A stretch of DNA of 64,000 nucleotides from Stegostoma tigrinum (GCF_030684315.1 NC_081362.1:96641187-96705186); one strand, 5' to 3'; counted from the first letter of the stretch, positions 1-64,000 are shown. The notes: generated from the sequence alone by a model not told the origin. Made by a program: numbers and translations.

Positions 1-1639
1 GAAATACTGGGGTGCATAGTTTTAAGCTAAGAGGGGGAATGTTTAAAGGAATTGTGTGAGGCAGGATTTTTACGGAGAGGGTGCTAGGTGCAAGGTCCAC
101 TGTCAGAGGGTGTGGCAGAAACAGATATGATAGCAGTGTTTCAGAGGCATTTTGATAGACACATGGACAGGGAACAGAGGGACATAGACGATGTGCAGGT
201 AGATGGGATTGGTGTAGAATGGCATCGTTGTCAGCGCAGACGTGGTGGGCTGAAGGACCAGTTCCTGTGCTGTACTATTCTTTATGTTCAATATGACGTT
301 ACTTCTCAGCAACCTATGGGGACGTGTTATACCAGAGGGTGGGACGTGATCCTGGACCTTGTTGTCTACAGTCAGAGACACCGCCAGTGAGCAACAGCAC
401 CTGATCCTGACATTGTTCACATGTCACAAGGGCAGCATCTTCTCTCAAGCAAGTGACTCAAACCATTGGTCATTTCTGTAGCTGTTTCGCGACAAGGTAG
501 TTGTTGATAGTACATGAATACACAGCAAATGTGATGTGGGAGTTGAAAACTATGGCACAAATCCAATTGGGAATTCTGAAGAAACCTCTTTCCTAAGAGA
601 GACTTTGAGAAAGTGGATTTCATTATCACAGGGAGTAGTTGAAGTGAAAACAGAGGTTCACTTCAGCAGAAGTTGGGATAGTAAATAGAGGAGAAGAGTG
701 GATAGCTATATGCAGAAGGATGGTCAAAAGTTCAAGTACAGCAGAAACACCAGCATTGACTGATTGGACCAAATGGTCTGTTTCTTTGTCTCATCTGTGA
801 TATAATTCTATGAGCTAATTCACACACAGTGGGCACTTGGGATGGGCTATTTTACACTTGTATTCCAAGCTCCATTGCAATGAAAGCCTCTCTGAGAAGA
901 ACATCATTTTGACTCAGACATTTCTGTTGTATGGTTCAGTGGGCCAAAGCTGGGCAGAGGAAGTGGGTTTATTCAAAGATACTTGTGTCTGAGAAGGCTG
1001 CCTTTTGAATGGTTTGTTTACACTGTGGAAAGCCATTGATGGGACAGTCTGCACCTGAACCAGGATGGGGCCAACACTCTTGTGGGTGAGTTTTCTCATG
1101 CTCTTGGGAGGAATTTAAAGTAATTCCCCAGGGGAAGGGGTCACAGAATGTTAGAATGTAAGGGCACAGCAGATTGAGTTCAACCATGTTGAGTTTCAAA
1201 GGATGGCCTGTACATTTATGCCTGGAGTTTATTAGGTAAAATAGATGGGTTAAGGGCATGGAATGACACCTGGAATTGTTGTTATCACAGGGACATGGAT
1301 GAGGGAGGGGTTGGGCTGGCAGTTCAACAGTCTGAGGTACAGGATCCTCAGGCAGGACAGTGGAGGGTGTCAAAGAGAAGGTGGTGTTGTATTATTTACA
1401 AAGGAGATCGTTCCCACAGTAAGGAGGGATGACATCTTAGGAGGGTCTGCAAATGAGACTTTGTGGGTACAGTTTAGGAATAAACACAGGACACTCATGT
1501 ACAGGGAGAGTATTGTTGATTCCCAAAAGTGCACAGGCAATAGAGGAGCAGATATGTGCACAATTCACCTAGGTGTGTAATAAATGGGTAACTAAATTAG
1601 GGAATTTCAAATTCATCAACATTAATGAGAGCAACAATG

Positions 1640-1945
1640 GGAGGCAATGGCCTAGTGGTATTATCGCTGGGCTGTTAATCCAGCAATCCAGGTTTGAATC
1701 CTGCCATGGCAGATGGCGAAATTTGAATTAAATAATGAATTATGAATCCACTGTTGATTGTCAGAAAAACCCCATCTGGTTCACTAAAGTCCTTTAGGGA
1801 AGGAAACTGCTTTTCTACGTGGCCTGGTCGATATGTGACTCCAGCCTTACAGCAATGTGGTTGACTCTAAACTGCCCTCTGGACAATTAGCGATGGGCAA
1901 TAAATGCTGCCTAGCCAGTGACAGCTTCATCCTGTGAATGATGAA
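1640..1945 (+). mobile_element. tRNA-derived SINE, DeuSINE/SacSINE1-like
   Basis: tggcctagtgg..ggtttgaatcc head, central ctggttcactaa..ctttagggaaggaaa block, gggcaataaatgctg tail; related pieces at about 18660-19520 and 29040-29900. Confidence 0.6.
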
Positions 1946-3059
1946 AGAAAACAAAAAAATAGTGTAAAAGGTTTAGAGGAACAGATTTCTTAAAATGTGT
2001 ACAGGAGAGATTTTGATATCAATATGCAGAAGGTCGAACCTGGGAAGGTGCAGTGCTGGAGCTAATTTGGAGGAATCAAGCTGGAAAGACATTTGAGGTG
2101 ACTGTTGGGGAGTATTTTTGCGACAGAAAACCTAAGAGCGTATGTTTTCAGTTTGTTCTGGGGAAAGAACAAGATGGTCTGCAAAAGCAGGTTCTGGGTT
2201 GGGGTGTTGTGCATGGTTTGACTAGTTTATGTGTTAAATATACTTTACCTAAGTGCTTTTGTTAGTGAGCTGGGCAAGGGGAAGCAGAAATAAGTTTGTG
2301 ATTCAACTGAATTTCATCAACAAAATGTTCCTTATTAAAAGCACCAAGTGACTCTTCCCCAAATTCTCACAACATTTGCATTTTATTTACCTCTATGGAT
2401 CTTTGAATGTATCTTATCCACAGTGACTCACATGTTTATGCAGGGCTATTGGAATCTCCGTTCTCTTCAAAGTAGGGCTGGCTGTCTTCCACAAAGTTGG
2501 GACCAACAGATCAGCACAGATCTTCTCCTGGGTCTTCTTGGATTGCTTCACTGTTGTTTGCCATGAGTTTTGCTGCAAGTCCTCACTGAATCTGCACAGA
2601 ATCTTCACTGAGTTCCTCACTGAGGCTTCTTTGCACCCTGACTGAGTTTTCTCTGTGTTGTCACTAAGACAGTGGTGTTTGGGTGCGTGTTCTTTTTTAT
2701 CCCTCCTTGCCCCGAATCTTCGAACTTTGTTGTGGCCTTTGGCCCTTAGGGTCATGAGCTGGGTCTCGGTCATCCAGTGGGATTGCATCATTACCTGTCA
2801 CTGCTGTCGTGACTGGTGGTGTAAAATGCCCATACTCAGGCAGCCAAGTTTCCAGAGAGTCGAATCAACGCTCATAGGGTCATAGACATATACAGCACAC
2901 AAACAGACCCTTCAGTACAACTTATTCACACTGACCAGATATCCTCAATGAATATAGTCACAGTTGCAAACACTTGGCTCATATCCCTCCAAACACATCC
3001 CATGTGGGCTGAGGATACAGAAGGACAGGGTCAACCAACATTTCGATAGTTAAGGTCTG

Positions 3060-4780
3060 ATTGAGGTTATTTAGCATGGATTTATGCACAGGAAGTCATG
3101 TCTGACAAATCTTTGAAAATTTTTTGATGGCGTAACCGAGAGGATAGATAAGGGTAGGGCAGTGGATATTGTCAATATGGACTTTAGTAAGGCCTTTGAC
3201 AAGCTCCCACATGGCAGGCTCATCATGAAAGTTAGGTCACATAGTATCCCGGGAGAGCTAGCCAATTGGATTCAAAATTGGCTTGAGGGTAGGAAGCAGA
3301 GGGTGATGGTTGAAGGTTGTTTCTAGGACCAGAAGCTGATGACTAGTGGTGTGCCACAGGGGTCATTGTTGGAACCTTTGTTATTTGTCACTTTCATAAA
3401 TGATCTGGATGTGAATATGCAAAGCATGATTAGTAAGTTTGCAGCTGATGGAAAATTAGGAGGAATCGTCAACAAAGAAGGTTATCAAAAATTACAGAGG
3501 GATTTTGATCAGATGGAGAAGTGGGCTGAGGATTTCCATGCTCCTCATGATTTTGTAAACCTGTAAAATGTTACCCCTCAGCATCCTTTCCCGATGGCTC
3601 AAACCCTCCAACCCTGGCAACATCCTTGTAATTCTTTTCTGAGCCCTTGCAAGTTTCACAACATCTTTCCCATAGGAGGGAGGCCAGAATTGCACGCAAT
3701 ACTCCAAAAGTGGCCTAACCAATGGGTGTAAAGCCGCAATATGACCTCCCAATTCTTATACTCAATGCAATGACCAATAAGGGTAAGCATGCCAAACTGT
3801 CTGATCTACCTGCAATTCCATTTTTGCGGAACTATGAATACGTATTCCAGGGTGTCTTTGTTCAGAAACACTCCCCGCAACCTTACCATCAAGTTTATAA
3901 GTTCTGCCCCAATTTGCCTTTCCAAAATGCACCACCACACATTTATCCAAATTAAACTTCATCTGCCATTCCTCAGCCCGTTGGCCCATGTGATCAAGAT
4001 GTATTTAGACTCTGAGGTAACCTTCTTCGCTGCTCACTATGCCTCCAATTTTGGTGTCACCTACAAATTTAATAACCATACTCCTATGTTCATATTTAAA
4101 ACATTCATATAATTGATAAAAAATAGTGGACCTAGCGCTGATCCTTGTGGCACACCGCTGGTCACAGGCCTCCAATCTGAAAAGCAACCCTCCACTACCA
4201 CCATGTCTTCCACCTTCAAGGCCAATTCCGTATCCAAATGGCTAGTTCTCCCTGCGTTCCATGTGATCTATCCTTACTGATCAGTTATGCTGATGAATGC
4301 TGTGGACCTCACACTGATCCATGGAGTACACCACCAGGAATAGTCTGTCTTCCTTTGAGTGACTCTTTTATTTCAACTCCTTGCTTTCGGCCACATTTAT
4401 CCACATTATACATTATCAGTTCTGCATTTCACTACTCACTCAGCCTGTCCATATATTATTGCACCATCTCTACATCTTCCTCACAGCTCTCCTTCCCACT
4501 CAGCTTTGTGTCCTCTACAAACTTAGAGATATTACATTCAGTTCCATTTTCCAATATCATTAATAGATATTGTGAATAGATGGGATCCAACCACAGATAC
4601 CCACAGTACCCGATTAGTTATGGCGTATCATTCAGAAAAAAGACCCCATTTATTCTGACTCTTTGTTATCTGTTTGCCAACGCATTCTCAAACTACTTCA
4701 GTGCACTGTCCTCAGTTCAGGTTCTATAATTTTACACGTTAATCTCTTCTGTGGTTCCTTATCGAAAGCCTTCTCAGTGT
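3060..4780. mobile_element. Cluster of decayed CR1 RT fragments in both orientations
   Basis: ORF fragments GVPQGS..LF..FIND, RPLLEYCVQFW and EEWQMKFN. Confidence 0.85.
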
Positions 4781-5605
4781 AACCTTGAGTTAAAACACAA
4801 AAAAAAACTAATCTGAATTAAAATGAATAAAAAGCAACTGATTGAATTCTAGGACTGCATTTTTTTTTTCTCTGAACTGTGCTTCCCTGATTCTTTTCAT
4901 TTCTTTTCTGCCCTTAACAGCCATGTCCAGTCTGTCTTAAGTGACTGGCTTCAAATGGAAGAGGAGAAATTCAAATAAGGCAGTATCAGTTAGAAATTGT
5001 GTTTCCATTCTGCCTTTGGGTATAACAAACAGTCTGCACTAACCTCAAGTTTATCTTGTTCAGTTCAGTAACCTGATGTGTGTTTGCATTTGCCATGAAT
5101 TCCTTGTTCGGGTAAACTGGGCCTTTGGAATGCTTGACTAAATCTTTCCTGACTGGGACAACTCCTGGATTTCCAAAGAATCATGACAATGCTGAGTTTT
5201 AAATAACACAAGTTGTAATTATAACTTTAAGGTGTCTGTAAATAATCTGCAATTCTCAGGTTAAATTCACTGAGAACAAATCATGAACAATAAATATTAT
5301 CAGATTCACTTCATGGAAATCCCACTCAGTAATGCTTGTTAACCAACAGGTTAAAATGAAGTTAAAGAGAAACATTGAAAAACATGAAATGGAACAAGGA
5401 ACATGCCTAAACTGCAGTCCCCCATCGGGAACTGGAGAACTGTGCTGAATTTCCCCTTTACCGACTCTTCAACTCCTTTCACTTCTGAGAAATGAAACAT
5501 TAAAGAAGTTGCATTTGTCTGGGACATCTTGTGTTTCGATGTATTAACTAGATATACAGTGGACTGTGTGGACAAACAGTGTTGCCGCTGAATTGATATG
5601 CTCAC

Positions 5606-6281
5606 TGGAACTCTATTTGCTGTGACCCTGTCCCCCTGTGTTGCTTTGGGTACGTATTTGCTTTGGAGAGGTTTAACTTGTTGTAAAGACGTTCCCATTG
5701 TTTATGCTGCTGAAGAGTTGGTGTGAATTCGATAAGTTCGAATATTGAGAACTGGAGGAGAGTGTCACAGGGAGAATTTATCACTGTCTGAAGATTGGTT
5801 GGTGCAGCTGACACAGAGTTCCACAGGCTGGGAGCACAGACCAGAGAATAAAATGTTCCTGTCATCCTTTTCTGTCATTCATTGAATGGGAGAATGGGAT
5901 TGAGGGACAGGCTGCACATTGAGGTGTGTATTTGGGGTGCATTGGATTAGTCTGTGCATTCACTTGGTCTTGTTGGGGTGGATTAGAAAGACAGCTTGCT
6001 GTTTTTGTAAAGTTGGTGAACTTATACCTTTGTGGCTCAGAGTGAGTTTCTCCCATGTAGTCATGGTGACACTCACATTATTTCTCCATTCTCAATCTGC
6101 CCCTTCACACCCACTGAGGCTGTAGAGTGTCCACCTGTGCTTCCCAGCTATTTAATGGAGGAACAATAATGTGGAACAAATTGGGAATTTCATCGTCACC
6201 AGACCAAAGAGCGAGACTGCCTGCAGGAAGTGTGGTTTTGACAATTTGGCTGAGACGGGGTTTGGTTTTTCGGAACAACAG
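5606..6281 (-). pseudogene. Possible decayed TM exon (6281-6135) and cytoplasmic exon (5751-5606) of a paralogue
   Basis: AG..GT-bounded segments of similar size to the intact exons. ...SLFGLVTMKFPICSTLLFLH* compares with ...TVLICIVLLTVFLHK; YSx12NNG..LYNKL compares with YSx12NNGTYVYNTI after a 1-nt deletion. Similarity is weak. Confidence 0.35.
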
Positions 6282-6389
6282 CTGCAAACTGAACCCAGAA
6301 AACAGAAAAAGGGGTAACAATATTTGCTACACAAAGTGGAATTTCATGGTGCCCACAATCACAGAAATGTTCTGCGAAAGAAGGAAGCC

Positions 6390-8275
6390 ATTGTCTGCAC
6401 TGGCTCTCTGAGAATTTTAACATGGTGCCAACCACTTGCCTTTTCCCCTTCATCCTGCATGTTGTTTCTGTTTAAATAATCATCCAATGCCCTGCTAAAT
6501 GCTTCAGTTGGACTTTGAGACCAGAAGACATAGGAACACACTTCGGCCATTTCGCCAATTGGCCTTGCAATGACATCTTGGCTGCTCTGATAGTTCCCAT
6601 CTCCATTTTCCTGCCTTTTCCCCATAACCCTTGATTCCACGTCTGATTAAAAGTCTGTCACTCTCAAACTTGTTGGCACTTCATGATGCAACTTTGACAG
6701 TCTTCTGTGGTAAAGAATTCCACAGATTCACTTTATCTGAGAGAAGAAATTCCATCTCATCCCCGTCAGAGACACTTTCCTCTGAAGTTTTGCCCTCTGA
6801 TCCCAGACTCTCCCGCAAGGGGAAATAATCTCCTCTTCCACTCACCTGGTCAAGGCCCAACAGAACTGAGCTGTGTCAAATCTACTTTTCATTCTTTTAA
6901 ACTCTAAAGAGGACAAGCCTCTCTTCCCTTGGATGGAGAATAAAATTGTATAACCATTGGCCAATTCGCCTCACATCTATTGTTGGAAAAGTATTCAAAT
7001 CAACTATTTAGGATATAATAGCAGACAGTTTAGAAAGTCATAATTGCATCAAGCAGAGTCAGTGTGGCTTCATGAAAGGAAATTGAGTTTGATTAATTTA
7101 TCAGCTTTTTGAGATAGTCTCAACAAGAGTGGATGGAGAAAAATAACAGTAAATATGTTGTTTTTGAACATGAGGCATTTGACAAGATATCCCAGAGAAG
7201 GTTAAGTCATTAAATGAGAGAGAGTATACTGGTGTAACAAGAGATTTGGCTCTTCGGTAGGAAACTGTGTGTGGGGATAAGGTGAGGGGTTCCACAGAGA
7301 TCAGTGCTGGGACTGAAGCTGTTTACAATATATGTATATTAATTACTGGGAGGAAGGAGGTGAATGTTCTGTAAAAATAATTCCAAATGACACAAAAATA
7401 TGTGAAAAGGCATTTGCGAGAGATACACATTTTACAGAGGGATATTGATTATTTAAGAAAGTGGGAAAAAAGCTGGTAAATGGAATATAATATGGGAACA
7501 TATGAAGTTGTTCATTTTGGAAGGGAGAACAAAAGAACTGAATATTATTTGAATGGTAAAAAATTGCAGAAAGCTACAACAGAAAGGTGCACAAGGTTAC
7601 TTGTACAAAAAAACACAAAAAGCTAGCACACAGGGGCAGCACGTATTCAGGAAGGCTGATGAAATGTTGGCCTTTATTTCCAGGGGATTGGAGTACAAGA
7701 GTAGGGATTTTTTTACTGCAACTGTACAAGACGCTGGAGAGACTATATTTGAAGTACTATCAGCAGCTCTTTTCCTCTTATTTAAGTTTTTTAAAAATCA
7801 TTTAATTGGAGGCAGTTCATAGACTGTTTATTGGCATAATCTCATTAGGTATGGAGTAATTGTCTTATGAGCAAAGGTTGAACAGGTTGGGACTCTACTT
7901 ACTGGAGTTTAGAAGAATGAGAGGTGATCTCATTGAAACATATAGGATTCTTAAGGGACTTGACAGGGTCAATGCTGAATGGATATTTCCCCTTACGGGT
8001 GAATTGAGTTCCAGTGGCACAGTCTCAAAATAAAGGGACACCAATTTAAGACGGAGAGGAAGAAGAATTTCTTCTCTCAGAGCATTTTGAGACTTTGATC
8101 TCCATGACACGGAGATCTCTGGGGGCAGTGTTCTTGCGTATATTTAAGGCTGTGATGGATAGATTCTGAATCAGTTTCTAGGAAAGTGCAGGAAGGTGGA
8201 TAAGAAGAATGTCAATTCAGCCATTATCCTATGGAAAGGCAGAACAAGCTCTTGGAGCCGAATGACCTACTCATG
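6390..8275. mobile_element. Decayed CR1 LINE fragments (3' end on minus strand, RT on plus strand)
   Basis: CR1-like 3' UTR plus RT remnants (AFISRGLEYKS, RGDLIETYRIL). Confidence 0.8.
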
Positions 8276-8852
8276 TAATCAACTCTTACAGTCAACCCTT
8301 TCAATGATTTCTGCTCCTCCCGAAAAAATGGGCAGTTTTGCATCTTCCAACATTACACTCAATTTGCCACATTTTGCCCATTTATTTCACTAATCTTTCT
8401 CCATCTACAGGCTCTCCATCTCCTCCTGACAACTGACTTTCAACATTATCTTGGTGTCGTAAGCAAATTGATCTCCCATCCATAATCAGATATTGCTGTG
8501 CTTGACTCCGTCATTCTTCTCCCACAATTATGTTCCCTCAAATCCCTGCTGAATCTCTTCCCTCATCTCACCTGAAGAGGGATGCAACATTGTTGGACAA
8601 GGGGACACAACCTTCCAGTGGGACCAACTCTGAATCTAGCGGAGTATTTCCCTCGGACTGACCCCGGAGCAATCACTGGCTCTATGACCTCCACCAGGAG
8701 CTGGAGGGGCAGGGTTTGAGACTCTCATATTTGTCTCCAATCTGCTACTGTTTATCCTGTTTCCTTTGGACACACTGTGGGAGATGGCATCATTGTCGCA
8801 AAGACAGAGCAATCAGACAGCTGTTAATTCATTGGCAGTTGTTATTTTTGAT

Positions 8853-9197
8853 GATGTAAATGTCCTCATCCTTCTCCAATCTCCGATCCTGGCAAGTGAG
8901 ACCAAGGGTCAAACTGCGCAGTTACAGTTCATCGTGAAGAACGCTGCAGTGGCACACACCAATGTTTAGTGGTACCAGATGGAAAAATGGACTAACTTGC
9001 TTGGGTTTTAACAAGTGGCTTGAGGAACATCACACAATTGAGCCCAGGAATCACTGAGCGATTGCATTTTTCCAGAAATTCCTCCAGTAACAATTTCATT
9101 CTGACCATCAAAAAAGTGCAGCCCCGTGAGAGTGAGGGCTATTACTGCTCAGCCCAGGGAAGTATCAGTGATGGAGGAAGCTGGCTCATTGTAAACA
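8853..9197 (+). pseudogene. Degenerate V exon, paralogue of V1/V2
   Basis: VNVLILLQSP...TAQLQF(Cys lost)IVKNAAVAHTNV*WYQ / frameshift / ...SPGITERLHFSRNSSSNNFILTIKKVQPRESEGYYCSAQGSISDGGSWLIVN. Splice sites are weakened; the downstream flank resembles the V1 intron. Confidence 0.85.
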
Positions 9198-10159
9198 GTC
9201 AGTAGAGTTTACATGATAATATTCTCCAGCAATAACTTCTTGCCCAATGAATGAAATGGAGAATTGAGGAAGTGATGGAGAGTGATCTTGAAGATGGATT
9301 CATTGTGGGGAGTGGGTTGAGCTCAGGTTCAATGTTGGTGGGTATGTGTGGAAGAAAGGAGATTTTTTGTGACAACAGGAGAAGGATTTTGTAGGAAATG
9401 TGGAGTTTTATCCGGGAGAATGAGTGATATTAATTCTAGTCGTCTGACAAATGTGTCAGTGCCATTGGGCTGAATGAGCAGAGACAGGGAGATTGCTCTG
9501 TGAGGTGCCACATCTGCAGGAGGTCGGGGGGGGGGGGGGGTGGTCTCCCAGCAATTGGAATGAAACCATCGAGCACAAAGGGGCAAATGCACCTCCCTCC
9601 ACTCAAGAGAAAACTGGTTTGATTCAGGTTAAAGGGAAACATTCCACATCAAGCACAGGGCAAGGGGAGGGGCTCATTCTCCATGATCTCCCGCAGCTGG
9701 AACTGGGATTGAAGCTAAAATAGAGTCATTGATTGATGTATCACAAAAGAAACCCTTCAGCCAATTGAACGTTTCTTCAAATCCCTTTGAAATGACTTGA
9801 CTTTCACTTTAAAATTGCTCATCTCATCATTGACCCTTCAAATAAAGGGAAACAGCTGTTTTCTGTCCACCTTGTGCATGCCTTTCATCATCTGTCCTCC
9901 TTGATTAGATCAGCCCTCATCCTTCTCACTCCATATAAAACAATGGAAGGTTATCCAGCCTGTCCTTGTGGCTAAAGCTCTCTGTTTCAGGCAGCATTTT
10001 CTCCAGGCTGCCCAGTGCAATTGCCTCACAGGGAGAAGGTACTGGGAGACAGAAGGACTTTGGAGTCTCTGCTGCAGATGGGAAGTGTGGGGGGGGAAAA
10101 AATTGTGAAGATTGGAGCTATAATCAGGAGTTTCCTTTTTTTTTCAGGCAACATCACTC

Positions 10160-11130
10160 TACACAGTGTTGTGTGGTGTACCACAAGGATCTGCTCTGGG
10201 TCCTCTTCTATTTGAGATTTTTGTAAATGACTTGGGTGTAGGAGTGGAAGGGTGGATTAATAAGTTCATGGATGATACAAATGTTGGTCATAGTGTGGAG
10301 GGCTGTTCTAGGTTACAAAGGGACATTGATAGGATGCAGATCTGGGTTGAGAAGTGGCAGGTGGAGTTTAACCCTGAAAAGTGTGATATGATTCATTTTG
10401 GAAGGGTGAATGTGCAAGCAGAATACAGGGCTAACAGAAATATTCTTGGCAGTCTGGAGGAGCTTGGGAATCTTGAGGTTATGTTCACTTCCCTGAAAGC
10501 TGCCATCTAGGTGGATAGAGTTGTTAAGGTGTATGGTGTGTCAGCTTTCGTTAAGAGGGATTGAGTTCAAGAGCCATGAAGTAATGCTCCAGCTATACAA
10601 AAGCATGGTCTGGCCACATCTGGAGTATTGTCTGGTTCTGGTCACCTCATTACAAGGAAGATGTGGAGGTGTTGGAAAAGGGTAAAGAAGATTTACCAGG
10701 ATGTTGCCTGGCATGGAGGGAAGGCCTTATGAGGAAAGATTGATATAGATAGGGCTTTTCTCTTTGTAACAATGAAGGATGAGTGGTGACTTGATAGAGG
10801 TGTACAAAGCTATCAGAGATATAGATAGAGTAGACAGCCAGAGATGCTTTCCTTCGGGGGAGGTAGCTTTTACAAGGGACATACTTTTAAAGTAAGTGGC
10901 GGTAGGTATCGGGGAGATGCCTGAGATAGGTTCTTTACTCAGAGTGGTTGGGGGGCAATGCATTTCTGGAGAGTGTAGTGGAGTTGCCTCATTAGGTGCA
11001 CTTAAGTGGCTATTAGATAAGCATATGGACAACACTGTAATGTAATGGTGGAGGTTTAGATATCCCTTGGGTTTCAGTTAAAAGTTTGGCAGACATTGTG
11101 GGCTGATGAACCTGTACTGCTCTATGTTCT
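10160..11130 (+). mobile_element. Decayed CR1 LINE
   Basis: [29 protein letters not shown] and a CR1 3' tail. Confidence 0.88.
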
Positions 11131-12740
11131 ACACTCTGAGCTGTTCCTGTTGGCATATAGGAGTTGGGCAGTCTTACTGCAACTCTACAAGTTGTAGTGG
11201 GGCTACATCTGGAGTACTGGGGGCCCTTCTGGTCCACTAATTTAAGGAAAGATACCATTTCTTTGAGGGCAGATCAGACAAGTTTCTCTAGGATGATGAC
11301 TGGCATAGAGGGCTTGCCTTACAAGATGAGGCTAAACAGGTTCAGCACCAATTGCAATTCCTCAGATACTGAAGCAGGCCATGTTCAAATGAAACCAGAT
11401 CTGGAAAATATCCATGATAATGAAGCGTGGAGCTGGATGAAGACAGCAGGCCAAGCAGCATCTCAGGAGTGCACAAAAGCTGATGTTTTGGGCCTAGACC
11501 CTTCATCAGAGATCTAGGCCTGAAATGTCAGCTTTGCTGCTTGGCCTGCTGTGTTCATCCAGCTTCACACTTTGTTATCATGGATTGCCAGCATCTGCAG
11601 TTCCCATTATCTCTGGAAAATATCCATGATTGGGCTGACAAGGAGAAAGTAAAATCCATGCTTTCTTTACTCAGAGTAGTAAGGGAATGGAACGCTTTGC
11701 CTGCAATGGTAGTAGATTTGCCAACTTTAAGTACATTTAAGTCATCATTGGACACACATATGGGTGTACATGGAAGAGTGTGGGTTAGGTGGGCTTCAGA
11801 TCAGTATGACAGGTCGGCACAACATCAAGGGATGAAGGGCCTGTGCTGTTATGTTCTATGCTCAACAGTTGCCAGGCCATGGCTATCTCCAATAAGATAA
11901 AATTTAACCATTGCCCCCTTGCATTTAATAGGATTACAATCAGTGAACCCACCACTATCACTATCCATAAGGTTACCATTGACCAGAAACTCAACTGGGC
12001 TTGCTGCATAAACACAGTGGTAGCAAGAGCGGCTCAGAGGCTAGAAATACTGTGGTAAGTAACTTACCTCCTGATTCCACAAATCCTGTCCACCATCACC
12101 ACAGCACAAGTCAGGTATGATGGAATATTGTCCACTGTATGGGTGCAAAATCCTGGAATTCCCTTCCTAAGGCATTGGGGGTCTATCTACAACAGATAGA
12201 CTACAGCGGGTCAAGGAAGCAGCTCACCACCACATTTTAAAGTGCAATAAATCTTGTCCCGCCAGCAATGCCTATGTTCCACAAGTGAATAAAAAATAAA
12301 GTTTGGGGCTTCCTCACTGGGGTTTAGGAGATTGAGAGGTGATCTTTTTGAAACATAATGTATTCTTAAGGAGCTTGACAGGGTCAATGCTGAGAGGATG
12401 TTTCCCATCATGGGACGGTCTTGGATTAGAGGGTACAGTCTCAGAATTATGAAACACCAAATTGAAGCATGGAGGAATTTCTTCCATCAGAGGAATGTGA
12501 ATCTTTGAAACTCCTTGCTATAGAGTGCTGTGGGGAAGTCCCTATGTATAGTTAAGGCTGAGACAGGGAGATACTTGATCAGTCAGAGAATCAAACAAAA
12601 TAGGGAAAATGCAGTAAATTTGACCTGAGGAATGTTGGATCAGCCAGAATCCTATTGAATGGCAGGCTTAGCTCATGGAGACAAACGGCCTCCTCTTGTT
12701 CCTCTTTGTAATGGTCTCATGGTCCACGGGGTGGCAGGAC

Positions 12741-13030
12741 AGCACAGTGGCTCAGTGGGTAGCACTGCAGCCTCACAGCACCAGGGACCCGGGTTTGATT
12801 CCAGTCTGGGGTAACTGTCTGTGTCGAGTTTGCACATTCTCCCCATGTCTGCATGGGTTTTCTCCCACAGTCCAAAGATGTGCAGGCTAGGTGGATCGGC
12901 CATGCTAAATTGCCCATAGTATTCAGGGATGTGTGGGTTATAGGGGGATGGGTCTGGGTGGGATGCTCCAAGGGACGGAGTGGACTTGTTTCCACAAAGG
13001 GCCTGTTTCCACACTGTCAGGATTCTAATA
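12741..13030 (+). mobile_element. HE1-like tRNA-derived SINE
   Basis: gcacagtggctcagtgggtagcactgcagcctcacagcaccagggacccgggtttgattcc head with A/B boxes, plus a LINE-derived tail. Confidence 0.85.
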
Positions 13031-13234
13031 TAATGGTCTTGAATTGTTGATATTAAAATTATTTAATGAGTTAAAGATGGTTTGTTTCATCTGCGCCAAC
13101 TCCACTGGTTTAATCTGAAACCAGTTCCCAATTTAATACAGAATTTGTTCCATTTGAACTGTCTCTTTGAACACCTGGCAGCACGTTGTAACCTTGAGAA
13201 CTGATTCTCAAAATCTTGGTCTTTTCCCCAAAAG

Positions 13235-13560
13235 GTGCAAATTCTCTCATCCTTCTCCAGTTTCTGAGCCTGGAATGTATCACTGTCGGGCATACGGCCC
13301 TGTTACAATGCACCATGAGCAACACTGCAGTAACACACATCACTGTTAAAAGGGCTCAACAAAACTGGAAAGTCATATTGTGTAAGTTTTAACACGTGGC
13401 AAAAATGGCTAAATAATGGAGCTCAGGATTCACGAAGTAATTCCAGCCTTCCACAGACCCTGCCAGTAATAGCTTCATTCTGACCATCACAAACATGCAG
13501 CCCAGTGGCACCGGGGTCTATTATTGCTCTATGGGAGAGAAAGCGTACTCAAAGTCACCA
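13235..13560 (+). pseudogene. Degenerate V exon, paralogue of V1/V2
   Basis: Acceptor cttttccccaaaag|GT. ANSLILLQFLSLECITVGHTALLQCTMSNTAVTH... stops/indels ...FQPSTDPASNSFILTITNMQPSGTGVYYCS, with a deletion in CDR3/J and donor ACCA|GTAATG. Confidence 0.88.
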
Positions 13561-14419
13561 GTAATGTAGGGATTACATGACAATCTCCTTCAGCAATAAT
13601 CTGTTGCCCAATGAATGAATTGGACATCAGTTTGTGACCAAGAACATTGAGGAGGTGAGAAGAGTGATACTGGTGATGGATTCACCGTGAGGAGGAATCT
13701 AAGCTCAGCAACTATTTTCAATAGTTTTGTGAGATGTGGGTGTCACTTTCTGGGACAGCACTTATTGCCCATCTTTAATTGGTCTTGATAAGATGGTAGT
13801 GAGCTGCCTTTTTGAACGACTGCACTGACACATTGGTTGCTGTTGCTGGTGTTAGATTGGGCTCCAACACAGTCTATTCAGACCCTGTTAATTTTTTTTT
13901 TCAAAAGCTGTGATCAGAATTGAATTGAATGTTGGGATTCCCCAAGTTCTGACATGAATTTGCTTATCTGGTAAAATTTAATGACTGTGTTCCCCATTCA
14001 AAAATGATCTGTCCTTGGAATTTCATGAGCTAATTTGTGAAATGTTATTCTGATCCTCAGATGGCATGACCACCTGTTGAACCACTATCCATTCCTCATC
14101 GCTTGGTATTAGGAGTGGATTCTATTTCTTCATTCATACATTGTCTTTCAAGATAAAATACTCAGGGATTGTTTCTGATTCTGTTTCTAAGGAGGCTGTT
14201 CGATAAAATTCTCTCAATTCCAGTTCCATTTGTTGTATTTCAGCTGAGGAATATATTCTGAATGTATCAGCCTCATTCTCTTTAACTTCATTCTTTCAGG
14301 TACACTTTTGAAAAATGAATTTTATAACTGAAATTTCAAATCAACTCACTGTTTTCTTGATTGCTTTTCCATGTATGAGCCTGAGATCTAGTCACAACAC
14401 AGGGCGACCCTCTTGGCAT

Positions 14420-15600
14420 TTCAGTGTATTTCAACTCCACTTATTTTTCAATCACCCCTGTGCGAGGCTAATGTTCTTGAACCTGCCTGGTCATTTCCCA
14501 AAATATTATTGATTCTCCCAATAGGAATATGTTGCACACCTTCCACTATAACATCACCATTGACCAAATCACTCGATAATCCACCTCTCTCTGAACAGAC
14601 TGGTTTGTAATCTCCACAAAAGCCTCCAATAAATATCTTCTTCATTAATCCTTTTGGAAGACAAACAGGACCCTCAGGCAGCATCAGCGACTGACTTGTC
14701 ATTTTGTTTCTGAAGGTATTTGTTGGTTGATCTCCTTCCTTTGAAGCCGAAATATTCATCTTTGAGATACAGTACACAGACCTTCCGGTGGCCTCACTTC
14801 CCTTGGTCATATCCAAAGACAAGTCTCAGGGCTGTCCTGAGCTCCCTCATTATCATTAGTGCGTTCAAAGGATCATGTTCTCCCTGTCCTACTCTGTCAT
14901 CATAATAACTAATTATCTTTGCAATGCCCCCTTCTCTAAAGATTCCTTCGACATTCCTATGACTGCAATCAGTGTCCCGTTTTCCTTTCAGCAATTGACA
15001 TAACGGCAGCATTCAACAAACACATGGAAGGCAATCAAGGGATACAGATCCTGTAAGTGAAGGCAGTTTAGTATGGAAGGGCAAAATGTGTCAGTGTAGA
15101 CTTGATGAGCTGAAGGGTCTGTTTCTGTGCTGTGGTTTTTTTTATTCTTTGTTCGTTGGTGTGTCTCATAACATTACAATAGAAACATGCTCCTTTATGT
15201 GGTTGCCACCTTTCTCCTTTATGGGAATAACAACTTTCTGGCTCTTCTCCATAACTTGATGCACTTTCAGCAGATTTTTACTTCCACCAATTTCTTTGAG
15301 GATATCCTGATGACTATTTTGCCTCCCTAACTGTCTGTGGGAGACACCTTAGGGAACTGCCTGAACTCCCGCCTCACTCATCCTGAATGTTTCATCATCA
15401 TTAAAACAAGATTTTCAGTTTTGTGAAATCTTTCATGATTCCATTCTCATTAATCTGAGTGTAGCAGTGGGATCTGTATCCTTGACCCTCACATCTTGCC
15501 TTCTCCTATACCAATTTCAAGGACAGTTTCTTTCTTGTAGTAACGATATTCAATTGTTAGATTTGACTTGATAGATCCAGTTGATATACATTGAAATGCC
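14420..15600 (-). mobile_element. Decayed Gypsy-type LTR retrotransposon gag/protease relic
   Basis: SQSLML...SDLVNGDVIVEGVQHIPIGRINNILGNDQAG resembles the retropepsin region of vertebrate Gypsy elements; a paralogous copy at about 21830-22450 reads KILGNTGQSQSLML. Confidence 0.6.
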
Positions 15601-16364
15601 ACAGGAGAAATGTCCTATGTTGTGACTAGATCTCAGGCTCATAGAGTGAGGTACATGGAAAAGCGATCTATAAACAGTGAGTTGATTTGAAATTTCAGTT
15701 ATAAAATTCATTTTTCAAAAGTGTACCTGAAAGAATGAAGTTAATGGACAATTTTCCATCCCCAACCTTGTATGCCTTCTGGAGAGGCCACTCTCTCCGG
15801 TGTAAATCTGGACCCCCTGCGGGATCTCTCAATTCCAAGGTGAGTCAATGAGCACTCACAGTCGGTCTGGCTGTTTAAGACTTTACTCTTTATTTCTTCA
15901 ATCGGCCGGGTACAGATCATCCAGAAAACACAGAAGTTGAGCACTTCCGTATTCCTCGGAGGAGCTGCACACCACAGGTTAATACAAAGACATTTTCATA
16001 CTTTTCTTAAAGCAGGATACATGGCATGATTGCATAGCGTATTCAAACAATTACCAACCAATACATGATATTGCTTCATTGATAGTTACATAATCCAATA
16101 GTATTAACTGGTAAACAACTTATGTCACAATGCTGAGGTTACTTTTTGTCTCACCATAGAGCGCCATAACATTCGCTACTGAAGGTCAGCTAGAATGGTT
16201 AGTGCTGCATTATCTTATCATTACTGTGTTACTTATGCAGCTCTAGCAAAACTCAGAGTTCCCAGGATAAAACAGCAGCTCTAGCAGAATTTACAGTTCC
16301 CAGGCTAGAAGCCATTGTGTTGCTAACTTGCACTGAGAAGCCATCTTGTGCCTGTATGCAAGTT

Positions 16365-17200
16365 TCAGATTCTCTCCACGACTCCCTTGGCCACTCCACA
16401 CTCCACTCCAACCCCACCACACCCGGCACCTTCCCCTGCAACCGCAGGAAATGCTACACTTGCCCCCACACCACCTCCCTCACCCCCATCCCAGGCCCCA
16501 AGATGACTTTCCATACTAAGCAGATGTTCACCTGCACATCTGCCAATGTGTTGTACTGCATCAGCTGTACCCGTTGTGGCTTCCTCTACATTGGGGAAAC
16601 CAAGCGGAGGCTTGGGGACCGCTTTGCAGAACACCTCCGCTCGGTTCGCAATAAACAACTGCACCTCTCAGTCGCGAACCATTTCCACTCCCCCTCCCAT
16701 TCTCTTGATGACATGTCCATCATGGGCCTCCTGCAATGCCACAATGATGCCACCTGAAGGTTGCAGGAACAGCAACTCATATTCCGCTTGGGAACCCTGC
16801 AGCCCAATGGTATCAATGTAGACTTCACAAGCTTCAAATGCTCCCCTCCCCCCACAGCATCCCAAAACCAGCCCAACTCGTCCCCACCTCCCTAACCTGT
16901 TCTTCCTCTCACCTGTCCCTTCCTCCCACCTCAGGCTGCACCTCCATTTCCTAACTACTAACCTCATCCCGCCCCCTTGACCTGTCCATCCTCCCCGGAC
17001 TGGCCTATCTCCTCTCCATCTGCCCACCTACACTCACCTCTACAGGCTGCATCCCTGCCTCTTTAACTTGTCTGTCAACTCTTCACCTATCTTCTCCTCT
17101 ATCCACCTTCGATCCGCCTTCCCCTCTCTGCCGATTTATTTCAGAACCCAACCCCAATCCCTCTTTCCTGATGAAGGGTTCCGACCGGAAACTTCAACTT
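16365..17200 (+). mobile_element. Penelope-like element, 3' part (GIY-YIG endonuclease)
   Basis: PCNRRKCYTC..FTCTSANVLYCISCTRCGFLYIGETKRRLGDRFAEHL, followed by a C-rich tail and a hammerhead-like terminus. Confidence 0.9.
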
Positions 17201-17859
17201 TTGTCGACCCACTGCAACATCTGCGCATTGCTCTGTCCTGGGCTGACGCGATCGGGATTTCCTCAACCGCAGGGACTTCTGGGTGTAGCAGCAGCCATTG
17301 ACATACGCATAACCAATAGAAATTTTTCCTGTTATGGAGTCGGATGGTCAGATAATTACCTCCGAAAATAACTTATCGTATCGCCATCTCAAACTGATGT
17401 GATAATTTAGCACACCGCTTCCTTCGGTTAAAGTCTAACAGCATTGTCACAACACAATTCTTGCTGAGGCTGTGGTGACAAAGCAGGTGAGAAAATGCTG
17501 AGAATTGATGAAAAGTTATTGGATCAACTATTGTTTTTCGAAGCTGACAGGATACCGGGAGCAGATGAAATGTATCCACTGATACTCAATAAAGTGAAAG
17601 GGGGCACTTTAGTGACATTGGCCTTAATCTCCCAGCTCGCGCCTAACTCAATAGAAGTACCAAAAGAATGGAGATTCGAAAACATCATGCTCTTTTGCAC
17701 AAAAGATTGTAAAGTTAAGCACAGCTATTATAGACCGATCAGTGATTATTAGTGAATCAACTATTTTAGAAGGAATTCGTCATAACATGGAAAAATTTGG
17801 TTTGAAAAGGAACTGTGAGCAGATAGAGCGGTACGGTGGGATAGGGGCGGGAGTGCAGA

Positions 17860-19570
17860 ATGAGGGCGCCAGAGGGATTGATAAACAGTGGGTGAAGGAG
17901 ATAGGGGGATGTTGAAAAAAAAAGGTGAGATAAAAGAGAGACATTGAGAAATATTTGGAAAACGTGAGAGACAGAGAGAGGACCATAGACAGAGAAATAA
18001 GAACAAGATAGATTGAAGAGTGATAAAAGGCAAGCAGGACGAGTGTGAAACAGAAAATAAATAAAGAAAAGCAGCAGGATAAACAAGTTTTGCCCATCAC
18101 ACTAATGGAAGACTGGAATTACTATGAGGGTCTGCAAAGGAGAATCACCAGGATGTTGCCTGAGATGGAATATTTCAAATGTGAATAGAGGTGAAAAATT
18201 TGGGTTACTTTCTTTCTGCAGAGAAGATTCGGGTGGGATAGAGGTGCATAAGATTATGAAGGGCAAAGACAGGGTGATAAGAAAACAGCTGTTCACATTA
18301 GTCAAAGGATCAGTAACAATGGGGCATAACTTTAAAGTGAAAGCCAGGAAGCTCAGAAGGGATTTGAGAAAAGTTTTACTTTATTCGGAGGATGGGGTTA
18401 TCTGGAATGCATTGCCTAAGAAGCTGACTGAGGGGGGAATTACAGAAATTCAAAAATAACTTGGATAAGCACTTGAAGTGTCACACCTTTTCATGATTGA
18501 GGGGTTGATAACTTGTCTAATGCATGAAAGTGTATGTAAGATACATTTTTGGTAGGGCAGGACCAATGGGATGAAATGCCTTTTGTATCCTGTGTGAATA
18601 TATGAGTATTTAGATTAATTTGGAGGCACGTGGTGGGGTGCGAGGGGCACAGAGGGCTGAGTGGAGGCTTACTGGTTATCACTAGACTATTAATCCAGAA
18701 AATCAACTAATGTTCTGAGCACCCGTGTTCAAACCCCACCACAGCAGATGGTGAAAAAACAAAGCTGCCAAAAAAGCTCAGCAGGTCTGGCAGCATCTGT
18801 GGAGAAGAAAACAGAGCTAACATTTCGGGTCCATTGATCCTTCCTCAGAACTGATCGTGGCTGAGAAAATATCAGTTTATATGCAGAAAATAGGGAGGTG
18901 TTTGGGGTAGGGAGTAAATGATAGGATAGAGCCCAAAGAGAGTGAAAGACAGTTGGACAGACAAAGGAGTTGCTCACAATAAGGCTGGAAGGGTGAACAG
19001 CTGTTAATGGGGACTGTTAGTGACTAACAACAGGGGGTAAGTAGTGGCAGGCTATGTGGTAACAAGGTGTGTGGGGTGGGGGAATGGGACATGGGAGATT
19101 CTAGCCCTAAAATTATTGAACTCAATATTGACTCCAGAGGGCTGTAGGTTCCCCAAGCGGAAGATAAGGTGGAAGTGGGAAACTCTGTTTTCTCCTCCTC
19201 AGATGCTGCCAGACCTGCTGAGCTTTTCCAACAACTTTGTTTTTGTTCCTAATTTATAGCATTTGCAGTTCTTTTGATTTTTATTTAGCATATGGTGCAA
19301 TTTGTTTTCAAAGAAATTCTGGAAATGAGAATCCAGTGATTACCAGAAATCAATAGCTGGTTTTCAGAAAAAAAAAATCTGGTTGACCAATATTCCTTCA
19401 GGAAGGAAATTACCTCTTCATAAGGTCTAACCTACTCCTGAGCCAAAACAATGTGGTTGACTCTTAACTGTCCTTTGGGTAATTGATGATTGCCAATAAA
19501 TGTTAGCCAGCTAGCAAAACCCTTATCCAATCAAGGAATAAAAAAGAAACTCACTCAGCCATTGCCTTCA
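17860..19570 (+). repeat. Segmental duplication, inverted copy at about 28990-31380
   Basis: The same mosaic of different repeats occurs in reverse order; six-frame ORFs pair up nearly identically (18102-18305 minus vs 30265-30468 plus; 19044-19259 plus vs 29313-29522 minus). Confidence 0.9.
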
Positions 19571-21027
19571 AGCCAGGGGATCATCCAGGGAATTCTTTAA
19601 GGACATGACTTGCATAGTGGACAATGGGGAACCTGTGGATCTGATGTATCTGGATTTCCAGAAGGCATTCGACAAGGTGCCACACCAAAGCGTGATACAT
19701 AAGATAAAGTTGCAGTTTTACAGGTAATATATTGACATGGATAGAGGATTGCTTGACCAGCAGAAAGCAAAGAGTAGGGGTAAATGGATGTTTTTCTGGT
19801 TGGCGGTCAATGGCTAGTGGTGTCCCTCCATGATCAGTGTAGGACTGAGGTCAGGAGGAACTTCTTCACCAAAAGGGTTGTGAATCTGTGGAATTCTCTG
19901 CCTAGTGAAGCGGTTGAAGATACCTCACTGAATGTTTTTAAAGCAAGACTAGATAAATTTTTGAACAGTAACGCAATTCAAAGTTGTAGTGAGTGGGCGG
20001 GTAAGTGGAGCTGAGCCTCAAAAAGACACCCACAGTCTTATTAAATGGCGGGACAGGTTCGAGGGGCCAGATGGCCTAATCCTGTATCTAGTTCTTATGT
20101 TCTTATCTCTTAATCCCTTTGGACATCATTATTAATTTAGACATTATTCCAAACCTGCTCCGTAGTTTATGTGTTCCTACTTTTGAGTTGTTGGTGTCCC
20201 TGAACCTTAACATTCCTCTCTGACATTTTGTTCTGCTTCCCAGACCCTCGCCAAGTCAGTTTATCCCCAGTCCCAACAAAATCAGCCAGACATCAGCTCA
20301 TGAGGACTGGCTCTGTTTAGGTGCAGTCGCTCTGTTTTCTCTAGGTGTTTTCTTTCAAGCATCCCCAGAATCACTGGTGAATGAATTTCATATCCTCCCC
20401 AGTCCTGCACCATCTGTCAAGATACCCATCCACGTGCTTGATCCTTCTATTGATCTACTCAACTGTCCAGGTACTAAGAGGAGATGTTGATTCCTTCCTG
20501 AGCTTCCTAAACTCTGACTGCTCGAGCACAACGCTCTTTCTGCTTCTCTTATTGGAATCAATGTGGATTAGGACTGCTGACTGTTCACTCTCAACAATCC
20601 CCTCCTCCTCAGAAGTGATCTCCCGTCCCTCAGTAATATCATTGACAATGTGACTAGGTAGACAACACCATCAATGATTCCTGCCTGTGGCTGCAGCAAC
20701 ATCTTTCTATTCCTCTGAATATTGAATCCCATGTCATACACTTTTCCACTCAACATCATAAGCTCCTGATATAGCTGGGGTTCCCACGGTAACATTGACT
20801 CATCTCCCCCGGGGAGTCATTGTCCACATCATTCCCAAAGCAGAATACTGGCTGGAGAGTGAGGTACACACAGCAGGGCACTGTGCACATGGCAGTGGGA
20901 GGGGTGTGAGGATGCAGGCTCAGGGAACAGTGATCAGTCTGAGGAATGCAATGAGCAGGATGGGGAGGGAATGTTGGATTTTTCCAGAAAATGCTGCAGT
21001 ATCTGAGCAATGAGTTGGTCACCAGAC

Positions 21028-21327
21028 CAGTCTTTATGCCTCGAATAGGTGACTGAAAATCACATTGCTCAGTTGCAGTGCACCATGAGGAATGTAACAG
21101 TGACACAAAACACCTTTAAATCGTACCAACAAAACCAGGGTTCCATAAGGTGAGAATTTTAACAACGGAGCCCAAGATTCACTCAGTAAATCTATGCTTC
21201 CAGAGGACCCCTCCACTAACAGCTTCATTCTGACAATCACAAATGTGCAGCCCAGTGACAATGGGGTCTATTATAGCTCAGAGTGAAGAAGGATCTACAG
21301 GATAGGAAGCAAGCTCATTGTAAACAA
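21028..21327 (+). pseudogene. Degenerate V exon, paralogue of V1/V2
   Basis: ...VTENHIAQLQCTMRNVTVT... NSFILTITNVQPSDNGVYYS(Cys lost)SE*RRIYRIGSKLIVN. Several stops; donor lost. Confidence 0.85.
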
Positions 21328-24300
21328 TGAGTACAGGTTACATGATTACCACTTACAATTATAACCTCTTGTGAAGTGAATGAGTTGGAGATCAGTTTGT
21401 GATTTTCTTGAATTCCCTGTGATTTCCTAATTACTAAAAGTGCTGTTATTGGAATTTCATGAGTCAGTTTGTAAATTTTCATTCTTTTCCTCAGATGGGG
21501 ACTCTGTTTACTCATTCATACTTTGTCTTTCAAGAACTAACACTCAGGGATTGTTTCAGATTCCATTTCTGAGGAGACTGATCAATCTCTTTCAATTCAG
21601 GATCCGTGTGTTTCATTTCTGTTAAAGAAGATATTCTGAGCATCTCAGCCTCATTTTGTTCACCTTCATTCGGTTCAGTTAAACTTTTGAAAATTAATTC
21701 CAAATCAACTCAGTCATAGACTTATTCCATGGTTCTAAATCTAATGAGCCTGAGATCTAGTCATAACACAGTCAGGAAACAATCCAGGATGTTCCTCCTG
21801 TAATATTTCAGTTTATTTCACGTCCACTTGTTGTTCCACCACCAATAGTGAGGCTAATATTTTTTAACGTGCCAGGTCATTCCCCAAAACATAATAAAAT
21901 CCTTTGTTCAGAATATGTTTTACTCCTTTCACTGCAACCTACCCTTTCCATTTAACAAGTCACTTTTAATCCAACTCCCTGTAACTATAACCTCCCTGAA
22001 TGCCTCCAACTAATATTTTATGCTCCATTAACCCCTCTGGAAGACAAAGACGACAATTAGGCAGCATCAGTGACTGACTTTGTCCAGTGTTTCCCAAGAT
22101 CTTTCTTGGTTTCCCTCCTTGCTTTGAAGCTGAAGGAAATGTAAAACTCAGATCCTCCAGTGGTCTCATTCTCCTTGTTTATATTTAAAGACAAATTCTC
22201 AGGACTGTCCTGAGTTTGCCCTCCCTCATTCGTGATTTCAAAGCATTTGTATCCACTCTGTCCTACCATATTGGCAGAACACTCATTTGCTTTTGTTATG
22301 TACATTTTTCTGAAAATTCTTTCAATATTCCTACGATGTAATCAATCTCCCACTTAAATTCCAGCAATTAGCTTTAGTATGTCTAGTCTTACAAAGATAG
22401 GAGTATGTTAATTTTCATCAATTGCTTTGTGGTTCCAACATTTCTCCTTTATTTGTTTAAAATATTTCTATCTGTTCCAGAATATAAGACTATAAGACTG
22501 TCTGAAATAGGAACAAGAATAGGTCATTCACTCCCTTCTCCACCATTCAATCGAATCATGACTGCTTCAACACTTCCATATCCACTTTCCTGCATTTTAC
22601 CCGAAACACTTGATTCCCCAGCTGATCAAAAATATACCTATCCACTTTCCTGCCCTTTACTGGTATCTGAACAGAAATGTATCATTCTCGGATTTAAATA
22701 TACACAATGACTCTGTCCCCACAGCTCTCTGTGGTAAGGAAGTCCAAATACTTAGCCCCGTGAGAGAAGAAATTCTTCATCATCTCCGGCATAAATTGTT
22801 GTCTCTTGATTCTGAGATGAAAACTGCAGCCACTATCTCTGTAGCCCCCTCTTTTCGGATTGTAGGATGCTAGCCATCCGGGCCAAAGGATGTATCTGCC
22901 TTTAGTCCTTTATTTATAAAAACACAACTTCTCTATTAATGATGATCATATTAAATTTCTGCTTCATATCCTTTAGAGTTTGTGGGAAAATTAAAGCACA
23001 TCCCACATTTCAGACTCATGTAAAATATGTGTCTAACACCTCTGCCATTCCTGTTCTCCAAGTCTTTCTCCCCAGATTCATTTTCTCAGTGACATCTGTG
23101 CACTTTGACTTCTGTCATCATTTTTACATATTTAATGAAGATCCTAGCATCAGTTTTTATGTTACTCACTAGTTTTCCATCAGTTTATTTTATTTTCTCT
23201 GACTTTACTTTCTTTTTAATTCTCAAAAGCAAAGAACTTGAGTCTCCTCTTTGATATCTCTCCCCAACAAGTACCTTCCCTGTGTCCTTACCCCAACCCA
23301 CACACACTCGGGTCTTGTCATTAAATGGACTGCTACAACACACATGATGAAGGGTCTAGGCCCGAAACGTCAGCTTTTGTGCTCCTGAGATGCTGCTGGG
23401 CCTGCTGTGTTCATCCATCCTCACATTTTATTATCTATGCTAGAACACACAACCCATTGTCAGCCACTAATGGAATCCATTAACAGTGATTCATTTTCCC
23501 GGGCTGACCTCACTCGACCACTGATTCAATTTGAAGTAGGGTCAGTTTGTTCATGATCTCTACAGCTTCAGCTCTCATCAATGCAGGGAGCAAGAATTTA
23601 AAACTATTTAGACAGCTCAAGGGCAGGGGCTTTTTCAGCATTACCTCCTGAATTCCTTTACCTGCCTCACTCACAGTCACACCGTCTTTTCTTTGACTAC
23701 TGATTCAAATTGAGGTGGTTAATGTATTTGATTCCCTCTTGGAACAAAGTCCAGGTAACTATCACACTCCCTGTTGTGTCAATGTTTGTCATTCAGACTC
23801 CAGTTTATCAACTCTGAGCCAGATGTTCCTCAAGCAACCAATACTTGCTTCAGATGCAGTCATGATGAACCACATGGGGGCCCACCAGCCTTCAGATCAT
23901 GCGGTTACAACACATCAGCTGAGCCAACACACTATGTTGTTATCTTAGCATTTTTTAAAATTTCCAACTGGTCTTTCAACTTGTAACCTGTCAAACATTT
24001 ATTGTATTGACCTTTAACCTAAAATTAGCTTCAAATCAATTTTAATGAGCAGATATTGCCAATCCATGATATTTCGGTTTCTTGTGATATCAGTCTTCGT
24101 TTTGTGCTGGATCCCTGATCCTGGGTTTCAATTTATACTGTTCAAAAAAAAACTTGACATACTATGATCCAATAAGCAAGATGCCCTCTGCACTGAAATC
24201 CCACACTGCTCCAAAATCCCACAATGGTACATTCATTAGGGCTTTGTCTCTCTCTGGATGTGATCTCTCCTTCCTGACCATGTGAAATATACCGATCTTC

Positions 24301-25048
24301 CATGATGACAATTTCCCTTGCATTCACATTTATTTTCTGTATCTGAGTTATCAAAATCCCTGACCCTTGCTTTCTCCATTGGTGATTCAACAAATGCCCA
24401 GTTGGATGCCTTTCTTTTAGTGTTACTTTTCAAATGATAGATCTGACTTGATGGATCTGAGTTTCAGTACATTTATTCAACGAGATGGTCTTTCACTGTG
24501 ACATAATCACACAGCATTGCAGCTTTGCTTTCAACAACAGACAGAAGTTTATTGCACAACAGACAAAATAGAATAAGCCAAGCTATTTACATACAGTACA
24601 ATTCAACAAAATTATGAAATACATGGAAACAATAAAATTCCTGACACCATCCTTTTCAGTATTCATCTGGAAGCCAATGTAATGGTCACACTGGAGTTCA
24701 ATTTCAGTTGGACAAGAACAGAGTTGCTGGAAAAGCTCAGCAGGTCTGGCAGCATCTGTGGAGGAGAAAACAGAGTTAATGTTTCGAGTCTGGTGGACAA
24801 GGTAAGTCAGAGCAGTTTGCATCATTTCCAAGTTTCCATTGTTTTACTTTTGAATTCATATTGAAGCATTTAATAATGATTGGTTAATTCTTTATTTCAA
24901 TGAACTCTTTTTAAAAGGTCTTGTTTTATTTTAACTAATTAATGCCACCTGTTCACTGTTACGATCTGTCCTTTCTTTTTAACTCTAAAATAGAGATCTT
25001 CACAATCTTCAGAACAGTTTTAAATTATTCACTGCTTTTCTCTTAAAG

Positions 25049-25213
25049 GTGTCCCAATCCTTCTCCACTTTCTGTTCCTGGAATGTGTTACTGAGGGTCA
25101 CACTGCCTGGGTACTGTGCGCCATGATGGCACCGGAATTAATCAGGGAAGGGCACGGACTGTGTTTTAACACGTTTGAAGAACATCACACAATAAAGCCC
25201 AAGGTTCACTGAG
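25049..25213 (+). pseudogene. 5' half of a degenerate V exon
   Basis: Acceptor ttttctcttaaag|GTGT is nearly identical to that of V2. PILLHFLFLECVTEGHTAWVLCAM, then deletions, then ...KNITQ*SPRFTE; 3' half is missing. Confidence 0.75.
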
Positions 25214-26216
25214 TCTTCTGTCTCTATTTGGTTTTGTTTCATTCATTCTTGGCATGTGGCTGTCACTGGCTGGGCCAGAACTTGTTGTTCACCTCGAATG
25301 GTCCTTGGGAAGAAATGTCTTCATCCAGAGAGCAGTGACAATAAAGGCTGTGACAATAAAACTAATTCAATTCAATACTGGGTCCACATGCACCACTGCT
25401 ATCACTGTCCCTTTATCCTCATTGCTTTCTCAATCATGCAAAGATAAATGAATGAAATAAATTATATTTCCTGCATGATGACACTGTATTACTTTAATAT
25501 CTATCGATTTGACATGTGACATTAATCTTTGTGAAGTATCACACTTACTGCCTCCCTCCATGAGCTTTGTGCATTTCCAGCTATACAGCATGACAGTAGA
25601 GAAAGAGGCCATTCGGCCCATCGAGTCAACATCAACCCTTCAAACAGCATCACACTCAGACACAGCCACCTACCCATCCTCTTGACCTCCCATTTCCCAT
25701 GGCCAATCTACCTAACCTGTATATCTTGGGACTGTGGGAGGAAACCGGATTGCCCAGAGGAAACTCATGCAGACACATGAAGAATGTGCAAACTCCACAC
25801 AGACAGTCACCGGAGAACATGCATTCCTGCTGTCAGTCTATTCACATTATCATTTCACTGATGGGAAATTAGCAAGAAATTTAATTCTCATATTTTCTGC
25901 CCTGTTCCGGACAAAATTTGAATTTGCTCCAATCAGATTTACAACACCATTGAGCCAAATTACAACAATTACTGGGTTCCATAATTTAGTTTCATGCCAA
26001 AAACAAGCCTGTATTTGCCAACCCAAACATAGCCTGATACTGCCTGACAAAAACATATCACATTGCATCATTACGACAGGCAGATATTCTTTATTCAATG
26101 TATGTGAGTGGGTACACATTTTATCTGAGAACATGAAGTGCATTCTCTGCTGGCCTCACAATTCACTTAACTTGACCCTGTGTCTTCGTTTTATTTGGTC
26201 CATCTCCCTGACTGCA

Positions 26217-26248
<32 letters not shown>

Positions 26249-27100
26249 ACACACACACACACACAGTATCCACATTCATCTACACACAAGCAGTGTTCAC
26301 ACATCAAAAACGCACATGCAACATGCACACTGACCTACACACACGTGCACACAATACACAGACAACAAATACAACACTGTGGCTCAGTGTTAGCACTGCT
26401 GCCTCACAGTGCCAGGGACCTGGGTTTGATTCCAGTGTGGAATTTGCACATTCTCCCCATGTCTCTGTGGGTGTCTCTGTGGGTTTCCTCTGGGTGCTCT
26501 GGTTTCCTCCCACAGTCTGAAGATGTGCAAGATAAGTGGATTTGCTGTGCTAAATTGCACATAGCGCCCAGGGATGTTTAGGTTAGGTGGGTTAAACAAG
26601 GGAAATGTAGGGGTAGGGGAATGGATCTAGTGGAGTACTTTTCAGAGGGGTGGTGTGGACATGTTGGGCCAAATAGCCTGTTTCCATACTGTAGGGATTC
26701 TATGAAATACACTCATGTCCACACACACCAACAATCATCCACATACGAAACACACACGTAACATACAAATACTTGTACACACACACATACCTTCACTCAC
26801 ATACACACACATACAACGTAGACACACATGTGCACACACCATCTCTCTCACACACACACCCTCATGTATACACATGCCATAACACACACACACCAACATC
26901 TGCATGCTGTTAGACATACATGTATTCTCCCTCATATACATACATAAAGGCAGTTATGTACAGACATAGGTACACTCAAAGCACAAAAAGTGCTCATGTA
27001 AACATATACATACATATGATGAGAAACACACAAACAAACTCTCAGACACACAAATGCACGCATATAATTTCACACATCTGCACACAAACATACACACACT
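26217..27100 (+). repeat. (CA)n microsatellite and CA-rich low-complexity tract, interrupted by a SINE
   Basis: Near-pure CA at 26217-26263; degenerate CA/CATA to about 27100. Confidence 0.9.
26375..26704 (+). mobile_element. HE1-like SINE
   Basis: Same head and tail as the 12741 copy; further minus-strand copies at about 25590-25810, 27100-27412 and 56920-57225. Confidence 0.85.
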
Positions 27101-27949
27101 CGTAGAATTCCTACAGTGTGGAAACAGGCCATTCAGCCCATCGAGTGCACATTGACACTCTGAAGAGCATCCTACCTAAAACTATATCATAATTCTATCC
27201 CTGCATTTCCATGGCTAATCCACCTAGCTCGAACATCCTCGGACACTATGGACAATGTAACATGGCTAATCCACTTAACCTGCACATCTTTGGACAATGG
27301 GAGGAAATTCATTCAGAGACGGGGAGAATGTGCAAACTCCATATAAACAGTGGCCCCAGAATGGATTCCAACACGGGTCCCTGTGAGGGAGCAGTGCTAA
27401 CCACTGAACCACAGCAAAATACACCACAACTCATGCACACCAATGCATATACTCGCTCAGAAAAATAAACACACACCCATAGGCACACGAAAGCACAAAA
27501 ATCAACTTTGTTTGTGATTGGCCCGCATCCAAAATAATTGTCACCGTTCAAGATATTTGTGTCTTTTGTTTAGAAAATTGTAAATCTTACTCACTACCTG
27601 TTAGTCATAGAGTTATACAGCAGGGAAACGGACCTTTCAGTCCAACTCATTAATGCTGACTCGATATCCTCAACTGACCAAGTATCATTTGGCAGCATTT
27701 GGCCCACTTCCCTCTAAACATTTCTAATTCATGTAAACATCCAGATACCTCCAGCAACTTGTCAAAAAACGTACCACCCTTCACATTGCCCCTTAGATCC
27801 CATTGAAACCCTTCTCCTCTCACCCTAAACTCATGCCCTCTACTTTTGGAAACCCTGACCCTTGGATAAAGAGCTCAGCTATTCACTGTTTCCATGCCCC
27901 TCATGATTTTGCAAACTTCTACAAGGTCACTCCTCAGACACCGACATTA

Positions 27950-28990
27950 TGCAATCATCAATCAACATCCCATTTCTGACCTTATGATGGAGGAAAGTCA
28001 TTGATGAAGCAGCTGAAGTTGGTTTGACTCAGGATACTATCTGAGAAACTCTTGCAGAGATGTCCTGGAGCTGAGATGGCTGACCTCCAACAATCACAAC
28101 CATCTTCCTATGCACCAAGCATGACTCCAACCAATGAAATTTAGCTTCGATACCAATTAATTTCAGTTTTGATAAGGCTCCTTGATACGACACCCTGTCA
28201 AATGCAGCTTTGATGTTGAGTGTGGTTGCTTTCATCTCACCTCTGGAATTCAGCTCTTTTGTCCATGCTTGAACCAAGGCTCTAATGAGGTCATGGGCTG
28301 AGTGGCCTTGCTTGAAGTGAAACTGGGCATCACTGAACAGGATATTGCTGAGCCGATGAAGGCACTTTCTATCATTATACTGATGATCATGAGTAGACTG
28401 ATGGGACAACACTGTTTGGGTTGGATTTTTTCCTGCTTTCTAGGCATAGGACGTAGATGTCAATTTTTCACATGTCATGTCAATATCAGTGCTGTAATTG
28501 CACTGGAAGAGCTAGTCTTCAGCACTATTTCCAAAATGTTGTCATACCCTGTAGAATTTGCAGTATCCAGCATCTGCAAACAATTCACGTGGAGTGAATC
28601 AATTTGGCTGAAGACTGGTATTTGTAATGCTGAGGACCACTTGAGGAGGCTGAGATGGGCCATCCACTTGGTACTTCTAGCGAAAGGTTGCGACAAATGC
28701 TTCAGCCTTATCTTTTGCCCAGGTGTGATGGGCTCTTTCATCATTGAGGATAGGGATATTTATGGAACCTCATTGCCCAATGAGTTGTTTAATTGTCCAC
28801 CACCATTCATAACTGGCTATGGCAGGACGGCAGAACTTAAATTTCATCCATTTTTTGTGAGCTTGCTGAGGTCTATCACTTGCTGCTTATAGTGTTTGGT
28901 AGCTTCATGAGGTTGACACATCATTTTCAGTGATGTCTCATAATGCTCCTGGCATGCCCTCCTGTGCTCTGCATTAAACAAGGGATAATT
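27950..28990 (-). mobile_element. Decayed non-LTR retrotransposon RT (a different CR1-like family)
   Basis: PISLL.IIS, HSA.DLI.ALVQAWTKELN and IKAAFDRV motifs in broken ORFs. Confidence 0.75.
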
Positions 28991-31900
28991 CCCTGGCTTG
29001 ATGGAAATGGTTGAGTGAGTTTCTCTTTTATTCCTTGGTCAGATGAGGGCTTTTCTAGTTGGCTAACATTTATTGGCAATCACTAATTACCAAAAGAACA
29101 GTTAAGAGCCAACCACATTGTTTTGGCTCAGGAGTAGGCCAGACCATGTAAGGATGGCAATTTCCTTCCTTAAGGAATATTAGTGAACAAGATGATCTTT
29201 TTTTCTGAAAACCAGCAACTGTTTTCTGGTAATCGCTGGATTCTTATTTCCAGAATTTCATTCAACACAAATTGCACCATCTGCTAAATAAAAACCAAAA
29301 GAACTGCAGATGCTATAAATTAGGAACAAAAACAAAGTTGTTGGAAAATCTCAGCATGTCTGGCAGCATCTGTGGAGGAGGAAACAGAGGTTTCCACTTC
29401 AACCCCATTTTCCACTTGGGGAACTTACATCCCTCCTGACTCAATATTGAGTTCAATAATTTTAGGGCCTCGACTCTCCCATGTCCCATCCCCCGACCCC
29501 GCACACCAGGACTTGTTACCACTTAGCCTGCCACTATTTACCCCCTGTTGTTAGTCACTAACAGTCCCAGTAACAACTGTTCACCCTTCCAGCCTTATCG
29601 TTAGCAACTCCTTTGTCTGTCCAACTGTCTTTTTCTCTCTTTGGTCTCTATCCTATCGTTTACTCCACACCACACCCACCTCCATTTTTTCTGCATATAA
29701 ACTGATATTTACTCAGCCACCATCAGTTCTGAGGAAGGGTCAATGGACCCGAAATGTTAGCTCTGTTTTCTCCTCCACAGATGCTGCCAGACCTGCTGAG
29801 CTTTATTGGCAGCTTTGTTTTTTCACCATCTGCTGTGATGGAGTTTGAACATGGGTGCTCAGAACATTAGTTGATTTTCTGGATTAATAGTCTAGTGATA
29901 ACCAGTAAGCCTTCACTCACCCCTCTATGCCCCTCGCACCCCACCATGTGCCTCCAAATTAATCTAACTGCCCATATATTCATACAAAAGGCATTTCATC
30001 CCATTGGTCCTGTCCCATCAAAAATGTATCTTACATACACTTTCCTGCATTAGACAAGTTATCAATCCCTCAATCATGAAAAGGTGTGACACTTCAAGAG
30101 CTTATCCAAGTTTTTTTTGAATTTCTGGAACTCCCCCCTCAGTCAGCTTCTGAGGCAATGCATTCCAGATAACCCCATCCTCTGAATAAAGAAAAACTTT
30201 TCTCAAATCCCCTCTGAGCTTCCTGGTTTTCACTTTAAAGTTATGCCCCATTGTTACTGATCTTTTGACTAATGTGAACAGCTGCTTTCTAATCACCCTG
30301 TCTTTGCCCTTCATAATCTTATGCACCTCTATCCCATCTGAATCTTCTCTGCAGAAAGAAAGTAACCCAAGTTTATCACCTCTATTCACATCTGAAATGT
30401 TCCATCTCAGGCAACAACCTGGTGACTCTCCTTTGCAGACCCTCATGGTAATTCCATTCTTCCATTAGTGTGGCAGCCAAAACTGCACAAAGTACTCCAG
30501 CTGTGGCTGAACAAAAGTGCTGTACAACGGCAACATAACCTTCCTGCTCTTGTAAACTGTATCTCAAATGAAAAATGCAAGCATCCTACATGCCTTTGTT
30601 ACTAGCTTGTTAACCTGCCCAGCCAACTTTAGGGATGTGTGAGCAAGCACACCAAGATTACTCTGTTCCTCACAGGTTCCTGGTGTCCTCCTATTTATTG
30701 AGTACTCCTTTGTCTTATTACTTATTCCAATGTTCATCACCTCACATTAATCAGGATTAATTTCTGTCTGTTACCGGTCTCTCTTCCTTTTGCTCACATC
30801 CCCTGCCTTGCATCTGACTCATCTCCCTCCACCGGACCATTATCTCATTTATCCTGTTTCCTTTTTCTACTCATTCTCTGTTTCACACTCACCCTACCTG
30901 CCTTTTATCAGTCTTCAGTCTGTCCCTTATTCGCTTTCCTTCTATCTCTCAATCTATCTTATTCTTATTTCTCTGTCTATGGTCCTCTCTCTGTCTCTCA
31001 CTTTTTCCAATTATTTCTCCATGTAAGACCAGAAGACATAGGAGTGGAAGTAAGGCCATTCGGCCCATCAAGTCCACTCTGCCATTTAAATCATGGCTGA
31101 TGGACATTTCAACTGCACCTCTCTGCACTCTCCTCGTAGCCCTTGATTCCTTGTGAGATCAAGAATTTGTCGATCTCTGCCTTGAAGGCATCTAACGTCC
31201 CGGCCTCCACTGCACTCTGTGGTAATGAATTCCACAAGCCCACCACTCTCTGGCCGTCTCTCTTTTATTTTAAGATCTCACCATTTCTTTTCTTCTATGT
31301 CCCTCTATCTCCTTCACCCACTGTTTATCTATCCCTCTGCCTTCCTCATTCTGCACTCCCGCCCCATCCCCCCATACCCATCTATCTGTCATATTCGGTT
31401 TAGAAATATATGCTAACAGTTCTTTTTCAAAGTTGATTCCTACCTCTTCTATCTTTGCCCGACATCATTTTATACATTTCCCTGTCCCCTCTCAATCTCC
31501 CCTGCTTGAAGGAAATCAACCTCAGTCTGTCTCGCATCTTATATCTTGCAGTGTAATTATAATAAGCTCTTAAAATATGATTCGACATCCCCATCTCACC
31601 ACACCCTCTGTACTTTTGGATTAACTGACAGTACAACCTGTCACATCCATAATCACCTCATCCCCATCACCTTATCCAATTGAAGCTCTTCTGAACAAGG
31701 ACACCCATGCCAGGCTCCTGCTCATTGACTACAGCTCTGCCTCCAACACCATTATCCCCTCCAGACTATATGACAATTGTCGTGGCTCTGCCCATTGCAA
31801 TTGAATCCTCAGCTTTCTGATCTGTCGACTGTAATCCATAAAGATTTACAAAACTACACCTCCTCCATGATGAATGGACTCTCTCGTTTCAAATAATGTT

Positions 31901-34900
31901 GATCCTGTTATTGATCTAGCCTTGCACATGCCCTGTGCAAGTAACCTGTATGCTCCTCTCTAATTCTTTTTGACCTGTACATCCTCGTTTACTATGTTCT
32001 GCCTGTACTGCTTGTAAACAAAGGCTTTTCACTGTATTTCAGTTCAAGTGACAATAAAGCAATCAATCAATCAAGAAATCAACCAGCTAATCATGTAGAT
32101 TGCTTTCTCTTGAATGCTGTCAATCTTCTTGAGAGCTGTGAAAGGTGCACCTATCCAGGCAAGTGGAGAGTTTTCCAACAAGTTTAACAAATATATATTA
32201 GTTTTTTTTAAAAAGTTGTATTTTCTGGTGAAGAAAAAATTCCTTACAAATGAAGTTTCTTATCTCTAGCACTTATCCCTTCCCTCTCAGAATCACAGAT
32301 TTGTTCCAGTGCAGATGAAACAACGTAAGATCGAGAAGCAAGAGAAGGCCATTCAGCCCCTCGAGGCTGCTCCAATATTTAATATGATCATGGCTGATCT
32401 CATCTCAGACACAAAGCCACTTTCCTGCATGCTTTTCATAACTCTTCAACCAATTGGTAATCAAAAGTCTGTTTCCTCCTTAAATTTCCTCTGTGTCCCA
32501 GTATCCAATGCACTTTGGGGGAATGATATCACAGATCCATGAACCTCTGAGAAAAGTGATTTCTCCTCATCTCCATTTTAAATCTGTTGCTCCTTGTCCA
32601 AAACTTATGCCTTTTACACTAGATTTCTCCACAAGGGAAACCATTTACCTTGCATCTCCTTTGCCAATCCCTTCAGCAACTTATACACCTCCATTTGATC
32701 TTCTCTGATTCTTCAAGACTCCAGTGAGTACCAACCTAAACTGCTCAACCTTTCTTCATAAGACAATCTTTTCATCCTTGGAATCAGTCTTGTGAACCTC
32801 CTCTGACCTGTCTCCAAATCAACAACATTCCTCCTCAAATAAGGGACTGAAATTGTACACACTACTCCAGATGCGGTCTCACTAATGCCTTGTACTTTTT
32901 GCTATCTTTTCATCATTGCTGCTCATTATGTTTTCATGCACTTTAGCTTTTTGAGTTGGTGATTTAAGCCAGAGAATTTTTACTGTGACTCAATGACTAT
33001 AAGATGTAAAGTAAAGGAATTGTTTTTACTTTCTGGTTTATGTTTTTGCCATGACATGGTCATGACATGCTTCTTCGTCTAACTCTTGCCCTTTCTGCAC
33101 TGTAAGGCTACTGTGGTCTGTTTAAGCTTTGAAAACATTGCCAGGTTTTGCCAGAGAGATATATACAGCTTTGTAAAAAAATAGTTCAGCTCAGTCTCAT
33201 TTCAAACACTTTTGCTTTATTCAGAATTACTGACTCTCAAGAGCACAATGAATCTCAATCCACCTCTATACATAGAGTTCTCCTTTCATACCAGGTCCCT
33301 TCTCGAATTACCTTGTTATAAATTGTCAATAAATTGTCATTTCAGGTCCTGGCAAAGGAGAAATGCACATAAATTAAGCAAAAGATGACCTTCAGCAATA
33401 TAGACTGGTTGAAGTGAATGTGAGGCATATCAGATCAGTCATGATCCTATTGAATGGCAGTGCAGGCTTGAGGGACCAAATGGCCTACTCAACCTGTCCA
33501 TCTTCACTCATCCCACCAATCTACCTCACATTCAACCAGTCTATATTGGTAACAAAATCAGAAATTGCTGGAAGAGCTCAGCAGGTCTGACAGTGTCTGG
33601 GGAGAGAAATCAGAGTTAATGTTTTGAATCGAGTGACCTTCCTTTAGAACTCTTCAGCCCAAATCGGTCTTTCCCAACATGTTTGCAAAGATAATAATTA
33701 CATTGTTATTCATCTTGCTTCTACATCACTTCAATAATGTTCCCTCATTCACATTCCTTCAGTCTCAATTTTGATATTCACTCAATTAGATTGAAATTCC
33801 TTGATTTATGTCTTTCCCCTGTTTGGAACAACAGTGGTGTATTTGTTAAAACACTCAGTTGTTGCCCTGGTATGTTTTGAGCTTGTGAACATGACAGTTA
33901 GCTTTTGCCTGATTTGAAATTGCTTTAATGTTATTATCTGTAATTTCTCATTCACAACTTAATTTTATTATCACTGAGGAAACGTCAGGAAGAATGATAT
34001 TTTAACAAAATAAACTTTTAAACTGGTTTACACAAGATGTCTGACTGTCAGTCTGCCCTAAGACCATAACACCAGAAGAAATAGGAACAGGAGTAGACCA
34101 CACAGTGTGGAGCTGGGTGAACACAGCAGGTCAGGCAGCATCAGAGGAGCAGGAAAGCTGATGTTTTGGGTTGGGACTCCTCTTCAGAAATGGGGAGGGG
34201 ATAGGGATCTGGGAAATAAAAAGTGGGAGGAGGGGTGGGGCTGATAGAAGGTAGGTGGGAAGATGATAGGTGAATGCCGGTAGGGAGTGGTGGGGATTGG
34301 TCAGTGGGATGGGTGAAGATGGACAGGTTGAGTAGACCATTCGGCCCCTCGAGCCTGCACTGCCATTCAATAGGATCATGGCTGATCTGTTATTCTTCAC
34401 ATTCACTTCCCTGCCCTTTGTCCATAACCCTTGATTACCTTAACGCTCAAAAATCTATTGATTGCTGCCTTAAATATACACAAGAACTTTTCCCCATAGC
34501 TCTCTGTGGCAAGGAGTTCCAAAGACTCATAACTCTCTGAGAGAAGAAACTCCTCTTCGTTTCAGTCTTAAATTGGCTCTCCTTTATTTTGAGATGATGC
34601 CCTCTGGTCTTATACACTCCCATGAGGAGAAACATCCTCTCAGCATTTCCCCTGTTATGTCCTTAAAAGTTCTACTTATTTCAATGAGATTATCTCCCAT
34701 TCATCTAAATTCCAGTGAGTAGAGTCCCAACTTGTTTAGCTTTTGGTCATATGCCAATTCCTCCATGCCAGGAATCATCCTGGTGAACTTTCTTTGAACT
34801 AGTTCCAATGAAATGATATATTTTCTTAAATAAAGGAACCAAAATTACTGACAGTTTTGGCACATCGTATAGTTGCAGTAAAACTTCCCAACTCTTATTC

Positions 34901-34924
34901 TCCCGTCCCCCACTTAAAATAAGA

Positions 34925-35450
34925 GCCACTGTCCACTGTATCTGCTGCACCCAATATGGCTTCCTCTACATTGGTGAGAACAAGCGTAGACTCAGACACC
35001 ATTTCGTAGAGTATCTGCACTATGTTCACAACAAACGACAACACCTTCTGATTGCCGAACATTTTAACTGCCCGTCCCACTCCCTGGGTGACATGTCCAT
35101 CCTGGGTCTCCTCCAGTGTCACAATGACATCACTCGCAAACCGGAGGAGCAATACTTCACATTCTACCTGGGGAGCCCATAGAATTCACCAGTTTGAAAA
35201 TCTTGCGACACCTGGTCTCATCCCATGTCCAACCCTTCCTCTCATCCCTGCCTCCATGACCTGACACAACCTGACCATCTTCTCACCCAACCATCCACCG
35301 CACCCATCCCACTTACCAATCCCCACCTCTCCCTGCCAGCACTCAACTATCACCATCCAACTTATCTTTTGCCCAGTCCCATCCCTCCTCTCTCTATTTC
35401 TGAGCTCCCTTCCTCCTCCCCATTTCTGAAGAAGGGTCTCGACCTGAAAG
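34925..35450 (+). mobile_element. Decayed Penelope-like fragment
   Basis: ttcctctacattggtgagaacaagcgtagactc matches the GIY-YIG region of the other copies; C-rich tail. Confidence 0.75.
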
Positions 35451-35466
35451 AATAGAAAAGAATAAA

Positions 35467-36760
35467 TTGATGAGGGATAGTCAGCACGGTTTTCTGAAGG
35501 GAAGGTTGTGCCTCACAAATCTTATTGAGTTCTTTGAGAAGGTGACCAAACAGGTAGATGAGAGTAAACTGGTTGATGTGGTGTATATGGATTTCAGCAA
35601 GGCATTCGATAAGGTTCCCCACAATAGGCTATTGTACAAAATGCGGAGGAATGGAATTGTGGGAGATATCGCAGTTTGGATCAGAAATTGGCTTGCTGAA
35701 AGAAGACAGAGGGTGGTAGTTGATGGGAAATGTTCATCCTGGAGACAAGTTACTAGTGGGATACCGCAAGGGTCAGTGTTGGGTCCACTGCTGTTTGTCA
35801 TTTTTACAAAGGACCTGGATGAGGGCGTGGAAGGATGGGTTAGTAAATTTGCAGACGACACTAAGGTCGGCGGAGTTGTGGATATTGACGAAGGATGCTG
35901 TAGGTTGCAGAGAGACATGGATGAGCTGCAGAGCTGGGCTGAGAGGTGGCAAATGGAGTTTAATGCAGACAAGTGTGAGGTGATGCACTTTGGTAGGAGT
36001 AACCGGAAGGCAAAGTACAGGGCTAATGGTAAGATTCTTAGTACTGTAGATGAGCAGAGAGATCTCGGTGTCCATGTACACAGATCCTTAAAAGTTGCCA
36101 CACAGGTTGACAGGGCTGTTAAGAAGGCATACAGTGTTTTAGCTTTTATTAATAGAGGGATCGAGTTCTGGAACCAAGAGGTTGTGGTGAAGCTGTGCAA
36201 AACTCTGGTGCGGCCGCACTTGGAGTATTGTGTACAGTTCTGGTCACCACATTATAAGAAGGATGTGGAAGCTTTGAAAAGGGTGCAGAGGACATTTACT
36301 GGGATGTTGCCTGGTATGGAGGGAAGGTCTTACGAGGAAAGGCTGAGGGACTTGAGGCTGTTTTCATTAGAGAGAAGAAGGTTGAGAGGTGACTTGATTG
36401 AAACATATAAAATAATCAGAGGGTTAGATAGGGTGGATAGGGAGGGCCTTTTTCCTAGGATGGTGACGGCAAGCACAGGGGGGCATAGCTTTAAATTGAA
36501 GGGTGAAAGATATAGGACAGATGTCAGAGGTAGTTTCTTTACTCAGAGGGTAGGAAGGGAATGGAACGCTTTGCCTGCAACGGTAGTAGATTCGCCAACT
36601 TTAGGTACATTTAAGTCGTCATTGGACAAGCATATGGGCCTATATGGAACAGTGTAGGTTAGATGGGCTTGAGATCGGTATGACAGGTCGGCACAACATC
36701 GAGGGCTGAAGGGCCTGTACTGTGTTGTAATGTTCTATGTTCTATATGTTCTATGTTCTA
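35467..36760 (+). mobile_element. CR1-clade LINE (HER1-like), 5'-truncated, RT C-terminal part
   Basis: 396-aa ORF with QHGF, DFSKAFDKV, PQGSVLGP, FADD and RPHLEYC motifs; (GTTCTAT)n 3' tail. Confidence 0.95.
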
Positions 36761-37145
36761 TGAAATGTGAACAATCCTGCTGGCCTGATGCTGCCTGGCC
36801 TGTTGTGTTCCTCCAGCTCCACACTGTGCTGTCTCTGGCTCCAGCATCTGTGGTTCTTGCTGTCTCATTCCATTCGTCCTTTCGATTACCTGCTGTCCGT
36901 GTGTGCTAGCTTTCTGTGTTTCGTGCACAAGTTCCCTGACCTTTCTTTGTGTTGCAACTTTCTGCAGTTTTTTCTCAGTTTCGGTAATTTGCACTTGAAT
37001 CATAATCAATTACAAAGGTGGCGACATGAGAGATATTCATTGAGCGATCAATGACATGTAGTGGTCAGGGCAGTCCCCACCAGCTTTAACATGGGGCTCG
37101 ACGTTCTCACCACTTCCCACAGAAACACATTCCTCCCACGTTATT

Positions 37146-38715
37146 CATAGAACATAGAACATAGAACAGTACAGCACAGAACAGGCCCTTCAGCCCACAA
37201 TGTTGTGCCGACCATTGATCCTCATGTATGCACCCTCAAATTTCTGTGACCATATACATGCCCAGCAGTCTCTTAAACGACCCCAATGACCTTGCTTCCA
37301 CAACTGCTGCTGGCAACGCATTCCATGCTCTCACAACTCTCTGCGTAAAGAACCTTCCTCTGACATCCCCTCTATACTTTCCACCAACCAGCTTAAAACT
37401 ATGACCCCTCGTGCTAGCCATTTCTGCCCTGGGAAATAGTCTCTGGCTATCAACTCTATCTATGCCTCTCATTATCTTGTATACCTCAATTAGGTCCCCT
37501 CTCCTCCTCCTTTTCTCCAATGAAAAGAGACCGAGCTCAGTCAACCTCTCTTCATAAGATAAGCCCTCCAGTCCAGGCAGCATCCTGGTAAACCTCCTCT
37601 GAACCCTCTCCAAAGCATCCACATCTTTCCTATAATAGGGCAACCAGAACTGGACGCAGTATTCCAAGTGCGGTCTAACCAAAGTTTTATAGAGCTGCAA
37701 CAAGATCTCACGACTCTTAAACTCAATCCCCCTGTTAATGAAAGCCAAAACATCATATGCTTTCTTAACAACCCTGTCCACTTGGGTGGCCATTTTAAGG
37801 GATCTATGTATCTGCACACCAAGATCCCTCTGTTCCTCCACACTGCCAAGAATCCTATCCTTAATCCTGTACTCAGCTTTCAAATTCGACCTTCCAAAAT
37901 GCATCACCTCGCATTTATCCAGGTTGAATTCCATCTGCCACCTCTCAGCCCATCTCTGCATCCTGTCAATGTCCCGTTGCAGCCTACAACAGCCCTCTAT
38001 ACTGTCAACGACACCTCCAACCTTCGTGTCGTCTGCAAACTTGCTGACCCATCCTTCAATCCCCTCATCCAAGTCATTAATAAAAATTACAAACAGTAGA
38101 GGCCCAAGGACAGAGCCCTGTGGAACCCCACTCACCACTGACTTCCAGGCAGAATATTTTCCTTCTACTACCACTCGCTGTCTTCTGTTGGCCAGCCAAT
38201 TCTGTATGCAGGCAGCTAAGTTCCCCTGTATCCCATTCCTCCTGACCTTCTGAATGAGCCTACCATGGGGAACCTTATCAAATGCCACACTGAAGTCCAT
38301 ATACACCACATCCACAGCTCGACCCTCATCAACTTTTCTAGTCACATCCTCAAAAAACTCGATAAGGTTTGTAAGGCATGACCTACCCCTCACAAAGCCG
38401 TGTTGACTGTATTTGATCAAGCCATGCTCTTCCAGATGGTCATAAATCTTATCCCTCAGAATCCTTTCTAACACCTTGCAGACGACAGACGTGAGACGTA
38501 CTGGTCTATAATTGCCGGGGATTTCCCTATTTCCTTTCTTGAAGAGAGGAATTACATTTGCCTCTCTCCAGTCCTCAGGTACGACTCCAGTGGAGAGCGA
38601 GGATGCAAAGATCTTCGCAAGTGGCGAAGCAATTGCATTTCTCGCTTCCCAAAGCAGCCGAGGACAAACCTGGTCCAGGCCTGGCGACTTGTCAATCTTA
38701 ATGTTTGACAAAATT
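37146..38715 (-). mobile_element. CR1-clade LINE, young, 5'-truncated
   Basis: Uninterrupted RT ORF (KSPG..NYRPV..QHGF..FADD); (ATAGAAC)n tail on the plus strand at about 37146-37170. Confidence 0.95.
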
Positions 38716-39165
38716 TTTTTCATTTGATCTGTTTGGATTTCTTTGTATTCATGGTCCCTCTTGTTTTTCTGGGTTGACTTCTGGTGAAAACAGCTTCTCT
38801 TTCTCCACCTGGAGATTTCTTTCCTCATCTGCACACTTCCAAGCTCATTTTATTGATTAACCTCATCCCAGTATTCCCAGTGCCAGCTGACAGCCACAGA
38901 ATGTGTTCCATCTAAACACAACAAAGCAGCAAAGAGAACAATTCCATTCCTGAAATCTGAATGAACAATGTCTCATCTGTCAGAGGAATACACGCGATGA
39001 AGTACAAGAAGTTGAAACACAAATCATAGGCAATGGACAATTCAAAATTTAACCATGAGCCTGAGCTCCTTCAAGGCACAGAAATACCCACAAATAAGAT
39101 ACTATCAGAAACACAAACCACAGCAGCCCTCCAGTCAGGTCAAATCAAACAGAACCCATACTCAC

Positions 39166-39217
39166 CAGCATCAGCAGAGAGAGTCAATGTGGTCACAAGG
39201 AGAATAATAAGGAGCAT
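39166..39217 (-). CDS. Signal-peptide (leader) exon of a second gene or pseudogene
   Basis: ccaagATG CTC CTT ATT ATT CTC CTT GTG ACC ACA TTG ACT CTC TCT GCT GAT GCT G|GTGAGT gives MLLIILLVTTLTLSADA(G): hydrophobic core, AxA cleavage site, and a phase-1 donor matching the V exons. Confidence 0.7.
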
Positions 39218-39290
39218 CTTGGATGACTATTCTATGAAATGGTAATGCAGTTTTCCCACACTGTGTGATGTGTCCAGCGTGCAATGTGTC

Positions 39291-39302
39291 AAAGAGGAAG
39301 TG
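39291..39302 (+). promoter_or_regulatory. PU.1/Spi-type ETS site upstream of the leader exon
   Basis: AAAGAGGAAGTG matches the PU.1 consensus and lies about 75 bp 5' of the leader ATG. Confidence 0.45.
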
Positions 39303-40022
39303 ACAGAGTTTCTTTCTGATTCAGGCAGTCACTCTGAACTGGAAAGGAAATACAATCCATCCAATGGGGACCCTAACCAAGAACGTAAGTGCAAAGTGAG
39401 GTTTACACATCAACCACAAAGATTTCATCTTCACAGGGTGAAAGTTGGAGCAGTTGTTGCACAGGAGCCAACACAGCAAGTAGCAGAGCAAAGCTGCTTA
39501 TCCTTTTGCCAAAGTGAAATATAATTCAATCATTGGAAACTCAGTTTGTTGCAATGAGTCAGTGGCTCACTGAATCACAACCTTTTGTCCAGAACCAGAG
39601 GAGATGGATTACACAGTTTAAGAGTCTTGAAAGTTGCTGAAAACTACAGAGCTGGGAGATTCTGAAACATTCACCCATAGAGAGAGCAGACGTTCAATGC
39701 GCCAGTCTCACACCCTTCAACAAGACAAGATCTAAAAAGGAACTTTTACTTAGTTTAAGATAACAAGGTGTAGAGCTGGATGAACACAGCAGGCCAAGCA
39801 GGAGCAGGAACACTGATCTTTTGGGCCTAGACTCTTCTTCAGTTGCACTCTTCCTATCCTCAGCAATGTCAAGGCGCTTTATAACCAATGAAGGATATCT
39901 TTAAAAGTGCAGTCTCTGTGGCCATGCAAGGAATGATGCAGATAGTTCACAAATAGTCAGCTTCCACAACAACAAAGACACAATGTCCAGACCATCTATT
40001 GATTGAGGATCAATAGTCAGGG

Positions 40023-40262
40023 TGCAAGTGGGCCCAGCTGGCGCCTTCCCCAATTGGTCAGCGGGCCAACAGGAACTGAGTGGGGAGATGACTGCCAGGG
40101 TTTTGTTCTTTGTTTTGTTTCTTTTTCTTTGTTCTGTTTTTTTCCTTTTAGTTGGTGTACGTAGCCCCTGGGTAAGCCAGAGCGGCTTACATGACTTGTA
40201 AGTGTATAAATATGTTTTTTTTTGTACATTCTATGAATAAAGTATATTTTTTCAAAAAAAAA
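40023..40262 (+). mobile_element. Poly(A)-tailed retroposed insertion with 14-bp TSD (L1/Tx1-type 3' end)
   Basis: ATCAATAGTCAGGG at 40009-40022 and 40263-40276; AATAAA at about 40236 followed by an A tail. Confidence 0.8.
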
Positions 40263-40534
40263 ATCAATAGTCAGGGCACTGGGGAAATCTCCCTTGCTTT
40301 TCTTCAAAAATAGTGCCCACTAGGAATCTACTCTGCCCACCTGAAAGGACAGCCATGGCCTGGGGAAACATTGCCTTCGACAGGCAGCCCTCTGACAGTG
40401 ACGCCCTCCCCCAGCACCTCACTAAGTACTGGCATTTTTGGATACACTGCTTGGGCAGCACAAACAGCTCTGAACCACAGTCAGAAAGTTGCACAACAGT
40501 GAAATAACACAGGATATAATGCTTTTCCAGCAAC

Positions 40535-41715
40535 ACCTCAGGAGCACAAAAGCTGACGTTTTGGGCCTAGACCCTTCATCAGAGAGGGGGATGGGGAGAG
40601 GTTCTGGAATAAATAGGGAGAGAGGGGGAGGCGGACCGAAGATGGATAGAGGAGACGATAGGTGGAGAGGAGAGTATATGTGGGGAGGTGGGGAGGGGAT
40701 AGGTCAGTCCAGGGAGGATGGACAGGTCAAGGAGGTGGGATGACGTTGGTAGGTGGAAAATGGAGGTGCGGCTTGAGGTGGGACGAGGGGATAGGTGAGA
40801 GGAAGAACAGGTTAGGGAGGCGAGGATGAGCTGGGCTGGTTTCGTGATGCAGTGGGGGGAGGGGGCGAACTGGGCTGGTTTTGGGATGCATTGGGGGAGG
40901 GGAGATTTTGAAGCTTGTGAAGTGCACATTGATACCATTGGGCTGCAGGGTTCCCAAGCGGAATATGAGTTGCTGTTCCTGCAACCTTCGGGTGGCATCA
41001 TTGTCACGCTGCAGGAGGCCCATGATGGACATGTCATCTAAGGAATGGGAGGGGGATTTAAAATGGTTCGCGACTGGGAGGTGTAGTTGTTTATTGCAAA
41101 CCGAGCGGAGGTGTTCTGCAAAGTGGTCCCCAAGCCTCCGCTTGGTTTCCTCAATGTAGAGGAAGCCACACCAGGTATAGTGGATACAGTATACCACATT
41201 GGCAGATGTGCAGGTGAATATCTGCTTAATATGGAAAGTCATCTTGGAGCGGGATGGAAGTGAGGGAGGAGGTGTGGGGGCAAGTGTAGCACTTCCTGTG
41301 GTTGCAGGGGAAGGTGCCGGGTGTGGTGGGGTTGGAGGGGAGTGTGGAGCGGACAAGGGAGTCCCGGAGAGAGTCTATCCCCTCCTCCCACCTCAAGCCA
41401 CACCTCCATTTCCTACCTACTAACCTCATCCCACCTCCTTGACCTGTCCGTCTTCCCTGGACTGACCTATCCCCTCCCTACCTCCCCACCTATACTCTCC
41501 TCTCCACCTATCTTCCTTTCTCTCCATCTTTGGTCCGCCTCCCCCTCTCTCCCTATTTATTCCAGAACCCTCACCCCATCCCCCTCTCTGATGAAGGCTC
41601 TAGGCCCAAAATGTCAGCTTTTGTGCTCCTGAGATACTGCTTGGCCTGCTGTGTTCATCCAGCTTCACACTTTGTTAACTTGGATTCTCCAGCATCTGCA
41701 GTTCCCATTATCTCT
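40535..41715 (-). mobile_element. Penelope-like element with inverted terminal (pseudo-LTR) duplication
   Basis: GIY-YIG ORF 40727-41356; 41380-41640 is an inverted copy of about 40540-40790. Confidence 0.9.
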
Positions 41716-42235
41716 TTTCCAGCAATGTTCACTTTTGTTCCAAATTACTGTGATGATTATTTTCAGCAGTTTCCCACATAACTGGCATTCTGTTCCCATG
41801 TTTTAATCCCCTGCAGAGGTTACAGCCCCATGTTCACCTGTTTATCCATCAATGCCGTTTGCGCAGCTTACATTGTGTTCAGACCGGACGCCAGTTAGTT
41901 TCAATTTTCGGTGTGATAGCCCCAAACGGTTGGTGTCCCAGGTGAGAAAGGATGAACTGATTCCTCTTCCAAATTCAATTCCTCTCTCGGTTGGTCACAA
42001 CAAAATTAATTTTTAAAGGATGCCTTCCCTCATTGATACCCTTTCTCAGTCCAAATGATTTCCATTTAAAAAGAATCCAAATTAATCTGGGTTTCTTTAA
42101 TAGCAGCTAAACATTCGAAAAGATGGTGAAACATAGTCACAGATATCTGGACCAGCCTTTGGGTTTGTGAAGAGTAAGGTCAACGTAAAATCGTCCTATT
42201 CTCAGAGGACCATAGTTCCAGAGGGCTGCTCTCTT

Positions 42236-42236
<1 letters not shown>

Positions 42237-42275
<39 letters not shown>
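42237..42275 (+). repeat. (GA)n microsatellite
   Basis: About 19 AG units. Confidence 0.95.
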
Positions 42276-42278
<3 letters not shown>

Positions 42279-43377
42279 CTGGTGGGGGTTTAACTGTGGG
42301 TCACCATGCCTCAGGCGAAGGTAGAGGTTGAGGAGATTGGAGCTGCCTGGTAACCTCAGGCAGTGTGGGAATTGAAACTGCACTGTTGATATTGCTGCAT
42401 GTCGTAAAGCTAAGCGAACCAGCCCCCAGCCCCTGCACTATCCCACCCTTGCAGATTCGATGGTGAAACATTGTGGCTGTATAAACAAGAAAACAAATAA
42501 CAGTACAGCACAGGAACAGGCCCTTCAGCCCACCAAGACTGCATTGACACATGATGCATTTCTAAATTAAAAACCTATTTCCTCTGCATGCTTTGTTTCT
42601 CTCCATTCTCCTCTTCATCTATCAGATAAATGATGATCTCCTGGTTTGCTGGGCTTCTGGCTCCCAGAGTGTAAGAACTACTGTGTTCTCCTTACCTATT
42701 GCTAAGGTGTGTCTCATTGCTATTCCCAAGCTGTGACCTTTGCTGGACTGGAATCCACACCAGCACATCAGCCCATGAACACACACAAACCAGGGATAGC
42801 AGTTGGCTGTTAATTCCTTCTGAGTACATTTCGAGAAGAGTAAATCTCACAATGTCTGCAGTTTAGGACATGATCCACAGAAATGACATTCCGCTGAAAG
42901 GAGTAGTCAGCGCCCATTCTCTCTGTCGCCATTGGATCTTGCTAAGCTTTGAAATGTATTCTCTCTTTGCTGTTCTAGTTCCCCCAGTGCCTTTAGAAAT
43001 GGGCCTGACCGGAAGTCCTCTCAGAACTTTGTTAGACAGCAACTCAATTTACAACCATCATCCCTTTTGTGTTGAGATAGTAGGAACTGCAGATGCTGGA
43101 GAATCTGAGATAATAAGGTGTAAAGCTGGATGAACACAGCAGGTCAAGCAACATCAGAGGAGCAGGAAGGCTGATGTGAAAGGTCTAGGCCCGAAACGTC
43201 AGCTTTCCTGCTCCTCTGATGCTGTTTGGCTTGCTGTGTTCATCCAGCTCTGCACCTTGTTATCCCTTTTGTGCTGTCAGGTAGAAATACATATCTTTTA
43301 ATATCCTTCCTTTTGATACTGTGGATTAAAAGCAGAAGTCCTTGCTTTAAATAAACGAAACACTGCTGAGATGGCGA

Positions 43378-44150
43378 GATAACAAAGTGTGGGGCTGGAT
43401 GAACACAGTACGCCCAGCAGCATCGCAGGACCACAAAAGCTGACGTTTCATCAGAAAGGGGGATGGGGAGAGGTTTCTGAAATAAATCGGCAGAAAGGGG
43501 GAGGCGGACCGAAGATGGATAGAGGAGAAGATAGGTGGAGAGGAGTAAGACAAGTTAAAGAGGCGGGGATGGAACCTGTAGAGGTGAGTGTAGGTGGGGA
43601 GGTAGGGACGGGATAGGTCAATCCAGGGAGGACGGACAGGTCAAGGGGGCGGGATAAGGTTAGTAGGTAGGAAATGGGGGTGCGGCTTGAGGTGGGAGGA
43701 GGGGATAGGTGAGAGGAAGAACAGGTTAGGGAGGCGGGGACAAGCTGGGCTGGTTTTGGGATGCAGTTGGGGAGGGGAGATTTTGAAGCTTGTGAAATCC
43801 ACATTGATACCATTTGGCTGCAGCGTTCCCAAGCGGAATATGAGTTGCTGTTCCTGCAACCTTCCAGTGGTATCATTATGGCACTGCAGGAGGCCCAGGA
43901 TGGACATGTCGTCTGAGGAATGGGAGGGCGAGTTGAAGTGGTTTGCAACTGGGAGGTGCAGTTGTTTATTGCAAACCGAGAGTAGGTGTTCTGCAAAGCG
44001 GTCCCCAAGCCTCCGTTTGGTTTCCCCCATGTAGAGGTAGCCACAACAGGAACAGTGGATGCAGTATACCACATTGGCAGATGTGCAGGTGAATATCTGC
44101 TTGATGTGCAAAGTCTTCTTAGGGCCTGAGATGGGGGTGAGGGAGGAGGT
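43378..44150 (-). mobile_element. Penelope-like element, 3' part
   Basis: GIY-YIG ORF 43641-44156 (NVVYCIHCSCCGYLYMGETKRRLGDRFAEH). Confidence 0.9.
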
Positions 44151-45109
44151 TGCCATGCCTTAGTGTTATAGTCCAATAGAGGTATTGAGCTGTACAGCAT
44201 TGTAACAGACCTTTTGGTCCCACTTGTCCATGCCGACCAGGTATCCAAAATTGCTCTATTCCCATTCATCCATCCAGATACATTTCAAATGCTGTAGTTG
44301 TACCAGCCTCCACCACTTCCTCTTGCAGTTCATTCCACACATGCACCACCCTCTGTGTCACTTTTAAATCTTTACCCTCTCATCTTTAACAAGCACCCTT
44401 TCATTTTGAACTCCTCTATGCTGGGAAAAAGAGCTTGACCGTTCACCCTGTCCACACACCTCATGATTCTGTAAACTTCTAACAAGTCACCTCTCAGCCT
44501 CCAGCACTTCGGGGGAAAATGTCTCGGCCTATTCAGGCCCTCCTTACACCTCAAACTTCTTGCCTCTCTGACTTCATATAGGAGAGGAAAAGTTCAGACA
44601 GGGTTATATCAGTTAGAAATTGTGTCTCCATTCTGCCTTTGGTTAAAACAAACAGTTTTCTCTCAGTTTAAGATTATCTTGATCAGTTCAGCGACCTGAT
44701 GTGTGCCTTTATTTACACTGAGTTCATCATTCAGGCAAATTGAAGACTTTGGAATGTTTGATTCATTCTTTCCCTGTTGGGACAACTCTGGGAATAATGA
44801 GCTTGATTTCCAGAAAGTCATGACAATATTGAATTTTTAATAATATATGTTGTAACGATAACTGTAACAGGTTTGAAAATAATTTGTGGTGAGGATCTGT
44901 AGTCATGAGACTTTTTGCAGTGATTGTAACCACAGCTGCGAGATTCTCAGGATAAATTCACTGAAAACAGATCATGAACAACAAATATAGAGATAACAAA
45001 GTGTGGAGCTGGGTGAACACAGCAGGCCAAGCAGCATTTTAGGAGCACAAAATCTGACGTTTCGGGCCTGGACCCTTCATCTTCTGATGAAGGGTCTAGG
45101 CCCGAAACG

Positions 45110-46250
45110 AGAACATCCTCATAAATCCCCTTTGCACACTTTCCAGTTTAACTGTGTCTTTCCTGTAACAGGGTGATCAAAACTGCATACAATTCTCCAA
45201 ATGACGAATACAACTGTAACATAATGTCCCAACTCCTATACTCAGTTCCTCGATGGATGAAGGCAGCATGCTAAATGCATTCTTCACCACCCTGCTAACT
45301 GTGATGCCATTTTCAATGAACAATGTACTTGTACTCCTCGGTCCCTCTGTTCCACAGCACTCCTCAGGAACTGACCACTTACTGTAGAAGTCCTACCTTG
45401 GTTTGGCTTTCCTAAATGCAATGCCTCACACTTAGCTGTATTGAGTTGTATTTGTCAATCCTCAGCCCCCTTCTCCAACTGACCAAGGCCTCTCTGTAAT
45501 GTTTAATAACCTTCTTTGCTATCAACTATACCTCCTAATTTTGTATCATCTGCAAACTTACTAACCATGCCTTGTGCATTCACATCCAGATCATTTCTCT
45601 AAATAACAAATAACAAAGGTCCAAGCACCGACCCCTGTAGCACACCACTAGTCACAGGCCTCCAATTCAAGAGACAACCTTCAACCATCAACCTCTGCTT
45701 CCGACAATAGACCCAATTTTGAATCCAGTTTGCTAGATCTCCCTGGATCCCATGTAACCTAACTTTCATGACCAGCCTGCCATGTGTGACCTTGTCGAAG
45801 GCCTTACCAAAGTCCATATAGATAACATCCACTGCCCTCTCTTCTCCTTTAGTGACTGGTTTGCAAGAACTCCCCAGGTCGCATTGCACCACCCCCTTCT
45901 CCAATCTATCACTCTTCAGATTATAATCTGCCTTCGTGTTTTTGTAGCAAAGCGGATAACCTCACATTTATCCACATTATCCTGCATTTGCCATGCATTT
46001 CCCTACTCAATCAACCTGTCCAATTCACATTGAAGCATCTCTGCATCCTCCTCACAGCTCACCTTCCCATACAGCTTTGAGTCATCTGCAAACTCAGAAT
46101 ATTACATTCAGTTCCATCACCTAAATCATTAGTTGATATTGTAAATAGCTCGGGTCCTAGCACTGATCCCTACAGTTTCTGACTAGTCACTGGCTGCCTT
46201 TCAGAAAAAGACCTCATTCATTTCTACACTTCGTTTCCTGCCTGTTCAGA
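45110..46250 (-). mobile_element. Decayed CR1 RT fragments
   Basis: AVDVIYMDFGKAFDKV..GVLQGSVLGPLLF. Confidence 0.85.
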
Positions 46251-46554
46251 TGTTCTCTATCCAAATCTGTAAACAACATTCACTTCATCCTGGTCAAGCT
46301 CAGCTCTGTCCGTTGGCCCAGTGCTGGCTTTTGACTGAGGAATTCCTAAGACCAGGCCCAGTGCTTACGAAGGAAAGGTTGATATTCCAAATCAGGTTGG
46401 GCTGGGCCTGGAGGAAGCTCGGAATTCAAGCAGTTCCCACAATGACCCTGTTGTTGATCTGCACAATGCTAGAGGTAGCAGCAGAGGTCAGTGTGATCCA
46501 AATAATCTCAGTCAGAGTCTGCACCTTCCACTCCCATGCTGAGCTGCACACTGT

Positions 46555-47365
46555 CTGAGTGGGTCTGAGTGCCCAGTAATCTCAGGGTCTGGGAGGGTCT
46601 GAGTGCCCAGTAATCTCAGGGTCTGAATACTCAGTAATCTCAGGGTCTGGGAGGATCTGAGTGCCCAGTAACCTTAGGGTCTGGGAGGGTCTGAGTGCCC
46701 AGTAACCTTAGGGTCTGGGAGGGTCTGAGTGCCCAGTAACCTCAGGGTCTGGGAGGGTCTGAGTGCCCAGTAATCTCAGGGTCTGGGAGGATCTGCGTGC
46801 CCAGTAATCTCAGGGTCAGGGAGGGTCTGAATACTCAGTAATCTCAGGGTCTGGGAGGATCTGAGTGCCCAGTAATCTCAGGGTCTGGGAGGATCTGAGT
46901 GCTCAGTAATTTCAGGGTCTGGGAGGATCTGAGTGCCCAGTAACCTCAGGATCTGGGAGGGTCTAAGTGTCCAGTAACCTCAGGGCCTGGGAGGGTCTGA
47001 GTGCCCAGAGATCTCAGGATCTGGGAGGGTCTGAGTGCCCAGTGATCTCAGGGTCTGGGAGGATCTGAGTGCCCAGTAATCTCAGGGTCTGGGAGGGTCT
47101 GAGTGCCCAGTAATTTCAGGGTCTGGGAGGGTCTGAGTGCCCAGTAATCTCAGGGTCTGGGAGGGTCTGAGTGCCCAGTGATCACAGGGTCTGGGAGGGT
47201 CTGAGTGCCCAGTAATCTCAGGGTCTGGGAGGGTCTGAGTGCCCAGTAATCTCAGGGTCTGGGAGGGCCTGAGTACTCAGTAATCTCAGGGTCTGGGAGG
47301 GTCTCAGTGTCCAGTAATCTCAGGGTCTGGGAGGGTCTGAGTACTCAGTAATCTCAGGGTCTGGG
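46555..47365 (+). repeat. 34-bp minisatellite, about 24 copies
   Basis: Unit CTGAGTGCCCAGTAATCTCAGGGTCTGGGAGGGT repeated head to tail with point variants; begins about 140 bp beyond the receptor stop codon. Confidence 0.95.
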
Positions 47366-47501
47366 AATATATGGACATGGGACAGTTGTTGGTGAGGAAG
47401 CCTGAATCTGGGTGAATGCAAAGAAGAAGCCGAGATGGTTCTGTTCAAGTGAGTTGCTGTTGACTGCTCTTTGCTGCAGACTGAAAGGGTCTTGTCGAAC
47501 T

Positions 47502-47624
47502 TCAGTTTCTTGCCCATTTTACAACTGCGTACTCTGAGTTACTTTCAGCAGCTGTCACTGTCGGCCGGCTGACTCCTTGTGGGTGAAAGTGAACCTCAGC
47601 ATAATGACATTCTCCTTCAGCCAG
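47502..47624 (-). CDS. Terminal cytoplasmic exon with two ITIM-like motifs
   Basis: Acceptor ttcttttcgattccag|CTG, phase 0. Encodes LAEGECHYAEVHFHPQGVSRPTVTAAESNSEYAVVKWARN*, with motifs CHYAEV and SEYAVV spaced like tandem ITIM/ITSM. Confidence 0.8.
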   Translation of the reverse strand: MAEGECHYAEVHFHPQGVSRPTVTAAESNSEYAVVKWARN

Positions 47625-48398
47625 CTGGAATCGAAAAGAAATATCACTCATTATTTTTCTCAGGAACACCGCAAGTTGCTCATTTGGGCACAGCAAGATC
47701 CCAGCAGAAGCACTGAGCAGATGCTCCATTCTGATGATTGTTGGGGAAGAGACACACATCACTCAGAGAGTTCAGTAGAATCACTCAGCTCTCTGCCAAA
47801 GCAATGTCCTGGGATGTGCTACATCCATCCAAGGCAGCAGAGAGGATCAGGATTTCATTCTTCATCCAAAAGAGTGGCAGATTTTACAGAGCAGCACACT
47901 CTCATTACTGCACTGGACATTCAGCCCAAACTCTGCTCAAATCTACGCAGGGAGGCTTGAATTACCATTCATCTGATTGAGCAGCAAGAGAGCCGTTACT
48001 GAATCCTGCCTGATTTCGAAGGATGCCTTAATCATGATCCACCAGGGAAAAGCTGCAACTCTGGCTCATTCTCCCTTCTTCATGTTGGGTGCTGAGGTCA
48101 ATGAAGCCAAGCTCCCCTCCCCGCCAGCTGCAGACAGCTCATTTGGAGCAAAGCAGAGATTGAAACTTCCTGACCCAGGGCATGTTGTGGCTTTCAGCTC
48201 CTCACAAACACCAGAAAGGAATTGCTTGGATACTGAGGGAATGAAGAACTTTGGGGATAGTGAAGGAAGGGGCTGAGATTAAACTGCAGCCATATTGCCT
48301 TCGTCAGGAGCAGGCTGTGGTTCATTCTCCCTTCTTAATCTGAGGATCCCCTGAACTTGAACAAATCATTAGGAAGAACTAGACCCTAGGGCATTCTA

Positions 48399-48602
48399 AG
48401 ATAATAAAATGTGAGGCTGGATGAACACAGCAGGCCAAGCAGCATCTCAGGAGCACAAAAGCTGACGTTTCGGGCCTAGACCCTTCATCAGAGGCCCGAA
48501 ACGTCAGCTTTTGTGCTCCTGAGATGCTGCTTGGCCTGCTGTGTTCATCCAGCCTCACATTTTATTATCTTGGAATTCTCCAGCATCTGCAGTTCCCATT
48601 AT
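48399..48602. mobile_element. Short fold-back Penelope terminal element with 15-bp target-site duplication
   Basis: About 80-bp near-perfect inverted arms; CCCTAGGGCATTCTA at 48384-48398 and 48603-48617. Confidence 0.85.
48461..48493 (-). ncRNA. Minimal type I hammerhead ribozyme motif, Penelope-associated
   Basis: Minus strand reads cu-CUGAUGA-aGGGucuaggCCC-GAAAC-GUC-ag: intact core, short helix II, and a palindromic ACGU helix III. Confidence 0.7.
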
Positions 48603-49149
48603 CCCTAGGGCATTCTATCTGTGATCACAATCCCACAAAGTGTTGGAGCATTTCCCAGGCACTAGAAGTTTAGGGACATTTCTGTCCATGCAACTTGTTG
48701 CAAGATTCAAAAGAAGGAAATGATTAATTTCTCTTTGATTATTTTCGTTCAGAGCCTGCTGTGGAACAGAAACTCTCTGTTTGTTACAATTTAGGCTTTG
48801 TAATTATTGTGCTGATACTGAAGTTCCTCCCGGATGTGGCTCTTGTTTCTCAAAGCCCTGGTGTTAAAAATGCAGCAAAAACCCACAGCGATGCCCCATT
48901 TGCTTACCACAACAGCAGGAACTGTTGCTTGCTCACTGCTCTGTGTTCGATCTGAAAGAAAATACAATGATAACTCTTCAGAATGGGACCAAGTCACAAT
49001 TGAGCTCTTTAAACTGAGCGGGAAATGCCAGAAGTCACTTTGGGGGAGAGAGAGATAATAAAGTGTGAGGCTGGATGAACACAGCAGACAAGCAGAATCT
49101 TAGGAGCACAAACCTGACGTTTCTGGCCTAGACCCTTCATCAGCTCTCT

Positions 49150-50228
49150 TATTGGATCAGAAATTGGCTTGCTGAAAAAAGACAGAGGGTGGTAGTTGAT
49201 GGGAAATGTTCATTCTGGAGACCAGTTACTAGTGGTGTACCGCAAGGGTCGGTGTTGGGTCCACTGCTGTTTGTCATTTTTATAAATGACCTCGATGTGG
49301 GCGTAGAAGGATGGGTTAGTAAATTTGCAGATGACACCAAGGTTGGTGGAGGTGTGGATAGTGAAGAAGAATGTTGGAGGTTACAGAGAGACATAGATAA
49401 GCTGCAGAGCTGGGCTGAGAGGTGGCAAATGGAGTTTAATGCAGACAAGTGTGAGGTGATGCACTTTGGTAGGAGTAACCGGAAGGCAAAGTACAGGGCT
49501 AATGGTAAGATGCTTGGTAGTGTAGATGAGCAGAGAGATCTCGGTGTCCACGTACACAGATCCTTGAAAGTTGCTACCCAGGTTGACAGGGTTATTAAGA
49601 AGGCATACAGTGTTTTAGCTTTTATTAATAGAGGGATCGAGTTCCGGAACCAAGAGGTTATGGTGAAGCTGTACAAAACTCTGGTGTGGCCGCACTTGAA
49701 GTATTGTGTACAGTTCTGGTCACCGCATTATAAGAAGGATGTGGAAGCTTTGGAAAGGGTGCAAAGGAGATTTACTAGGATGTCGCCTGGTATGGAGGGA
49801 AGGACTTAGAGGAGAGGCTGAGGGACTTGAGGCTGTTTTCATTAGAGAGAAGAAGGTTGAGAGGTGACTTAATTGAGATATATAAAATAATCAGAGGGTT
49901 AGATAGGGTGGATAGGGAGGGCCTTTTTCCTAGGATGGTGACGGCGAGCATGAGGGGGCATATGTTTAAATTGAGGGGTGAAACATACAGGACAGTTGTC
50001 AGAGGTAGTTTCTTTACTCAGAGTGTAGTAAGGGAATGGAACGCTTTGCCTGCAACGGTAGTAGATTCGCCAACTTTCGGTACATTTAAGTGGTCATTGG
50101 ACAAGCATATGGACGTACATGGAATAGTGTAGGTTAGATGGGCTTCATATTGGTATGACAGGTCAGCACAACATCGAAGGCCGAAGGGTCTGTACTGTGC
50201 TGTAATGTTCTATGTTCTATGTTCTATG
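49150..50228 (+). mobile_element. CR1-clade LINE, 5'-truncated, one stop
   Basis: RT ORFs 49189-49809 and 49827-50132, closely similar to the 35467 copy; (GTTCTAT)n tail. Confidence 0.95.
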
Positions 50229-50578
50229 AGTTTCTTTCCCACCAGGAATTTTCAGTGGAGAGGAATCCAGCCACCACAGCAGCAATGTTTGTGAAATTTT
50301 CCGAGCAAGGCAAATTTGAGACAGGAATCTTCAGGTTGTTCAAATTGAGAAAAAGCTGAGCCATTAGAACAGTGATAGCTTCATGAAACTGGATTCAGAG
50401 AAAAGCCGTGGAATTGTTTTGACCATTCAAAACAAAGAAATGAGCAGGAGACAGGTCATCGGAAAAATAAAAGATTTAGAGTGGAGTATAATTTCTGTCG
50501 ACTTTTGTCTCTGTGATGGAGAGTGATGGGAATGTAGTTTAAATATTGTTTTAATGAGTGTGTTAATGTTCTTCTCAC

Positions 50579-50696
50579 TGTAATAAATATGTATACACAG
50601 CATGTTTTGTTTTGCTTTCTCTCTATTGTATTGTATACGTAAGTTCCATTGTTAAAGAACATCTGCAGTCTCCTGTGAATAATCTCCTGTGAATAT
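50579..50696 (-). CDS. Probable first cytoplasmic exon
   Basis: Acceptor atttgtattcacag|A, donor ACA|GTGAGA, 118 nt. Phase 2 to 0 exactly bridges the TM exon and the terminal exon. Encodes (R)YSQEIIHRRLQMFFNNGTYVYNTIERKQNKTCCVYIFIT. Confidence 0.55.
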
Positions 50697-51158
50697 CTGT
50701 GAATACAAATTGTGTTAATCAGACAAATGGCATGCTGTAACAATTAGCATATTGATTACAACATGAATCTAACAGGCTTAAATGGACACTTAGAACAGAG
50801 AGTAACTTCTGCCAAATATTGTAATAATGATTGAATTAAGTTGCCTACCATTTACTGTTGCATACACAGCATCCTGATCTTCAACAGGCCTCCTAAATAA
50901 ATGCCACACATTAGACATTTTACACATTTACCACACAACAACAATACTGTAGTTTTTCACACTTTCGGTGCTCATGGATTTTACAACTTTCACCACGATC
51001 TTTTGAGCCCAGCTCAAAGACGAAAAGAATGATTGTCTGGATTCAAGTCCCAGCTGCCCCAGAGGGTGCGCCACAACAGGTCGACTTAAAAATAACAGTG
51101 AACCCAATCATTTCCCAGCAACTTGTCCACAACAGAACAAGCTGAACAGTGAGGGGCA

Positions 51159-51402
51159 TAGAATCCTGACAGAATGGAAAGGAGCCCTTTGGCCCAACAA
51201 GTCCACACCGACCCTCAGAGTATCCCACCCCCAGACACTACAGGCAAGCCACCTAGCCTGCACACCTTTGGACTGTGGGAGGAAACCTATGCAGACACAG
51301 GGAGAACATGCAAGGTCCACACAGACAGTTGCCAAAGGATGGAATCAAATCCAGGTCTCTGGCGCTGTGAGCCAGCAGTGCGAACCACTGAGCCACTGTG
51401 CC
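51159..51402 (-). mobile_element. HE1-like SINE
   Basis: Reverse complement of the same consensus. Confidence 0.85.
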
Positions 51403-53055
51403 TTGATTAAGAGTAATGAAGGGTTAACCATCTGTCTTTCAGAAAGAGATCTGACTTTAACTTCTGAATTACATAAGTTTCAAACTGTATTAATCTGTAA
51501 ACCTCTCATGTTTTAACATCAAGAAACCAATTAGTTAGAAAAGTATTTACAGGTTGAATCATTTTTATCTGTCTTATCCCACAGATTCAGAAAGGATGTC
51601 CCAGCAGGGATCACTGGAAGAAAGGGGCTTGTTTTTGGGACAAGGAGAAATCACGAGTCTCTGGTTCCCAATCGAGACCCCGTTCTGCAGTTCATATTAG
51701 GAGCTGATGATTTGAGAACTTCACTCTTTCCATCCCAACTCAATAAACACAGCATGTGCACTGGACTGCAGAGGTTCAAGAAGGTAGCTCACCGGCAGCA
51801 TCTCCAGGGAAACTAGGGATAGATAATAATTGCTGGGCCCAGCCACTGATGCCCATATCCCACACACAACATGAAACTAACTCACGTTTGGAGACAGAAG
51901 ACAGATTGATATGGGTGTCACAAGAACACAGAGCTCATGGTGAATCAGAAACATTTCAATTCTGTTTGAGTGTCTCTCTAGTAAAACGGTACTGCATCCT
52001 GTGCTGGAGGGTCATGGAGAATAGTAGCTAGACTCAGCTGGATATGGGGTTCCGGTGGGCTCCCTATGCTCAGACAATGCTTCAACTTCTCGTTGGATTT
52101 ACACTCACTGCTAGATTCAAACAATCTTCACAAAGTCAAAGGTAACAATTACAGCATCAGGAGGAAGCAATAGTCTTTATCTTTTGAATGTTAGTTAAGA
52201 TATTCTGGGCCTATGAGTCCTTTGCTCAGAATGAACATTCCATCATCTCTCCAGACACTGAGAGGGCTCTCCTCTTCAAGGTTACGTCGCTGTGAAGACT
52301 GAAGGAGGCAACTGCACATGTGCAGTGCGGACAGCTGTTTTTGTTCCTGCTTATTAAAAGCTATGATTTAACAGAGACAGTTCAAAGAAGGCTCACTGGG
52401 GTGGTCTCTGGTGCAGAGCGATTGTCTTTTGAGCAAAGGCTAAACAAGTTGGGACTCTACTCCCAGGAGTTTAGAAGAATGAGTTGTGATCTCATTGCAA
52501 CAAACAGGATTCTTAAGGGGCTTTGACAGGGCAAACTGGGAGAGGATCATGGGAGAGTCTGGGGTTAGAGGCCATCGTCACAGGAAAAAAGGAATGTGAT
52601 TTAAGTCTGAAATGAGGAGGAATTTCTTCTCTTTTAGAATTGTGAGCTGTAGGAACTCCTTGCCACAGAGAGCTATGGGACAGAGCCCTTCAGATTGAAA
52701 GGCAAATGTCAACAGGTTCTTGGTCAATTGGGAAATCGAGGGCTACAGAGGAAGGCAGGAAAGTGGACGTGAGGAATGTTGAATCAGTCATGAGCATATT
52801 GAATTGCAAAGAAGACTTGAGGGGCCGAATGGCCAACTCCTGTCACTGTTTCTCCTGTGTCATAGTCACCAGCTCAGTGGGATGCTTCCTGGGAGAAGCA
52901 AACACAGAAACAAGTAAAAACTTCAGACTGTCTTTGTGTCTTTGTAAGTAGCCAGTTTGCAGGACTATGATCAATGGATTCAAAACCCTTTCAAGGGCCA
53001 ATGAACAAGATGAAACAGGCTATTGAGGTGGTGAAGAATGAGGGATCATGGATAC

Positions 53056-54197
53056 ATTTGATAAGGTTCCCCATGGTAGGCTCATTCAGAAGGTCAGGAG
53101 GAATGGGATACAGGGGAACTTAGCTGCTTGGATACAGAATTGGCTGGCCAACAGAAGACAGCGAGTGGTAGTAGAAGGAAAATATTCTGCCTGGAAGTCA
53201 GTGGTGAGTGGAGTTCCACAGGGCTCTGTCCTTGGGCCTCTACTGTTTGTAATTTTTATTAATGACTTGGACGAGGGAATTGAAGGATGGGTCAGCAAGT
53301 TTGCAGACGACACAAAGGTCGGAGGTGTCGTTGACAGTGTAGAGGGCTGTTGTAGGCTGCAGCGGGACATTGACAGGATGCAGAGATGGGCTGAGAGGTG
53401 GCAGATGGAGTTCAACCTGGATAAATGCGAGGTGATGCATTTTGGAAGGTCGAATTTGAAAGCTGAGTACAGGATTAAGGATAGGATTCTTGGCAGCGTG
53501 GAGGAACAGAGGGATCTTGGTGTGCAGATACATAGATCCCTTAAAATGGCCACCCAAGTGGACAGGGTTGTTAAGAAAGCATATGGTGTTTTGGCTTTCA
53601 TTAACAGGGGGATTGAGTTTAAGAGTCGTGAGATCTTGTTGCAGCTCTATAAAACTTTGGTTAGACCGCACTTGGAATACTGCGTCCAGTTCTGGGCGCC
53701 CTATTATAGGAAAGATGTGGATGCTTTGGAGAGGGTTCAGAGGAGGTTTACCAGGATGCTGCCTGGACTGGAGGGCTTATCTTATGAAGAGAGGTTGACT
53801 GAGCTCGGTCTCTTTTCATTGGAGAAAAGGAGGAGGAGAGGGGACCTAATTGAGGTATACAAGATAATGAGAGGCATAGATAGAGTTGATAGCCAGAGAC
53901 TATTTCCCAGGGCAGAAATGGCTAGCACGAGGGGTCATAGTTTTAAGCTGGTTGGTGGAAAGTATAGAGGGGATGTCAGAGGCAGGTTCTTTATGCAGAG
54001 AGTTGTGAGAGCATGGAATGCGTTGCCAGCAGCAGTTGTGGAAGCAAGGTCATTGGGGTCATTTAAGAGACTGCTGGACATGTATATGGTCACAGAAATT
54101 TGAGGGTGCATACATGAGGATCAATGGTCGGCACAACATTGTGGGCTGAAGGGCCTGTTCTGTGCTGTACTGTTCTATGTTCTATGTTCTATGTTCT
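53056..54197 (+). mobile_element. CR1-clade LINE, young, intronic and antisense to the receptor gene
   Basis: 351-aa RT ORF almost identical to the 37146-38715 copy; (GTTCTAT)n tail. Confidence 0.95.
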
Positions 54198-54929
54198 AAA
54201 ACACAACAAAAAAGATCAAGTCCATAAGTTCCAGAAATCACTTCACCCAGAGGATGGGGAGGCTCTGTGAGCCATGACAGATTAATGGCAGGTGGAGAAT
54301 CAATGTCAACATTCAGGATTCCATTGGAGAGGATTGTGAAGAGTCAGGAAACAGGGCAGGGAAATGTGAGATAACAAGGTGTAGAGCTGGATGAACACAG
54401 CAGTTCAAGCAGCATCAGAGGAGCAGGAAAGCTGACGTTTCCTGACTGGACCATTCTTCAGAAATGGAGTATCAACAGTTCCTATTATTAGGGAAATGTG
54501 ATTTGCGTTTTCTGTTGATGTGGAAGTAAAACGCCAGGACAGTCAGTGGCCTGGTACTCACATGGTCTACCCAGCAGGAGATGCTGCGCAGCCAGTGAAC
54601 CATCAGCACTGAGGCGGAACCTAACACTAGGCTTGGTGGGTAATGACCCGATACGACCTGGGGATCCTGCTGGTGATGTCTAATGCTTGGTCCATTCAAA
54701 GATTTCTTACTGTCAACAGTAGGTGCCTGTGGCCTGGCGCTGGAGGGTGTGTGTTACCAGAAATGGAGCAAATTGGAAGTGATTGGGCATCTGGACGTGT
54801 GGGATGGTCTCAACAGTCACTGATCCCCCAATCTCAATGGTTCTGTAAGCTGCAGTGGGAATATCAGCACTTACTGAAAACAATAACTGTGCAGTGACAG
54901 AATCAAACCCAAGATGAACTGAGATTTAC

Positions 54930-55080
54930 CGTTGAGTGGAGTCCTTTACTGATAAACACAGCTTTTGTTTATGAAGGAAGACTGTGAGCAGGACAATGCA
55001 GATCAAGACAGTGAAGCTCAGAATGGTGCCAATGATTAAACTGGGATCTGAAATCCAGGGAACGCCATGGGAAGATTTTT
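54930..55080 (-). CDS. Stalk/transmembrane exon
   Basis: Acceptor tattttacag|AA, donor CAACG|GTAAAT, phase 1 to 2. Encodes EKSSHGVPWISDPS-LIIGTILSFTVLICIVLLTVFL-HKQKLCLSVKDSTQR: a 22-aa uncharged helix followed by basic stop-transfer residues, in frame with V3. Confidence 0.88.
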
Positions 55081-55619
55081 CTGTAAAATATCAGAATGTT
55101 ACACACTCATTTGCTTCAGTCACTAATGATAACATTAATTTTGAGACCCTGAGGGTCATAAATCCCCTCCTCACTCCCCAAAGCCTATTGACTGTTCAGA
55201 AGGTACAAGTCAGGAGTGGGATGGAATATTCCCCACTTGCCTGGTTAGTGCTGCTCCAGCAACACTCTAGAAGATTGATACAATCCAGGAAAATGTAGCG
55301 CAGGTGATTGGCACCGTGGCCACAAGCATCCAATCACTCCACCACTGACACTCTACTTTGTATTAACTACAAGATACGCTGCTGAAATTCAGCAAAGTTC
55401 CTCAGATAGCACCTCACAAACCCTCATTCTCCTCCATTCTGAAGGACAAGTGCTGCAGCTACAAGGGACCCCACTGGCTACAACCTCCCCTCCACGCCTC
55501 TCCCCATCCTGCCTTAGGAATACCTGGCCTCGATGACCGTTCTGCCCTTCCACTAATGTAGCACAGCAGCTGTGTGCTCCCTTCCCTGTTCACACCAGCG
55601 TTCCCTCCCATTGCCTTAC

Positions 55620-55967
55620 CAGTTACATTGAGCTGGCTCCCTGCTCCATCGATGTAGCTCCACACACTGCAGCGGAACACAGCACTATCATTGAGAGTCA
55701 CATTCACAAGGCGCAGAATGTAACTGTTCCTGCTGGCATTCCTGGAAACATGAACACGATCATGGAAACCCTGGGCCTTGGTGAAGGTGCCATTCACAAA
55801 CTGGCTTATCACCCACTCCCTGTTGCTGCCAGGTCGCTGGTAATGCCAGTGAACATCAGTGTCATTCACACTGGCATTGTACATGTCACACTGGAACTCG
55901 ACAGTTTCACCCTCTGGTACCTTGCTGGCCACTGGATACTGAATGAGGACTGGATCAGCCAATGGAT
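55620..55967 (-). CDS. Ig V-set (joined VJ) domain exon V3, membrane-proximal
   Basis: Acceptor aatgaacag|AT, donor ACTG|GTAAG, 348 nt, phase 1/1, open. Encodes PLADPVLIQYPVASKVPEGETVEFQCDMYNASVNDTDVHWHYQRPG...DSAVFRCSVWSYIDGAGSQLNVT. Confidence 0.92.
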
Positions 55968-57497
55968 CTGTTCATTTCAAAGAGGAAAAATAGGTTAACT
56001 TGAATTGTAACATTTTATAAAATCTCCTTCAGGTTAGCTGATGATTTGTAGAAGATCATATGAAGCTTCCTGTGTGGTTATTAATGTTTGTGATTTGAGA
56101 GGAAATGATTTGAACAATATCCATCAGCTGAATGCTTTCCAATTTGATGCTTTGATTCATTCTGAGCAGGATCCTGTAACAGAATAAACTATCGAGAAGG
56201 TAATTTCACAATGTTCACAACTGAGTAATTGGAAGAGATTGAGCAGCCATCTGAAAAGTTTCATTCTCATCGAAAACCAGAAGGAAAAGGTTGAAAGTTT
56301 CAAACAGCTTTTGATGCCCCTGACTACGCCCTCTCTGATTCACTTTTGCTACATCTTATTCTGTATTCTCACAAGTGCAAGGCTGTGGGGAGAAAGCAGG
56401 ATACTGGCAGTTGGGAATGATGACCATGTGAAGAGTCAGTGCAGACAAGATGGGTTGAACTGCCTCCTTCTACACGTGCCTGGATGGGCACAGCTCCAAC
56501 AGCATTCAAAAAGTACCACGTCATCCAGGACTAAGCATCCCCCTTGGCTGCTACCACACCTAACGCATTCAACATTCAAAACCGAAGCACAATGTGTACC
56601 ATCGACAAGATGCCCTTCAGTAACTCATCAAGGCTCCTCCAAAAGTACCTTCTGAACACACAGACTCTCGTCTCTGAAAGGACAAAGAGAGGAAAGACAT
56701 GCGACACCACCTCCTTCAGGTTCCACTACAAGGCACTCACCGTCTGAACATGGAAAAATATCATCATCGTTCCTTCAGCATTACTGGATCAAATGTCCCA
56801 ACCCCAAGAGGACCATAACTGCTCATGAAGGCACACACCATCACCTTCTCAAAACATAGAAACAGGAGCAGGCCATGCAGCCTGCATCATCATTCAATAT
56901 ATTTATTGAATCCCTGAACTAGAAACAGGTCATTCAGCCCAACACATCTATGCTGGTTCTCTGAAGAACATTCCACCAAGGCTTATACTACCCTCTCCCT
57001 GCAATTCCCATGGTTAATCCACCAAGTCTACACATCCATGGAAACTATATACAATTTAGCATGGCCAATCCAACTTGCATGCTCATCTTTGGAGTGTGGA
57101 AGGAAATCCATGCAGATACAAGGAGAATGTGCAAACTCCACACAGACAGTCACCCAAGGATGGATTTGAACCCAGGTCTCTGGTACGAGGAGGTAGCCAT
57201 TCTAAACATTGAGTCACAGTGCCACTGACCATCCAACTCTGTCCCCAGTCCCCCATGTCTCACCAAACCCTTTCACCCCTTTTCACCCTCAGAACTAAAT
57301 CTAACTCTTTCTTGAAAACATATAATGTTTTAGCATCATCTGATTCTTGTGGCACAGCATTCCACAGACTCCCCACTCTCTGGGTGAACACATTTCTTTG
57401 CAAGGGCCATTTGAGATGAACAACAATTGCGGGCCCGGCCAGGGGTTGCCACGTCCCAAGAGTGAGTAGAACCACACCAGATAGAGACTGGAGAATG

Positions 57498-57604
57498 TTA
57501 AATACAACACTGAGAACAAAAGAGATGGAGAAGTAAAAAGACTGAGAGAAGAGAAAAAAATTGAGATTGAGGAACTATCCAAGAGGAGAAACCATTTATT
57601 CTAC
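57498..57604 (-). CDS. Candidate alternative terminal exon with a hydrophobic, GPI-signal-like tail
   Basis: Strong acceptor ctcttgttttacttacag|GT after a 151-nt intron from the V2 donor. In frame it gives GRINGFSSWIVPQSQFFSLLSVFLLLHLFCSQCCI*. Confidence 0.45.
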
Positions 57605-57755
57605 CTGTAAGTAAAACAAGAGAAGGAAACTGTTTTATGTTTACATCGAGCTCTCTGCTTTCTCTCTACCAGAGAAATTTAACACATTTTCCTGTCCAAC
57701 AAATCCATGTGGAAGCGGTTGTTTTGTCAGATTATTAAAGATAAACATGTCTTAC

Positions 57756-58097
57756 CCATTACAGTCAGTTGGGTTCCATTCCCACTGATATCTCCCCACA
57801 CTTTACAGTAATAGACCCCACTGTCAATGGGCAGCACGTTTCTGATGGTCAGAATGAAGCTGTTATTGTTGGAGACTCTGGAAGACTGGAATCGCTCCAT
57901 GAATTGTGGACTCCGTGTGATGTTCCTCACGTCATGTGTTAAAATCCACTCCGTGCTTTTCCTTGGTTGGTCCCGGTGCCAGTGAACATCAGTATGTGTC
58001 ACTGCGGCGTTCCTCATGGTACACTGTAACCGGGCAGTGTGACCCTCGGTGACACGTTCCAGGCTTGGTGACTGGAGAAGGACTGGGGCATTTACAC
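57756..58097 (-). CDS. Ig V-set (joined VJ) domain exon V2
   Basis: Acceptor ctttctcttaaag|GT, donor ATGG|GTAAG, 342 nt, phase 1/1, open. Encodes VNAPVLLQSPSLERVTEGHTARLQCTMRNAAVTHTDVHWHRDQP...DSGVYYCKVWGDISGNGTQLTVM. Confidence 0.93.
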
Positions 58098-59789
58098 CTT
58101 TAAGAGAAAGATGTTGAATGAATCAATTCTGAGGAAGGTGACTGGGCCTGAAACATTAACTCTAATTTCTCTCCACAGATACTGCCAGATCTGCTGAGTT
58201 TTTCCAGCAATTTCTGTTTTTGTTTCTGATACCCAGCATCCGCAGTCCTTTTGGACTTGATGAATAAATTTACACCAGTTTCTCAATCCCATTCTCCTGT
58301 GTTTTGCCTGAAATCCTTACCCATCGAGCTCAACCATCACTTTCAAATACACTCACTAAATTGGACTCCGCAGGTTTCTGCAGCAACGTCTTCCACAGAT
58401 TCACCTCCCTGAAACTGATCAAATTCCTCCTCATCTCAGTTCCAAATGGTCATGCCTTCACTCCAAGGCTGTGCCCACAGGTCCTAGTCTCCTATTAGTG
58501 GAAACATCCTCTCCATGACCACTCAATCAAGGCCACTCAGTACTCGGTCCGTTTCAATCAGATTCCCCGTCATCCTTCTAAACTCCATCAAGTACAGAGC
58601 CAGAGGCATCAATCACTCCTCATGTGACAGCCCTTCATCTCCGGGATCCTTAATATTAACCTACTTTGAAACCCCAACCCCCACCACAACACCAGCACGT
58701 CCAGCCTTTGAGTCAATTTGTAGAAATAAAGGGCTGGACAATCAGTGAAAAAATAGTTTTAGTCAATTCAGAACATGTGAGGTTCTGAGAATTCAGTCTC
58801 AAAAGGAAAGCCATTTCCTTCAGCTTCAAATCAAGCAGGTAAAGCAATGAAGATTTAGAGAGACTATCAAAAAGTCAATCACTGATGCTGCCAGATGGTC
58901 CTCTTTGATTTTCTGCAGGATTAATGGAGGGAAAATATTCATTGGAGATATTAACAGAGATTGAAAATGGGATTTCTGGCTGTGTTGCGACGACATAACA
59001 GTTTCACAGAGTTGGAGTCATCAAACAAGGAATCTCTGAAATATTGATTTGGATTGGAATGACTGTGGTCAGAAAAAATTTTCAAAAATGCAACAGAAAA
59101 GAATGAAGGTGCAGATAACATGTCTGGTATTTTCAGAAAATCTTTTTAAACAGAAATGCAATGAATGGATGCGGAATCGAGAGAGTTTTAACAAAAAGCC
59201 TCCTCAGAAATGGAATCAGATTCAATCCCTGAGTGTTATTGCTTGAAATATAAAGTGCTAATGAGGAAATAGAATCTGCCCGAAGTACCAGGCCATGAGG
59301 AATGGACAGTGGTCCATCGGTTGGTCACTCTGTCAGGCAATTAGAATGAAATTTTGCAAATTAGCTCATGAAATTCCAATGGCTCATTATTTGTGGATGA
59401 GGAATACACAGTCTAAATTTATTAAAACATTTTAATTGGTCAGCATTATAGCAAGATGTTAAATGTTTCCAGTCAAGTTGGTCCATGGCAGGATTTGGGG
59501 AATTCCCAACATCCAGTTAAAGCTTCTCCATTAATTCCGATCATAGCTTTTGAAGAGCCATTTCACACGATCTGAATAGATTGTGTCGGAGCCTGACCTA
59601 AAATCAAGAATGGTAACCAAAGGGTGTCCGCAGTGGCTCAAAAAGGCAGCTCAGCACCACCATCTCAAGGGTAGTTAAGGATGGGCAATAAATGCAAGCC
59701 CAGCCAGTGACACCTACAAACAGCTCTTCAATTCATTCATCGGGCAAGGGCTATTCGCTCGAAGTGATTGTCATGTAAACTCTACTTAC

Positions 59790-60134
59790 TGGTGATATTG
59801 AGCAGGCTTCCTCTCCCATAAATCCTTCCCCAGACTGAGCAATAATAGACCCCAGTGTCACTGGGCTGCACGTTTGTGATGGTCAGAATGAAGCTGTTAC
59901 TGGAGGGGTCTCTGGAAGGCTGGAATCGATCAGTGAATCCTGGGCTCCTTTGGATGTTGTTCTTCATTTCATGTGTTATAACGTGTTTCATGAAATGCCT
60001 TGGTTGCTCCCAATACCAATGAACATCGGTGTGTATCACTTTGGCATGTTGCATGGTGCACTGTAACCAGGCAGCGTGACCCTTGGTGACATGTTCCAGG
60101 CTCGGAGACTGGAGAAGGACTGGACCAGTGAAAC
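59790..60134 (-). CDS. Ig V-set (joined VJ) domain exon V1 of a multi-V-domain receptor gene
   Basis: Acceptor ttttgccataaag|GT, donor ACCA|GTAAGT, 345 nt, phase 1/1, open. Encodes FTGPVLLQSPSLEHVTKGHAAWLQCTMQHAKVIHTDVHWYWEQP...RFQPSRDPSSNSFILTITNVQPSDTGVYYCSVWGRIYGRGSLLNIT, with canonical Cys/Trp/DxGxYYC and a J-like YGxGS motif. Confidence 0.93.
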
Positions 60135-60404
60135 CTTTATGGCAAAAATAACAATTAGATTATTTCCACAAGAACAGATTCTCTGTGCTGCCTTATTGAA
60201 AGGGTCTGACAGGGTGGGAGGAGTTTTGAATTGAACAGAGAAAACAGGTTGCTGCACTAAACCATTGATCTGCACCTGTGACTGATTCAGATCAAACAAA
60301 ATCCATCAATGTAAAGATAAACATTTAGATAAACAATCTGTCAGATAATATTTCTCAATTTTCTTCAGAATTTCATCAAAATTTTGGACTTTCCAATATC
60401 TTCT

Positions 60405-61557
60405 GCAGCATGAGTAAGGCGAGGGCCCATGGTGTTCGAGGTGAGCTACTGGCTTGGATTGAGGATTGGCTGTCTGACAGGAGGCAGAGAGTTGGGATAA
60501 AAGGCTCTTTTTTGGAATGGCAACTGGTGACAAGTGGTGTCCTGCAGGGTTCAGTGTTGGGGCAGCAGCTGTTCACTTTATATATCAATGATCTGTATGA
60601 AGGGATTGCGGGCATTCTGGCGAAGTTTTCCAATGATATGAAGATAGGTGGACAGGCAGGTAGTGCTGAGGAGGTGGGGAAGCTGCAGAAAGATTTAGAC
60701 AGTTTAGGAGAGTCATCCAGGAAACAGCTGATGAAATTCAACGTGAGAAAATATGAGGTTTTGCACTTTCGGAAAAAAATACAGGCATGGACTATTTTCT
60801 AAACCGTGAGAAAATTTGTAAAGCAGAAGTACAAAGGGATCTGGGAGTGTTGGTCCAGGATTCTCTAAAAGTTAACTTACAGGTAGAGTCCGTGATTAAG
60901 AAAGAGAATGTAATGTTGTCGTTTATCTCAAGAGGGTTGGAATATAAAAGCAGTGATGTGCTTCTGAGACTTTATAAAGCTCTAGTTAGGCCCCATTTCA
61001 AATACTGTGTCCAATTTTGGGTCCCGCACCTCAGGAAGGACATACTGGCACTGGAGCGTGTCCAGCGGAGATTCACAAGGATGACCCCTGGAATGCCAGG
61101 TTTAATGTACGATGAGCGGCTGAGGATCCTGGGCTTCTATTCATTAGAGTTTAGAAGGTTGAGGGGAGATCTAATAGAAACGTACAAGATAATGCATGGC
61201 TTAGAAAGGGTGGACGCTGAGAAGTTGTTTCCGTAAGGCGGGGAGACTAGGACCCGTGGGCACAACCTCAGAATTAGAGGGGTTAAATTTAAAACGGAAA
61301 TGAGGAGACATTGCTTCAGCCAGAGAATGGTGGGCCTGTGGAATTCATTGCCACAGAGTGCAGTGGAGGTCGGGACGTTAAATGTCTTCAAGGCAGAGAT
61401 GGATAAATTCTTGATCTCACAACTAATCAAGGGCTATGGGGAGAGTGCGGGGAACTGGAGTTGAAATGCCCATCAGCCATGAATAAATGGCGGAGTGGAC
61501 TTGATGGGCCGAAGGGCCTTACTTCCACTATTATGTCTTATGTTCTTATGGTCTTAT
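60405..61557 (+). mobile_element. CR1-clade LINE fragment
   Basis: Frameshifted RT ORFs 60410-60802 and 60787-61236; (TCTTATG)-type tail. Confidence 0.9.
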
Positions 61558-64000
61558 AATCAAAACTCACAATCACTTCCATCTGGAAGGACAAGGGCAG
61601 TAGATACATGGGAACACACAACGGAGAAGATTCAAAACTGTGTGATGAAGCAACAGAATAACAAGTGTTAAATTTACAAATGCTACTGCAAAAGGCTGAC
61701 TTGCAGGTGAGGCTGAGACTGCGGAGATCGGTTTGTAGCAGATATGGAAGCATGTGTCAAAAACATTGTTGGCTAGTTCATGTGGTTAGGGTGTGGGGAC
61801 CAGTTGCATTAACCTCCCAGAGTAAGCCATAAGAAGACATCGCAGAATAGATTGAGAGAAGTTACTGGTAACTATTTGTGGTTTCAGAGAGGATCAAGTA
61901 AAGCATGCACAAGAAAACTGATTGAAAATGCTGTTGCAGAGATCACAACTTGCAATTTTCTAGCCTACTTATAAGAGGCAATAAAGACAGATATTTAAGA
62001 AGTCTGCGGACTTGTTCCTTATGTCTTTGGAACCCAACAACCACCTTCTGCAAATTCCCCTACAAGCCAGTCACTGTACGAACTTGGGAATACCTAACGA
62101 TTCATTCAGTGCCACTGAGTCAACTTCCTGGAATTCCCTCCCTGTGGGAGTTTTGGGTCAAACCGCAGCACATGATCTGCAGCAGATTAGGAAGAAAGCT
62201 CACTCACAGTCATCTCCACTATAATAATTATCATAAAACACTTCTGATAATGTGCCACAAATCCATCTTATTAAGTAGCTGAGAGTACTTGATCTGGGGA
62301 CTTGTATGGACAGAGGATTGGCTAATGAAAAGATGACAGACAGTTGGGATTAAGGTGGTACTTTCATGGTGGCAATTTTCAAATTAAACTGTTTATTGAG
62401 ATCCCCAACTTCCAAAAGGTCCTAAATTATCATCTGCCATTTAAAGGAACATCTGCCAGGACTTTGTCAATTGAAACAATAATGCTTTCCAAACAATATT
62501 TCTTTCTCTCAAACAGAAAACAATCCACTTTCACACTTGAAAGTGCCCTAATGATTTCAATGTTTATTTTGTTTGCTCATAAAATCTGTCCAAATGCAGA
62601 CAAATTCCCACTTGCACTCCAACAACTGTTCCTGTCAGATTCATATTTTAAAATTACATCACAACTTCAGAAATATTGACTTGTAAATCTTTGAGTCCCA
62701 TCAGAGACAGAGGCCAAAACTGACATGCCATGAATTCAGAATCCAATTTCCAAACTCAATGATATTAAAATCATACAGAAACTACATACTCACATCACAG
62801 TCTTTGGACTCAAATGGGGGGAGTCCATGGGTAATCAAACCTCAATGAACTGCAAGCCATTCTATAAGTGTAACTGAATGAACAATGTGGCCAATTTGTA
62901 TCTCTTCTGGCTTCCGATCCAAAGTAAAGAAAAAAAAATTGGTAGTTTGTTTGATGACCTCAAAAATAATTTATTATCAGTAAGACAGGTTATTGAAAAG
63001 GTGGAAAATGTGATCAGGAACTACATTTCTGTTTGGGTTAAACCATATCCATGAATCTCAAACACGTTCATTCACAGACAAGGTGCTATAGCTCTGCAGT
63101 AAGAGTTTGTGCTGTTTGTTAAAGGCCTGAAAGAAAGACCATCCCAGTGGGACAAGGAAATCACACCAGAAGGCAGAATGTGCTGACCTCTCAGAGTTCC
63201 TTCAATTTCTTGTCAATGAGGCTGATTCCTGAAAGTTATACAGTGGTGTGAGATCTTCTGACCATCATTCAGATTCTGATGGGAAATAATTTGAAATCCT
63301 GATCTTGGAAACTTTATCTTTACAAATTCTTCATGAAGAGATCTGACCAACCTTTCCCACGTATTTTACTGACTGAGATGGAGAACTTGTGCAGCTGGTC
63401 CTGATTGAAGTTTCCTTCCTTTGTTATCAGAAGGGAACATTTTTCACTGCTTTTGGTCAGCTGGACAATTCTGCTTCAGCTGCTGTGAACGCACACAGCA
63501 ACTTGGGCCGGGAAACTGTTGCCGGGCCGCATTCAAAATCAGTCAGTCCAGCAACTTAGCGATAAAACCCAGTTCTTACCTTGTGTTAACATCCTTCATC
63601 GAGTGAAAATGAATTTGAATTTTGTAAAACACAGTATATTTTGTTCTTTCAGATGCAAGTGATCGTGGGGTAAACCGTTTTCAACCAAGAAATGTCTAAA
63701 CAGTTCAATGAACCAGGTTCTCATTGTCTGCACATTTTTGTGTTGCCCTAATATGGGAATCAATTCATTTTTTTTTCGTTTTGCTACAGACTTCACAGGG
63801 TTATTCTCATGTTTTCTTATAAATTCGCTGTTTTTGTTTTCAGCTGAAGATCCTGCTCCCGGCTCTGCCTGCTCCTGCACATCCGTCAGAATTGCGCTTC
63901 GAAATGAAATTGTCTCCACTGCTCTTATTTCTCCATCCAGTCTGATTGTCCACACATTTCTCTGCATTACATCTGATCTGCTGTTGGGTGCCCACTCCTA

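Follow-up and report, generated by a model that had tools for sequence, protein, structure and literature searches.

Can an antibody light-chain gene that has been joined in the germ line leave the antibody system and supply the recognition domains of a different kind of receptor? The question is raised by three exons in a stretch of 64,000 nucleotides from Stegostoma tigrinum (NC_081362.1:96641187-96705186, hereafter called the window), and it recalls the suggestion of Lee et al. (2000) that a germline-rejoined immunoglobulin gene could become a novel receptor, a hypothesis that by their own account was without a direct example (PMC2193156). The three exons, designated V1, V2 and V3, are the second, third and fourth V domains of one intact gene, whose exons within the window are the following:

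59790..60134, minus strand: VJ exon V1, second V domain of the gene; junction C-SVWGRI-YG; identical to the NCBI model P0185
57756..58097, minus strand: VJ exon V2, third V domain; junction C-KVWGDI-SG; AlphaFold pLDDT 94.8
55620..55967, minus strand: VJ exon V3, fourth (membrane-proximal) V domain; junction C-SVWSYI-DG; 7 N-glycan sequons
54930..55080, minus strand: stalk and uncharged transmembrane exon
50849..50892, minus strand: cytoplasmic exon 1, with the tyrosine motif AVYATV
48908..48951, minus strand: cytoplasmic exon 2, a spacer
47502..47624, minus strand: last coding exon, with the motifs CHYAEV and SEYAVV and the stop codon; it ends as NCBI isoform X1 (P0185)

These seven exons form a single open frame that terminates at 47502. 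The first V exon lies about 720 bases and the leader exon about 11.7 kb past the window end, and the whole gene consists of the leader, four VJ exons, an exon for the uncharged transmembrane segment, and a tail that is encoded by three exons and bears tyrosine motifs. Its structure equals that of the NCBI model P0185, which is labelled Stegostoma tigrinum and bears an automatic name taken from an unrelated protein; the ending of isoform X1 was preferred to that of isoform X2 (P0010), a rejected alternative whose last exon, at 24755-24666, is repeat-derived. V1 to V3 are open, are bounded by AG and GT, have lengths divisible by three in phase 1-1, match the Pfam V-set family (E = 1e-15, 2e-17 and 7e-15, respectively) and each end in a J-like G-x-G-x-x-L-x-V. 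The original prediction of three V-set exons with light-chain-like frameworks is thus confirmed, and the short CDR3s are as it gave them; the framework motifs that it quoted fit V1 best, but V2 has WHRDQP and V3 has CDM, WHYQRP and FRC. Its word "triplicated" says too little of a gene that has four V exons and belongs to a multigene family which arose before sharks and rays separated, and a local triplication of the array was rejected, since domains of the V3 type cluster with those of rays and the sevengill shark (support 100/98). The four V exons splice to a transmembrane exon, whereas the light-chain layout is a single V and one C1 exon, and a pattern search detected no recombination signal sequence (RSS) in the whole 64-kb window, nor did a looser pattern in positions 46001-64000. 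We take V1 to V3 to encode three VJ domains, out of four that stand in tandem and do not rearrange, in a type I membrane receptor that is predicted to be inhibitory.

The gene is not a solitary one. The family forms a cluster of 1.7 Mb on contig C11 (96.05-97.78 Mb) with at least 57 V-exon matches, 35 of them without and 22 with stop codons, a count that is a lower bound from 150 scored candidates among 247. Protein searches recovered 111 family models, each with one to eight recognised V domains in tandem, and the family was found in 21 elasmobranch species, 13 of them sharks and eight of them rays. In the profile search, for which 7996 candidates were scored, all 120 listed matches were elasmobranch, and among the matches listed in the protein and profile searches there was no family relative outside sharks and rays, chimaeras included. 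A published description of the family was not found in the literature, a mention in Ohta 2019, in the 2023 UrIg paper (J Immunol) or in the supplements being possible. It appears to be a real elasmobranch paired-receptor family that has so far gone unnamed. The cluster is a candidate set of paired receptors for sharks and rays which seems not to have been described before and is at present concealed by unrelated automatic names.

The designation "paired" rests on the transmembrane segments and tails. In the tail of the window gene the ITIM consensus is met by SEYAVV only, AVYATV and CHYAEV being without the usual residue at position -2; its paralogues have canonical ITIM and ITSM-type motifs. 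Of the 87 family models with a transmembrane segment, 66 have one or more motifs of the ITIM/ITSM type and 35 have two or more; the segment is charged in 4. Paralogues with an arginine-containing and with a neutral transmembrane segment lie behind near-identical V exons at C11:97.67 and 97.76 Mb, and one of the 57 cluster V-exon matches belongs to the arginine type. Both halves of the paired-receptor layout are therefore present, namely ITIM/ITSM-tailed members and short-tailed members with a charged transmembrane segment. In paired receptors, the arginine-bearing members signal via an ITAM adaptor such as FcR-gamma. We regard the family as candidate paired activating and inhibitory receptors, predicted from their sequences to inhibit or to activate immune cells: the V array would recognise a surface ligand unaided by a heavy chain, phosphorylated tail tyrosines would recruit SHP-1/SHP-2 for inhibitory signalling, and the arginine-bearing members would likewise depend on such an adaptor. 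Variability among the family V domains peaks around CDR1, the C-C' loop and CDR2, and the junction keeps its W, G and I; recognition therefore likely uses the CDR1/CDR2 faces and not CDR3. An Atlas search with the transmembrane segment and tail of P0017 gave scores of just 0.80-0.83 (C1orf162, LST1 and TREM-like), which are leads at most.

The systems suitable for comparison are SIRP, CD300/TREM, skate MDIR and teleost NITR, with PD-1 for the tail. The family resembles such paired Ig-like receptors in its clustered genes, many pseudogenes, ITIM/ITSM-type tails, and short-tailed partners that have arginine in the membrane and ectodomains similar to those of the tailed members. It might accordingly be supposed that the family is an ordinary innate V receptor family of the SIRP, CD300/TREM/pIgR, MDIR, NITR or PD-1 type, and that its likeness to light chains reflects merely the general VJ fold. 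The tail layout and the arginine-bearing members are of that kind, the NCBI automatic names of some members are SIRP-like or pIgR-like, and the top Atlas feature match was "Putative immune-type receptor 7", although V-NAR and antibody clusters reached its score of 0.94 as well. We nevertheless consider that explanation very improbable. The ectodomain of the family, unlike those of the paired receptors, which it resembles in layout, consists purely of sigma-2-like VJ repeats, and the framework of V1 is 36-52% identical to that of sigma-2, compared with 34-37% for lambda, 26-27% for IgH and 23-34% for TCR. All the structural neighbours that Foldseek listed for the predicted structure of V2 are antibody-type V domains (TM about 0.9), as are the best 60 sequence matches in the antibody-rich PDB. 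On contig C11, moreover, no C1 exon was present among 150 scored candidates of 251, and there was no SEP-domain (NSFL1C-type) match.

The light chain to which the family is related can be specified. Its best non-family matches in the genome, at ~50% identity, are V genes on contig C60, where there are light-chain miniclusters, each with a C exon; in some of them V and J are separate, V having a 12-spacer RSS and J a 23-spacer RSS, and in others they are joined. The C60 V genes match the skate "type I immunoglobulin light chain" (P0098) at 65%, and type I is the NS5 or sigma-2 light chain (PMC5985310 Table 2). When 46 reference V domains were compared with the junction excluded, all of the 248 distinct family frameworks scored best against sigma-2. 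Up to the second Cys, V1 and V3 align without gaps to the sigma-2 genes L031 and L034, in agreement with the published sigma-2 lengths of 8 for CDR1 and 7 for CDR2 (PMC5985310 Table S5); V2 is one residue shorter at CDR2.

The tree of V domains that had been proposed as a check places the family beside antigen-receptor V genes, as sister to sigma-2. The trees were rooted on UrIg and rest on an alignment of only 94 columns, without sigma-2 sequences of chimaera, coelacanth, gar and turtle and without SIRP/CD300/TREM/NKp30, pIgR and CTX domains. A grouping with CD300/TREM/pIgR, SIRP or CTX-type domains, by which the prediction was to be judged wrong, is thus opposed only indirectly. The clade of family plus sigma-2 was supported at 99/96 in a 77-row tree (8 redundant rows dropped beforehand; one long teleost TCR row falls inside the family), 98/94 in a 53-row tree, 99/92 when the junction was included and 97/93 under a mixture model. 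The long-branch member L044 was dropped for the last three of these; when it was kept, in a 54-row tree preceded by the removal of 5 long-branch and 18 thinned rows, support fell to 396/1000 (40%). Just one sigma (type IV) V gene was recovered; the assembly has a frameshift in it, and its row in the trees carries X at the break. The candidate C282 was rejected as UrIg2 on the published alignment.

Capture of the exon from an always-joined lambda (type II) light chain or a TCR-gamma V gene is scarcely credible on these data. Lambda genes are indeed joined in this genome, one of them (L055) with a six-codon junction, and a grouping of the family with TCR-gamma is not formally rejected (p=0.094), but the AU test rejects a grouping with lambda (p=0.027) and 0/248 frameworks score best with either. 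The original prediction was therefore wrong in favouring the lambda isotype in place of sigma-2, and the likeness to TCR-gamma that it proposed is not favoured. The reading for which it can be credited, and which is the best supported one, is that a germline-joined light-chain VJ exon was captured into an innate-type receptor. We think it likely that the VJ exon of the family descends from a sigma-2 gene whose V and J had been joined in the germ line before the shark-ray split and was co-opted into paired receptors.

The feature that gives this history its detail is the junction. The offset from the Cys to the G-x-G motif is 8 in 277/291 family domains (the motif is missing in 12 and different in 2), and it is 8 in 3/66 sigma-2 proteins, all three representing a germline-joined gene with the junction EVWGYI, which exists alongside copies that are still split by RSS. 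That gene is also present in two more carpet-shark species, and a short-junction sigma-2 gene was seen in carpet sharks only. From the Cys codon to the splice donor there are 52 bases in both the family and the short sigma-2 gene, of which 26-34 are identical in 17 exons. The junction consensus of the family is V/I, W, G, x, I, with WGYIF or WGYIY in some members. In the split sigma-2 genes VW is encoded by V, YIF is templated by J and the tyrosine starts J, and for this reason the family joint matches a trimming of the V end. The joined NS5 gene of the nurse shark presumably has a six-codon CDR3 as well. The joined nurse-shark NS5 is reported to pair with IgM1gj (PMC5192425, PMC4279169).

The events that we envisage would have begun with the joining of V to J by RAG in a germ cell of an early cartilaginous fish. 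The joined phase 1-1 exon would then have left the light-chain locus and its C exon, come to precede transmembrane and tail exons, and been tandemly duplicated and shuffled. The elasmobranch sigma-2 sequences that were sampled together form the sister group of the family, which does not nest among them, and the capture would hence be older than the separation of sharks and rays. The balance tips slightly towards the more specific view that one RAG-made V-J joint founded the whole paired innate family and that its sister copy survives as the germline-joined sigma-2 gene. None of 1000 bootstrap trees united the family with the short-junction gene of sigma-2, but such a grouping is not rejected by the AU test (p=0.21, 0.23). 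For the junction to be shared, the framework of the light chain must therefore have been homogenised later or else a second joint have arisen by convergence, and the six-codon junction may have arisen twice.

These same trees bear on a different route, by which a sigma-2 VJ that had been joined in a lymphocyte, or independently, entered the germ line (for example by retrotransposition) and the junction is convergent. With VW templated by V and YIF by J, the part that is shared comes mainly to length and one glycine. However, the exon retains a split-leader start and a J splice donor in the light-chain position, both of which a processed mRNA would lose, and the junction length is found in so few sigma-2 proteins that we judge this route unlikely.

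A further possibility, and one which the original prediction had offered as its second branch, is that the exon was never split: the family and sigma-2 would both stem from an uninterrupted VJ exon that predates the RAG invasion, and the RSS would have been gained in the light-chain branch only. The sister position of the family would suit such a history, as would its genes without RSS or octamer and the joined sigma-2 genes of skates, coelacanth, gar and turtle (PMC5192425, PMC5985310). We hold it to be improbable, and the pre-RAG branch is disfavoured, because the nearest kin of the family in the trees is a single isotype that rearranges, and UrIg stands apart from both. With the trees rooted on UrIg, the family branches among rearranging V genes, unlike relics of the UrIg/UrIg2 type, which lie outside them, and a separate RSS insertion would be required. 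The exclusively elasmobranch matches of the profile search likewise count against a relic, as does the documentation of germline joining in sharks (PMC2193156). Moreover, family frameworks are 29-54% (median 46%) identical to the shark sigma-2 gene L034, compared with 41% for ropefish sigma-2 (39/94, counted by eye), whose junction is different. The lower ropefish value favours an origin of the family within cartilaginous fish, to the extent that rates of sequence change allow.

Kinship with sigma-2 (type I, NS5, sigma-cart) is marked by the nearest V sequence, the CDR1/CDR2 register and the split-leader exon start, and with the short sigma-2 gene of carpet sharks the family has in common the six-codon junction and the 52-base exon end. 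The family differs from sigma-2 in having no C exon, RSS or octamer, in lying on another contig behind another leader, and in its one to eight tandem V domains, transmembrane segment, tyrosine tail and decayed heavy-chain interface. The last of these is judged from the residues of the V domains: Gln38 is present in 90/291 family domains and 49/63 sigma-2 domains, and Tyr87 in 170/291 and 63/63, while a G-strand sequon occurs in 237/291 and 1/63, respectively. The leader and promoter of the family are unlike those of sigma-2, the octamer being absent in 3/3 family leaders and present in 2/3 of sigma-2. The family seems no longer to belong to the antibody system: in layout it works as a paired receptor, and it is neither a light chain nor UrIg.

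Among elasmobranch genes, UrIg and UrIg2 are likewise non-rearranging, single-exon VJ genes, but they form VJ-C1n dimers and are linked to the MHC or to antigen-receptor complexes (PMC12227049), whereas the family is without a C1 domain, has frameworks that are 20-31% identical to that of the UrIg V domain in this genome, and is on another contig. VpreB and IgM1gj are also Ig V domains freed from somatic rearrangement (PMC2193156, PMC4279169), but both stay in antibody or pre-B receptor complexes. The family is accordingly a testable candidate for the hypothesis of Lee et al.; if the proposed history is true, a new innate system took its recognition domain from adaptive immunity, and the direct example for their hypothesis would be at hand. 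It also carries a caution for the search for the RAG-invaded ancestor (PMC12227049), as a VJ exon that is uninterrupted is not necessarily a relic from before RAG.

Synteny with IgL clusters, TCR loci or MHC paralogons had been suggested as a further check. The light-chain loci are on contigs C60 (sigma-2), C34 (lambda), C10 (kappa) and C38 (sigma), the IgH/TCR locus is on C55, TCR-gamma on C5 and UrIg on C44, all labels except those of sigma-2 and UrIg having been assigned from motifs, RSS and tree position. PBX, the one MHC-paralogon marker used, is on C10, C37, C44 and C45, and neither it nor UrIg is on C11; the separation of the family from the UrIg, IgH/TCR and PBX contigs would also count against a relic. 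In 20 flanking stretches of 10 kb, 86 of 445 candidate ORFs were scanned without an informative Pfam match, and a weak torsin match (E=0.003) in the cluster flank was disregarded. A PDB search identified an ADCY8-like exon flanking the C11 cluster.

Besides the intact minus-strand gene, sequence matches and comparison recovered the following features from the window and from the contig that carries the family cluster (C11 of the Stegostoma tigrinum genome, G000):

window 5598, plus strand, family-type leader exon
window about 8999-9187, 13249-13560 and 21197-21316, plus strand, three broken or partial V exons
window 53042-54103 and 60329-61464, plus strand, LINE reverse-transcriptase fragments
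G000:C11:96145495-96156015, plus strand, near-identical inverted copy of the intact gene's second to fourth V exons together with its TM and tail
L117:8496-9998 (C11:97.45 Mb), within the cluster, long coiled-coil open frame
L114:1230-3105 (C11:97.86 Mb), beside the cluster, long coiled-coil open frame

The plus-strand leader and the three damaged V exons probably represent a decayed family gene that faces the intact one, whose inverted partial copy lies about 550 kb away and encodes an identical V2 protein. The LINE fragments occupy the introns flanking the window's V exons, one stretch on each side.

At another family locus, L009 (G000:C11:97363331), and in models P0064 and P0070, the V exon continues as an N/G/S/T-rich open frame of 1546 residues, predicted to be a long mucin-like stalk, which occurs in a skate too. 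The L117 and L114 coiled-coil frames were assigned to no Pfam family.

Among light-chain genes, the sole sigma (type IV) V found, L071 (G000:C38:36144400-36144800), is frameshifted in the assembly. L050 (G000:C282:117707-118540) is a divergent VJ-joined gene of V-C secreted type that clusters, together with skate P0131, within or at the base of sigma-2 in the V-domain tree (support 97/96); the two might be an old sigma-2 sublineage without a name. Further single-exon VJ genes were observed on the sigma-2 contig (L063, L077 and L078 at G000:C60:7.85-8.48 Mb; L079 and L080 at 3.56 and 3.68 Mb), where the C1 profile matched weakly over the five VJ exons themselves, so that their constant domains are only candidates.
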